Shown in pieces: positions 1 to 64,000 of a stretch of 64,000 nucleotides of DNA (position 1 is its first letter; the number at the start of each line of letters is the position of its first letter). The notes below the pieces were generated by a model that did not search any database, was not told the origin of the DNA, and saw only the letters and a program-made list of their open reading frames with translations. The DNA comes from Octopus vulgaris (lineage: Eukaryota): contig OX597814.1 of NCBI GenBank assembly GCA_951406725.2, positions 155,682,001 to 155,746,000 on the forward strand, in the 5' to 3' direction. Made by a program: the position numbers and the translations under genes.

Positions 1-2
1 CA

Positions 3-224
3 AAAGGAAAAGCTGCTGAGAATTACTGGCCAATTTCTTGCCTCACAGGAAGAATTGCAGAAGAACTGTACAAATTTCTTAATGAAAACGGCATGTTACC
101 AATGGAACAAAAAAGTTGTAGGAGGACATGCAGAGGTAGCAAAAACCAATTATCGATAGACAAAATGCTTATCCAAGATTCTAAACGAAAGAGAGCAAAT
201 TTGGAAATTGCCAGGATTGACTAT
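3..224 (+). pseudogene. Non-LTR retrotransposon reverse transcriptase fragment (R4/Dong-like), truncated by the window edge
   Basis: Frame from nt 3 reads KGKAAENYWPISCL-TGRIAEELYKFLNENGMLPMEQKSCRRTCRGSKNQLSIDKMLIQDSKRKRANLEIARIDY. This matches the RT N-terminal pattern NYRPIxCL...EQKGC...G.KDQLLID...NL..AWIDY. Homology stops at about nt 224. Confidence 0.8.
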
Positions 225-235
225 CTCAAAATAGA

Positions 236-487
236 GCGAATAATAAGAGAACCACAGTGCATAACAGGAGGACTGCAGTGAATAACAGTATGCCCGCAGC
301 GAATAACAGGACAAACGCAGCTAATAGCATCTGAACCGCAGCCAATAACAGAACGACCACAGCAAACAACAAGAAGACTGCAGTGAATAACAAGAGGGCC
401 GCAGCGAATAACAAGAGGGCTACAGCGAATAACAGGATGACCGCAGTCAATAAAAAGTGAACCACAGAGAATAATAAACAGCATGGA
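236..487. repeat. 21-bp minisatellite, about 12 diverged copies
   Basis: Units such as gcgaataacaagagggctaca, gtgaataacaagagggccgca and gcgaataacaggatgaccgca recur at 21-nt spacing. Confidence 0.9.
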
Positions 488-1258
488 CGTGTGAAGATAA
501 ATTAAATCTGAAACCATCACAAAGCAGGAATTAAGAATCCGCAAAAACAATGAAAGAAACGTATGTTATAATGTAAGCCATCTCAGGAAAATGAATTATT
601 ATTATTATATGGAGTACATATTTATGAAAATAGCTTCCCTCAGATGCATCGCCACAGCAAAATGTGCATGAAAATGTAAACATGTGGGCTGCAATGCCTC
701 TATACAGAAACTGCGAAACCGTGAGTAAACTTTTAATCCCATATGCATCCATATCTCTACAAATATACTATTCAGACAAACACTGCTGTTTCTTGGTTTC
801 TCGCTAATGCATCAATAATATTTATAAATTTTATACAAACCACAAACTGACGCGTTTTTATACAAACCACAAATACTGAACGCACGGGATTTAAATGTAT
901 TTAACTAAAGAGGTGACAAACCTCATCCCTCTGAACTGGAAAGGAACAACTATGAGAAACAAATGAGAAGGTATTAGTGAATTTGATCAAGTGAGCATCG
1001 GGCAATCACTATGCGAAAGAAACTTTAATACATCCAGAGGTAGTGTTTTGTCAAGAAGTTAATGCCGCAAAGGCGGACCCATCTCTCATTATCACTGCCC
1101 AAACGAATATCAAAAGCAAAACGACCGATAGACAGATAACAACGACTGCAATGAAGTGTTATACGCACTCTACAATATAACACGCCCCCCAAAAATACAA
1201 AAATAGCCTCATACAGTAAATACCCAAATGAAATTAACCCCCTTCCCCACAACATATG

Positions 1259-1563
1259 TGGAGGCACATGGCCTAGTGGTTAGCGCAGCGGACTCGCGGT
1301 CGAGGGATCACGAGTTCGAATCTCAGACCGGGCGATGTGTGTGTTTATGAGTCAAAAACCTAGGCTCCACGTCCCTCAAGCAGAAGGTAATGGCGAACTT
1401 CTGCTGACTCTTTCGCCACAACTTTCTCTCACTCTTTCCTCCTGCATCTTGCAGCTCATCTGCGACGGACCGACGTCCCGTTCAGGTGGAGAAACTATAC
1501 GCCAAGGAAAGCGGGAAACCGTTCTTATGAGCCAGGCGTGGTTCGAGAAGGAACAAACAACAA
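1259..1563 (+). mobile_element. tRNA-derived SINE (family A), full length with 13-bp TSD
   Basis: Pol III A box tggcctagtgg and B box agttcgaatc; core ggaccgacgtcccgttcaggtgg; (caa)n tail; TSD cccacaacatatg at 1246-1258 and 1564-1576. Confidence 0.9.
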
Positions 1564-2170
1564 CCCACAACATATGCCATAGTGGTCCGATACCCAACGG
1601 AAGAACACAAACAACAAGCAATGCAAATGCTAATGAAACAGAAGACTTAAATGAAACCCCATAACAAAACATACTGATGCAATGCAACGCTTTCCAAACT
1701 GAAAAAAAGTGCCGCACACACCTCACCAGTAAGTGAAGCAACGGAAAGTTAATATTTGTATATGTTTGCTAGTTCCAGTAGGTGGATTATTGAACTGTTG
1801 TTTCATTTTGTTATTATTAATGCAGTACATAAACTGCTCTAAAGACTCTCTAGACGCTTACATGCATATAAATGCACTTTTGCCCAAAGCAGTGGCAATA
1901 AATTCGAGTAACAGTGAACCTAATTAATGATCATAATTTGCCTTAAGGTATGGATGAATTAAATTTAGCTCTAACTTCCCCATTCTTATAAAACAGCAAG
2001 TAGCTATTTTATTGATCTAAATAAATGAAGCTATATCTTTTAATTTGCTGCGTTTCTTTACACGAACTAAGGAGATGTCTTACATAACTGTTATTTTAAC
2101 GAGTTATATTTAGCACCCAAAGAGACACATCTACACCATCAGATGCTCCTGATCCAGTTCTTAGGTATTC

Positions 2171-2215
2171 CACTCGTGAAGGATCGATGCTAGATGGGTC
2201 GAAACAATCGTAGTG
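2171..2215 (+). ncRNA. Degenerate hammerhead-ribozyme-like motif in a pLTR-like repeat
   Basis: 3' half gtc-gaaac-aatc-gta-gtg closely resembles that of the intact HHR at 39243-39285. The 5' CUGANGA core is decayed (cactcgtgaag). A sister copy lies at 25401-25444. Confidence 0.4.
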
Positions 2216-4086
2216 ATTAATAAAAATTCTAGTATATTCCATCTTCCGTCTCTCTCATTAACCAAATACACAGCAAACACAGTGAAAGTGAGTGTGTGTG
2301 TGTTCGTGTGTGTGTGTGTTCGTGTATGTATGTGTGTCTGTCTGTTCGTGTGTATATTACAAACAAAGAATTAACGAAATAGAAATTGAATTCGGATATT
2401 GATAAAGTAATAAAAAGTATATCAATTTTAAAACAAAGACACTACAAGTTCATCGATGTCACCTTACAGCTACGCACAGTCATAAACACACATATAGTTC
2501 ATCTAAGAACATATGTATTCTGTTTCTGCATATACAAAGTAAAAACAGTGAAGAAACAGTGAACAAAGAAAAAAAGACACAAAGTTATTTCTAAATTTTA
2601 TGGTTTGCCATATTTAAAATTCGAAGTAAAAACACTTATATAAATAATTAATTGTTCTTTGCGAACTTTGTTTGCATATTTGATAATATTGTTATATACA
2701 CATTCGCACGTATTTCTTAGTATTGACATTCTTTTACACATACACACAAACACAAATACACACTCGTACATGTGTGTGTGAATGTGAGAGGCGGATACAT
2801 ACATACATGCATACATAATACATACATGCATGCATACATACATACATACATACATACATACATACATAAATATGTATGACACTAGCATATACATTGAAAT
2901 CTCTTAAACTCGTTTTGTATATACAATGGCACAGAGCCTGATATTTGTTGCATTATGTTTTCAATACAACAGATCAATCACCGTACTTAGCTACATTCAG
3001 CATTATTTTCACAATACAAATTATCTACCAGCGCATACAACCATATTCAAGACTAGACTTGTCAAGACATCAGATATATCACCACATACAACAACATTTA
3101 CTACAGTATTGTCAATAAAAATAAATCTGCCTCATCATCCATCAACCTTAAATATTTTGTGCTTAATACTATAGACCAATCATCACATCGCACAACATCA
3201 ACCACTTCACTGATAATGCAATAGACTTCTGACCATATCTAACAACATTAACCACAATACTGTAAAGACTGTAGGCCTATCACAAGTTGCCACAAAGCAT
3301 GACACAAGAACACAAAAGGACACATGCTCATTTTCCAGCAAGACGATGAGTAGGGACACCTAAAAACTCGAAAAATGCTTCGGTGGCATAGAGATAACAA
3401 ACATACATTTAAAACACTTACCAGCTGAAAGTGTTATTTGCTAACATGTACAACTGTTTCTACCAACTTTGTTAAATTTCCGGTTCAGTGAGGCAGTTCA
3501 TAACAAATCGAATGCTTAAGAAAACGTCAATCGAAGTAATCCCGTATATAACTATTCCTCTAATATGCACACATTCCAAAATGTGAAAGACTAATCCCTA
3601 ACATCATTACCTCACATACATCTCTTCTCAAGATCACAATTAAAATGCAGACCACAATACACAACTATCACACTAGTGAAGACTTACATCAACGAAAATA
3701 TGATGGCGAAAGCATCAAAAGTCTACCCATATGAACCATTTTAAACAACATCAATATAGTAAAAGATGCTTCCAAGTCTCCCATTTTGCATTTATACAAA
3801 ATTACTCAACGCCACCACGTATGTGTGTGTGGGTGTGTGTCTGTGTGTCTGTGTCTGTCTCTGTATGTGTAGATACTACTTAATTTCTTTTTGATGTGAC
3901 GGACCATCAAAAGTGATATTATATCAAATACAAAAAGAATACAAATATAATGGGACTTACAAACAACATTTATATAATATTCACAATATTCATAAAAGAC
4001 TAAATAGAGAGAGAGAGCCACTTGGCGTACGAACATACTTAGGAAATTCTAGTACCGCATTTGGTCAACAGAATCAACAGCGTTTT

Positions 4087-4103
4087 ATGTATGTATGTAT
4101 GTA

Positions 4104-4149
<46 letters not shown>

Positions 4150-4165
4150 TGTGTGTGTGTGTGTA
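4087..4165. repeat. (GTAT)n/(GT)n microsatellite
   Basis: Seen directly in the sequence. Confidence 0.95.
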
Positions 4166-4184
4166 TCTGTCTGTAGCTACTGCT

Positions 4185-4515
4185 TACGTGCCTTTGCTTA
4201 TGGCGGATCATCAAAAATGATTATATTGACGATCCAAGACATTCATCCTCCCTCACGTCTAGCACATTGTTTCTCATGGGAGCGTATACGGCTGACAAGA
4301 GCGATACGAGATTCTGTGGCCCTGAGAGCTCTGAGAGTGATCCCGAACATTAGCTTCGTGGAGTTGAATACGATGTCGCCTCCTCTCTTCATACATTCGG
4401 TTTCAAAGTGTTCTACTCCAGTATCACGCATAAACCTCCATGTCCCCAGATTAAGAGCCAACCGATTGGTGGGGGGGACACCACATATAATGAGAGATTA
4501 CTTGATATGACCATG
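4185..4515 (-). mobile_element. RTE-clade LINE 3' fragment (ORF2 C-terminus)
   Basis: Minus frame LALNLGTWRFMRDTGVEHFETE...SRIALVSRIRSH matches the RTE C-terminal pattern LA.DR..WR.....G...FE...SRIGL.SH.R.H. Confidence 0.7.
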
Positions 4516-6051
4516 AAAATGAAGTTATGGATGTCCATGTCTTGATCACACATTCGCTACAAGTTAATTTTACCAACCCAGTCGAAAGCGACCGAAATGA
4601 CGTAATCATATTTTGATGAGAATTTCAGCGCAAATTTTCTTAGTAAATTCGTAAAAACACGTGATTTCACCATGTACACATTTGAGCTACACTGTCTGAT
4701 ATCTGTGCGTGGTGAATTTTTGGTGAATTGTTTTCATTGTTTTCCACTTCGATTTTCTGAAACGTTTCACTATGGTCGAAAGCTAGAAACTAGTTTCATA
4801 TTGTCAAGAAGCGAGTTTGATTTTGAAAGGAGACAAAAAAATCTAACAAAATATGCGACAAACATAAAAATCACGTGTGTGATTATGAATTGGATATTTC
4901 TCTTCCAGAAAGGAAACAATTGTGACAACAGATCTGATAGATAGAAAAAATGAATTTGTACCTGAATATAGTAGGTATTTCAAAAACGCTTTCCTTAGAT
5001 ATTTTTAGCAAGATATTAGATCCAACCCCAGTCTTTTGAAAGAAACTAAACTAAGATTATTTTAACCTTTTCCTTTGAAGCAATTACCGTGGAAACAAAT
5101 CAATACGCAGAACATCAACAAAAAGGAAAATAAAAAAGATAGTTTCAAGTTTACCCACATACACGTAAGAAAGTTAGAATTTGAGCATTTTTAGGAAAAT
5201 TCTGTGTATATTGCGCGCGCGCCCGTTTGTAAATAGGAAATGCTGTCTGGTAAGAAATATGCGTCCCAACCACAGCTCGGATACATTTTGGTTATAAATA
5301 CAGTAACGAAAGGAGCTTAAACATACGACACAGAAAAGAACGATAAATTCTGAGCTGTGTGCCAAAATCTCTGTGAAAGTAGATTAAAATCCACACTTGA
5401 TGGGATTTTAAATTTATTTCTTTTGGCTGTGCGACTACTTTCGCTTTTAAATGTACATCTCCCATACTCACCACAACCCCTCCCCTTTATTATCATTACC
5501 ATCATCATCATCTTCATCATTATATCCTTCTTGCTAATTCTCTGATATAGTTAAAACCTCTTTCAGCCAACTCCGAAAACATGATAAAACAAGATGGCTA
5601 CTAAATTAGAAGTATACTTGTTAGCAGAAATTCCTCATTATGTATTGTACTACTTAAACTTACATCGACAAATGCTAATTACATGTTTCTTTTCAAAATT
5701 GATTTACGGAATAAGTTGTTCTATAACCGCAGGTCAACCAGATTAATACTATTCAAATAATTACTATGCTGTTATTATTTTAATTTTAAATTGATTTTGA
5801 TAAACTACAGAGAGATTAAGTGCAAAATTTATTAACCATATAAACATGCATTAATATAAATACATAGAGCAATACATATAGCAATGCCGAAATTCTTCAA
5901 GTACAGAAAATCCTGACTTCACGATGGTAACATCGATGTGCGGGTTTGGCGAAGAGTAACTTATAATCCAAATGATAAAACAAAGAATTTCTTTAACACA
6001 GTTTTAATGATTTGCTAGAGAATCTGTTTGCCTTCTTATTATATATGCATA

Positions 6052-6055
<4 letters not shown>

Positions 6056-6117
<62 letters not shown>

Positions 6118-6181
6118 TATAGATTTATAAACATAAATCTGTCCTCGAATATCTTACCCATCATATATATATTAGTTTATG

Positions 6182-6215
<34 letters not shown>
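6056..6215. repeat. (TA)n and (GT)n microsatellites
   Basis: Seen directly in the sequence. Confidence 0.95.
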
Positions 6216-6218
<3 letters not shown>

Positions 6219-6352
6219 GTGGATGCTTGTGCGTCTTTGTTTGCCCCCACTATCACTTGACAACCGATTTTGGTGCGTTTATGTCCCCGTAAATTAGCGG
6301 TTGGGCAAAAAGTGACCGATAGAATAAGAACTAAGCTTACAAAGAATAAGTA
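6200..6352 (+). mobile_element. SINE family B, internal/3' fragment
   Basis: cttgacaaccg...tttatgtccccgt...gaccgatagaataag...ttacaaagaataagt is shared with the copy at 58060-58483. Confidence 0.8.
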
Positions 6353-6377
6353 TGTACAAACATACATACATATATCT

Positions 6378-6558
6378 TTTATCCTTTATTTTTTTCAGTT
6401 ATTTGACTGCGGCTAAGCTGAGGCACAGCCTTGAAGGTCTTTAGTCGAACAAATCGATCCTAAAACTTATCAGCCCGACCGACACTATAGTAGAAGACAT
6501 TTGACCAAGATGTCACACAGTGGGAGTGAAACCGAAACCATGTATTTGGGAAGCAAGG
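6378..6558 (-). mobile_element. SINE family B, internally deleted copy
   Basis: tttcagttatttgactgcggc...tagtagaagacatttgaccaagatgtcacacagtggga is the reverse complement of family B ends. Confidence 0.7.
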
Positions 6559-9500
6559 CCTTGGTATTTATATGTTAATATATTTATATTTATGTCTATG
6601 CGCTTAAGACGTCATTAGTATTGCTTACACCCAATGCATTGCATATTTAAACTCGTGCTCAGCAGATTATAGAAAATTGCTCAATATTAAGTAAATTTTA
6701 ACTATATTTAAACAATGCAATTAAGAGAAATAAATATATATTTTATATAATTCAATAAGCATCAAATGATATCTTTATATTTACATGTATATACAAACAG
6801 AATGCAACCAAATAATTTTCGAAAAAAAGTTTTAAATTATGCATTTCCATATTCTTCGCAAAACACATGTTGAGATATGACATTACTATGATGTTTTGTA
6901 ATATAAACATGATGCTCAAAAAGCATTTTAAACGTGAAATATCATAAGAGACGAATATTTATATCAGCTTTATACCGAATCGGTATTGAGGGCATTTGTG
7001 AAAGACATGCAAAAGAAAAATGGAATGGCTGCTTAAGAGAATAACAATACATGTTACAGTAATTCGAAATAAACATTAAAGTTATTACTATACTAAGGAA
7101 AAGTTAATAAGTCATAATAACAAGTACTAAAGAACTGAAATGTATGAGAAAAGATGGCGCTGGAAACAACCTGGTGATTGAAAGAGAATTTAGCATGACG
7201 TTTGTAGAATGCGCTGGATCAAGAAACATTTTTGCATTCGTACTGCAAAAACTGAAACAAACGAAAGGATTTTAAACAGAATGCTAATGTCGTGAGGTGT
7301 CTAATATAAGGTTTTATTCGACTGCTGAGTAGCAAGAATCAACTTGAGTAGAAGCTGATAAATATATAAAACATTAAAAACTAAAAGTTAAGGATGTGAA
7401 GGAAACTCAAAATAACTACAGTCTAAAAATAACAAACAATTCTCAGTCTCAGGAAGAAAGTATCACAGCATAGACTGTTTTTATCTTCTCAGAGACAGAA
7501 GGTGCTACAGTCGATGTTTGCCATAGTGAGTAGACAATATAGTTGCTAAATCTTATTCCTTGCGATATACTCTTCAATATAACAATTCTACTTTCTTATT
7601 CCCAATCTTTCTTTTTGTATCTCAGACTCTATACTGCTCTTTCTCACAAACATAAGACATATTCGTTGGCATAGTTAGCTGTGCCACTGTAGAAGTGATG
7701 AAGAAATAACTCACTCTCAGACACATAATTGTCTTTCTTTGAGAGTGCATTCATTCCTTTACACGTTAGACATACAATATTACACTACAACAGTTTCGTG
7801 CCCATTTTACCTTGTGTAGAGATAGTGGGAGTAGATAGCAATGCGTGGAATTCAACCTTTCACGCATTTCACGTCACTAAAACGTTCGATTATCTGCGTG
7901 AAACTCGAGTGATTAAGAACAGTGAGTTCAAATGAAAGTAGCATATTTAAAACTAGATCGAGTTAATATTTTGTTTTGTATATAGCATTATGAAGGTGAC
8001 ACCAAGAAAGTGGTTTGCCAGCTGAATATTAAATTTTCTAAATAAAACTTACTTGAAAATATTGTTACAGTTTCACTTACATTTCAAACATCAATTCTCT
8101 CTACACGTTGGAAAAACGCCATGAAATTAGTCCTTTTACTCTGCCAAATTTATAAATCCATATATAGATAACTTTTGTTTAAGAAGTTCAAGCCATCGAA
8201 TAGCAACGACAGTAATACACTTTCTTCAGTTTTATTCCAGTATAATGCCAAAATGTGCTTTAGAGCGGTTTGGAGAGAATCTGAACTCATAGAGAGATAC
8301 AGTTTATTATGGCATTTAATTTATCTCCAACTTTAAATCTAAATCGCCAACTTCATTCGTATGTCTGTTGTAAGATTCTTTCATTACAAAAGTAACCTTT
8401 GAACATTATATAATGCCTATTAATAACCTAAATACGATATAAATTTTCTTATTCAACAGAAGCAGTTCTTTCGAAATAATAATTGTGGTTAACATCTAAA
8501 AATAGCAATTCTTAACTATAAACATATTAGAATCCCGTGTTAAAAGTTTTAGTAATTAACTGAGTATGAGGTTTATCTAAAAAAGAAACATAGGGACATC
8601 AGAAAAAACGAATGTGGACATAAAAATAATATTATTGCATATTATTTCAATAATCAGAAAATATGAATAGTCGAATAAAACACAACTTACGAAAACAAGT
8701 TTCGGCTTGCTAGTTTAATCGTTGAAGATAAGACAAAATAAAATTTTCTGCACTAAATCATGAATTTGACTGCGCCAGATTTCTTATTGACTTTCAAGAT
8801 TTCAGGTCAAAATTAAAAACAAATAAATATATAACTATCAGATATTGGATTCGAAAACATCGACATCATCACAACATATTTTCTAATGATAAAAAACCAC
8901 CAGTCTTTCAGAATAATTCTACGAGTGGCTGGTGGAACAGTTTAACAATGCTGAAAACTCTCCTACAATGGTGTTGACTGCGAAGGTAGAGATCCCGTGA
9001 AAGATAACCGAAAAGAAGATAGCAGAGATTCTTTGAAGGTATTAAGTCATATTTACTCACGGATCAATTAAAATAGAGAAAGAATATTTAGATGCAACTT
9101 ATGCATCTAAATATGCATTTACAAAAGTTAATTCATCTTCCCGCGTATAATTATAAGTTAAACCAGAGAAAAGTATTTACTTCATCATTTAGGAAATGGC
9201 GCATAGATTTCCAGTGTTATTTTGCGTGGGGTTTGTCAGGCATTGGCTGGTGATGATAAAGAAATAATTTTTTGTTGCTAGGATTAGAGTCTCTATAAAA
9301 ATTGACTTTAGCTATGACAGTTACATTTTAAATAGTAGCGTGTAGCACTATAAATTGCAATAGCCAACAAAGAAGCTGTGACAAGTAAAAGCAGTTAAAT
9401 CAAGACTAAATGGGAATAACAAAAATAACAGGAACAGCAACACAGAAGAAAAATAGAAACAAGCAATACAGAAAATTGTGAAGATGCGAACAAAAGGCAA

Positions 9501-9977
9501 GTTCCTACACTCGCATCATCTACAAAGTATTTGAAGAGCTGTGTTGTTTTTCCCAAGAGAGCTGAGCTGTTCTTCCAAGGAGAGTGCTGTTGTTCTCGAA
9601 CATCTTCGAAAACATTTAAATTTCCATATAGTTATAATTACATATCCAATTCGTGAACCAATCAGGTAAATTCTATATGGTTGCACTCTATTCTATTAAA
9701 AACAGACAATTCTCTTCCCAGCTGTATAACGTCTTCCAATCATACTATTCAACCATTTTTAAGCAACAATATATTTTAATAGGTGTTCCTTTGCATCTCG
9801 ATCTTACCCATCGTTTGAGAATTATGCTGTTTTATCTAGAACATAGCGAAACATTTCTGGTAGGATACGAATCATGGATCATTTGGTTACTCATCCTGAA
9901 TGCAATTATCGTTTTTATTGATAAGCATTTCTGATACTCAGCCATTTTGGTCTACATTTTATTGCAATGAATAATCC

Positions 9978-10184
9978 TTTCTACTGTAGGCACAAGGCCT
10001 GAAATTTCTCGGCAAGCGGTAAGTCGATCAAATCGCCCCGAGTACTTGACTGGTACTTAATTTGTCGAGCCCGAAAAGATGAAAAGCAAAGTCGACCTCG
10101 GTGGAATTTGAACTCCGGACGTAGCGACGGGCAAAATACCGCTAAGCATTTTGTCCAGCGCGCTAATGATTCCACTAACTCGCC
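9978..10184 (-). mobile_element. tRNA-derived SINE family C (Nin-domain-like core)
   Basis: gatgaaaagcaaagtcgacctcggtggaatttgaactc...gctaagcattt...ctcgcc is the reverse complement of the family C head and core. Confidence 0.85.
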
Positions 10185-11339
10185 GAGTTTTTATGGCGAT
10201 GAATAATGTTTTATTGGATAACGCAATGTTAACCGACATAAGTTAAATAAGTAGTTAAATGTTTAAAGCCATTTAGCAAAATAATAATATCCAAACAATT
10301 AGCTGCAAGTATTATATGTACTGTCATTTATCAAAATGATGCATTAAGTTTCCAATGTTTAAACATGGTTCTAAAATATTTGCTTAACACGAAATTGAGC
10401 ATATACTCAATAAACACTAACTTATGGATGATAAGTTTTTATAGAGTGGACCGCTAATTTCGAAATATTTGCTTAATTATTTAGACCCTCAAAACATAAT
10501 TTAAGCATCTGAGATATTTCTAAACACTGGTTGAAGAAAACAGATAAAATTCTTAGAATAAAACCCAAACTTTTCATTCCGTATATTTGCTTGACTAAAA
10601 TTTATATTCTTACTTTCATAGGTAAGATATTTATCTGTAATTTATTATACATTACTCTGCTTCACTTACATTATAGTTCAAACTTCTGTTTATTTTATTT
10701 TATTATTTTTTTTTTTGTATTTCACTAAATATCTGGCTATCATTTCAATCGTAGTAGTATTAATTTCTATTATTAGTTTCGTCTTAATCTTCATTCAAAA
10801 CGAATCATTTTACCGAGGTTATTATGATAAAAACGCATCAATGCATGACATTTGTTTGAAGTGAAGTTACAATTATGAATTATGTATATTACCTAACGTA
10901 TTCGTTCCTTTAAATTATGTAACCTACTACGTTAAAGACTAAATTCTCAATGATTCTTTTCAAATTTGCAAAAAAAGAGAGGAAAGAAAAGAAAAAATCT
11001 ATTAATATATTATGATGTGAGATTCACGACGTTCTTAGTTAGAGACCAGTCAAATATGACAGATGTAGATGCACAAAAGTCTGTGATACTAATACGGAGG
11101 ATTCGCAAGTTTGACAGCCTTGATATTATAAGCGAGTGCGATCAACATTTATAAAGTTTAAGATAACATTCTTTAAACGTTGGTAAGAGCGGAAACCTTC
11201 TTTTATATTAGAAGGGATTAGATGTATAATGATAAAAGACACTGTCTTGGAAGTGATTTTTACGATATAAATTCAGGACGAAACTAAATACACACACGCA
11301 CCCTCACATTTATATATGCATACATAAATAAAACTTACA

Positions 11340-11369
11340 TGATACATACATACATACACACACACACAC

Positions 11370-11461
<92 letters not shown>

Positions 11462-11462
11462 G
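11340..11462. repeat. Compound (CA)n/(TA)n/(TG)n microsatellite
   Basis: Seen directly in the sequence. Confidence 0.95.
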
Positions 11463-11507
11463 TATAAAGTATTGAAGATAAATGCAGGTGCTATACAAAT
11501 CTTTATA

Positions 11508-11594
11508 CTTCCGACATATGTTTCGAAGAAAACATTGGTATTATTCCAGAGGGAATAAAATGATGTAAAATAATGCGATCCTCTCATCAGGAAA
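11508..11594 (-). ncRNA. Type I hammerhead ribozyme with long stem II insert
   Basis: Minus strand reads UUUC-CUGAUGA-GAGGA...(~50 nt)...UCUUC-GAAAC-AUAU-GUC/GGAA. Core intact, stem III palindromic (ACAUAUGU), cleavage triplet GUC. Confidence 0.75.
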
Positions 11595-11916
11595 ACACAC
11601 ACACACATCAGTAAGTCATTTTAACCGAATGTGATGACTGCGTATATGATGAAAGGAACGCTGGTAAGTTATTTTATTTTAAACCGATAACCGATAAAGC
11701 AATTTAAAGAAAGTGGAGGAGAGAGGAGGAGAAAGAAAATATCAGAAAATTAAGAGTGAAGAAATGTAGTGCGATAGGTGAATGAGAATAAAGTTTAAAA
11801 GCGTGGAAATAGTTATATTTAGTGGAAATTAAATGCAAGAAGACAGTTAATGGGGGAATTTTATATATTGGTAGAAATTACTTATAGGAACTAAAGGTAG
11901 GTTTTTGCCAATGTTT

Positions 11917-12270
11917 TCAACGATAAACGCGTTCTTTAAACGTGTTTACAAGAGAATTATCTCTGAACAGGATGTGATAGAGTTCTTCGATACAGAGTGG
12001 ACAGGAAGATTTACCTTTATCATGTGGAAAGGACCTAGAAAGTATATTCCATTCCAAATCAATTTTTTTATTATGTTCATTCAGAAACCAAATTAATTTA
12101 CTAAGCCGAGTATTGTTGCGTTTATTGATATGTCTACATGTAGAGTAATGGTTAGGTATTCTTTTGGACAACTGAGATGAAGAACTACCTATGTAAAAAC
12201 AGACATCAGAAACGGAAATAATTTGACACTGATAAACAGAGTTTCTAATCTTAGATTTACTGCTAAGGAA
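11917..12270 (-). pseudogene. Penelope-type GIY-YIG endonuclease domain remnant
   Basis: Reads NSVYQCQIISVSDVCFYIGSSSSQLSKRIPNHYSTCRH...TRLSKLIWFL...LEWNIL...CPLCIEELYHI...LVN. Contains the VY...YIG, R..NH, LS..IW.L and C.LC..E motifs. Confidence 0.88.
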
Positions 12271-12371
12271 ACGAATGCGATTAAAAAGTAACTTGCCAGT
12301 GTTCCGTTCATCATATACGCAGTCATCACATTCAGTTAAAATGCCTTATTGATGTATGTCGCTCCTTTTTT

Positions 12372-12458
12372 TACCATGACGAGAAGATCGCATTGTTTTA
12401 CATCATTTTATTCCCTCTGGAATAATACCAATGTTTTCTTCGAAACATATGTCGGAAG
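12372..12458 (+). ncRNA. Inverted copy of the same hammerhead, core mutated
   Basis: tacc-atgacga-gaaga...ttcttc-gaaacatatgtc-ggaag; the CUGANGA core reads AUGACGA. Confidence 0.55.
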
Positions 12459-13063
12459 TATAAAGATTTATACTGCGTTTAACTTCATTTCTTTATTCAT
12501 CTGTTATACAAAAGTATTTCACTAAACCCTGGAATTTTTACCTTTATACATTGGCTGTATCATATTTGGCACTTTTGTGAATTTTTTGCTACCCTGGTAA
12601 CTATTTATTTATTTTTCCGTGTTATTTGTACATATTGAAAATATACACACACCAACACATTTAATTTGGGAAGCAGATACATATATGTTCGAATAGCGAG
12701 AAATGGAAGTCAGATAACCTTGCACTGTCTTCAAGGCTAAACAATGTCAACAAAGCATTTTTCTATTCAGCGCCTGCAGAATCAGTATCAATTAGTAATA
12801 GCGTCAATTCAAACGACTACACCCTCCTCTTTCTGTATATTTCTATATGAAACAAAAGAAAATATACTTGCACCATTTGAAATATTTTTTTGAGAATAGA
12901 TGTAGCAGTTTAATATTAAGTTATTTGTAAAACTTTACGCTCAGTGAAATATTGACATATGTGTCTATTTTACTTATGTTACATACATACATACACACTT
13001 ACATACATACAGACATACTTACGTACATACATACACACATACATATATACATGCATGCATACA

Positions 13064-13099
<36 letters not shown>

Positions 13100-13594
13100 T
13101 TTACATATATATGTATATGCATCTAACACGCAGAAACACACATACACACAAATATTTATTTATGTACATATATACACACACACGCGCGCATATGTATGTG
13201 TATGTGTGTATGTTAGTTGTGTAAGAATTTACATACGCTGAGTGAAAATTAATTAAATAAAACAATAGATATCAATCCCGCTACTTTGAATTATTAGCAT
13301 TTGTAGAATTGCCTGTTTTCTTTATTAATGTTCATCGAAGCCCTGTAATAAGATTGATATGAGAAGATATCCCTTACCTATAAATTCTATTTTATTATGA
13401 ATTTGCATATATTTGCTTCTTTCTATAAATCTATTTATCCATCTATCTTTATGTATATTGATCAACGACCAAAAATACAACACGCTTAAAAAAATATTTG
13501 CATTAAGTTAGACATGGCCTGGACCAATCTTTGGTCGAAACATATCTAAGTTTATTTATTTATATGATAGACAACCATTTGCAAAATTAGAAGA

Positions 13595-13745
13595 CTGGTG
13601 CAGGCCAAAGAAGTTTCCATTCAAATGACGGGTTCAGTATCATTGTACTGTATCTTGAACAGCTGTTATTAGCATATGTCTGAGATCGAGCCAAGAACTG
13701 TGCATAGAATTAGATAGACGGAAACTGTTTAGAAACGCATCAGAT
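13595..13745 (+). mobile_element. Highly decayed SINE family B
   Basis: gggttcagt...tcttgaac...tagacggaaactg matches family B segments. Confidence 0.5.
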
Positions 13746-14430
13746 ACACTGTACACCATGCCACTTTGCTTTTAATTGACAATTACGTTAAGGGTACACT
13801 ATCTGTACAATACTTAATTACATCGCTTGTTAATTCGATAAATACATCGTCGAATAAATCGACGCTCAAACGTCGAAAGTGATAGACGTGTCCCTTGAAA
13901 TGACGGACAAAATTGCCTTCCGGTATTTTGTTGTAGACCTTTGCATTTTGACATGAACGCTAGCCAATATCAACTTCGACTTAGATTTTTCCGTGGTGAA
14001 TAAAATACCGACTGATGTCGATTAAATCGTTTATATCCATCCCAGTCTCCTGGCAGCTTCAGCTTAGGCTATAAGCCAATATTAGAACAACATGCAATAC
14101 GTCTAAATTCAACGATGTACGACAGAAACTTCTGCTTGACCTATTGACTGCTAAAGTAGTGGTCACGCCTACATAGATGAATCCCAACTTATCTCCTTAT
14201 ACAAAAAAAAGGAAAAGAGATTTTCGATTAATGCGTACCAGAGCAACTTTAACCGAAAATGATGCGATAGACACAACTAAAAGCATTCAACTTAAGTCTG
14301 CTCAATTGGGATTAACCTGGGGCTAGTAAAAGGTACCAAACAGATGTTGAATATGTATGTATCCATGTATGTATGTATATACTTATATACGTACATACAT
14401 ACATACATATAAATATATGCATGCATATCA

Positions 14431-15408
14431 ATGAATGTATATGTATATATATATAACTATGACAGATTGCTCTTACCTTACATGCACTATTTCTCCCCTC
14501 CTCTCTGTCCTTATTATTTTTATATATCTTTTTAGATATTTCATATATATATATATTTATATATCTTTTATATATTTATATATTTATATCTTTTTATTTT
14601 ATTTATAGTTTTAATTGTGAATTTATTTATGTATTTATTTATCTTTATAAATAAAAGACATTTTTAAATTGTAAGAATTGCAAATTATATATATATATAT
14701 ATATAATTTACAATTCTTACAATTAAAAAATCTTTTATTTATAAAAATAAATAAATACATAAATATATATACTTTTTTTACTTTACTTTTTTACTTGTTT
14801 CAGTCATTTGACTGCGGCCATGCTGGAGCACCACCTTTAGTACTTATTCTATCGGTCTCTTTTTGCCGAACCGCTAAGTGACGGGGACCTAAACAGACCA
14901 GCATCGGTTGTCAAACAATGCTAGGGGGACAAACACAGACACACACACACATATACATATATATACATATATACGACAGGCTTCTTTCAGTTTCCGTCTA
15001 CCAAATCCACTCACAAGGCATTGGTCGGCCCGGGGCTATAGCAGAAGACACTTGCCCAAGATGCCACGCAGTGGGACTGAACCCGCAACCGTGTGGTTGG
15101 TTAGCAAGCTACTTACCACACAGCCACTCCTGCGCCTATATATATATATATATATATAATTTACAATTCTTACAATTTAAAAATGTCTTTTATTTATAAA
15201 AATAAATAAATACATAAATAAATTCACAATTAAAACTATAAATAAAATAAAAAGATATAAATATATAAATATATAAAAGATATATAAATATATATATATA
15301 TATATATGAAATATCTAATAAAAATTATAAGGACAGAGAGGAGGGGAGAAATAGTGCATGTAAGGTAAGAGCGATCTGTCATAGTTATATATATACATAT
15401 ACATTCAT
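14431..15408. repeat. Foldback inverted repeat (~260-bp arms) centred on (TA)n, interrupted by a SINE
   Basis: 14431-14690 is the near-exact reverse complement of 15153-15408, for example gacagattgctcttaccttacatgcactatttctcccctcctctctgtcctta. Confidence 0.92.
14772..15136 (-). mobile_element. SINE family B, near full length
   Basis: Reverse complement begins ggcgcaggagtggctgtgtggtaagtagcttgc and ends gcagtcaaatgactgaaacaagtaaaa. Confidence 0.92.
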
Positions 15409-15416
15409 ATTTTAAA

Positions 15417-15469
<53 letters not shown>

Positions 15470-15499
15470 TTTTAAAATATGTACATATGTATAAATATT

Positions 15500-16026
15500 T
15501 TGTTGGGGAATGAAGACGAGGCTCATTAGCCTTGGTGAATGCAACACTTCGAGGAAGGAGAGACTGACATAAAACCAGGTCATGGTAATGACAGTTACTG
15601 AACTGGCTGCACTGTTGATAGGGGCAGACTGGGCTCCTGTTTCTAAAACGAAACCGTGATTAGGACAACCAGTATAGGAGAATAATGCTCTAAATTCGAA
15701 TTGACTTACCACTGCTGGATTGCAGTATCCTTTTGGGGAAAAGCCTAGGAGAAGGAACTCCGATATCAAACCTGTAGTCAATTTAGTACTAGTCATCTTG
15801 CTTTGCTTGTCACTGGAATCTACTATTTTGACCCAGAGAATGACAGGGGTATTGTACAAGCGTTTGTCACCGAAATCCAATGAAGTACAGATGTCCCCGA
15901 TAAAATACTATCTTAAAAGTCATTTAAGGGCACATCGACAGAGCGACTGTACTGTGTGATGGGGTGTGGTTTTTGTGTTGTTGGGACGACTATCATCTCT
16001 CAAGATGAAGCAATCATCATCATCAT
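15500..16026 (+). mobile_element. Internally deleted RTE-like element (5' UTR motifs plus (CAT)n tail)
   Basis: Two copies of the RTE 5'UTR-like motif (caaccagtataggagaa...aattcgaa and cctaggagaaggaactccgatatcaaacc); ends in catcatcatcat. Family assignment is from recall. Confidence 0.55.
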
Positions 16027-16030
16027 ATAT

Positions 16031-16031
16031 C

Positions 16032-16092
<61 letters not shown>

Positions 16093-16109
16093 TCTCTGGT
16101 ATTTGTGTA

Positions 16110-16147
<38 letters not shown>

Positions 16148-16155
16148 CATATATT

Positions 16156-16201
<46 letters not shown>

Positions 16202-16330
16202 TATATACATATATGTGTATATATGCATATATATATGCGGGCATAAGTATGTATGTATATGTATATATATACATGTATGTATATATATACATATGTCTAT
16301 ATATTTTTATATATGTGTGTGTATGTGTAG
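16031..16330. repeat. Long (TA)n-rich microsatellite field
   Basis: Seen directly in the sequence; a further field spans about 16540-16780. Confidence 0.95.
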
Positions 16331-16387
16331 CTTTTCTTACTTTACAGGCACTATTACTCTCTCCTCTCCGTCCTTATGTTTCTATAA

Positions 16388-16425
16388 TTCTTCCGAGGAA
16401 GGACCTAAGTCTAAAATTTTAAGAA
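16388..16425 (+). ncRNA. Decayed hammerhead-like motif in a pLTR-like repeat related to the 14.4-15.4 kb foldback arm
   Basis: ttctt-ccgagga-aggac-ctaa-gtct-aaaa-tttt-aagaa keeps hammerhead geometry, but both core boxes are mutated. The upstream 16331-16378 resembles 14470-14515. Confidence 0.35.
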
Positions 16426-16694
16426 ACCCCATTCCCACTTCGCAAGTGTTAGATTAAAACCTTAGTCGGCATAGATTTTTTTCTATATTCATTTCTGTTT
16501 AATTTTTCTTATACTTCACATTATTTTTATGCTTACATCGCATGCACATACGTACGCACACATGCACACATACGCACACACACGTATATATGTATGTATG
16601 CATGTATGTATGTAAGTGTGTGAGCACGTGTATATGTATATGTGTGTATATATGTATGTATGAGTACTTATATATATACACACACATGTATACG

Positions 16695-16750
<56 letters not shown>

Positions 16751-19700
16751 CACACATATCCACGCATATATATATATGTAGAGTGAGAGAGAGTAAGTGG
16801 GGAAGAGAGACATATGGTGCTTGCACCATTACGCTACTATATACAGTATATAGTGTTGAATATAGTATTGTGACAACGGTATTCTCATGTAAAGTTTGTT
16901 ATTTCTTTGCAAAACACAAATTCAAACTTACTTCGTTTTATTTATTTTTTACAGTGTAAATTTGAAAGCAAATTACAATTACATTATATCATACTAGCAG
17001 TATTTACCATAATTAGTGGGTGTGCAATGCTTGCTCAACACACCCAGAATTATGAAATACGATGAATTGATATCAGTATTCATAAAATCTGTTTACTAAT
17101 TAAAACAATGAATAAATAATGAAGCAGGGGAAAAAAACAAGGAGTATGTATCTGTCTTTTTCAATGAAGAAAAATACTTTGTGTAAAACCTCACAGTAAT
17201 ATGTGTGGAAAATTATATGAATACACACAAGCATACTTTCAAGCACATACCCCATATATTTTTATACATACGTATATGCACATACATACACTCACAAACA
17301 CCCCCTCATACAGAGACACACTCATATGTTTGCACACGTGTGTGTGAGTGTGTGTATATTCATTTTCATCTAATTCTACACGTATTTTTCTCTATCGTAG
17401 TTTGTACAAATTGCATTTTCATTTTTATTTTTGCTTTAATTAGTATCCTGATTTTAAAAACAATGATATCATACATCATATTTCATAATGAAATTACTTT
17501 CAATCAGGCATTAGAATCATGATTGAATTACTATATTTAAATTGGATGGATATGTTTTCGGATCTCTTGAACCTGTCGCCATTTTGGTATTTTTTATCGA
17601 TCAGCGTCTGGTCGATATATACAGTCTTACTCTTATTTTTGGAATTATGTAATTTAATAAATCCTCTCTCCAGACATACTGAAGTTACTCAATAAGCTCG
17701 AATAAAGTCATATCTTATGAACAAACCATTGCTATGTTGTTGCTATCCAGAATCTGACGGAGCATTGAACCTTTAAGTTTTGGCATAATCGAGCCGCCTG
17801 AAAGATTTATGGTGAGTGAAAGATTTAGCGTGAACGGCAGACAGTGAGAAAGATAGGAGAGAATATATTGAACATTCAGGAAAGACAGAGTGACGAAGAT
17901 ACGAAGTCAGAAATAAAGAGACAGAGAAACATATGAAGTAATAAATAAAGGGAAATAAGTGGAGAGTGAAATACTGGGGAGGAGAAAATGGAATTATTTA
18001 TAAGAAGGCTATTTCATATATAAATTTAGGTTTGTGTATTAAGTTAAAGTATAAATTGTTAACAAAATATTTGAAAAACATTTAAAACAATGAGATAATT
18101 GAAAACACAAAACTTAAAACGTTTTTCAACAAAATTATGTTAATTTTCTGCCTGAAGTTTCGCTAGTTATTTTAAAGCATATTGGAAATATGTTTGCATT
18201 GATATTCTAATCAGAGTGTAAAGTAATCTTCCACAAAAGACAGCAAATAAACAAACTCTGTGAACAAACAAAGAATCACGTTTTTCAACATTGGATGGTA
18301 GAAAACATATTTATAAAGAATGACGCTTCTGTCTGAATATTTTACTCGTTTGGTATTTATTTCATAGACATTGAATGATGCGGGGTGAGGCAAATGAAAG
18401 AAACTTAAACACTGCAAATCCACTTCTGTTTGTCCAACAACACTGCCTCACACACTTTTAATAACACTAATTTCGTGGCAAAAAAACCCGTTAAAATTGC
18501 AGAAGGCGCTTGTCTGCGCATTTGTGTGTATATATGTGTGTCTGTCAAAATTAAAAAGGATATGGTAAGATTGAAAGAAATATTAATGTCAGCTATCTTA
18601 CTATTCATTGCAATAGCTAATATAGTTGTTTTGGGGAATGTTTCTTGAAGCAGGAGACTTAACTACAAAAGACTCCGTGATATAAGTCTTTGCGTGTATC
18701 CCTTCTCTCCTTAGTTTATATTTTTAATGACACCCAAATGATTCTCTTCGGCGATATGTATTATAATGGACAATGTGATAGAGAATTTATATTCCAGAAT
18801 TTAGAAATACTGCAGGGTTTCAATTATGCATGTTATTTGAGACTCTTAATAAAGATATGCACAGTTACAGTGTATTTCAATTTCTGACTTTTGTTATTGT
18901 CCGTTTCACAAAACTTTATTTACTGGTTTCCATTACTGAATTATGTCCATGTTATGGAGACATCCTCAAAAGATTTTCCCCGATTACATTGACCATCGTA
19001 TTCATTTTATCCATCTATTTTTATTAAGAGAATAACTTAACTATTTTGCAACAACATTTTTTAGTAAACCGGTTGTTTCAGTGAAAGATACACAACAGCA
19101 CGGACACACTCACACATACACACACAGGCGCACACATGGTGTGACTCTACACTGATGCACTCTAACAAATTCAACCGTCAAAATAAAGGTTCAGTCTAAA
19201 CCATACAAGTGCACATTTACCAAAGGTTTCTTTTTGCGAAGCGAAGTTATTTATCACCCCGAGAGTAGGTCCCAAAATGACGACACTTTATGTATGTTTG
19301 GAACCATCTCGGATTGTAAGCAACAGTAAATTAAAGTGAAAGTTTGAATGATTTGGCTTTAGGCCGATGTACACTACTGTAGTCGAATCCGAATTGTAGT
19401 GTCATTGTGTATAGCCGTATCGTCGGACATCTACTCTTATTTTCCATTTCTTTTTCAAACTGCTAGGCTTATGACGTACTGCTTAGCCTACATTAAAATA
19501 TCTTATGCTCGCTCGATGCTTTCATTTTACAGATCTTCTATTCAGATATTTCTTTGTAGATTATAACTTGGATGCATGCTATCATAAATTTCTATTTTCT
19601 ACTCAAACTTTTTGTTATTTCCATTTCCAATGTAGTTATTGATTTAAGATCCAGTATTTTGCAAGGGGACTCTTATTGGTGTGACCTGGCGTATAATTGC

Positions 19701-19935
19701 TCTAAATTTAGAAAATATGATACTAAGTGTGTCATCAATTGTCATAACTTGTAGTTTTTTTTATTGCAAACGATTAGTTGGCTGATATCAGATAGTTGCA
19801 ACATATTTTCTGTGATTATAACCCACGAAAATCGGAAATAGATGTATATTTTTACGAGTTTATATACTTAAGGTTGAGGTGCACATAAAAGGGTGATAGA
19901 AATGACGATGTTATAGAACGTGGTTAAAATTTTAC

Positions 19936-20042
19936 TTCAATTCGCACTTCGGTCAAAGAATTTAGAATTCACATTCAAATTAAAACGCCTGTCGAGAGCA
20001 TTCAAATTAGTCGGAATGCAAGGAAGCGTCTTTTCGAGCATT
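19936..20042 (+). repeat. Left arm of ~110-bp inverted repeat
   Basis: ttcgcacttcggtcaaagaatttag...ttagtcggaatgc...ggaagcgtcttttcgagcatt is the reverse complement of 22528-22638; internal cattcaaatt motif is repeated. Confidence 0.88.
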
Positions 20043-20416
20043 CAGATTCGCACGAGTGCATTCGAGTTCGGAATAAGATTATTCAATTTAGCACTAATTT
20101 TACATGTGTGTTTTTACTCACATTCTAAGAAGTGAATGTTTAAAATAACAAATTTAAATGACATGTTTTGCCATGCAGATTTTATTATGTTGTTGTAGCT
20201 ACAAGAAATAAATAAATTACGTGATTCTTCTGTCCACGAAAATCTGTTCACTGCAACATTGTGTTATTTGGTCTGTACTTACTTGGCAGTTTATTTGGAG
20301 GTAAGCGTTTTTTCTGATTGTTGAATTGTTTTGTTTTTGTTGAACTGGCTTTTAATAGTATTGTTAATTGTTTGTTAAACAATTATTGTTTTCCTCTGCG
20401 CGGGGAAACCTACAAT

Positions 20417-21411
20417 ATGGCGAACGGGGAAAAGCAGAGCGTTGAGGAGAGGAGGTACTTGAGCGAGGAGGAGATCGAAAAGAATTGTGTAAAGAAACTT
20501 ATATTAGATTCAGACGAGGAGAGAGAAAGACTAATACCGGCTGCTACAAGGAGAAACATTAATGTACCAAGTTTGATGCCGAAAGAGAAAGAAGAGAAAA
20601 AGAAAGAAAAAGCTAAGGAAAAGCTTGACTTTGCCGCTGTGGTAGGTGCTAGAGTTACAAAGATTACTTCGGCTAATGTGGAGGAACACAAACAAATGAT
20701 GACAAGGGAGGGCCACGGAATTACAGCGGCCCCTTCAAAAAGTATTCTTCAAGATATATAGAGAAAAAATCATAATATACAAAACCTACAAGGTCAACAA
20801 TAAGAGAATTGATTATGCGTTAGCGGCAGAGATTGAGAAGTGTTTTAAGCCTATTTGGCATAAGATAAAGTTCCTAGCAAGAGGTAGAAGGTACGCGACG
20901 GTGGATGTGAGGATGGAGTCGGAGGAAGAAGCTCGATTCCATTCAGTGGAACCCTAAGAACGGGAAAGGTGGTACTTCTACCCATATATATGGGTAGAAG
21001 GACGTCGAAGATTACAATCAGTACTATTCCCCATGAGGTGGACCCAGAGTGGCTCGTAGTGGCAGTGACGATGGGATGGAAGATAAAATATCATTCCTGG
21101 ATGTTGTTATGATGGAGCCAAGAAATTGGCATGGGAAGAGTATGCGTATTATAATTCAAGCCGAACAGACCACACTGGAGAAAATTATTGAGGCCTTTGA
21201 GATTGGTAAGACCCGTCTGGTGGTGACAGTAGAGGGTCGCCAGCCTCGAAGCTTCCAGTGTGGCAAGAAGAGCCATCTCAGGGTAGATTGTAAGCCCAAA
21301 GAGGTTGAAAAGAAGAAAGAAGAAACGGAGGTAGTAGAGATTGAACCGGCGACGCCGGAGCAGAAGACACCAATACCAGTAGAAAGAACACCAATGCCAG
21401 AAAAAAAGTAG
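20417..21411 (+). pseudogene. LINE ORF1/gag-like protein with CCHC zinc knuckle (L1/Tx1-type), at least 3 frameshifts
   Basis: Joined frames read MANGEKQ...LDFAAVVG...KIKFLARGRRYATVDVRMESEEEA...LLPIYMGRRTSKITISTIPHEVDPEWL...RLVVTVEGRQPRSFQCGKKSHLRVDC. The knuckle is CX2CX4HX4C with the first Cys changed to Ser. Confidence 0.75.
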
Positions 21412-21800
21412 GGGAGAGATGGGCTCTTGTGCAGAAGAAGAAAAAAATGAAGCCACCCTCTCCTAAAAAAGAGAAAGAGAAAACATAGGCGAGGCAGATT
21501 AAGAAGCCGAGAAAAACTGAAAGAAAAAAGAAAACAATTGCTACATGGCGGTTCGAATCTCGAATAGAGATCTAGTGAACCGCCTAGCAACTGTATCTGC
21601 AGAAAAATTTGAGGTAGCAGAAACTCAGAAGAAAGGGACTGAAATTTACAAATCGGAAATTTACAAATCGGAAAACTTATATTTTTGCTAATAACTTTCG
21701 TAAAGATGTTGGTGTTCCCAGGTTGGACTTTAACCCAAAAGTGTATGAGAGCCTCATCACTCCGACGCTACGAGCCCGGGAAGGAGAAGAGCCCCCCCCC

Positions 21801-21894
21801 CCCCCCACTGCCTCTAAACACCGACTAAAAAGGTAAGTCTTTATGGCCCCCCCACTGCCTCTAAACACCGACTAAAAAGGTAAGTCTTTATGGC
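21801..21894. repeat. Perfect 47-bp tandem duplication
   Basis: ccccccactgcctctaaacaccgactaaaaaggtaagtctttatggc occurs twice. A 15-bp duplication (gaaatttacaaatcg) lies at 21641-21670. Confidence 0.95.
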
Positions 21895-22527
21895 TGTTCA
21901 CGTTGGTTGGAAACAAGGATATTTCCTAAATGATGTCAAAATGGCGAGTACATGTCATTCAACACGTCGCAAGAGGTAATATCAACGCTATCGATCTAAA
22001 AAATTGTGCCCGTTGGTATAGACACACCCAGACGTACCTCCCTAGATTCCTGGATCGCCTGGAAATAGACGGCTACATCCTCTCAAACGAACTCTCCTTA
22101 TCAAGACTGTAAATCAATATTTATCTTAGAGTACATAGCATACTTTCCCTGACGAAACAAATAATGCAGATCAAAAAAATATAAACTTTTCCCAACAAGA
22201 CATATGCAAAGGAAGAACAGATATCACAACATAATGTATTCAAAATCTAAGAAAATGAGCATTTGTTGTAATTGTGAATTTCTTTAAAAAGATTGAAAAG
22301 GATGGAAAGCGATTTCATGAACTTTTTAACAATAACTACATGTATCAATGCAAAGAAAAAAACAAAGAAAACATAGAACAGTCATGGACATGATAGAGTG
22401 CTTAAAGCATAAAAAATGGATGAAAACACATGATTATGATAACAATGATCACGAGAGAAAACCAAACCAACGATCGTGTTAATTTGATTGCTCGAAGTGT
22501 TAAATAGATTGCTACGAAAGGAATTTA

Positions 22528-22725
22528 AATGCTCGAAAAGACGCTTCCACGCATTCCGACTAACTTGAATGTTCTCGACGTATATTTTAATTTGAATGAT
22601 GTAAATACTAAATTCTTTGACCGAAGTGCGAAATTGAATGATCGAAAAACGAATTTGAATGACTAACTTCATAGCGCTAATTTTTTTCCTCGACTTTGAA
22701 TGACCCGATTATCAAATTGAATGAC
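22528..22725 (-). repeat. Right arm of inverted repeat with further subterminal ttgaatga repeats
   Basis: 22528-22638 pairs with 19936-20042; ttgaatg(a) recurs about 6 times up to about 22723. Confidence 0.85.
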
Positions 22726-23379
22726 AAACGTGCAAAAATAACTGCAAAAAAACTATATTTTATGTTCCCCTCAGCTTTGTTAGGGTGGGTATTGCCACTG
22801 GTACTCGGACAGGGCAGATTGCTTGTTGCTACAGTTTCGGTATCTTATTGAAGTCGTAAATGTGACATGAGATATGACGTGTCTTGGTGCTGTTGTTGCA
22901 ACTAATACTGCTAAGGCTGTAAAATAATTTACTGCTTATATGCTTATGTAATATGCAAATGTTGCTTAGTTTACTGCTTTGCCTTGGTTTACTTTTTTCG
23001 TAATCTAGTTGCCTAACGGAACTGACGTTGAATTTATTTTTTATTGTGAACGTTATTCCTATTTTTGTTTTATCAGGTTTCTATTTGTTGATTTGTAATT
23101 TTGGGTTTCTTCTTTTATGACGAAGGAAAGTACTTGCGATGCTATTATCTTCACCTTGTTATCTGCACTGTATTAGAAGATATTATCTGCACTGAAATTT
23201 TCCTCAAGAATGATTTTTTGGAAGAGTGTCTTGGTGATATACTGCTTAGGGGATGTAACTGAAGTGTGTAATCTGCTGGGAAAATTGATAAAGTTAATAG
23301 TAGTGCATTTGTATTTGCTAGGTTCTTCCTTTTTATATCTACTGCTTGTATTCATAAATCATGCACTTCTGATTTAACA

Positions 23380-23810
23380 TATGCTATTTTTTTAATCGCT
23401 GGTGTTGTAGTTATGTGGAAGAGGTACTGGAACTGTATTAAGGTATTATGTGTATAGGTGTGGTGTTGACACGGTAGTAATATTTGTACCTCTTATTTAT
23501 ATTGATGATCTTGATATTATTATTGTTTGTGAAATGTGTGTATTTATGTAAAATATTTTCAAACGGTGTTTAATTATATCTGTGAATTTCGGAAAATAAC
23601 TTTTCTAAGGTTTTTAAAATCTATATCACTTCGACGAATGACGGTTGTTTTAGAATTCATCTAAGTATACTATGAAAGTTTTTATTGTTCCTGCGAATAA
23701 AGGTCCATTACTTGATCGACGTTTGAAACCTAACCACCGCAGATTTTGTTTGGCATGTATTCACAGAACTGATTTTCCCAGTATATGAACCCATTTTAAA
23801 TACATTAGTG
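23380..23810 (-). mobile_element. Possible heavily decayed PLE reverse transcriptase remnant
   Basis: Scattered minus-strand peptides FIYWENQF, FIVYLDEF and TTV...YL in RT motif order; many stops and frameshifts. Confidence 0.25.
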
Positions 23811-23989
23811 TGATCTTTGGAAGTTAATTGGTAGCTATTACTTGCGTAGTAGTTTTATTCTGTGACATCAAAAACGCTCAGTATTCCTTTCTCAAAGTAC
23901 ATCGAATTGACAAGTTCATTTCTGAATAAGTTTCCAACTCCTTTAGCGAATTAAGTAACTAATAAATTAATAATAAATAATGAGAAGAA

Positions 23990-24485
23990 GGCGGCGAGCT
24001 GGCAGAAACGTTTGGCACGCCGGGAGAAATGCGTAGCCGTATTTCGTCTGCCCTTACGTTCTGAGTTCAAATTCTGCCGAGGTCGACTTTGCCTTTCATC
24101 ATTTAGGGGGTCGATAAATTAAGTACAAGTTACCCACTGGGGCCGATGTTATCGACTTAATCCGTTTCTCTGTCCTTGTTTGTCCCCTCTATGTTTAGCC
24201 CCTTGTGGGTAATAAAGAAATAGGTACTTCGTCTGTCGTTACGTCCTGAGTTCAAATTCCGCCGCGATCGACTTTGCCTTTCATCCTTTCGGGGTCGATT
24301 AAATAAGTACCAGTTACGCACTGGGGTCGATATAATCGACTTAATCCGTTCGTCTGTTCTTGTTTGTCCTCTCTGTGTTTAGCCCCTTGTGGGTAGTAAA
24401 AAAATAGGTATTTCGCCTGTCTTTTCGTTGTGAGCGCAAATTCCGCCGAGGTTGACTTTGCCTTTTGTCCTTCCGTGGTCGATAA
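23990..24485 (+). mobile_element. SINE family C, head plus tandemly triplicated body
   Basis: Head ggcggcgagctggcagaaacg; body ggtatttcgtctg...gaggtcgactttgcctttcatc...gtcgat recurs at about 24038, 24223 and 24408. Confidence 0.92.
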
Positions 24486-25055
24486 TTGTGATAATTTAAT
24501 ATGAATAAAATGTTAACCTTAGTTGTTGAAAATTATTATATATTGCTATCTGTGTATGTATCTAGCTATGCAAATGACATAAGTACTTGGAGATATTTTC
24601 TGCTTAAAAATATTGAACAGGCCGAAGCCTATACTTAGATGTCTTGTTTGCAAGACATATAAGTATAGGGTGTATTTAAAGAATTAATCAACATAATTGA
24701 TATATTCTGAAGGATACAACAAAAATGGAAATTACCTTGTCAAAACAAAAGAGTTTTAAAATTCTTTGGTCAAGATAAGTATAAAATCAAATGTTACTGG
24801 GGAAGGTCGACATCGGAAATAAAGACTGGTAGTTCGAATAGATAGTTACTGTGAGTATACAAAAATACCTTTAGTCGAGAAAGAGAAAACTTACTTTCTT
24901 GAAATTTTATTCAAACCGGCTTAAGCATTCTACCTTAAGATTCTGTTAGTTTAAAATCACCTGTGTATAGCGGATTTTTCGCACGATGTTATCTAAGAAC
25001 TCGTCATAAAATCCTGTCGAAACAGCGGTGGCGAATTTTAAACCGCATCCTTCTT

Positions 25056-25320
<265 letters not shown>

Positions 25321-25400
25321 TGGATAATAAAACGAATTGGTTACACCTGGTAGCTTACTGGTAAAGCACGGTCACTTTCACAGTAATCGTTATGTTGAGT

Positions 25401-25444
25401 GACCCATGAGGAATCGATGCTAATGTGTCGAAACAATTGTTGTG
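25401..25444 (+). ncRNA. Degenerate hammerhead-like motif, same family as 2171-2215
   Basis: atcgatgcta...gtc-gaaac-aatt-gtt-gtg-attaata...tcttccgtct is shared with about 2183-2250. Stem III palindrome ACAAUUGU is intact; the 5' core is decayed. Confidence 0.4.
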
Positions 25445-27342
25445 ATTAATAATAAATTCTCGTATGTTTATCTTCCGTCTTTCACTTGCCATAGAGATAC
25501 ATACATACATACATACATACAATCAAACAAACACGCGCGCGCACAAACTCGCACATACACACACATATATATAAATGCGTTGTTTGAAATATGGACTCGA
25601 AAAATCATGTGGATAGGCTCTTATGAAATTCTAGGCTTTTCTTATGAAATCGGTTATCACTCCACGTAGTAATCCACGTTTGTTTCTATGATAACTTGTT
25701 TATAAAGAATAGAGCTATTTTCTGTTACATTTATTCTATTGAGTTGTTTTATGATACGTAGTGTACAATTTTGAAGTTGTACCATCTTTTAATTTCCTGA
25801 TGATCCTACGAGATTATCATTGTATGTTTTTACATGCATTGCCAATGTAGCAGTTAGAATCGTGATGTTTGTAACTTAAACTTTCGCAGTTAAATTTAAA
25901 ATTATATTATTCATTGTATGTTTGTTCTTGTTATGCGTTGCTATGCATTTGATTTATATATACAATAATTTATTTGTGTAATTTGCGCATGTTTAGGAGT
26001 ATCGTTTGATAAATTTGCCGCATTGTTGCAATTCATCAATAGTAATTCATCCGTAGCTTGATTTGCTAGTCAGCTTGAGTATATGTGTATGTGTATGTGT
26101 GGGATATACATACATAGAAACATACATACATGAATACGCATATACACACAAACACATATAGATAGATATAAAACTAAAGGGGAAGAATCTATAACCCTTA
26201 ATATGCAGATGTAATCAAAACTGGAGAGAAATTCAATAATGCCTGCGAAAACAAAAACAAGAACTATAGAGTACTAACAAGGAATAATCATGGAACAAAT
26301 CACCAAAACAAACACTCAAACCGTAGAAAACGGTATTAATTTACTAAAAGGATTTAGCATACCAAACAAGAAGATATAACGATAATATCAGATATATGAA
26401 TAACTAGAAACCCTCCTTCCAAAAATAATAGGATGATAGGCTACAAATAACTCACAAAACAAAATAAACACATTTTAGAGAGCAAGAATTGCAATCAAAA
26501 TTGAAAGTAAAGACAAATGATACAAAGATTCATAGAAATACTGACCCAACTGAATCAAAAGTAATAAATCTGTCGCAATGTACGCACATGAAAAGTGAAA
26601 TAAAAATTTTGGAATTTCGAGTTGAATTACAAGTACAAAACCTGATATAACTGACTGGATAGTATTCTCAGGAATTCTACAGAACATTTCGTCAGTGAGA
26701 TTACTTACATCAAAAATAAAATAAAAAGGCTTATGAAAAGCCATGACTTGTGAAAAACGAAGTCGAATTTAAACCTGAAATGAACAGTAATAATCGCCTA
26801 TAGAAATATATAACGTGTCTCAAGGATCAGCAAACTCAGTCCTACAAATCGTAGAAAATTATACATTAGAAATGAAGAGATAAACAAATATGAATGTCTG
26901 AAAAGAAAAATAAAGAATTATTCCAGGGGAAATAAAAGCATCAGCTGACAAACTATCCTTTTGAAAAAAAAAAAAAATTATAGAAATCTGATGTCGAATC
27001 TAAACCGGAAATAGTCAACACAACTAAAAGCAGCTACTTTTATACAGATTATCTCATAAGAGGTAGGTTTGAGAACAAAAACAGAAAAAAGTGTTTAACC
27101 TGTCATGAAAACTTTTGTGAAAGTTTTCCTTTAAAAAAATATTTTCCTGTTATTTATAACTTTTAATTTGAGAAATCAGTTCTTCAAATATTGTGACTGT
27201 GCGATGACTTATTTCTAAAAAATGAGTTTAATGTGCGTGTGCGCATTTGTGTATCTATTTCTATAAATAAATATAAATTTATGTGTGTGTGTATATATAT
27301 ATTTATATATATGTGTGTGTGTGTGTGTGTGTACATATATCA

Positions 27343-27568
27343 GATGTGAGTGTTTATGAGTGAAACAGCTAAGCTGCACGCAGCTCCGGCAGAGGATAAT
27401 GGTGAACTTCTGCTGACTCCTTCGCCACAACTTTCACTCTTTCCTCCTGCATCTACTAGCCCACTTGCGAAGGACCGGCGTCCCGTCCAGGTGGAGAACC
27501 TATACGCCAATGAAACCGGGAAACCGGTCCTTATGAGCCAGGCCTGGCTCGAGTAGCAACAAACAACC
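27343..27568 (+). mobile_element. SINE family A, lacking the tRNA head
   Basis: Aligns with 1334-1563 (gaacttctgctgactc...cgtcccgtccaggtggagaacctatacgcca...atgagccaggc...aacaaacaac). Confidence 0.9.
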
Positions 27569-27690
27569 AGAAAATGCCACGTGGTTACGAACGGAACCTC
27601 TTGAGAGTACAATCGGTTTAAATGCGTGTTTAAACATTCACACACACACACTCGCACAATTGTTCTAAATGAGTGTTTATCGAAAGTGAA

Positions 27691-28060
27691 AAGTGTGGTA
27701 AGAAGGTTGCTTCTCGACCATATGGTTCCAGGTTCAGTCCCACTGCCTAGCATCTTGGGCAAGTGTCTTCTAGTATATCCTCAAGCCGACAAAAACCTTG
27801 TGAGTTGATATGGAAGACGGAAACTGGAAGAAGCCCATCGTATGTATATATGTGAATATATGTTTGTGCCGGTGGTTGTCCCTCCGTTATCACCGCTTGA
27901 CAACCGGAGGTGGTGTGTTTACGTCCCAGTAACTTTACAGTTTGGCAGAAGAATAAGATAAAATAAGTACTAGCCTAAAAATATTTGCTCTCCTGTCGAT
28001 TTGTTCGAGAAAGACAGTGCCCCAGCATGGTCGCAGTCAAATGACTGAAACAGGTGAAAC
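27691..28060 (+). mobile_element. SINE family B
   Basis: tgtggtaag...ggttcagtcccactgc...cttgggcaagtgtcttct...gacggaaactg...cagcatggtcgcagtcaaatgactgaaac. Confidence 0.88.
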
Positions 28061-28954
28061 ATATTTCCATAAATATGCTGCTTCAGTATTTTCCAATTGA
28101 TATATATATATTTATATTTATGTATATATATGCGTACTTGGATATGTATATGTGTATATATGCGCGCGTGTGTGTGTGTATGTGTGTGAAGGCGCATGGG
28201 TTTTGGTTAGCGTATTTCTGCTCACCATCTTAACGTCATAAGTCCTAACACTGACTACTTCCCAGCACCTACATCACATACCATCATCCTCACACCCACA
28301 CGCAATCTTCCATAGTGTCACCACACATACCACTATATGAGTTGGCACACAAACTGTTCAACTCAGAATAGACACCGCACACCATCAGGCACACTCCCAC
28401 ACCCACATAAGCACATAATACTTGAACACAGACAATAAATACTCCCACACCCACACAAACACATAACACCTGAACACAGGCTATATATACAGACACACGC
28501 AACATGCATTAACACACGCAACATACATAGACGAAGATAACTTTTGCTCACATATATACACCATGCACGTGCACACTGCTTGGTCACTTACACACACAAA
28601 CACATATGTGCACATTCACGTAAAAAAGCACACGTCAACTACTACACACATCAACTACTACACACATCAACTACTACATACAACATACACACACGCACAC
28701 GTTACACATACACACACACACGTCAGAGTCACTCACCCCTATTCACACACACACACATCATTCTCACATACACTCACGCACGCGCACATTCTCTTGTTCG
28801 GATAACCAGCCCTTTATTATCTATCTTTCATTCAACCTCTTTTTTTTCTATCAGTATCTCCCTTTCTCTCAGCCTCTTTTTCCCCAATCATCCGCCATGC
28901 AGAACCGCTGAAATCTCCAAGTTTCATTCTCTCTCTGTTTATTCTGTCTTATTC

Positions 28955-28990
28955 CTTTCTGTTGAAAAGTGGAGGCACGAAACGTAAAAG
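28955..28990 (+). ncRNA. Variant or decayed minimal hammerhead-like motif in a pLTR-like repeat (~28800-29085)
   Basis: cttt-ctgttga-aaagtggaggcac-gaaac-gta-aaag. Stem I cttt/aaag and GAAACGUA are present; the core reads CUGUUGA and stem II is weak. Confidence 0.4.
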
Positions 28991-29087
28991 ACTTCTTCAT
29001 TTTCCCCGAGTTTCAAACTAATACACTTGTTTGTTCTTCATACACCCATCTTTATCGTTTGCTTTTCTATAAATTTCAACTATATAT

Positions 29088-29147
29088 TTCGACCAAAGCC
29101 TTGTGAGTGGATTTGGTAGACGGAAACTGTAAGAAACCCCCGTCGTA

Positions 29148-29210
<63 letters not shown>

Positions 29211-29290
29211 ATGTGTGTGTGTGTGTACGTGTGTGTGCGTGTATGTGTGTGTGCGTGCGTGCGTGTGTGTGTGCTGTATTGTATATATGT
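29088..29290 (+). mobile_element. SINE family B internal fragment with expanded microsatellite
   Basis: gaccaaagccttgtgagtggatttggtagacggaaactg followed by (TA)n/(TG)n. Confidence 0.8.
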
Positions 29291-29334
29291 GTATATTAAA
29301 GTTTATGATCATAAGTCATATTCCACCCACTTGA

Positions 29335-29490
29335 ACGGAATGTCTCTTCGTCACCGGAATATCCCCTTTGTCAGCTGAGTGAACTGGGGTAACTTCAAAT
29401 GTAGTGTTTTGCAATAGAACATAGCACGTCGCTCGGCCCAGGAATCGAGACCACAATCTTAGAACCCCCTAACCACCGAGTCATGCACAT
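29335..29490 (-). mobile_element. SINE family D (CORE-like), decayed
   Basis: cagctgagtgaactgggg...aaatgtagtgttttgc...ggaatcgagaccacaatc is the reverse complement of the 60080 copy. Confidence 0.7.
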
Positions 29491-30788
29491 GCACATTCAC
29501 ACACACATATATATGTATATAGATAAATACATGCATACATATGTGTGTGATTTTCTACATGATTATACATACAAAAGTACACGCTAGTATGCAAATATAT
29601 TAACACATATGTGCATGTATGCCGGTTTATTTAAGAGTGTGGGCGTGTGCGTCCGCGTGTATGCGTCTGTGTGCATGTGTTTGTGTTTGCGTGTGTACGT
29701 GCGTGCATTAATGCTATTATTCTGTCAGAATGAACTGAATTATTATTTTCTTAAAATGATATCCAACGTCATGCAGTAAGCGTCAGTATGCTTCGCAGAA
29801 ATTATTTCGAAAGGTTGCTTGAAACATTTTCAAGTAGTTTATTAAACATATTAGGTGATACAGCAGCTAAAAGGCTATAATTCACATAGTGCTTCTCGAA
29901 GAAGATATTCTCCTCCACCTGACATTGACTGACAAAACGACTAATAAGTTATACTGTCAGTGAATGTCGTGTAGAAGAGAATTTCTACTCCAGGATCAAA
30001 GTGAAGGAAACTGCATGGAATTTACATCATGTACATTTAGGTATGATGGCAAGTTTTCCGAGGTTGTCAGATAGTTTGTTGTCAATGTATATATATATTT
30101 TTTCCGCCAGATATTTTGATGGCTAAATTGGTTTTAATAATAATTTAACCCTTGTCGTTTCATTCAGCTATGCAGTCATCACATGTGATCTGTTTACTTG
30201 GTTTGTTGTGGTATCAGGTGATTTTTAACTTGAACATTGTTGTAAATATGAAAGTAACTTCTAAATATACGTCTACTTCTTTTCAGCTGAGTGTAGAATG
30301 AAAATATTTAGATAAACATATGGCTGCGTTCGTTTATAGAAATGCATGGATACGTTCAAACGTGTGTGTCTGTTCAAACACTTCCAGGGCTATGTAACAA
30401 TATACATTTAGACTCTAATAAAGTTCATGTAACAATGAACGATATAATGTTTTTTGTTTTACTAGAAAACAGCATATTCAGTCATCCTATTTCGCTGTTC
30501 ATAGATCGAGCAGTAGCCGATTTTTTTATTTCCAACAAGGGGACAACATTAGCTCTGTATTTAAGTGGCATAAAAAGTATAATATATTGTAAATGGGTAT
30601 TTCGTGAATACTTTGAAATGTAAGCTTTGTACTCTTATCAAATTACAACACCTGATTTCCCCATTTTTCGTAGCATATCAACATTTCAAAACTACAAAAC
30701 CGCTTATACATATTCATTTCTTTCCACATTATTTCCAAAAATATTCGGCTCAATCGTATCCTCTCTGATCCAGATTACATTTCCACTA

Positions 30789-31720
30789 TGTCACGAAATT
30801 GAACAAGAGAAGATTATTGCAATGAAACTGGAGGGAATGAGTGACCAGAAGATTAGCGAGAAGCAGAATGCCAGTGGACAATTTTCTGAAAGAACCTAAC
30901 GGCTACAACAGAGTTCATGCTGACGGACGTTCCAAGGCTACATCAGAAAGGGATGAAAGCGCCATTGTCAGAGTTGTGAAGAAGTCACGCTGGTCTTCTG
31001 TTTCCAAAATTGACGCATCAGCAGAAGTAGGAGTCTCGACAGCCACTGTAAGAAGAGTGATTTTGATTCATGCCCCCACCCCACCCCCAAGAAGCGGCTA
31101 GGACATCCGTTATTGTCGGCTTTCCATAAAACTTAGATTGGAGTTCACTCGGCAGCATCAGTCATGGGATGGTGAATGGACTAGGGCTCTATTCTCTGAT
31201 GAGAAAAAAACGGAATTTGGAAGGCTACGGCGATAGTAAGTATTAATGGGCAGAGAAATGTATACAAAATGCTACATATTCCAAGTGGCGTAACAGCGGA
31301 GGCGGTCTTATGGTCTGAGGAGCAATATCTGCCAATGGGAAGCAGTCACTTGTCATCATGTGTGGACGTTTCAGTGCTGCACGATTCATCGATATACTGG
31401 ACGGGACTCATATTGACGAAGAAGGAAGAAGGCACCGTAGCGTGAAATTCATATTTCATCAGGACAATGCTCCTATTCATAAAACAAAGATAACTTTAAT
31501 TTTCTTTCATGCAATTGGTGTTGAAGTCATGCTATCCCCAGCAGAAAGTGTCGACTTTAATCCTTCAGAGAATGCCAGGCTATATCTCATGAATATTGAG
31601 TTGATTAACTTTCAAGAGCGATATAGTGGGCCTGCAAAGAGCTTCCACTTCATCGGGAGTATGAGAGCATCTGTCTTTGAAGTAGTTCAGAATGGTGGTA
31701 CTCAAACACGCTATTGTTGA
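30789..31720 (+). pseudogene. Decayed Tc1/Tc3-like DD34E transposase
   Basis: Multi-frame peptides EQEKIIAMKLEGMSDQKIS (HTH), GRSKATSERDESAIVR...VSTATVRR, LFSDEKK, GGGLMV*G and FHQDNAPIH-(D to E spacing 34)-DFNPSEN. Confidence 0.9.
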
Positions 31721-31870
31721 TGAATTGCATGAAAATATCACTGAAATATATCATAATTTCCTTCTTTTATTATATTTCCTCTCTAGGGGTGAGTTTTATG
31801 AATGTGGACAGTATAGTCGCCAGAATAAAACAGACAGTGCTCTGGCTATATAGTTTTGAAGAGCAGTATA

Positions 31871-31923
<53 letters not shown>

Positions 31924-31929
31924 CTATTA

Positions 31930-32185
31930 GATTGAACGCCACGCATCTATTTCCAAATAACTTTATCTTTATCTTTTTGATGCAACTCTATTCTGTACAG
32001 TTTTCTCTCTCATCATTTCTCTAATTTCCTTTTTCGTCCCTTCACAGTTTTCTACCTATCTGTCTGTCTCTCCCTCTTTCTCCGTTTCTCTCTCTCGTTG
32101 CTCACACGTGACCATCGTCCATCCTTCTCTTCCTCACGTAAACATCTTTCTTTTCTTTCAAGACTGTCTTAAGGACAGCACTATC

Positions 32186-32220
<35 letters not shown>

Positions 32221-32375
32221 ATCTTTCCTCTTCTCAAAGAAAATATTTCTCCAGCGTTCGTTATTTAACCCCACCTCCAACCTTCTGGTCTAATGTCCGT
32301 CCATGTTTATTTTCTTTCGGTTCCTTGTGTGTCTCTCCACTTTTCTGTTTTCGTTCCCAAATTTGACACTCCATA
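31930..32375 (+). repeat. Pyrimidine-rich interspersed repeat between (TA)n tracts, possibly a PLE pLTR
   Basis: CT-rich block with cacgtgacc and (CT)n, bounded on both sides by (TA)n; family not identified. Confidence 0.3.
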
Positions 32376-32390
32376 TTTATATATATGTGC

Positions 32391-32456
<66 letters not shown>

Positions 32457-32541
32457 GTATGTATATACATAATATAAATAATATATATATGCTTATATAT
32501 ATTATTTATATTATAAATATATATATATATTCATATATATG

Positions 32542-32615
<74 letters not shown>
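32376..32615. repeat. (TA)n microsatellite field
   Basis: Seen directly in the sequence. Confidence 0.95.
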
Positions 32616-32618
<3 letters not shown>

Positions 32619-33283
32619 AAAATACCAATGTAGTCAGAATGTTGGATAGATATATATTTTTATTTACATTGTAACTGCTTTCTTCCGTTATTAGATTTAG
32701 CAAAAAAGTGGTTTACAGTAAGTTTGCTTAGTCTTTTGTATAAAATTGAAACTGACGATGTTTTAGAATGTAGAGGAGGAATTAGAAAGGAAGGTGCAGG
32801 GGTGAGAGGAGAGGAGACAGTCGGAGATAGAGAAGACGGAGAAGAGAAAAGTAAAGCTTGAGAGGGATGGGAGTAAAGGATGCGTGGCTTTTGAACCAGT
32901 GTGGTCAGACATTTTAGATCAGGTATTAATATCTTGGTTTTTTTTTCCACTTTGTGTCCTTATGGGTGGATGGAAAAGGGATGTTTTTACTCTAGCGGTC
33001 AAAGTTTTTAATTGGAAAACCAGATGTTGTGTTTGAATTTCTCGAATAAGAATTATAATTACATTTCAAGGTTTTGTTTTTAAATTCTTTTCTATTCATT
33101 AATGTAAGGGGGAATAGTTGTATGGATGTGGTCAAATATTTTTTTAATTAAAATTTCAGATGTTGCTTTTGATTTAGCCGTATAGTATGTTGGTATGGTG
33201 TTATCGTACCCTCCATTTATTCCATTTGTTTTTATGGTGTTATTGTACACTCCAGTTATTCTATTTGTTTTGATGTAGGTGTT

Positions 33284-33790
33284 TCAACTGTTTAATTTTG
33301 GTTAGAAATTTATGAAATTGTTTTTCCATTGTCTTTCGGAAGTTTGGGTCGTTCCTTGAACATTTATAGAAGAGAAGACCTTAAATTTTTCTTCTCCACA
33401 TATTTGCAAATGTTGGCTCAGTGGAATCTTACGTAGTTCGTCTTGTCGGATTTGCTGTCTGTGGACTCTCGCGCGTTGCCATAGGAAATTATTGGTTTCA
33501 CAATATAATTCTCATTTCATTTGTGGCAAGTAATGCATTATATGAGATTTTGTGTCTTGTTCATTGTTGCATTTACGTTGAAAGTGAATCCACTCTTAAA
33601 TTTCATGTGGGTGTCCCCGTCTATATATTTCAAGTGATTGTTGCTGCATAGTCCACATCTGTTATCCCCACATTCCTTTATGGAGAATTATGTCTCATTT
33701 TCTTATTTCTTCGCTTTTGAGGTTTCATTATTTATTAGTTCCGCGGCGAATTTTGTTCTTGTAGGAAGTTTTTGAGTTCATCAAGACTAA
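33284..33790 (-). pseudogene. Neptune-type PLE Zn-finger plus GIY-YIG endonuclease remnant
   Basis: Minus-strand joined frames read CGD.RCGLC...FKSGFTFNVNATMNKTQNLI*CITCHK*NENYI(G)ETNNFLWQRARVHRQQIR...LSQHLQICG..KFKVF...MEKQF...PKLN*. The element probably continues to about 32620 and is flanked by (TA)n on both sides. Confidence 0.85.
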
Positions 33791-33792
33791 TT

Positions 33793-33860
<68 letters not shown>

Positions 33861-33861
<1 letters not shown>

Positions 33862-34100
33862 GTGTGCGTGTTTCTTTGTGTTCCTATGTGTGTCTCTGTA
33901 TCTGTACGTGTGCCCCATCACACGTTCAAAACCAGTATCGGTGTGTTTATGTCTCTGCAACCTAGGAGTTCCGCAAAAGAAACCGATAGAATGAGTACAA
34001 GGTATAAAAATGTAAATATTGGTGTGGATTTGTTCGAGATCAAGACCGTTCAAAGTAGTACTCTAGCATGGCCGAAGACAAATGGCTGCAACAAGTAAAA

Positions 34101-34102
<2 letters not shown>
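33861..34102 (+). mobile_element. SINE family B 3' half
   Basis: ggtgtgtttatgtc...gcaaaagaaaccgatagaatgagtac...agcatggccg...acaagtaaaaga. Confidence 0.75.
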
Positions 34103-34141
<39 letters not shown>

Positions 34142-34155
34142 TATGTGTGTGTGTT

Positions 34156-34200
<45 letters not shown>

Positions 34201-35099
34201 TGTATGTCTGATTCATTCACTCTTTTCCTTCCCCAGTCTATATTCCCAACGCACATATATACACAGCCTATCTGCGTGTGTTTTTCTACTGATAAAACTA
34301 AAATGAAAATGCAAACATTAATCTTTTAAGAGACAGATATTCAACTTCTTTGTGCATGTTTAACATGCTACCGATATCAACGAGGCAGCGTGTCAGTGAC
34401 CAGGTTGTGAATATAATCCATCAAGTTATTTCCTATAGTATAAAATAAACCAATGAAAAAAATGCCAACATGTGTCGGTTGCATGTTTCAATATTGCTTG
34501 TGTTTAATTAGCAATTAATATGATGAAGTCAAAGAGGCAATGATATTTTATATTGTTTGCATTGATTTTATTGAATATATTTTATTTTTAGATATGAACA
34601 CTAAACTACATGATATCGGCAACATTATATCAGCTCTACACTATATCAACAGCGAGCCTCTACGCGGTAGCTTGGATAATTAGAGTTAGCCACAAACGTG
34701 CAACGTGTGGTTTCTGAGCAATCTGTAACTATATTCAACCCTTTATGAATAGGATAATATAGATTCTTGTAGAATTTGCCCTAATAACGTCATCAACCAT
34801 AAAAAGGGCGTGATCTTATTAGCAATGCCATCGATAATATTCCTACTGAGTTAAGACTGATATTCAGCTAAACAACAACAATGGCAACGAATTCAACGAT
34901 GTCAGAACGTTGACCCAGAAATACGTTGCAACTCTGATTTTCCTTATGGTAAGAAGAGAAATATATTAAGTAAGTATCAAGGGTACTTATTTACTAAACT
35001 TTTCCTAATCAAGTGCTGAGTATAATCTACGTACAATTAACATAAGCCATTCAAAGAAATCATTCTTAAATATATACACACAATACAAAATGTGATGTA

Positions 35100-36712
35100 C
35101 AGTTGCGGCCAAAATGTTCAGAACGGCATTGTTTTCGTCAGAAAAGTAGATATTATTTTTTATCAAAGTTGTTTTATATTCTATAATTTTCACAAACAAT
35201 GAATACAATATTATTTGTTATTGCCTGAGATTTTGGTGTAATTTGAGAGGATAATACAAAAGTTATGAATGATTTAGTGGTTTACTGCAAAACCCATGGT
35301 GGCCAAAATGATCAGAACGGTTGCTTTTACTCCGTGTTTTAGTATATTTAACCGGCGAACTCTAATGTTTTGAATTTGTTTACATGACGGTTCGTTTACT
35401 AAACATTAGTAAGAATATTTGCAGTGTACTTTGTTAATATAATGCCACTTACTCCGTTACCAATTCGTCAGCAGATTATTAAGCTTCGAAGGAAGGATAA
35501 TTTAAGTATTGGTTCTATTGCAAAGATTGTTAACAAGTCAAAAAGTGTTGTACACGGTATTCTTAAGGTCTACGATGATTGTGGTTCGTGTGAAGCAAGA
35601 AAGTTTACAGGTAGGCCAAGAAAAACGACCAAGAGAGAAGATCGTGCTATGGTAAAGTTGGTTAAAAAGGACAGATTTAAAACTGCTGCTGCTGTTTCTC
35701 GGAAAATGAGCATTGTATTGAAGAAAACTTTATCTCGAAAAACTGTGTCTCGTCGTTTAGTTGAACATGACCGACAAGCAAGAGCACCTGCAGTGAAGCC
35801 ACTGATCAGCTCCAAGAATAAAATGTGTCGTCTTACCTTTGCAACCAAACATGTGTTGTGGTCTCAAGAAAAATGGCAAACGGTGCATTTCAGTGATGAA
35901 TCTAAGTTTATGTTATTTGGCTCGTAGAAAAGTAGGTGAAAAATTGTCGCCTAAATGCCTTAAGACTAGTGTTAAATTCGATGGAGGAAGTGTTATGGTT
36001 CGAGGGATAATATCTGGAGATGGTGTGGGCCCTTTGGTGCGATTACATGGAAAGGTAGTAAATGCAGGAGTTTATAAACAACTTGTAAAAGATCATGTCT
36101 TGCCTGTGCTGAGAAATTCAACTAAGCGACCACCCATATTCATGCAGGACAATGCCCCATGTCACAAGGCTAAGGCGGTCATGAACTTCCTTAAGGCTGA
36201 AAAGGTTATTGTTATGGATTGGCCTGATCAAAGACCAGATCGCAATCCTATTGAAAATGTATGGAATATTCTAGGAGAACGTTCGAAAGCCAGAATTCCT
36301 AAAACAACTGAGCAATTATGGAATGCCCATCAGGAAGATTGGAATAAGATCACCCAGCAAGAAATTGAAAATTTCATTTCCTCATACAGTCAAAGATGTC
36401 AGAGTGTGATTGAAGCTAAAGGGCTTCACACTAAATATTAAATAATTCCAGTATTCTCTCTCATTTTTGATTATTTTGTTATTTTTTCAACCGTTCTGAT
36501 CATTTTGGCCGCCATTGGTTTTGCAGTAAATCACTAAATCATCCATAACTTTTGTATTATCCTCTTAAATTACACCAAAATCTCAGACAATGACAATTCA
36601 TATTGTATTTATTCTATGTGAAAATTATAGAATATAAAACTACTTTGATAAAAACATTATATCTACTTTTCTGACGAAAACAATGCCGTTCAGAACATTT
36701 TGGCCGCAACTC
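35100..36712 (+). mobile_element. Tc1-family DNA transposon, IR/DR type, full length with TA TSD
   Basis: TIRs of about 224 bp (35100-35323 and 36488-36712), each with outer and inner direct repeats ggccaaaatgWtcagaacgg. TA at 35098-99 and 36713-14. Confidence 0.97.
35442..36441 (+). pseudogene. Tc1 DD34E transposase with one frameshifting deletion near 35925
   Basis: Paired-like HTH, GRPRKTT linker, VHFSDESKF, then in another frame GGSVMV and FMQDNAPCH-(34)-NPIENVW...KGLHTKY*. Confidence 0.95.
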
Positions 36713-37605
36713 TACATGGAAAAATTTCTTGAAGAATGGAGTTATGTTCCTTTATGATATTATCTGAAAACACATACTGCGCTACTTTTACCATTTTAAT
36801 CGTTAAAATAGTTAAGTTGCAACAATTACTAAGTGTCTCGTCAAATCCATTCTAACCTCACTCAACGAAAGTAACCTTCTACTAAGTTTACAAAGCGTTA
36901 AATATACGAGCTAAATTTGATCTTTCAGCTTCATATAAATTCTAGAGTTGTTACAGATCTCCTACTCATGCATTATTAACTTATAAACAAATTGCTATTA
37001 TATTGTGACTGCCTTTAGCATAGTGAGGACTATATAGAATAAATAATATGCGTATAATCAACAATATTTGAAGACTAGTTCAAATGCCAAACAAAAAGCT
37101 CTGTCTTCATGTGTTACCATTCTGCATTCAAACCCACATATTTTTTGTTTTGTTTTTGCTTCTATATTTATGGAGTCGATGCATTACGATCAATAACATA
37201 CACTTTATTTCACCCTTATAGAATTATATGAAGAGAGAAATACAAAAAACACCTGTTCGGAAATAAATATTTTATATATTGCATCCTCAGACGAAGAAAG
37301 ACGCGATGCGCTTGTTTTCGTTTTTCTTTTCTTTTTGCGGAACATCTGAATCTTGTTGGAAAAAATGGGCGAAGAACCTCGACTCCTTGGTTAATTTTGA
37401 AATAGATATCCAGTTTTAAAAGTGCACTTAGTTACAGACACACTAAAGACGCCAAGGAATGATGTAAAATGAACAACCTATTATATCTAGTGCCAAACTG
37501 ATCAACTTATCATTATGTATGATACAAAAATATATTTTCTACGAAACGTGATATTTAATCGGAATGATTTGGAATTCGAAAAGAAACATTCTAATATTCT
37601 AATAT

Positions 37606-37615
37606 TCAATTCATA

Positions 37616-37679
<64 letters not shown>

Positions 37680-37689
37680 TGTGAGTTGA
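37606..37689. repeat. Palindrome: (AT)n core with inverted unique flanks
   Basis: tcaattcatagtg-(AT)n-cactgtgagttga; flanks are reverse-complementary with 2 mismatches. Confidence 0.85.
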
Positions 37690-37690
37690 G

Positions 37691-38025
37691 AAAGAGTTCT
37701 CAACCACTTTTTATCTATGGACTCCAATGATTACTATTTTATTCTGGTGGACACCAACAAACCATTCAAGGTTTAAAGATTAGGTTATAAATATATTTCT
37801 TTTAAAATTCTCGTTTCACCTTTCGCACAAAACCACGTGTAGGTTGAACTATGTAACATGTGAGAGAAAGAATCCTAGCTATTTTTTACAATACATATCA
37901 AAACATACATCTAACGCAAATGTTTTCTTTTCAGGGGTCCTTAAAATAATACTGTGGATGCCCAGTTTAGTATTTTGTTGTATGGACCCAAAATAATCTC
38001 ATATGTAGCCTGGTTGAAACCACTG
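37691..38025. mobile_element. Putative hAT/Charlie-like MITE
   Basis: Left end gagttctcaacc and right end ggttgaaaccactg resemble the CAGTGGTTCTCAACC TIR; internal (a)tggac motifs are repeated. Confidence 0.5.
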
Positions 38026-38423
38026 ATCTAAAGAATGAAAGAGCAACAAGCCCGCAGACAGAGCATGAAACATACAATCACGTAAAGGGCAGCAAGATAT
38101 GGATAATACTACATGAATGACTGGCAATGAGTAATGAGGTCTGTCTACAAGCAATAGGAGCATGTTTTGAATTTCGTGTATGAGTCTTTTGCTCCTTCGT
38201 GGGTGTCTAAATTTGGTGCTTATAAAGTTAAACAAATCCAAGCAGCAACACTTTCGTATGAATAAATATGGTGTAATCCTTCTTCTCAATGCTTCATATA
38301 TAATAAAGCCCAAAACAGCACAAAAATTATTTGCAGAAATAGGAAAATATATAATGGAAACAATGTCATATTTTTCTCATTTTTCTTTCCTGTTTTACTT
38401 ATGATTGCTATAATGTTTGCTTA

Positions 38424-38474
38424 TATAAATACACACACACACACACATACATACACACACACACACACACACAT

Positions 38475-38514
<40 letters not shown>

Positions 38515-38538
38515 GTTATATATATATATATGTATATA

Positions 38539-38583
<45 letters not shown>

Positions 38584-38832
38584 GATCTATATGTATATAT
38601 ATATATAAATATATGTATATATATGTATATATGTTTGTATATATATATGTATATATATAAATATATATATGTAGATCTATATGTATGTATGTATATGTAT
38701 ATATGTTTGTATATATATATGTATATATGTGTATATATGTATATGTATATGTATATATATGCATATAAATATATGTACACATATTTATATACATACATAC
38801 ACACATATATATATATGTATGTATATATATAA
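38424..38832. repeat. Compound (CA)n/(TA)n/(TATG)n microsatellite field
   Basis: Seen directly in the sequence. Confidence 0.95.
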
Positions 38833-39120
38833 ATATTTTAGTTTAGTTTGTCAATATTGCTTTATTGTACTCGTATAGTACAACATCGCATTCATCTTCT
38901 TTCTCAGGAATGGCGCCAACCAATTTAGTTAGACACCAGAACAGCTGGTATCAAATGTGTTCTGACATTTCATAATGACATTCTGTACAGAACATCAATT
39001 AATAATATCCAATAGCTGTTTTCATTTTGTTTGTGACCAATGAGCCCCTACTTCCCAGATAATTGAAACAAACACATTTACTGACACTTACATTTGCAAC
39101 CACACAACCACACACGTCAA

Positions 39121-39157
<37 letters not shown>

Positions 39158-39242
39158 TTAGAGACAAAACCACTATTTTGCAAAACAAACAAGGAAAGAC
39201 TTAATCAATACATAAAATTTTAATAAAAAGTCAAAAAAACCG

Positions 39243-39285
39243 CCACTACAATTGTTTCTTGTCTTGATCGACAATCTTCAGGTGG
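39243..39285 (-). ncRNA. Intact minimal type I hammerhead ribozyme
   Basis: Minus strand reads CCAC-CUGAAGA-UUGUC-GAUCAA-GACAA-GAAAC-AAUU-GUA/GUGG. Stem I CCAC/GUGG and stem II UUGUC/GACAA pair perfectly, all core residues are present, stem III is the palindrome ACAAUUGU and the cleavage triplet is GUA. Confidence 0.9.
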
Positions 39286-39654
39286 ACTTCCAATCTAAAA
39301 TATCAATATTTTAAAATATAAAAATAATAATTTTAAAATAATTAAAGTATTAATGAAAAAATATAAATATATAATCTATTTATAACCTATATATAATCCA
39401 TATATAATCAATATATAAACAATATATAAACTAAAATAAACCTATCAACAATTAAATATAAAATATAAAATATAAAATATAAAACAAAACAAAAATAAAC
39501 TATATATACACCCATACACATATAACTAATTATATATAACCATATCTAAATACATACACTAAATCACACACCTATATATATATATCCCTATACATACACA
39601 TAAAAACGTCTAGGCAACGATAAATAAATAAAATAGCTAAATACTTCAACACTA

Positions 39655-41665
39655 CTACGAATTCCTTATCAAAACTACCATGATAAACCAAAACTCATAA
39701 AAACATATAATGATAAAATCTCCCTTTACTAAACTCTATAACATACCTATATAGCAATCCCCCTAACCTAAACATTCACACACAAATACACACACGTAAA
39801 CCACACACCCACGACATATACAAATACCCACCCCACTTACACATACCTATACATACATATAAACCACAACATATACTCCAAAAACCCACTCAACCCCACA
39901 CAGACAAATAAACACATACATCCCCAAACCTAAATAGCAAACCCATAAACACATTCACACACAAATATACATACGTAAAACACACACCATATACATATAC
40001 ATACTCACCAAACTCGATATATACAACAATATTAACACACCCACATTCATACAGATAAACAAACTACACAACCAAAATACGCACACACTCACACACAATC
40101 CCACATACATAAACACTCCAAAGAAAAACAACATTATTACACATAATACGATATATAATATACATCGTAAGTAACCAGAATATCAAAAATAACAATATGA
40201 CATAAGGAGAAATAATATACATACTTTCAAGTCAGTTTCAAATTATGAAGTGAAATTAAATTCTAATCCGTTAAAAAGATCAAACCAAATTACGTTACCA
40301 TAGGAACATAACTTATGTATAAAAAGAATACGCGCTATTGAAGCAAACCTCACTTAAAATTATGAATGGAGAAATAGAATAAATGGAATTAAAAATTATA
40401 TACACGCGGTAAACCAACATTATTTAAAAAAATTATGAATGGATTCTTTTATAAAACTACCATGATAAACTAAAACTCACAAAAAACATAAATGATAAAA
40501 CCTCCCTTTACTAATCCCTATAACATACTTATATAGCAATCCCTTTAACCTATACATTCACACACAAATACACACACGTAAACCACACACCCATAACAAA
40601 TACAAACACCCACCCCACCCACACACACCCACAAGTACATATAAGCCTCAACATATACACCAAACAAAATTACGTTACCAAGGAACTTAACATATGTATA
40701 AAAAGTATTCCCGCTCTGGAAACGAACATCTTTTAAAATTATGAATGGAGAAATGGAATAAATGGAATTAAAAATAATATTCACGTGGCAAAACGAACAC
40801 CACTCAAAAATTATGAATGAAACAATGTAATAAAACAACAAACATCGTAAATAGACAAATTACCACGAATTCCCTAAAAAAAACCATGATAAACCAAAAC
40901 TCATAAAAACATATAACGATAAAATCTCCCTTTGCTAAACTCTATAACAAACCTATATAGCAATCCCCCTAACCTAAACATTCACACACAAATACACACA
41001 CGTAAACCACAGACCCACGACTTATACAAATACCCACCTCACTCACACATACCTATACTAACTTATAAACCTCAATATGCACCAAAAACCCACTCCCTCC
41101 CCACACAGACGAAATAACACATACATCCCCAAACCTATATAACAAACCCATATACACATTCACACACAAACACACACACACGCAAAACACACACACACAA
41201 CAGATACATATACTCCCTCACATATACGCATATACATACTCACTAAACTCGATATATACAACAATATTTACACACCCACACTCATACAGATAAATAAATT
41301 ATACAACTAAAAAACGCACACACTCACACACAATCTCACATACATAAACACTCCAATAAAAACAACATTAAATACATCGTAATTAACCAGAATATCAAAA
41401 ATAACAATATGACATAAGGAGAAATAAAATACATACTTACAAGTCAGTTTCAAATTATGAAGTGAAATTAAATTCTAAGCCGTTAAAAAAATCAAACCAA
41501 AAATTACGTTACCATAGAAACATAACTAATGTATAAAAAGAATACGCGCCATGGAAAGCAAACGTCATTTAAAATTATGAATGGAGAAATAGAATAAATG
41601 GAACTAAAAACTATATCCACGTGGCAAACCAACACTACTTAAAAAAATTATTATGAATGGATTAT
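39655..41665. repeat. Tandem array of three C/A-rich units (~800, ~380 internally deleted, ~800 bp)
   Basis: ccatgataaacYaaaactca...ctccctttRctaa...cattcacacacaaatacacacacgtaaaccaca and aaattacgttacca...ttatgaatggagaaatRgaataaatggaa recur in units starting at about 39655, 40452 and 40862. Confidence 0.92.
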
Positions 41666-41839
41666 TTAATATACACCAAACAAAATTCATGTGTGAAAAA
41701 TAATTGTTGTATTAAAAATATATAAGTAAATAAATATGAATATGTATAAAAAATATATGTAAATATGTATAAATATATAATGTATGTGACAGTTTAAAAG
41801 TTTTGAATTACGATCGTTTCAAAGAAGTGTTGTTCCTAT

Positions 41840-41980
41840 AATGAAATCCCATATTGATAAGCATTTATAGATAACTCTTCTGCTCTTCAGCGATATAGAA
41901 TTTGAGTTTTGTATGACATATCGAATGGTAGGTTTTTTAAAATTTGAAGTAATACTATAAAATGGTGATTGTGTGAGAGG
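41840..41980 (-). pseudogene. Possible C-terminus of a PLE GIY-YIG domain
   Basis: HNHHFIVLLQILKNLP...QILYR*RAEELSINAYQYGISL* loosely resembles R...E..WI..L....YGLN. Confidence 0.3.
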
Positions 41981-42274
41981 TACATAAAAAATTAAAGATT
42001 ACTGCTTTTGGTGAGAGTCTTTAAATCCATATATACTTCCTTGGTTAGTCTTCTGCAATAATCCATAATATTCATATGTCGGAGCCATATCATATCATGC
42101 AACACACGAAGGCTATCTGTGCTGGAATGAAGTCTATTCCTCCGTGCACTCTTCTGAGATACAGTCTGTTGAGATAACTTTCCTATGGAAATTTGCAGCT
42201 ATTCTCAGTTTCTTACGGGCTTTAATATACGAGATGCGGATTTCCTAAATAGACAATCAGAGTAACTTAAATGT

Positions 42275-42420
42275 TGCTTCGCGTTAGGGTTGGGAAGGAC
42301 AGCTCGCCATAGGAACTATGCCAAACCGATTTTGGATATCACCGTAATGTTGAACCCTATCAAACTGTCAAAACCTTGCCAGAAGAGATATTAAATGATG
42401 ACGAAGTTATGATGATGAGG
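42275..42420 (+). mobile_element. Decayed SINE 3' part with (GAT)n tail (family E)
   Basis: gggttgggaaggacagctcgccatagg...ttaaatgatgacgaagttatgatgatga. Confidence 0.5.
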
Positions 42421-42694
42421 TCTCTCTCTCTCTCTCTCTCTCACACAGACACACAGACACACACACAGATAAACACAGACACACACAAACACACACACAG
42501 AGACACACACACACACACACAGACACACACACAGGATGCACTCTCCAGGCGAAGACTATGTATGACAGTTCAGCTTTTGTCGAATGACGTGCACAAGTAT
42601 TTTGTTTATAGTGATCAAATGTTCGTGCCACACATTAGGTCACTCACTCCCTCAAATCGACGTTGATTGAAGAGATGCACATTGTCCCACGCAT

Positions 42695-42828
42695 CAGTTG
42701 TCGAAGTGATCACAGAGTAACGTGAAATGTTTTGCTCAAGAACACAACATACCCACCCTTTCTAGGAATTAATCTCACGATTACGAGATCGTGAGAGAAA
42801 CACCCTAACTGTGTACTCCAAGACCCCT

Positions 42829-42831
<3 letters not shown>
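42695..42831 (-). mobile_element. SINE family D-like head (CORE-like)
   Basis: aacgtgaaatgttttgctcaagaacacaac is the reverse complement of the core in the 60080 copy. Confidence 0.65.
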
Positions 42832-42911
<80 letters not shown>

Positions 42912-42939
42912 CATATATATATATATAGAGAGAGAGAAA

Positions 42940-43312
42940 GGCGCAGACGTGGCTGTGTGACAAGAAACTTGTTTCCCAAGCGCATGTTTCCATGTTCCAA
43001 CCCACTGTGTGGCAGCTTGGGCAAGTATCTTCTACTACACTCTCGGGTCCGCCCACCCAAAGTGTTGTATATATATGGATGTTTGTATAGATTTATGTGT
43101 GTGTCGTTCTGTCTGTGTTTATCGCTCTACAACTACCTTACAACTGGTGTTGATGTGTTTACGTGCCCGTAACTTAGCGGTACGGAAAAAATTGATTGAT
43201 AAAATACTTGCTATGTTTTAAGGTAATTTGTCCTACTATCGATTTGTTCAACTAAAATCATTCAAAGTAGTGCTCAAGAATGACTGTAGTGAAATGTCTA
43301 AGACAAGTAAAA
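42940..43312 (+). mobile_element. SINE family B, decayed full length
   Basis: ggcgcagacgtggctgtgtg...cccactgtgtggcagcttgggcaagt...gtgtttacgtgcccgtaacttagcgg...acaagtaaaa. Confidence 0.8.
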
Positions 43313-43859
43313 ACTTATATATATAGGTATGTATGTATATGTATGTACAGACATCTATAGAAAGGTATATTGTTGAAGATGTTTCTTTCAATTTTATTAC
43401 ATAAAAATATTCGCTTAGTCTTCTTGCAAATTTTATGATTATTGTTATATTACATAATTTGATTACACTTCAAACTTACTGTAGTGATTTGCTAGTCAAT
43501 ATTGTCAATAAACTTGTGAAATTTGTTTTTATTAATATCGAATTTTGTCAGATGTCTTATACTGGTTTTAGTATTTTCGTTGTTAGCAATTTAATATTCA
43601 ATAATGCTGAGGTTGTTCACACCTGTCTGGGAGCTGAAAATGTTATAGTGGACATATATTTTCCTATTCATAACGTTGTTGTCATTGCCAGCTATCATTT
43701 TGCCGAAATGTTGATACAATTACATTGTTAGATATCTATGTCTGCTGTAATATGACACAAAAGTTTACAGACAAACGAATGTATTCGATACCATTAGCCT
43801 AAGTTTGTCATCTTCAACTTAATATATAAAATGAAATAACATTTTATTTACAAAACTAA

Positions 43860-44000
43860 TCTTATATATAAAATAGAACTCTGTGTGTATGCATGTGTCT
43901 ATGTGTTTGCATGTGTCTATTCCTTTTTCACGCGAAAATAGCTGTGCGAATTGGTTCTATATTTGGGGTGCATGAATAATTTGACCTGGGATACATAATA
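43860..44000 (+). mobile_element. Putative non-autonomous Helitron 5' end
   Basis: a|tcttatatataaaa...tgtgtgtatg...ttcacgcgaaaatagctg resembles recalled invertebrate Helitron 5' termini; no CTRR 3' end identified. Confidence 0.4.
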
Positions 44001-44360
44001 CGGTCTTCATTCTATTTTTTTTATTATTGAAAATAAATAATATTGCTTTATATATAGGATTCACTTCTTTAAAAATGTTTTTCAATGTCAACTTCCTGTA
44101 TTTTAATATTTTCATTCTCATTTCGTGTTTTAATTCCCTATTTGCGAACATGTACAGTAAATTACTGAAAGAAACATTTACTAAGCAAGTGAGATTTTTT
44201 ATAAATTGAATTTTTGAAGAAAATTTGCTTTCTGAACTTCCATTTATTGAATATTTCAAGTTCACAAATTTAAATATTTGGTACAATATAGTTTTTATGG
44301 AGCTTTTATACGATTTCTTCATTTCTCTGTTTGCAATGTTCTCTCACCCACGCAAACACC

Positions 44361-44378
44361 GTCTCTCTAATATAAACA

Positions 44379-44457
<79 letters not shown>

Positions 44458-44520
44458 ACACACACTGTCTCTCTAATATAAACACACACGCTGTCTCTGT
44501 AATATGAAACACACTCACAC
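44361..44520. repeat. (CA)n flanked by direct repeat gtctctctaatataaacacac
   Basis: Two exact copies and one variant copy of the motif surround the (CA)n tract. Confidence 0.85.
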
Positions 44521-45097
44521 ACTGCAGGTTTGAATTTGTTATTACACAAATATCACATTAGAATTTTGCAATTCAACATTGGGCGTACAGAAGAATATGG
44601 ACATTTTCCGCATACAGATACAAGGTATGATCAACTTTGACTGTCGAACACCTAAATTAATTCAGTTTGCCACCATAAACGTTTCTGTCCCTTTAAAAAC
44701 GAATTCATTTATAAAGAGATTTTACCCACTTCAAAAACTAAATATTACAGTCTGCATACCAAAACTCCTTGACGGTATATCAGTGTGATTAACATAATGC
44801 TTTACTTCAAAGTAAATTTAGTTTGCTGTACACTTAAAATTTGCTATAGTAATAAATATCTTATAAATGATATTTTCTTTAGTTTTTACTGCTATTTAAT
44901 TAAAGGTTGATCAATAAACATATCCACGAGCAAAAGCATTAAGTATTTACGGTTAAATTTTTCAATGTGTGCTTCAATTACTAAGACGGAAGAGTAAGAT
45001 ATGTAAGCAATTTCGTTAGTAGTTCCTGTGACCTAGTAAGGGATTTCACATAATAATTAACTATTGGTAGCCATATGAAGATATATGCTAATATTAC

Positions 45098-45270
45098 CGG
45101 AAGAAATGCTTAGCGACATATTTTCTAACTTAAAGTTCTGAGTTCAAATTTCGCTAGCGTTGACTTTTTCATTATATCGAGGTCGATGAACCAGTTAATC
45201 ACAGGGGTTGACGTAATCGATTTACTCGCTCCTCGAAAGTGCTGGCCTTGTACCAAAATTTGAAACCAAT
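45098..45270 (+). mobile_element. SINE family C, decayed
   Basis: gaaatgcttagcg...gttctgagttcaaattt...gttgacttt...ggtcgat...ggccttgtaccaaaatttgaaacc. Confidence 0.7.
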
Positions 45271-48200
45271 ATGTGCATAACTACTGAAAAGGCTGATACA
45301 TTTACACATTACATGGTCATGTGTGGTAACCTTTATCCACATCGATTTGCCTTGTATATTATTATTGGAAGCATTTAACAAACAATTATGTTGATATTCA
45401 ACTTGAAAGAAAAAAAATTATCAAAAGTACTATATTTCTGATTTAATATTTTGATTATTGTACTTGGATAAAAAAAAATCATTATTTTTAAGCTAACTAT
45501 ATAGGTTGAAAACAAACGCTATCAATTATAATATTGATTTGCTTTTAACTTATGCAACTGCGAAAGAGTTTTATCAAATCAACTTTAACAAGAGCTGTTT
45601 ATTTACAGATCAATAACAGTATGAAGTGTTAAAAATAACAGCAAGCAAAACAAAGTAATTGATATTACGTGTGTTTCGTCAACAGTATGTAATTATTTAG
45701 AAGGCCTATCTAAATATTTGTGAATACATTCCTTATGTTTTCTTCATTTTCCCTGGCTATCAAGTAAGCATATCAAGATTATAAGGGAAACTTTCTGGTG
45801 TGATTGAAGCCGATAACTTGATAAAGTATTTCAGTTTGACGGGAAATATCGACAAGTGTCTACTGTCTTCGGAAATGTAATTTCCTAAGATTGTTATTTT
45901 ATTTTTAGATAAACTTATGTATTGCTTCAATCGTTATCCACCAATAACACTAGTAAATATCATACACACATAAATTCATATACACTGAGGCACGCAAATG
46001 AGATGTATACATACCTATATATATATAAGTACACGTATGCATACGCGCATGCATAGATATATGTGAGTGTCTTTGCGTTTGCGTGTGTGTACATGTGTAC
46101 GTATATGTATATTTATGTGTGTAAATATGTACGTATATAAATATTTATATATATTCACTGATACAATAGCAGATTCTTTGCCAGATGTTTTTACTCGTTA
46201 TCTTTTGATCACTTAATGTTTGTTTTAAAGTTCTAAATTCGCACTTCTAATCTCCTCTTTAAACACTGATCTTTAAAAAAAAACGTTGTTCCTTAGTCGA
46301 TTTAAGCTCACAAGCATGCCTACGTCATACACAACAACAACAATAACATCAACAATAAGAACACTGGGGAAATGTGATAAATATCACCAGCTATAAACAA
46401 TGCCGCAGTAGAATGAATAACATAAGTTTGATAGTTATATTAAAATAACGAAAATGTAATTAACGAAGCAATAAATAAATTCTAAAGAGCAACGTTTAGT
46501 TCGAGAATACGCACTAATAGAATTTTATAGAGCTTCGGCAATTTTTTGTTAACCTTTGCTTTATTAAAATGTGTGTAATTAAAACAATGATCTAGTTGTC
46601 GCCACTTCCAGTAACACACACGCTTATGCAAATGACACACCCATTCATTCCTCCGCAATCTTCTTTAGTCATGTATCATTCCATATGCAAGTTAGATACC
46701 ATACGTCAAAACTTGCTTGATTCCGTAAACGCATATCTTGAGCGCATCCTCCAGCGTTGAGGTGCCAAACTTTTCCTCTTTTAGTTGCACAACCGCGAAA
46801 ACAAAAATCTCACTCAATTCTACTCTAACAAAAAAATCTACTGTGCTACATTTCTTATGAATCCGAGTGGCACTCAGCTATCCGTCTCACAGTGGATCCA
46901 AAGGCTGGGTTTGATTATCACCAAGGCTTTCTAGTGGCGAAATGATATCCATGGCATCATTAGTACTAATTTCTAAAGATTGGCCTTTCTGTTTTTGGAC
47001 AGAGAGTAATTAAGCGCCCAACTGCTGCTGGTACTTTACAAGAGTTAAGGGTAGTACACAATGCTCTCACATCTAGGACGTTGTTGCTACTATGCACACT
47101 GATATCATGGATCATACAGCTAAATGACACTCCATTGGTTATAAATGCTTTCCAGCCTCCGACTGGTATGCATCTAGCATCAAATTTCTCCTTTTTAAAT
47201 AGTACTATAATGACCTCTTCTCTTCATACATGGTTGACCTCATACCAATATCATTCAGGTAGCCCTGATTTACTCTTCCCTATAACTTTGGTGGGGTGAA
47301 GTGGCGATCCAACTCTCTTACTCTGCATTAGGCACTATACTTATTCAACCATCATCAAAGAACTGGACCTTTCGAATTCCAGCAGTTTAAACAAAGCAAA
47401 AACTTCCTCTTAATTCACTCACACGGATTACGTCACAAACGTTCAAACACACACACACACACATTTTAGGGAAGTACGTACATCGCAATGCTCTTCGTAA
47501 AATTCCATTTCTTGTCATATGTTTGAAGCTAGGAAGAACAGGATTACTCATTACAATATAGCATTGAGGTTGGTGATTTACTGTATCTTGTATGGCATCT
47601 CATCTGTCTGAATTGAAATTACACATAAATTAATGAAAAGACGACGTGATCGAGATGTTCGACCAATTTTGACAATACGGAATATTAAGGAATGACGCTA
47701 AAGCACGGGGAATTAATGGATGGCTTGGTTATAGCAAAATCATATTAATTGTGTTGTTATAGCTTGCATGAAATGCATGAATGAAACTGTTTAAATTAAA
47801 CACTTTTATGAATCATATATATTGTGTTAAAACTTTTAGCAAAAGCCAAAGAGGAGCCATTACAAGAACTACATCGCTTTGATAAGGAATCGGATAATAC
47901 GTTTCATCTTCGATTCTCACTTAGAACTATTGATTTCTGACTGTTGGGGAATTGAATCGCCGATTCAAATTTAACTACATTTCATATTCAGCAACGCCAA
48001 TGAAATTTAGAAACAGTTTTGCTTCTCAGGACTGTTACAGCACCTTTACGTTTTTATTTAGGAAAAAGTCGCCTCCGATCCTTACCGAGTCAATACAACA
48101 ATTTTAAGGGGGTTTCTCAGAATTGTGAGACTTGTGCTTAAATTAGAAATTTGTTCTCATAAGCCTAATCAATATTTACAGAAAATGCTGGCGAATGTTT

Positions 48201-49654
48201 TAATGTACTTTGCACATTACGGTAGAGCGGAGTTGGAGATCTGAAAGTGAATGCGATTCAACTTTACATATGCCAGAATGTCCTTCGGAAAAGCATAAAA
48301 GCCAAACATCCCATTTTCTCCCCGATATTATAGGTCTTTCATGTCTATTCAAATGATAACAATTCTTCAATAATAGAATAAGTTCTATTATTTGTTCATC
48401 CTTTCTTCAAAATTAAACTTTCAACACACTTTCCTTAATTTAATTATTTTTCTCTACCGATTCACAATCAGGGGAATTTAATCAATGCCAATTTAACAAT
48501 ATTTGTATACACCATGGAAATTATCTTGATTCTTATTCATTTTATGCGAATAGAACTGTATCTTTTTCTTATTCATTTAGATCATTCTTTTCATTGTTGA
48601 AGACCTTTAAATTATAGTGGTATGAATATCTCTTACATTTCTTCTTTCCAAACCCTATAGATTATCAACGAAGAAGTTCAGGTTGCCAATACAAAGAAAC
48701 CAATATTTAATTAGATGTTATGTTGAAGGTTGTTGTCCAAGAAGTAATCTCTCAGGATTGTAAGGCTGAGAAGCACTATCAACTACTAAATGATGCTTAT
48801 TCACACCCATTATATCGATGATACCTTTGGGAAAGTCATGGAAACGTAATTTCTTTAAACTCCTCATATTTCTTTAAAGAAATGAGAAGTAAAACCTTGC
48901 AAATAATAAAAATATTGGTTTATGTTTCTACAAGAACAAATATGAAGCAATTTTATGTTTTAAACCAAGTAAAACGCACTGAACTAAACAATCCTATTCT
49001 TGTTTTTAGTTGCTAGATATCAGATAAAAGTGTAAATTCACAAAATTTATTTTACGTATTTTATAGTTATATATATATATGTGTGTGTGTGTCAAAACCA
49101 ACTTTAATATCAAATTTGCTTTTCATATTTTTGTATTATTGCTTTTACTCTAAGTTTAATGCAATGTCATACAAAAATGGGTGGAGAATCATGGCTTGTA
49201 TAAAGTTCCGGTATGCCAGAAATATGATAGAATCACCTGGGGAGTGAAAGCAAGCTACAATAGATCTTCAGTACTCCAGTACTTACTAAATTTACATTAT
49301 TTTTACATAAAATATCTAAGGCTACCGTGCTAGATATAGTTTGTCTTGGACTACGTGACTTAAGGAATCCTTCTATTCTTAAAATGGTAGAAAATGATAT
49401 GAGAGAAATTAGACTACTCTTTCTAGTCATTAAATAACCATCCACAAGAATCTCACGCCGTTTCAACTAATATTCATATTCACATGCTGTTCAATAAAAC
49501 ACTGTTTAAATGTGTACATTAATAATCAGAGCTATGAATGAAAGGGGTATCTAAGAACATGTTTTGAATTAGCGGAAAAGGAAATTGCATGATAAACAAT
49601 TTAAGTCCTAATTGTACTATGATAATTAACAAAAGGCAGGACAAGATATTTAAC

Positions 49655-49808
49655 AGTATTTTTTCTAACATTTCGTCCGTCTTTACTTTTCATCCTTTCG
49701 GGGTCGATAACATAAAGTAGCAGTTTAGCAATGAGACCAGTGTAATCAACAATTCCCCTCCACCTACAAACAAAAATTCAAGCCTTGTGCCAACAATAGA
49801 AAGAATTC
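49655..49808 (+). mobile_element. SINE family C, decayed and deleted
   Basis: atttcgtccgtcttta...tcatcctttcggggtcgataa...gccttgtgccaacaatagaaag. Confidence 0.7.
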
Positions 49809-50887
49809 TAATAATTCTCCAAAATTTTCTGAGAGAAATTTGGGAAACAAATCTGCACTGGAGAGACAGGTACGTTTTCGGTGAGGAAGTTAATTCATGT
49901 CCCCATTTACCATTATCACATGAGTGTCTTTAATGAAGACCACTCTGTTGTTTGATGACATATGGTCTAAGAATAAACTTTCTCCCTTACGTTCACTTGT
50001 CTCTGAGTTCCTGAAGAAACAACGATGTCTAGAGTCTAGCGCTTTCTACAAGTTTAAATATAAATGCATTTGTTGTTGGAAATCACTGTCGGTTTCGGTG
50101 GAACATACTCTGAGCAACATCTTACAGCAATCAATTTATTTAGACTATGAAATATGTATCCACTATCTACGCTGTTAATTGATGACAGCAGTAAGTATTT
50201 ATTTATGAGACATTTATTTTGCAACTGAGCATGTGAAATATATTGGTAATGCACGTAACCCGAGGAATATTGCAATAAAAAAATTACGAAACTCATAAGC
50301 AACCCTCTATTAAACTCTTTTTATCTCCAAATTAATTAAAATAATGACAACAATCGGAGAGCTACCTACTGGTTTCAAGTTCTATTAACTTACAGCAAAC
50401 TAAAAAACAAATGTTTAATTCCAAATCACATGTCTATCAACTAAACGCATTGAAGATTCCATCAATTATTAAAATATGAAAACAAACGAACAATATAGTC
50501 GATTTTACTGAAACATAATTGCCACGTTTATCATTTTTCGCATATTTTACTTCAAATCCTGCTCTTAAAATATTATGGTTGCAAATGAATGAACTGTCAG
50601 GAAGGGCAGTTTATCTGACAAAACCATTTGCAATAATCAGTCTTCTCTTTTCCGTTCTGAGATCAGATTAAGCACGTGTAACTTAAATGAAAATTTACAA
50701 GAATGTGTATGAAATATATTAATAAATTGAAAGAGGAGCTCGATAAAAGTTTTACATTCCTCATTTAAAATAATGAAAATGAACGGAAACAAAGGACAAG
50801 GCTTGAAAGGGGTCATGTTGAATATAATAATTTAATTATTTTATGCACATTGCGAAGAACGGAGAAATATGGAAAATGGTTACAACA

Positions 50888-51050
50888 TTGATTTCAAATT
50901 TTGGCTCTAGGCCAGCAAATCCGGGGCAAATAAGTCGATTACATGGATCCCAGTGTTCGATTAGTACTTATTTTATCGATTTCGAAGGATGAACGGCAAA
51001 GTCAACCTCATCGAAATTCGAAATGCCGCTAAGCATTTTGCCTGGCGTGT
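50888..51050 (-). mobile_element. SINE family C, decayed
   Basis: taagtcgattac...gtacttattttatcga...aaggatgaacggcaaagtcaacctc...gctaagcattttgcctggcgtg. Confidence 0.75.
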
Positions 51051-52604
51051 TACCTAAGAGATTACATTATTACAGCATTAATGGCTTATGCAGAAAAATA
51101 AATTCATAACTGATTTTCTTGATGCATACTTACTATATTAGCTGCGGGTAATAGAGCTTGTAAATGATAATTGTTTATGGAAAGTGTATCCTTATCGCCA
51201 GTTTTTAGCTGCTGAAGTAGCATCGTTATGTCAGTGTTATTCCTGAGGATAAGTAAAACTATGTAACACAAAAGATGAACTCTAAGCTATATATTTGAAA
51301 TCTTCATTTCAAATATGTTGTTTAAAATTATGCATCATCTTATTTATGTTAAATTCTGTCCTTCGACTTCAGAATATTCAACATATACTGAGAATGTAAT
51401 GTTTTACTAGTACTTGCAATATATTTTTGTGGGGATATTGTGACAAGGAGTAAACGGACATTGTTGTGCAAATCGTCGTGAAAGTTCTTGCTTCATTTGC
51501 CCGACACGTACAGCTCTCCGTGAGCAGAGAAACATAGATACAGTAATAGAAATAAAATTTGCCTAAAAGTGTTACTGCTGTTAAGTAGGTGACCAAAAGC
51601 AGAGTCTGGCGATATGTATCTCTTATACATAGAATAATACAATGTTAAAATTTAGCTGAATGGGCCGGAATTACAAATTCTGAATGAGCATGATAATATA
51701 TTTTCAGAGAAGTATATTTTTAAAGACAAATATACAGACTGTGAACTAGCCTTGCAATAAGCACCATGTGTTATAACATGTCTGTCGCCTCTTCCACAAT
51801 AAATTACCTTACAGAGGAATTCTTTTGAGGAATGTAGTTTTAGCAATGATGCTGAATATGATACTCCATGTGCTTCATCAACTATTGTTTTCCAAATCTA
51901 TTGAGTCAAAAGCGTTTGAATAGACTTGTGGGCAATTTAGGAGTTGATAAAATAAAAGTGATTTATTTGATTACTCTTGCCATAAAACGTGATCAATTTA
52001 CCACCACAATATTATATTTTCTGCAATATTTATTTTCTACCACAATATTATATTTTCTACGACTTAGATCAATATGTAAATAATTATTACGTTAGGAAAG
52101 AAGCTTTAACATGATTCTAGTAAATGGAATGGCATAACTGTCCTACATTGTAATAACAACAAGTGAACACAACTGAAGCGTATGTAACTATTCTGAAGTA
52201 ATCTCATGAATTCGTTACACTTCTGTTAACTCGTTGATAAAGATGAATAAAATAACATATAATGGAATATACAACGTATCATATATCAAAAAGAAAAATA
52301 ATACGAATTCGGTAAATGCGGTATGCAGTATAAAGATCTTATAGATCCTGAAAAAATACTGTAATACTGTCCTCAACTTCTAAAAATTTTTACCCCGGAT
52401 GATTTTCGATGAGTAACGTCACCACTGAATACCGAAGTGAATGGTCTACCGAAAGCAAACGGTTTGAGCTATTTTGTAACTTCTTTCGATTTGAATCTAA
52501 TGCATTTCACTACTACTAAACACAAATGCTCTTGATAAATAGATGGAAGTCTCCCAATTTTAATTCTTCATTGTTAATTTGATAGCTTTTATTATGACGT
52601 TTCT

Positions 52605-52829
52605 TATTTCTTTACTACCCACAAGTGACTACACACAGAGGGGACAAGGAAGGACAGACAAACGGATTAAGTCAGTTACATCGACCCCAGTGCGTACTTA
52701 TTTAATAGACCCCTAAAGGATAAAGGGCAAAGTCGACCTCGGCGGAATTTGAACTCAGAACGTAGCGGCAGGCGGAATACTGCTAAGCATTTCGCCCGGC
52801 GTGCTTACGTTTCTGCCAGCTCGCCGCCT
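52605..52829 (-). mobile_element. SINE family C, full length with TSD
   Basis: Reverse complement starts ggcggcgagctggcagaaacg. TSD ttatgacgtttct at 52592-52604 and 52835-52847. Confidence 0.93.
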
Positions 52830-53357
52830 TTTTGTTATGACGTTTCTGATACCTTGCTACCCGTGTTTATGGCGACATTTATCCTCCGGTAACGTCTTCC
52901 ACTCATTTACTAATTTATTACAGTATCGTATCGAGAAATTATCTAAAACATTGCATTTTTACCCTCGCTAAAAGCTTTGGAGTATGGAAAAACAGAACCG
53001 CTGTAATAAGACGCAAATTTGAGTTTCTTATCACATTTCGTAATTTTATTTATGTTAATAATTATATCCTCTAAAAACCACATAATATTATTTCGATAAT
53101 TTATAGATTTATGGACATGTGCCAATATAAGAAACCAATAAATTTGAACCGTTAGTGTCAAGAACAATGGAGATGTCTAAAACCGTAGACATATCATTTA
53201 GCCGCTACTGGTGTTCGTTTTATCATTAGTGCAAACAATGTTATATTCGATACTATATAGGGAGTCAAAAGGTCAAATAAAGTCTCTAACCTGACAGAGA
53301 GGAACCAAACTGAGAGAACTGAATAAAAGTACCACATATACAATAACCTTGTTTGAT

Positions 53358-53432
<75 letters not shown>

Positions 53433-53436
<4 letters not shown>

Positions 53437-53645
53437 AACCAAACATGAAAACACAAAGACAAAACACAACAACGCGAGGACGTGGAACAAATATAGTGTT
53501 ATTGGACGCTCAGGAAAGGAAAGAAAGAAGGAGGATTTAACGTTTCGAGTAGAGCTCTTCGCCAAAAACATAGGAAAACGAAAGATCCAAGGAGGGGAAG
53601 ACGGAGGAAAAAATCGCCAACGGTACACACGCAGTCACATTTTTG
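53433..53645 (-). mobile_element. pLTR-like short element with mutated hammerhead (53536-53571), ending at (TA)n
   Basis: Minus strand reads ttt-ttggcga-agag-ctcta-ctc-gaaac-gtt-aaa, with CUGACGA changed to UUGGCGA. The 3' end abuts (TA)n at 53432. Confidence 0.5.
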
Positions 53646-54240
53646 ATATTCATAAATGTTAATATATTACCATGATTATTATTACTATAATTTATTCCTT
53701 CAGTACAAGCATTCGGTAAAACAATTTTCCATTTACAAAGTAAATTCGAATCAAGAAAACTTTCGAAAATCATCTGTACTGTACTATATTGGTTACTACT
53801 CTTAATTACGACTCTTCGGGACGTTACGCAGGTTTTAATTCCGGCTGACATAATTTCTTTCTACGACAATCGCTGAATTTTCTGGAGGAAAGTAAAAACG
53901 TCCACAAATCTGTTCAAGCTTTGTATTATTAGAACGTAGGAGATGTAGCCTATTATCAGATTTCAAGTGCAAATAAATATTTCAGATCGCCTACGTCAGA
54001 TAAATATGACTATCACAATGTCCTATTCATCATTCTATATAGGTGAGTTATTAAACCTGTGCAACAAGACATTATCTGCATTCATTCATCTTACTTTCTT
54101 GGAAGAATGCTTTTAAAAATATTTCTTGGTTGTATCAATAAATATAAATTCCGTCTTAGCTCATATATTGTTAAAACATATTTAACGTTACAAAAGAAGC
54201 TACTGCGTTTGTAGTATTCTGTGAAAGCTTGCACAAAGGG

Positions 54241-54328
<88 letters not shown>

Positions 54329-54359
54329 ATGTGTGAGTGTGTGTGTGTGTGTATATATG

Positions 54360-54408
<49 letters not shown>

Positions 54409-54625
54409 ATTTATATTTATATTTATATATATACATATACATATACATACACTACATACACACATACATACATATGCATTTACATACATTACATATACGC
54501 ATAAACCTACATACATACACACTATATATATATACATTATGTACACGCACACACAAGCGCGCACACACATATATACATATATATACATATATATACACAC
54601 ATATATATACATATATATGTGTATG
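54241..54625. repeat. Compound microsatellite field
   Basis: Seen directly in the sequence. Confidence 0.95.
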
Positions 54626-55118
54626 CTTATATTTCTAATATCATCCAAAATGCTATAGAAATCCTGGCATGTTTTAGTCTTATTTATTGTCTAGAATAAT
54701 ATAAATGCATAGGATAATCTATGACAAGCTTATAAGCACAAATGTCTTTTTCCTTATATCTTATCGACTGCGTAAATCGCATACAGCTAATGTATCTATT
54801 TCGATAACCACGTTTTTAAATATTCTTCGCATATAAATCATAAAGTCAAGACAAATGTCTACAGAAATCCCAAGAGCTATTAGTTTCATAGTAAACAGCG
54901 CGGTGATCACATTGGAATAAATGGTAATATTTCAATGAACTAAATCTGCAAAGTAGTTGCAATTCTTAGCTGTAATATTTTCATATCACCTTAGGCAAAT
55001 GATTTGAACATCACATTTACTTCAACTTCACACAAGACCTTCGTCCACGTGGAAAATAAACACACACACACACACACACACACACTAGCTAATGTTTGTA
55101 TGTGTATGCATGTGTATG

Positions 55119-55166
<48 letters not shown>

Positions 55167-57324
55167 ATTATTTATATATATATATTACATTTCATTATAT
55201 AATCAACATTAAATAAAGACCGAACAGAATTAATGATTTTGAGACTAAATAATCTTCTAGGTTGTATAACCCGCTACTCTGTGCACCATTTCAGCCATAT
55301 AAATTCTCGCTCTCCCCCTTTTTTTTCTTTGTTTCCTTGATGGCTTAGTTAAGTTCCGCGATAGTTTGATCCTTTATACTTTCCATGTTTTCCTTCTTTT
55401 TTTCTTGTTGAAATATGTTTTACATAAAATGTGATTCGTAAATACAGCAGTAACCTTTGTCTATGACATTGTGGAAAAATTTGAACTATGCATTAGCCAA
55501 CAGAAATATATGTTATTCATCTTGGAGTCCAACTTTCCAAAGAGTATAACAGATGTGTAGCAGTAGGGCCAGTGTAATGATATCACGGTTCGAAGTTTTC
55601 TATATTATCTTCGGCATTTGCTAGTTAAGTAATCTCTGTTAGTCTCTTCGATCAAAAGAAAAGCTATTCAATTGCTATTGTTTAGGTATATGTCTGCATT
55701 AATGGAAGGGACTTTTTCTTCTTTAGTATATATTTTACAATATGTCTGTTAGTTTTATGATATAGTAAGGTGAGATTTGAGTGAAATTTAATTGCTGTTT
55801 CAAGTAGGTCAAGGACTCCGTAGAAACACTCTTGTTGCTTCGATCATAGGAAAAGATGATATGAGAAATGAACGTTTTTATAACCAATTTACAGCAACAT
55901 TACTCATGGGTATATTACTAAAGTATTTATTTAGAATAGCTAATTATTGAAAAGCTATTGACAAGATACCAGCAAATGACTATTCTCCCAATTATTGGGA
56001 AATCTTTCAAATATACTATTACTTCTGGTTACCATATGTATATATTGGCGTTAACATGATTTTCTCAAAATGCTGAAGTGTGTGAAAACGTAAGTTTATT
56101 ATGATACATAAACTTAGTTTCTTTTGTACATAACTCACAGGTTGTTAGCTTGTTATGTTCCCCTCCATAGGTAATTGAACATTCTTTCTCGCTAACTTTA
56201 AGATGACTTGAAGGTAACGAAAGCATAACAACCACATTTCAATTTGTAAAGTATATCTTAAACAAGCATTTCAAGAAAACTAAGAATCTAAGATAGTTTC
56301 TGTAATGCAGTCGAAGCTTAACACATTATACAAATAGTAAATGAAAAAAGACAGAAAACATTCATTATATTAGCTTTTGCTTCAAACCAAAATATTGATT
56401 ATACAGGCTGATATGTTGTAACTGCACTTGAAAGAGTAATGGTTGGTAATATCAAAATATATTGTATGTATATTGTAACTAAGAACTGTGAATCTCACTT
56501 GATGTTGAACGTACATGAAAGTAACAACGGCAACAGAATTTCATTTAAAACAACCTATATTTAGAAAACAACATATGAATTATTTGTTTGTAAAAATTCC
56601 TATTAGCATAGTTTGTGATATCGAAGACCAAAGGAAACGAGGTTAGTTATTTTGTTTCGCTTTAATACTTCAATGAATACAAAGACGGAAGATTTGTGTG
56701 ATGAAATCACGTTATCTTGTACTTACATACAAATATACACACAGTTGTGGGCGTATGAAATTATTTTATTTTCTGCTAAGAGAATGTACTCAATAAACGT
56801 ACTCAATACAAAAGTAGAGAGTCGGTGTTCATTACCGAACTGAATTACTTTGTTAGTACATAAACGTCTGTATTTATTCCGCAATGCACTTTAATGCTAT
56901 GCAAGAAACAATAGTATTACATATTTACGTAGGTAAACACTATGTATCTTCTTCCACGTATTCATTGAATTGTCATTAACTTTAATCTTCCTACTAAAAG
57001 ACACCTTTCAACAGCTGGTTGACCTGACAACTGACCACGATACAATTTTAGCAATCACAGAAAAAGACCACTTCTTTCTGTTTTCTTTTCTTTCTTTCTT
57101 TCTTTGTTGCTTCTCCCTCTTACCAAACCGCCAAAAATTCAACAAGACCACATTCACACACACACAAACACAAACATACACATAGTTGTACGTGTATATG
57201 CACACATATAGATTGAAAATAAAAATCAATCTCTTCCCATGTCAACTCCCAGCTCTCTTTCTATCTCATACACACACACACACACAAACAAATGTTTACA
57301 AGGCATACATTTTCTATAAAATTA

Positions 57325-57368
57325 TTATTTCTGATGAATCTCTGAAACAAGATGAAAGTACTAAATAA
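57325..57368 (+). ncRNA. Near-intact minimal hammerhead ribozyme
   Basis: UUAUUU-CUGAUGA-AUCU-CUGAAACA-AGAU-GAAA-GUAC-UA-AAUAA. Core intact, 4-bp stem II, palindromic stem III AGUACU; stem I is AU-only and out of register by 1 nt. Confidence 0.6.
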
Positions 57369-57449
57369 ATAATCATCCAAAAGTCTGACTATTTCTTTTG
57401 AATTATATATAGAATCTGTCCATCACTTCAAACACCTATACAAATATAT

Positions 57450-57490
<41 letters not shown>

Positions 57491-58059
57491 TACACACATA
57501 CATACACGCACGCACACACTCACGCATTCGTGTTTCTCCTTATTTGATCTCCCTCTGAAATCAGTCTCTAATAGGTCTATCGTGGTTTGAACGGTTTTAT
57601 CCATTTTGGTTTAAAATGCAGATTTGATAGTTTTGTTCAGTTCTTTGTTCTGTCTGAATTTTTACAACATCGTCTGCATTGCCTCTGATCTACGTTTTCA
57701 GTTCCCTTTATATGCTGTTAATATTTTCGATGATACGTTCTATGACGTTTCAAGCCAATGGTTAATCGTGCTATTTTGTTTTCATTACTCTTCTGTTTAA
57801 TTTACGTCATCGTTTTAAAAACCAGAGCAAAGATGCACGAAATCTGCTTCCTTTTTTTACTTCCAGCCTTCCAGCAAGGTGTTTTTCGAAAATTAGTTTT
57901 ATACCATGTCGTCTTCACATCTGTTGTACTTCCTTTTAATTTTTGTGGTGTGATTGTAGAGCATAAAATTATCAGAACCTATTTTTTTATATATTTATTT
58001 TTAATTTTCAGTTTAGATTTTAACATTTTTTAAAAATCATTTTTCTTTTCATTCATTAT

Positions 58060-58225
58060 AGGAGTGGCTGTGTGGTAAGTAACTTGTTTACCAACCACAT
58101 GGTTCCGGGCTCAGTCCCACTGCGTGGCACCTTGGGCAAGTGTTTTCTACCATAGCTTCGGGCCGACCAAAGCCTTGTGAGTGGATTTGGTAGACGGAAA
58201 CTGAAAGAAGCCCGTCGTATATATG

Positions 58226-58264
<39 letters not shown>

Positions 58265-58482
58265 TTGTGTGTGTCTGTGTTTGTCCCCCTAGCATTGCTT
58301 GACAACCGATGCTGGTGTGTTTATGTCCCCGTTACTTACCGGTTCGGCAAAAGAGACCGATAGAATAAGTACTGGGCTTACAAAAGAATAAGTCCCGGGT
58401 TCGAGTTGCTCGATTAAAGGCGGTGCCCCAGCATGGCCGCTGTCAAATGACTGAAACAAGTAAAAGAGTAAAAGAGTAAAGA

Positions 58483-58483
<1 letters not shown>
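58060..58483 (+). mobile_element. SINE family B, well-preserved copy with internal microsatellite and (taaaagag)n tail
   Basis: A box tggctgtgtggt and B box-like gggctcagtccc, then cttgggcaagtgt, internal (TA)/(TG)n, and tail aagtaaaagagtaaaagagtaaagag running into (TA)n. Confidence 0.93.
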
Positions 58484-58547
<64 letters not shown>

Positions 58548-58960
58548 TTTAACTTTAAAAGATTATCACAATTCAATATGTATATTGAGAGAGTTAATCT
58601 CAAGATCGTAAAATTTTACGCCACCAATATCTTAAGCTTTTAACTTATTCAGAACGTAGATTAAGGGCACTTTATTTACCAGATGAATACCATTGTACGA
58701 CACCTCAAATATAATATGAAACTTGACGCCATGAATGGCCACATTTTACCATAAACGTGCAAAGTATTTCACTCTAGCTCTCCAGTAAATGTACACTGTG
58801 ACAAAACTTGCAATTTTAGATACGTGTGCGTGTGCGTCTGTGTGTGTGTTTGTTTGTTTGTATGCATATATGGATATATGAAGATTTACATGTATGATAT
58901 GATACAGTATCTTACAAGTGGTTTCAAGTACAAAAGTTCACATAACTTCTGCAGTGTGAT

Positions 58961-59015
<55 letters not shown>

Positions 59016-59340
59016 TAAATGAGTATCACGAACTATGTTTGAGTTTCACGGATAAGCAGTTCAAGGAACGAATTGAAAGATGCACACTTTATCATAAAAA
59101 TATCTAACATAATAATAGTAGTTTTATCTATATTTATGCGGGGGTTTGTGTGTGTATTTATATTATTCAGAACATACATACATATACGTATATTCACATA
59201 CTCGCATAGACACACGCGCGCACACACACGTGCGTACGCACACATATGTATATTTGCATAACTGTATAAGATATGAGTTTATGAAATTCATGAATATTGG
59301 AAGAAATTGGGCAAGATATAATAGAATACTAATTAGAAAA

Positions 59341-59570
59341 GTGGCGAGCTGGCAGAATCGTTAGAACGCCAGGCAAAATGCTTAGATGTATTTCGTCTGC
59401 CGTTGCATTCTGAGTTCAAATTCCGCCGAGGTCGAGTTTGCCTTTTATTCTTTCGGGGTCGATAAATTAAGTACCAGTTACGCACTGGGGTAGATGTAAT
59501 CGAATTAATCCCTTTGTCTGTCCTTGTTTATTCCCTCTATGTTTAGCCCCTTTTGGGCAACAAAAAAATA
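59341..59570 (+). mobile_element. SINE family C, full length
   Basis: ggcgagctggcagaatcgttag...gagttcaaattccgccgaggtcga...ttcggggtcgataaattaagtaccag. Confidence 0.92.
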
Positions 59571-59604
59571 ATAATATTAATTTACATTCATTAGATTTAG
59601 TTAT

Positions 59605-59876
59605 GTGGAGGCGCAATAGCACAGTGGTTAGGACAGCGAACTCGCGGTCGGAGGATCGTGGTTTCGATTCCCCTAAAGCTCCACGAGGCTCCGGCATGAA
59701 GGGGGGGTGACCCCAGTTGTACTCTTTCGCCCCAACTTTCTCTCAATCTGTCTTCTTCTTTCTTGGGTAACGCTGCAATGGACTGGCGTCCCGTCCACCT
59801 GGAGAACACATACGCCATTTAAACCGGGAAACTGGGCCCATGAACCAGGCTAGGCTTGAAAAGGGCGCATAAAAAA
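59605..59876 (+). mobile_element. tRNA-derived SINE related to family A, with 12-bp TSD
   Basis: Head gtggaggcgcaatagcacagtggttagg...ggtttcgattcc; core gcaatggactggcgtcccgtcca; TSD agatttagttat at 59593-59604 and 59877-59888. Confidence 0.9.
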
Positions 59877-60079
59877 AGATTTAGTTATACATTTGAATAA
59901 TAAAGTTGATATCACATCATTCCAGCGAGGTTTAGCTCTGTAATCGTTTTGATTCTTTGAAAGACACTTATGTTACTTCTATATCATCTTTATCGAAACT
60001 GCAGCAAATGTACACGAAAGCACCTCAGAACTTCCCGGATAGGATTTTATTGGCAATTAAGGTTACATTATATATTCTT

Positions 60080-60267
60080 TGTGGAGGCGCGCGTCTTTGT
60101 GGTTAGAATGTCAGCATCATGATTGTGGTTTCGATTCATGAACTGGGCGACGCGTTGTGTTCTTGAGCAAAACACTTCATTTCACGTTGCTCCAGTCCTC
60201 TCAGCTGGCAAAAAATGTGTAACGCTTTGATGGACCGGCTAGGCTTTAAAAGGGCAAAATAATAATA
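60080..60267 (+). mobile_element. tRNA-derived SINE family D (CORE-like), with 10-bp TSD
   Basis: Head tgtggaggcgc...ggtttcgattc; core gtgttcttgagcaaaacacttcatttcacgttgctccagtc; TSD atatattctt at 60070-60079 and 60268-60277. Confidence 0.85.
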
Positions 60268-62454
60268 ATATATTCTTCATATCTTGGGCACTTTTTATAT
60301 GTAAACACATGTGAATATGTAATTATTTTAATTAATAAATAGATAAAATTAGGAATTTCGAATATACAAAGATAACTTCTTCGAAATGATAAGATTATTT
60401 AAAAAAGAAACAGCATTTTTTTCTAAAGTAAAACCCAACGATTTCTTATTGAATGCCATCATTGATTTTCAACTGAAAATTCACAATCTCTTTTCACGTT
60501 ACCTTAATACTGTTATCGGTTGATATTTACTTTAATTGATCCGAAATGAGAAACCCATAGCAAGGATGATATGCCTTTCATACGTAAGTGTTAAATGGCA
60601 GTATTCGTCTGTTAAGAATTTCACATTCAAAACATAATTCGTTGAAAAAACAAAATTATTCTCACATCTACAAATAGTTATTTATGTGCGTATCTTGTCA
60701 GTTTTGCATCTATTAACCAAGATATAAAGGTAACATCAATGAGGTTAAAAAAAGAATCACGTTACTCTCCGTATGATTTATAAGCAAAATTGGAGATAGT
60801 TTAATATGGAAACAGCTGGTCGATGTATGGAAGAAATGGATGAGTGAAAAGTAAGATATGTTGCAGCATTTAGTTTCTTAAATTTACGGAGTGCACAAAA
60901 TGAGGTTCATTTTGTCTATCATCATTACGAATTCGATAATATTTGAGTATTCTGGTTGATCTAATAGAACATACCCATCTCTCGAATTTCAAGACCTATT
61001 AGTATCTTTGAAGGCAATATTGTAACGATATGTAAACAAATCAGGCGAAAGTACGAATATATCAAATAAGGATAATATTGTACGTATGGTATTTTCTATT
61101 TCATGTTTGTTTTTTTAATCTCCTCATCGCACATGCTATTTCAATATATATTCAAATTGCATATGCAGCGTTTCAACAAGCTTTCAAAATCATACATATA
61201 CACAACATTCATATATATCCATCAATAGATAGGTCGGTAGATATAGCCACATATGAATATATGTACGTATGTATATATTCATACGCATAGTTCTGTTTAC
61301 ATATAAATATTTTTATTACATACACACACATTTATCCGCTAAATACGCATATATACAAATAATGCTTGGTTACTAAGAAGAGAAACGGAATATTAGTTGC
61401 CTTGACCTAAATGCATGTGTTTATCGACTATTTACACTAGATATACAGTTAGGTATGTTAACTGGATTTCAAAGCATTAGTAAGTACTACTTGAAATAAC
61501 AGATAAATCTGTCTTTAAGACGGTGAACGTCGTCTTAAAAAAGAGAGGTAATTTTGATACTGCAATCTTACACAAGATTCTAATGTAATATGGGAAGGTT
61601 ACGAGCAGAAGTTCTAGACCATAGGTTTGCGCATTTAGGTCAGACCAGGAACTTAAAAACAATCGATAAAACAATCATTGCATTATTCTCTAACTTTATG
61701 TCTCTTTAGTTCTATGATATATTTACTCACTCCAAAACACCTGACTGCATTTAAATTAACTAGTTCAACTAAATTGCAGCTATGGACACACAATAAATAT
61801 TTCCGTTCTCTATAACCATTAAATTACAATTATTTGAGCTTTTATTTCCTTTGTTTGTATTTGCAGTAGCAGTCCTTCTTCATAGTGTTAGAAAGGTTGT
61901 TTCAGCAGTTTGCATGCTTTCCACTCTTTCTCTTGCCTTTCTCTAGTTTCTTCCTTGTATATGTGTGTGTTTGTGGGTGTGTGTGGTTGTGTATGCGTGT
62001 GTGTGTGTGTGTGCGTGCGTGTGTGTGTGTGTGTGTGTTACTGTCGCTGTTTGTGAACGTTATTGCTGTCGCTCTTGCTTATTAATACTGGTAATGGATG
62101 CAAACTTTTTTTTTCTAGCCAGGCTTGGTGTATTATGTATTATTCTTTGTCTGATATCATATATAAATCAAGACTTGCACGCTATTGACGCTTGTCATTG
62201 AAATCCTGCCAGATTTCTTTGCTTTATCGGTATATTTCCAACCCAGTTCGTTTACAGTTAGTAGTAAGCGTTGTTGAAGATCCACTAAGTAGTGAATTGT
62301 AGAGAGATGTTTAATCGCTCTGGACTTTGACTGCTAATACCATTAATCTGTCAGATGAAATATGTCCATAATTTGGAAAAAAATATTGCATTTTCTTTTT
62401 GCATTGTATGATGAAATGCAATAACGATCATAAATTGGATGTGCATACATATAA

Positions 62455-62576
62455 ACTCACTCACACACACACACACACACATCTATATATGCATGCATTT
62501 ATATATATACATACATATATACAGATATATAGATACATATATTTGCATATATATATGTATGTATATATATATATAA

Positions 62577-62630
<54 letters not shown>
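62455..62630. repeat. (CA)n/(TA)n microsatellite field
   Basis: Seen directly in the sequence. Confidence 0.95.
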
Positions 62631-64000
62631 TGAAAGTGCAATAAGAACAGATATCAAGGGATAGAGAAACCGATAGATTTACAGATAAAATTCTCAAGCG
62701 ATCAGCCGATCTTATATACAGATACGTTATCAGCAAATACATAAAAAAGGGGAACAGGGATTAATTATACAAACAGCAAAACACACATTTATGTAGGCAG
62801 GTATGAAAATTTGTATGTATCTTTGCGTGAGTGTGTGAGTGCGTGCGTTTCTGCGTGTGAGTGTGTGTGTCTGCGTATGTTTGTGTATGCGTATGTGTGT
62901 GTGATATCTACACTGACAATGGGATTGAATGCCAAAACAGACGAAGAAATTCAGGGATAGCAATGTGCGTTGATGTTTAAATAAATACAAGTGTAGTTGA
63001 ATTAAGTATTCGTTTGTTGAAAGTCTTGGCAAGTATATACTTTTAAGTACATAATTTCCATAAATCAATACTTTAGCAAATAAACTGGCCGTTCCATAAA
63101 AAACGAACATTTCCCATACATTGACATGTAGGCAGTAATATCAATTGAAATGAAATATGTAAATATATGCACCAACATAGATGTGGACTAAGCAAATCAA
63201 GCTAAAAGATGACCAAGATTGACTTAATACCTAAAGAGCGCATGTGCCATATTTAATAAGATATGTTTACATTCAAGATATGAGACACAATACAATTCTC
63301 TGAATGAATGTAATATAGTATCAGTATTCCACTTGAAAATATGATAATGTATTATGAAGCTAATGACAATGCTATGTTCATTTAAATAGCATCGGTTGAA
63401 AGTGCACATGTAAAGAACACGTTAAGTGACACTTCTATATAAAGAGTTACCTAGAAATTATGTATCTTTAATATATATGGTAAATTTTAATTATTATTTC
63501 ATCTCAGTTTATAAATATATATATATATACATATGTGTTTGTGTGTGTCTGTGTGTGTGTATTGATATAAATCTTGCAGACTAACTTTTATTGTATTATA
63601 TTTCAAGCAGGGAGGTATGGCTGTCGTATTCTCAGCATAAATACATAAACATTAGATAGGTCTCTATGCATAATTCTCTTTCTTTCTGCTTATAAATACC
63701 ATATATTGACATACACACGAACGCACGAATGCCCAAACACATACGCGTATACACACGTGTGCATATACTCTTAGACGCATTTGCATATGTACAGCTTCCA
63801 TAAGTGTGAATAATATATTATTGATTTACAAATTTAGTTTATGGGTAAATTTATGTACATAAATAAATATATAATTACTTCAATTCCTTATAAATATAAT
63901 CGAACTATTTAAATTTCTTTTGTCTTCAAAACGGTCTGACATCAATGATATATCACTTTGATATAAATTGATACCGCTTACATTTGTACATATAACGTTT

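Follow-up and report, generated by a model that had tools for sequence, protein, structure and literature searches.

A 43-nt minimal type I hammerhead on the minus strand of Octopus vulgaris DNA lies within the terminus of an abundant repeat, at ~39150-39294, whose fixed end meets AT/TA-rich flanks. All positions are those of the window, the whole stretch of 64,000 nucleotides analysed here, in which the hammerhead occupies 39243-39285. We consider it likely that this hammerhead terminus is the 3′ end of a family mobilised by Penelope-like elements (PLEs). Judging from its sequence features, the parent is likely a TA-targeting PLE family of the Hydra type, with the terminus as its pseudo-LTR (pLTR) end; this parent may be autonomous and possess a long 3′ UTR, or it may be a passenger that codes for nothing. 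The ribozyme is predicted to cut only as a pair of copies joined by its palindrome, and folding predictions make the activity of the copy at 39243-39285 doubtful.

The hammerhead motif

On the minus strand from 39285 to 39243 the motif consists of CCAC / CUGAAGA / UUGUC-GAUCAA-GACAA / GAAA / CAAUUG / UA / GUGG. Stem I is formed by 39282-39285 and 39243-39246 (four Watson-Crick pairs), after which it ends with no visible defined loop 1. The core residues CUGAAGA (39275-39281) and GAAA (39255-39258) flank helix II (39259-39274; 5 bp), so that the motif combines the core CUGANGA, GAAA and UH with stems I and II. Helix II closes with a U10.1-A11.1 pair and not with G10.1-C11.1, which is conserved in type I hammerheads without being obligatory. 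Fold prediction assigns helix III to 39248-39255, the 8-nt palindrome ACAAUUGU. By the rules of hammerhead numbering, cleavage would fall 3′ of the triplet GUA, which puts the predicted cut between 39247 and 39246.

A sequence-only reading of this DNA had announced a 'perfect' minimal hammerhead in 43 nt, with a palindromic stem III, a cut between 39247 and 39246 and a further run of about 90 nt into (TA)n. The core, the pairing of stems I and II, the palindrome and the run into (TA)n were all recovered, and the proposed cut agrees with the predicted position next to the GUA triplet. 'Perfect', however, goes too far for a motif whose helix II closes with U-A and to which Rfam is blind. The check that had been proposed with Infernal and Rfam came out negative: the scan of the whole window at gathering score gave no match, and a scan of 1 kb up to E=10 returned 11 weak matches, none of them to hammerhead families.

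An abundant repeat with a fixed end

The (TA)n tract lies ~90 nt further 3′ of the hammerhead, at 39122-39155 (17.5 units), and is the probable insertion target. Between the two stretches the U-rich 3′ tail of the repeat, ~90 nt long (39150-39242, minus strand), as recognised from aligned contigs of four runs. The stretch 39150-39320 was present in part in 21 of the 24 public runs listed, and at least half of 15 sampled words from it were found in 20 of the 24. Ten studies, with five organism codes between them, contributed the runs with terminus words; one of the codes may be that of the source sample. Some of these runs comprise only 21-61 million letters.

We compared 39156-39294 (139 bases) with the contigs of four runs, each taken from a different study and together covering three organism codes. 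Matching contigs numbered 570, 1,308, 208 and 68, and in each run ~70-80% of them were at least 95% alike. All four runs had loose ends at 39157 (26, 24, 3 and 3 contigs), at which a few common letters were followed by AT/TA-rich flanks, as judged from the 23 loose ends listed out of 75 and from 32 pieces out of 2,162. These shared loose ends running into AT/TA-rich sequence indicate that the family ends at ~39150. Summed depth was several-fold greater near the repeat end than over the hammerhead in four of four runs, which hints at 5′ truncation only weakly, since the measure does not equal copy number and is subject to edge effects.

Differences from the stretch at a level of at least 3% were confined to 39222, 39226, 39232, 39236 and 39240 (four substitutions and one deletion). 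None lay within the hammerhead, but 39156-39221 was likewise free of them in the four runs, so that the hammerhead does not stand out as preferentially conserved. Subfamily indels occurred at ~39204-39206 and at 39229. One 66-nt contig over 39229-39294 had no differences at all. Two variants were seen among the loose ends listed. That of run X16 (one contig) has CUGAUGA, then AUGUC and a different loop 2; that of run X2 (three contigs) has U in place of the A before GAAA. Taken together, these variants, which come from different contigs and runs, could represent a compensatory change at 10.1-11.1.

As a single case, one X19 contig left the stretch at 39242 and entered (CA)n, so that this copy breaks off 4 nt away from the predicted cut. 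None of the runs with terminus words is listed as RNA; X19, which consists of assembled contigs, is RNA only by presumption.

A Penelope-like insertion of the same plan within the window

By its sequence features, 11460-12500 is a truncated Hydra-type Penelope-like insertion. Its type I hammerhead (11505-11598, minus strand), found with the wider descriptor, is of a different family and has a long helix II (a 59-nt region) and the 8-nt palindrome ACAUAUGU. Some 50 nt separate it from (TA)n, and ~320 nt upstream of it lies an ORF remnant with GIY-YIG (11917-12345, minus strand), which was identified by Pfam, relatives and tblastn. The GIY-YIG match scored 22.4 bits against a Pfam cut-off of 22.6 (E 1.5×10−4). 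An inverted copy of this end, with a damaged core, is present at 12285-12500.

The GIY-YIG remnant had 1,322 relatives at E≤0.001, and in the longest of these, motifs of reverse transcriptase (RT) were recognised by eye together with CxxC/CxH motifs and a linker resembling CxCX5C. Pfam reported nothing in eight of eight relatives tested, 161 candidates contained no longer homologue of the in-window GIY-YIG, and a metagenome search for related loci with a single protein gave none in 31. Using 150 relatives and a profile, tblastn located PLE coding sequence in the window only at 11761-12282 and found no RT or GIY-YIG sequence attached to the 39243-39285 end. The lack of an ORF at 39243-39285 is expected of a truncated or non-coding copy.

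With its GIY-YIG remnant, palindrome and (TA)n end, this insertion shows that PLE ends built to the same plan occur in the genome. It is unsupported as the parent of the 39243-39285 end, since the ends at 11460-12500 and 39150-39294 have no alignable sequence in common.

The upstream tract and its A>G excess

Upstream of the hammerhead on the sense strand, an AT-rich linker is followed by a non-coding, G/U-rich and C-poor tract of internally duplicated units (39620-41680, minus strand). The units are 74-88% alike. Read on the hammerhead strand, the tract is ~47% T and 24% G, with C making up 6-8%. Its GC skew on the plus strand is −0.62, compared with −0.17 to +0.20 in the rest of the window (567 overlapping windows). 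The skew stops at a degenerate TA-rich tract at 41720-41788, a candidate far boundary. The tblastn search with 150 relatives and the profile found no PLE protein match in 39620-41680, which is possibly the 3′ UTR or body of the hammerhead element.

Changes among the duplicated units were unequal between the strands. On the hammerhead strand A>G changes affected 20 of 91 sites and T>C changes 6 of 191, a sevenfold excess (p=1.2×10−6) counted over three copies polarised by majority, an unreliable polarisation; a fourth A-type unit, which aligns only partly, was excluded. By unit type the counts were 11/45 versus 4/103 and 9/46 versus 2/88. In the same units G>A (14/94) and C>T (4/29) were equal, and none of three control sets of SINE-like sequence showed the A>G excess (p=1.0, 0.26 and 0.76). 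RNA editing by ADAR has a neighbour preference in which a 5′ G is depleted. No such depletion accompanied the A>G changes (G precedes 4 of the 20 changes and 11 of all 91 A sites), and an ADAR reading of the excess is therefore without context support. Turnover of TA/TG microsatellites could be the source of the A/G differences.

We regard as unlikely the broader proposal that 39122 to ~41750 (2.5 kb) is a single protein-free passenger of Penelope enzymes, A-to-I-edited over rounds of retrotransposition. Such a passenger would be far longer than a retrozyme, its 3′ end would bear a single hammerhead dependent on dimer formation, and the A>G excess among its duplicated units would be the trace of the editing. 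If the proposal were true, the passenger would constitute a genomic record of germ-line RNA editing, and the strand-specific A>G excess is the only part of this work able to surprise specialists, provided that the tract belongs to the element.

Other features of the window

Several further repeats were observed. A Tc1/mariner-type transposon at 35095-36717 has inverted repeats of ~230 bp (93% alike) and a transposase that is split (HTH_Tnp_Tc3_2, DDE_3), and a further DDE_3 fragment lies at 31319-31720. At 14376-15464 a 331-bp inverted repeat (90%) surrounds SINE-like sequence, and 14621-14768 form a palindrome of 148 bp. A GC-richer island at 20318-21894 contains Lys/Glu-rich ORF fragments and a degenerate zinc-knuckle-like stretch, FQCGKKSHLRVDC; its ORF fragments had no Pfam match, and it is possibly the remnant of a retrotransposon ORF1 or gag. 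A 21-bp tandem repeat at 235-478 (11 copies) is open in several frames.

Alternative origins of the terminus

The sequence-only reading had assigned the motif to a PLE or retrozyme family. The PLE assignment gains from the high-copy fixed end and from the architecture of the minimal hammerhead (min-HHR); the retrozyme assignment is not supported, since neither a tandem unit nor a second copy was found. We think it improbable that 39243-39285 is a fragment of a non-LTR retrozyme, in which a short tandem unit would be cleaved into monomers that circularise and are then copied by a PLE enzyme. The surroundings of the motif are non-coding, as would suit such an origin, and the boundary to the pLTRs of PLEs is soft: retrozymes are reported as PLE derivatives related to pLTRs (bioRxiv 10.64898/2026.07.22.740005). 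Metazoan non-LTR retrozymes, as described there and in PMC7229834, share with 39243-39285 the non-coding context, a type I hammerhead and a likely dependence on PLE enzymes. However, the motif is single and no tandem unit contains it, and descriptor searches detected no hammerhead in the duplicated units upstream. Unit-to-unit joints were found in none of the four runs, for which 39156-39294 is too short a stretch to provide a strong test. Moreover, PMC7229834 describes retrozymes as carrying canonical hammerheads in tandem repeats of 150-450 bp and ascribes minimal hammerheads to PLEs. The motif studied here appears minimal rather than canonical and has no such tandem unit.

Just as small, in our estimate, is the chance that the terminus belongs to an abundant repeat outside the PLEs, whether SINE- or LINE-dependent or unclassified, that took up a PLE hammerhead. 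Neither PLE coding sequence nor a pLTR duplication was found at 39243-39285, the window yielding no further copy of the repeat end in either orientation, direct or inverted, and the motif departs from 25 of 25 Hydra examples in PMC8557442 at 11.1 and in the length of helix III, all of which speaks for this explanation. Against it, the window holds no tRNA-like head, the terminus has no similarity to the window's SINE-like repeats, and both the (TA)n end and the distance from hammerhead to end fit PLEs.

Folding and predicted activity

In the isolated 43-mer, the monomer was predicted to form stem I with a pair probability of 0.75-0.94 and stem II with 0.59-0.68, and helix III with only 0.03. 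When two copies were folded together, the active dimer was the minimum free energy (MFE) structure of the dimer, at −22.0 kcal/mol compared with 2×−6.5 (−13.0) kcal/mol, and pairing of ACAAUUGU between the copies gave a predicted 8-bp duplex of −6.4 kcal/mol. This preference of the bare motif arises largely because the palindrome is self-complementary and does not prove activity. When native flanks of increasing length were included (53, 65, 95 and 139 nt in total), the dimer MFE was lower than the active dimer by 1.0, 4.6, 9.0 and 12.9 kcal/mol, values that are upper-bound estimates with the flanks folded separately. In the 139-nt context of the terminus, the probability of stem I in the monomer fell to 0.007 and that of stem II to at most 0.18.

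No second copy of the hammerhead and no cis partner for a dimer was found in the 64-kb window. The other in-window hammerhead (11505-11598) differs from that at 39243-39285 in palindrome and stem I, and its own fold in isolation is likewise improbable. The earlier suggestion of cleavage as a dimer thus holds for the predicted folding of the isolated motif, but the flanks are predicted to disfavour the active fold. 'Potentially active' is doubtful for the 39243-39285 copy, which has no partner in the window and whose stems are predicted to be improbable in the 139-nt context.

In the 3′ tail, a hairpin at 39198-39232 (minus strand), closed by GACUU/AAGUC, was present in both the MFE and the centroid structure. 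Folding of the tail overall was not significant (z=0.24), and subfamily indels fall in and around this hairpin.

These predictions also bear on the idea that the copy at 39243-39285 has been domesticated as an active ribozyme for processing a host transcript, which we judge very improbable. The core is intact and the copy is close to the family majority, as illustrated by the 66-nt contig, but recent insertion would give the same closeness. The unstable helix III of the monomer, the improbable stems in context and the lack of a partner copy in the window all count against domestication, as does the absence of cleavage reported for a minimal PLE hammerhead as a monomer (PMC4209133).

Chance occurrence of the motif

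A compact type I descriptor matched 39243-39285 and nothing else on both strands of the 64 kb. In block-wise dinucleotide shuffles, a loose descriptor matched in 5 of 500, the compact descriptor in 1 of 500 and the compact descriptor with a 5-bp stem II in 0 of 500; when a wider descriptor with a palindromic helix III was used, any match occurred in 7 of 1000 shuffles and the compact form with an 8-nt palindrome in 0 of 1000, all with thresholds picked after the motif was known. As a control, we examined matches to the core and palindrome in viral contigs, and 24 of 24 were without stems (stem I of at most one pair). The exact motif was absent from metagenome contigs (0 matches), and the terminal 25-mer was absent from prokaryote genomes (0 matches). 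A search for promoter and terminator patterns found none; the consensus used is bacterial and hence not informative.

A chance match within AT-rich DNA, to which the unremarkable folding energy of the monomer relative to shuffles (z=−0.48) and the lack of an Rfam match might point, is extremely improbable in view of the shuffles (0/500 and 0/1000), the absence of stems from all 24 chance matches in viral contigs and the variant in another organism's run (one contig), which keeps the core as CUGAUGA with an altered loop 2. Chance origin of the 39243-39285 motif is thus largely refuted.

Proposed mechanism

PLEs nick their target with a GIY-YIG endonuclease and insert by target-primed reverse transcription, with frequent 5′ truncation of the copies. 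For the PLE-mobilised family proposed here, the GIY-YIG endonuclease would nick (TA)n, and the reverse transcriptase would prime at the 3′ end of the RNA, ~90 nt past the hammerhead. Reverse transcription would then leave mostly 5′-truncated copies. In tandem transcripts, two copies could pair through an 8-bp helix III while exchanging their stems I, and the paired copies would cut after GUA, trimming the transcript to unit-length RNA.

The inserted copy spans the cut site, which implies that its template RNA was uncut and fits a ribozyme that is inactive without a partner. As a lone copy with neither partner nor coding part, the insertion at 39243-39285 is probably dead.

Comparison with known hammerheads and elements

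Minimal hammerheads at Penelope ends number thousands per genome in many animals, including an octopus Hydra family (PMC4209133; PMC8557442). For cephalopods, the literature gives 235 Rfam hammerhead hits in the giant squid (PMC6962438) and 31 recently active Penelope-like families in O. vulgaris (PMC13282606). The family of 39243-39285 was not found described in the literature searched, as far as accessible, or in the available part of the PMC8557442 supplement, and may be present in Repbase or Dfam. Nine of ten window words were absent from the accessible consensus supplement of Craig et al. 2021 (PMC8557442), in a search that misses matches spanning line breaks. One 8-letter window word occurs twice in that supplement, in an unrelated Chlamys sequence.

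The min-HHR of metazoan PLE pLTRs, as described in PMC4209133, resembles the motif at 39243-39285 in its short helix I (4-5 bp) and palindromic helix III, and dimer-dependent cleavage is predicted for both. There, a single minimal PLE motif did not cleave, whereas dimers and trimers cleaved at a low level. Most min-HHRs are single dispersed motifs, which are ascribed to truncated PLEs, and single truncated ends are common (PMC4209133). Unlike the min-HHRs, the motif studied here lacks G10.1-C11.1, a pair called highly conserved in the same paper, and a flanking second pLTR; its helix II has 5 bp compared with 7-8 bp in Schistosoma.

The closest parallels are found in the Hydra clade, whose hallmarks are a CxCX5C linker, CxxC/CxH and no CCHH, and nearly all of whose families insert in (TA)n (PMC8557442). 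File S2 of that paper has 26 Hydra rows, representing 25 families by our own counts. Fifteen of these families have U after the core, 11 have the GUA triplet and eight have a UGCC/GGCA helix II. The 10.1/11.1 pair is U.U in 14, G-C in seven, G.U in three, U.C in one and U-A in none. Helix III has 9-10 nt in 25 of 25, and none has a perfect 8-nt helix III. Six Hydra consensus sequences end ~30-105 nt past the hammerhead.

Set against these hammerheads, the motif at 39243-39285 differs in its U-A pair at 10.1-11.1, its perfect 8-nt helix III and the lack of an attached ORF, and its sequence is not that of Hydra-1_Obim from Octopus bimaculoides (PMC8557442). An A before GAA occurs in none of the 25 families; the U before GAAA seen in the X2 loose end occurs in 17 of them. 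The shared features are type I topology, a 4-bp stem I, U after CUGANGA, a short helix II of the UGYC/GRCA type, GUA, a near-palindromic helix III, an element end 30-105 nt downstream and a (TA)n target. The helix II found here, UGUC/GACA, is one compensatory swap away from the Hydra form UGCC/GGCA.

The motif is a handy small substrate for asking if cleavage by PLE hammerheads takes place in vivo and if it requires a dimer; many known PLE hammerhead motifs would serve equally well. What 39243-39285 adds to the known systems is a high-copy family together with a natural U-A variant at the closing pair of helix II.
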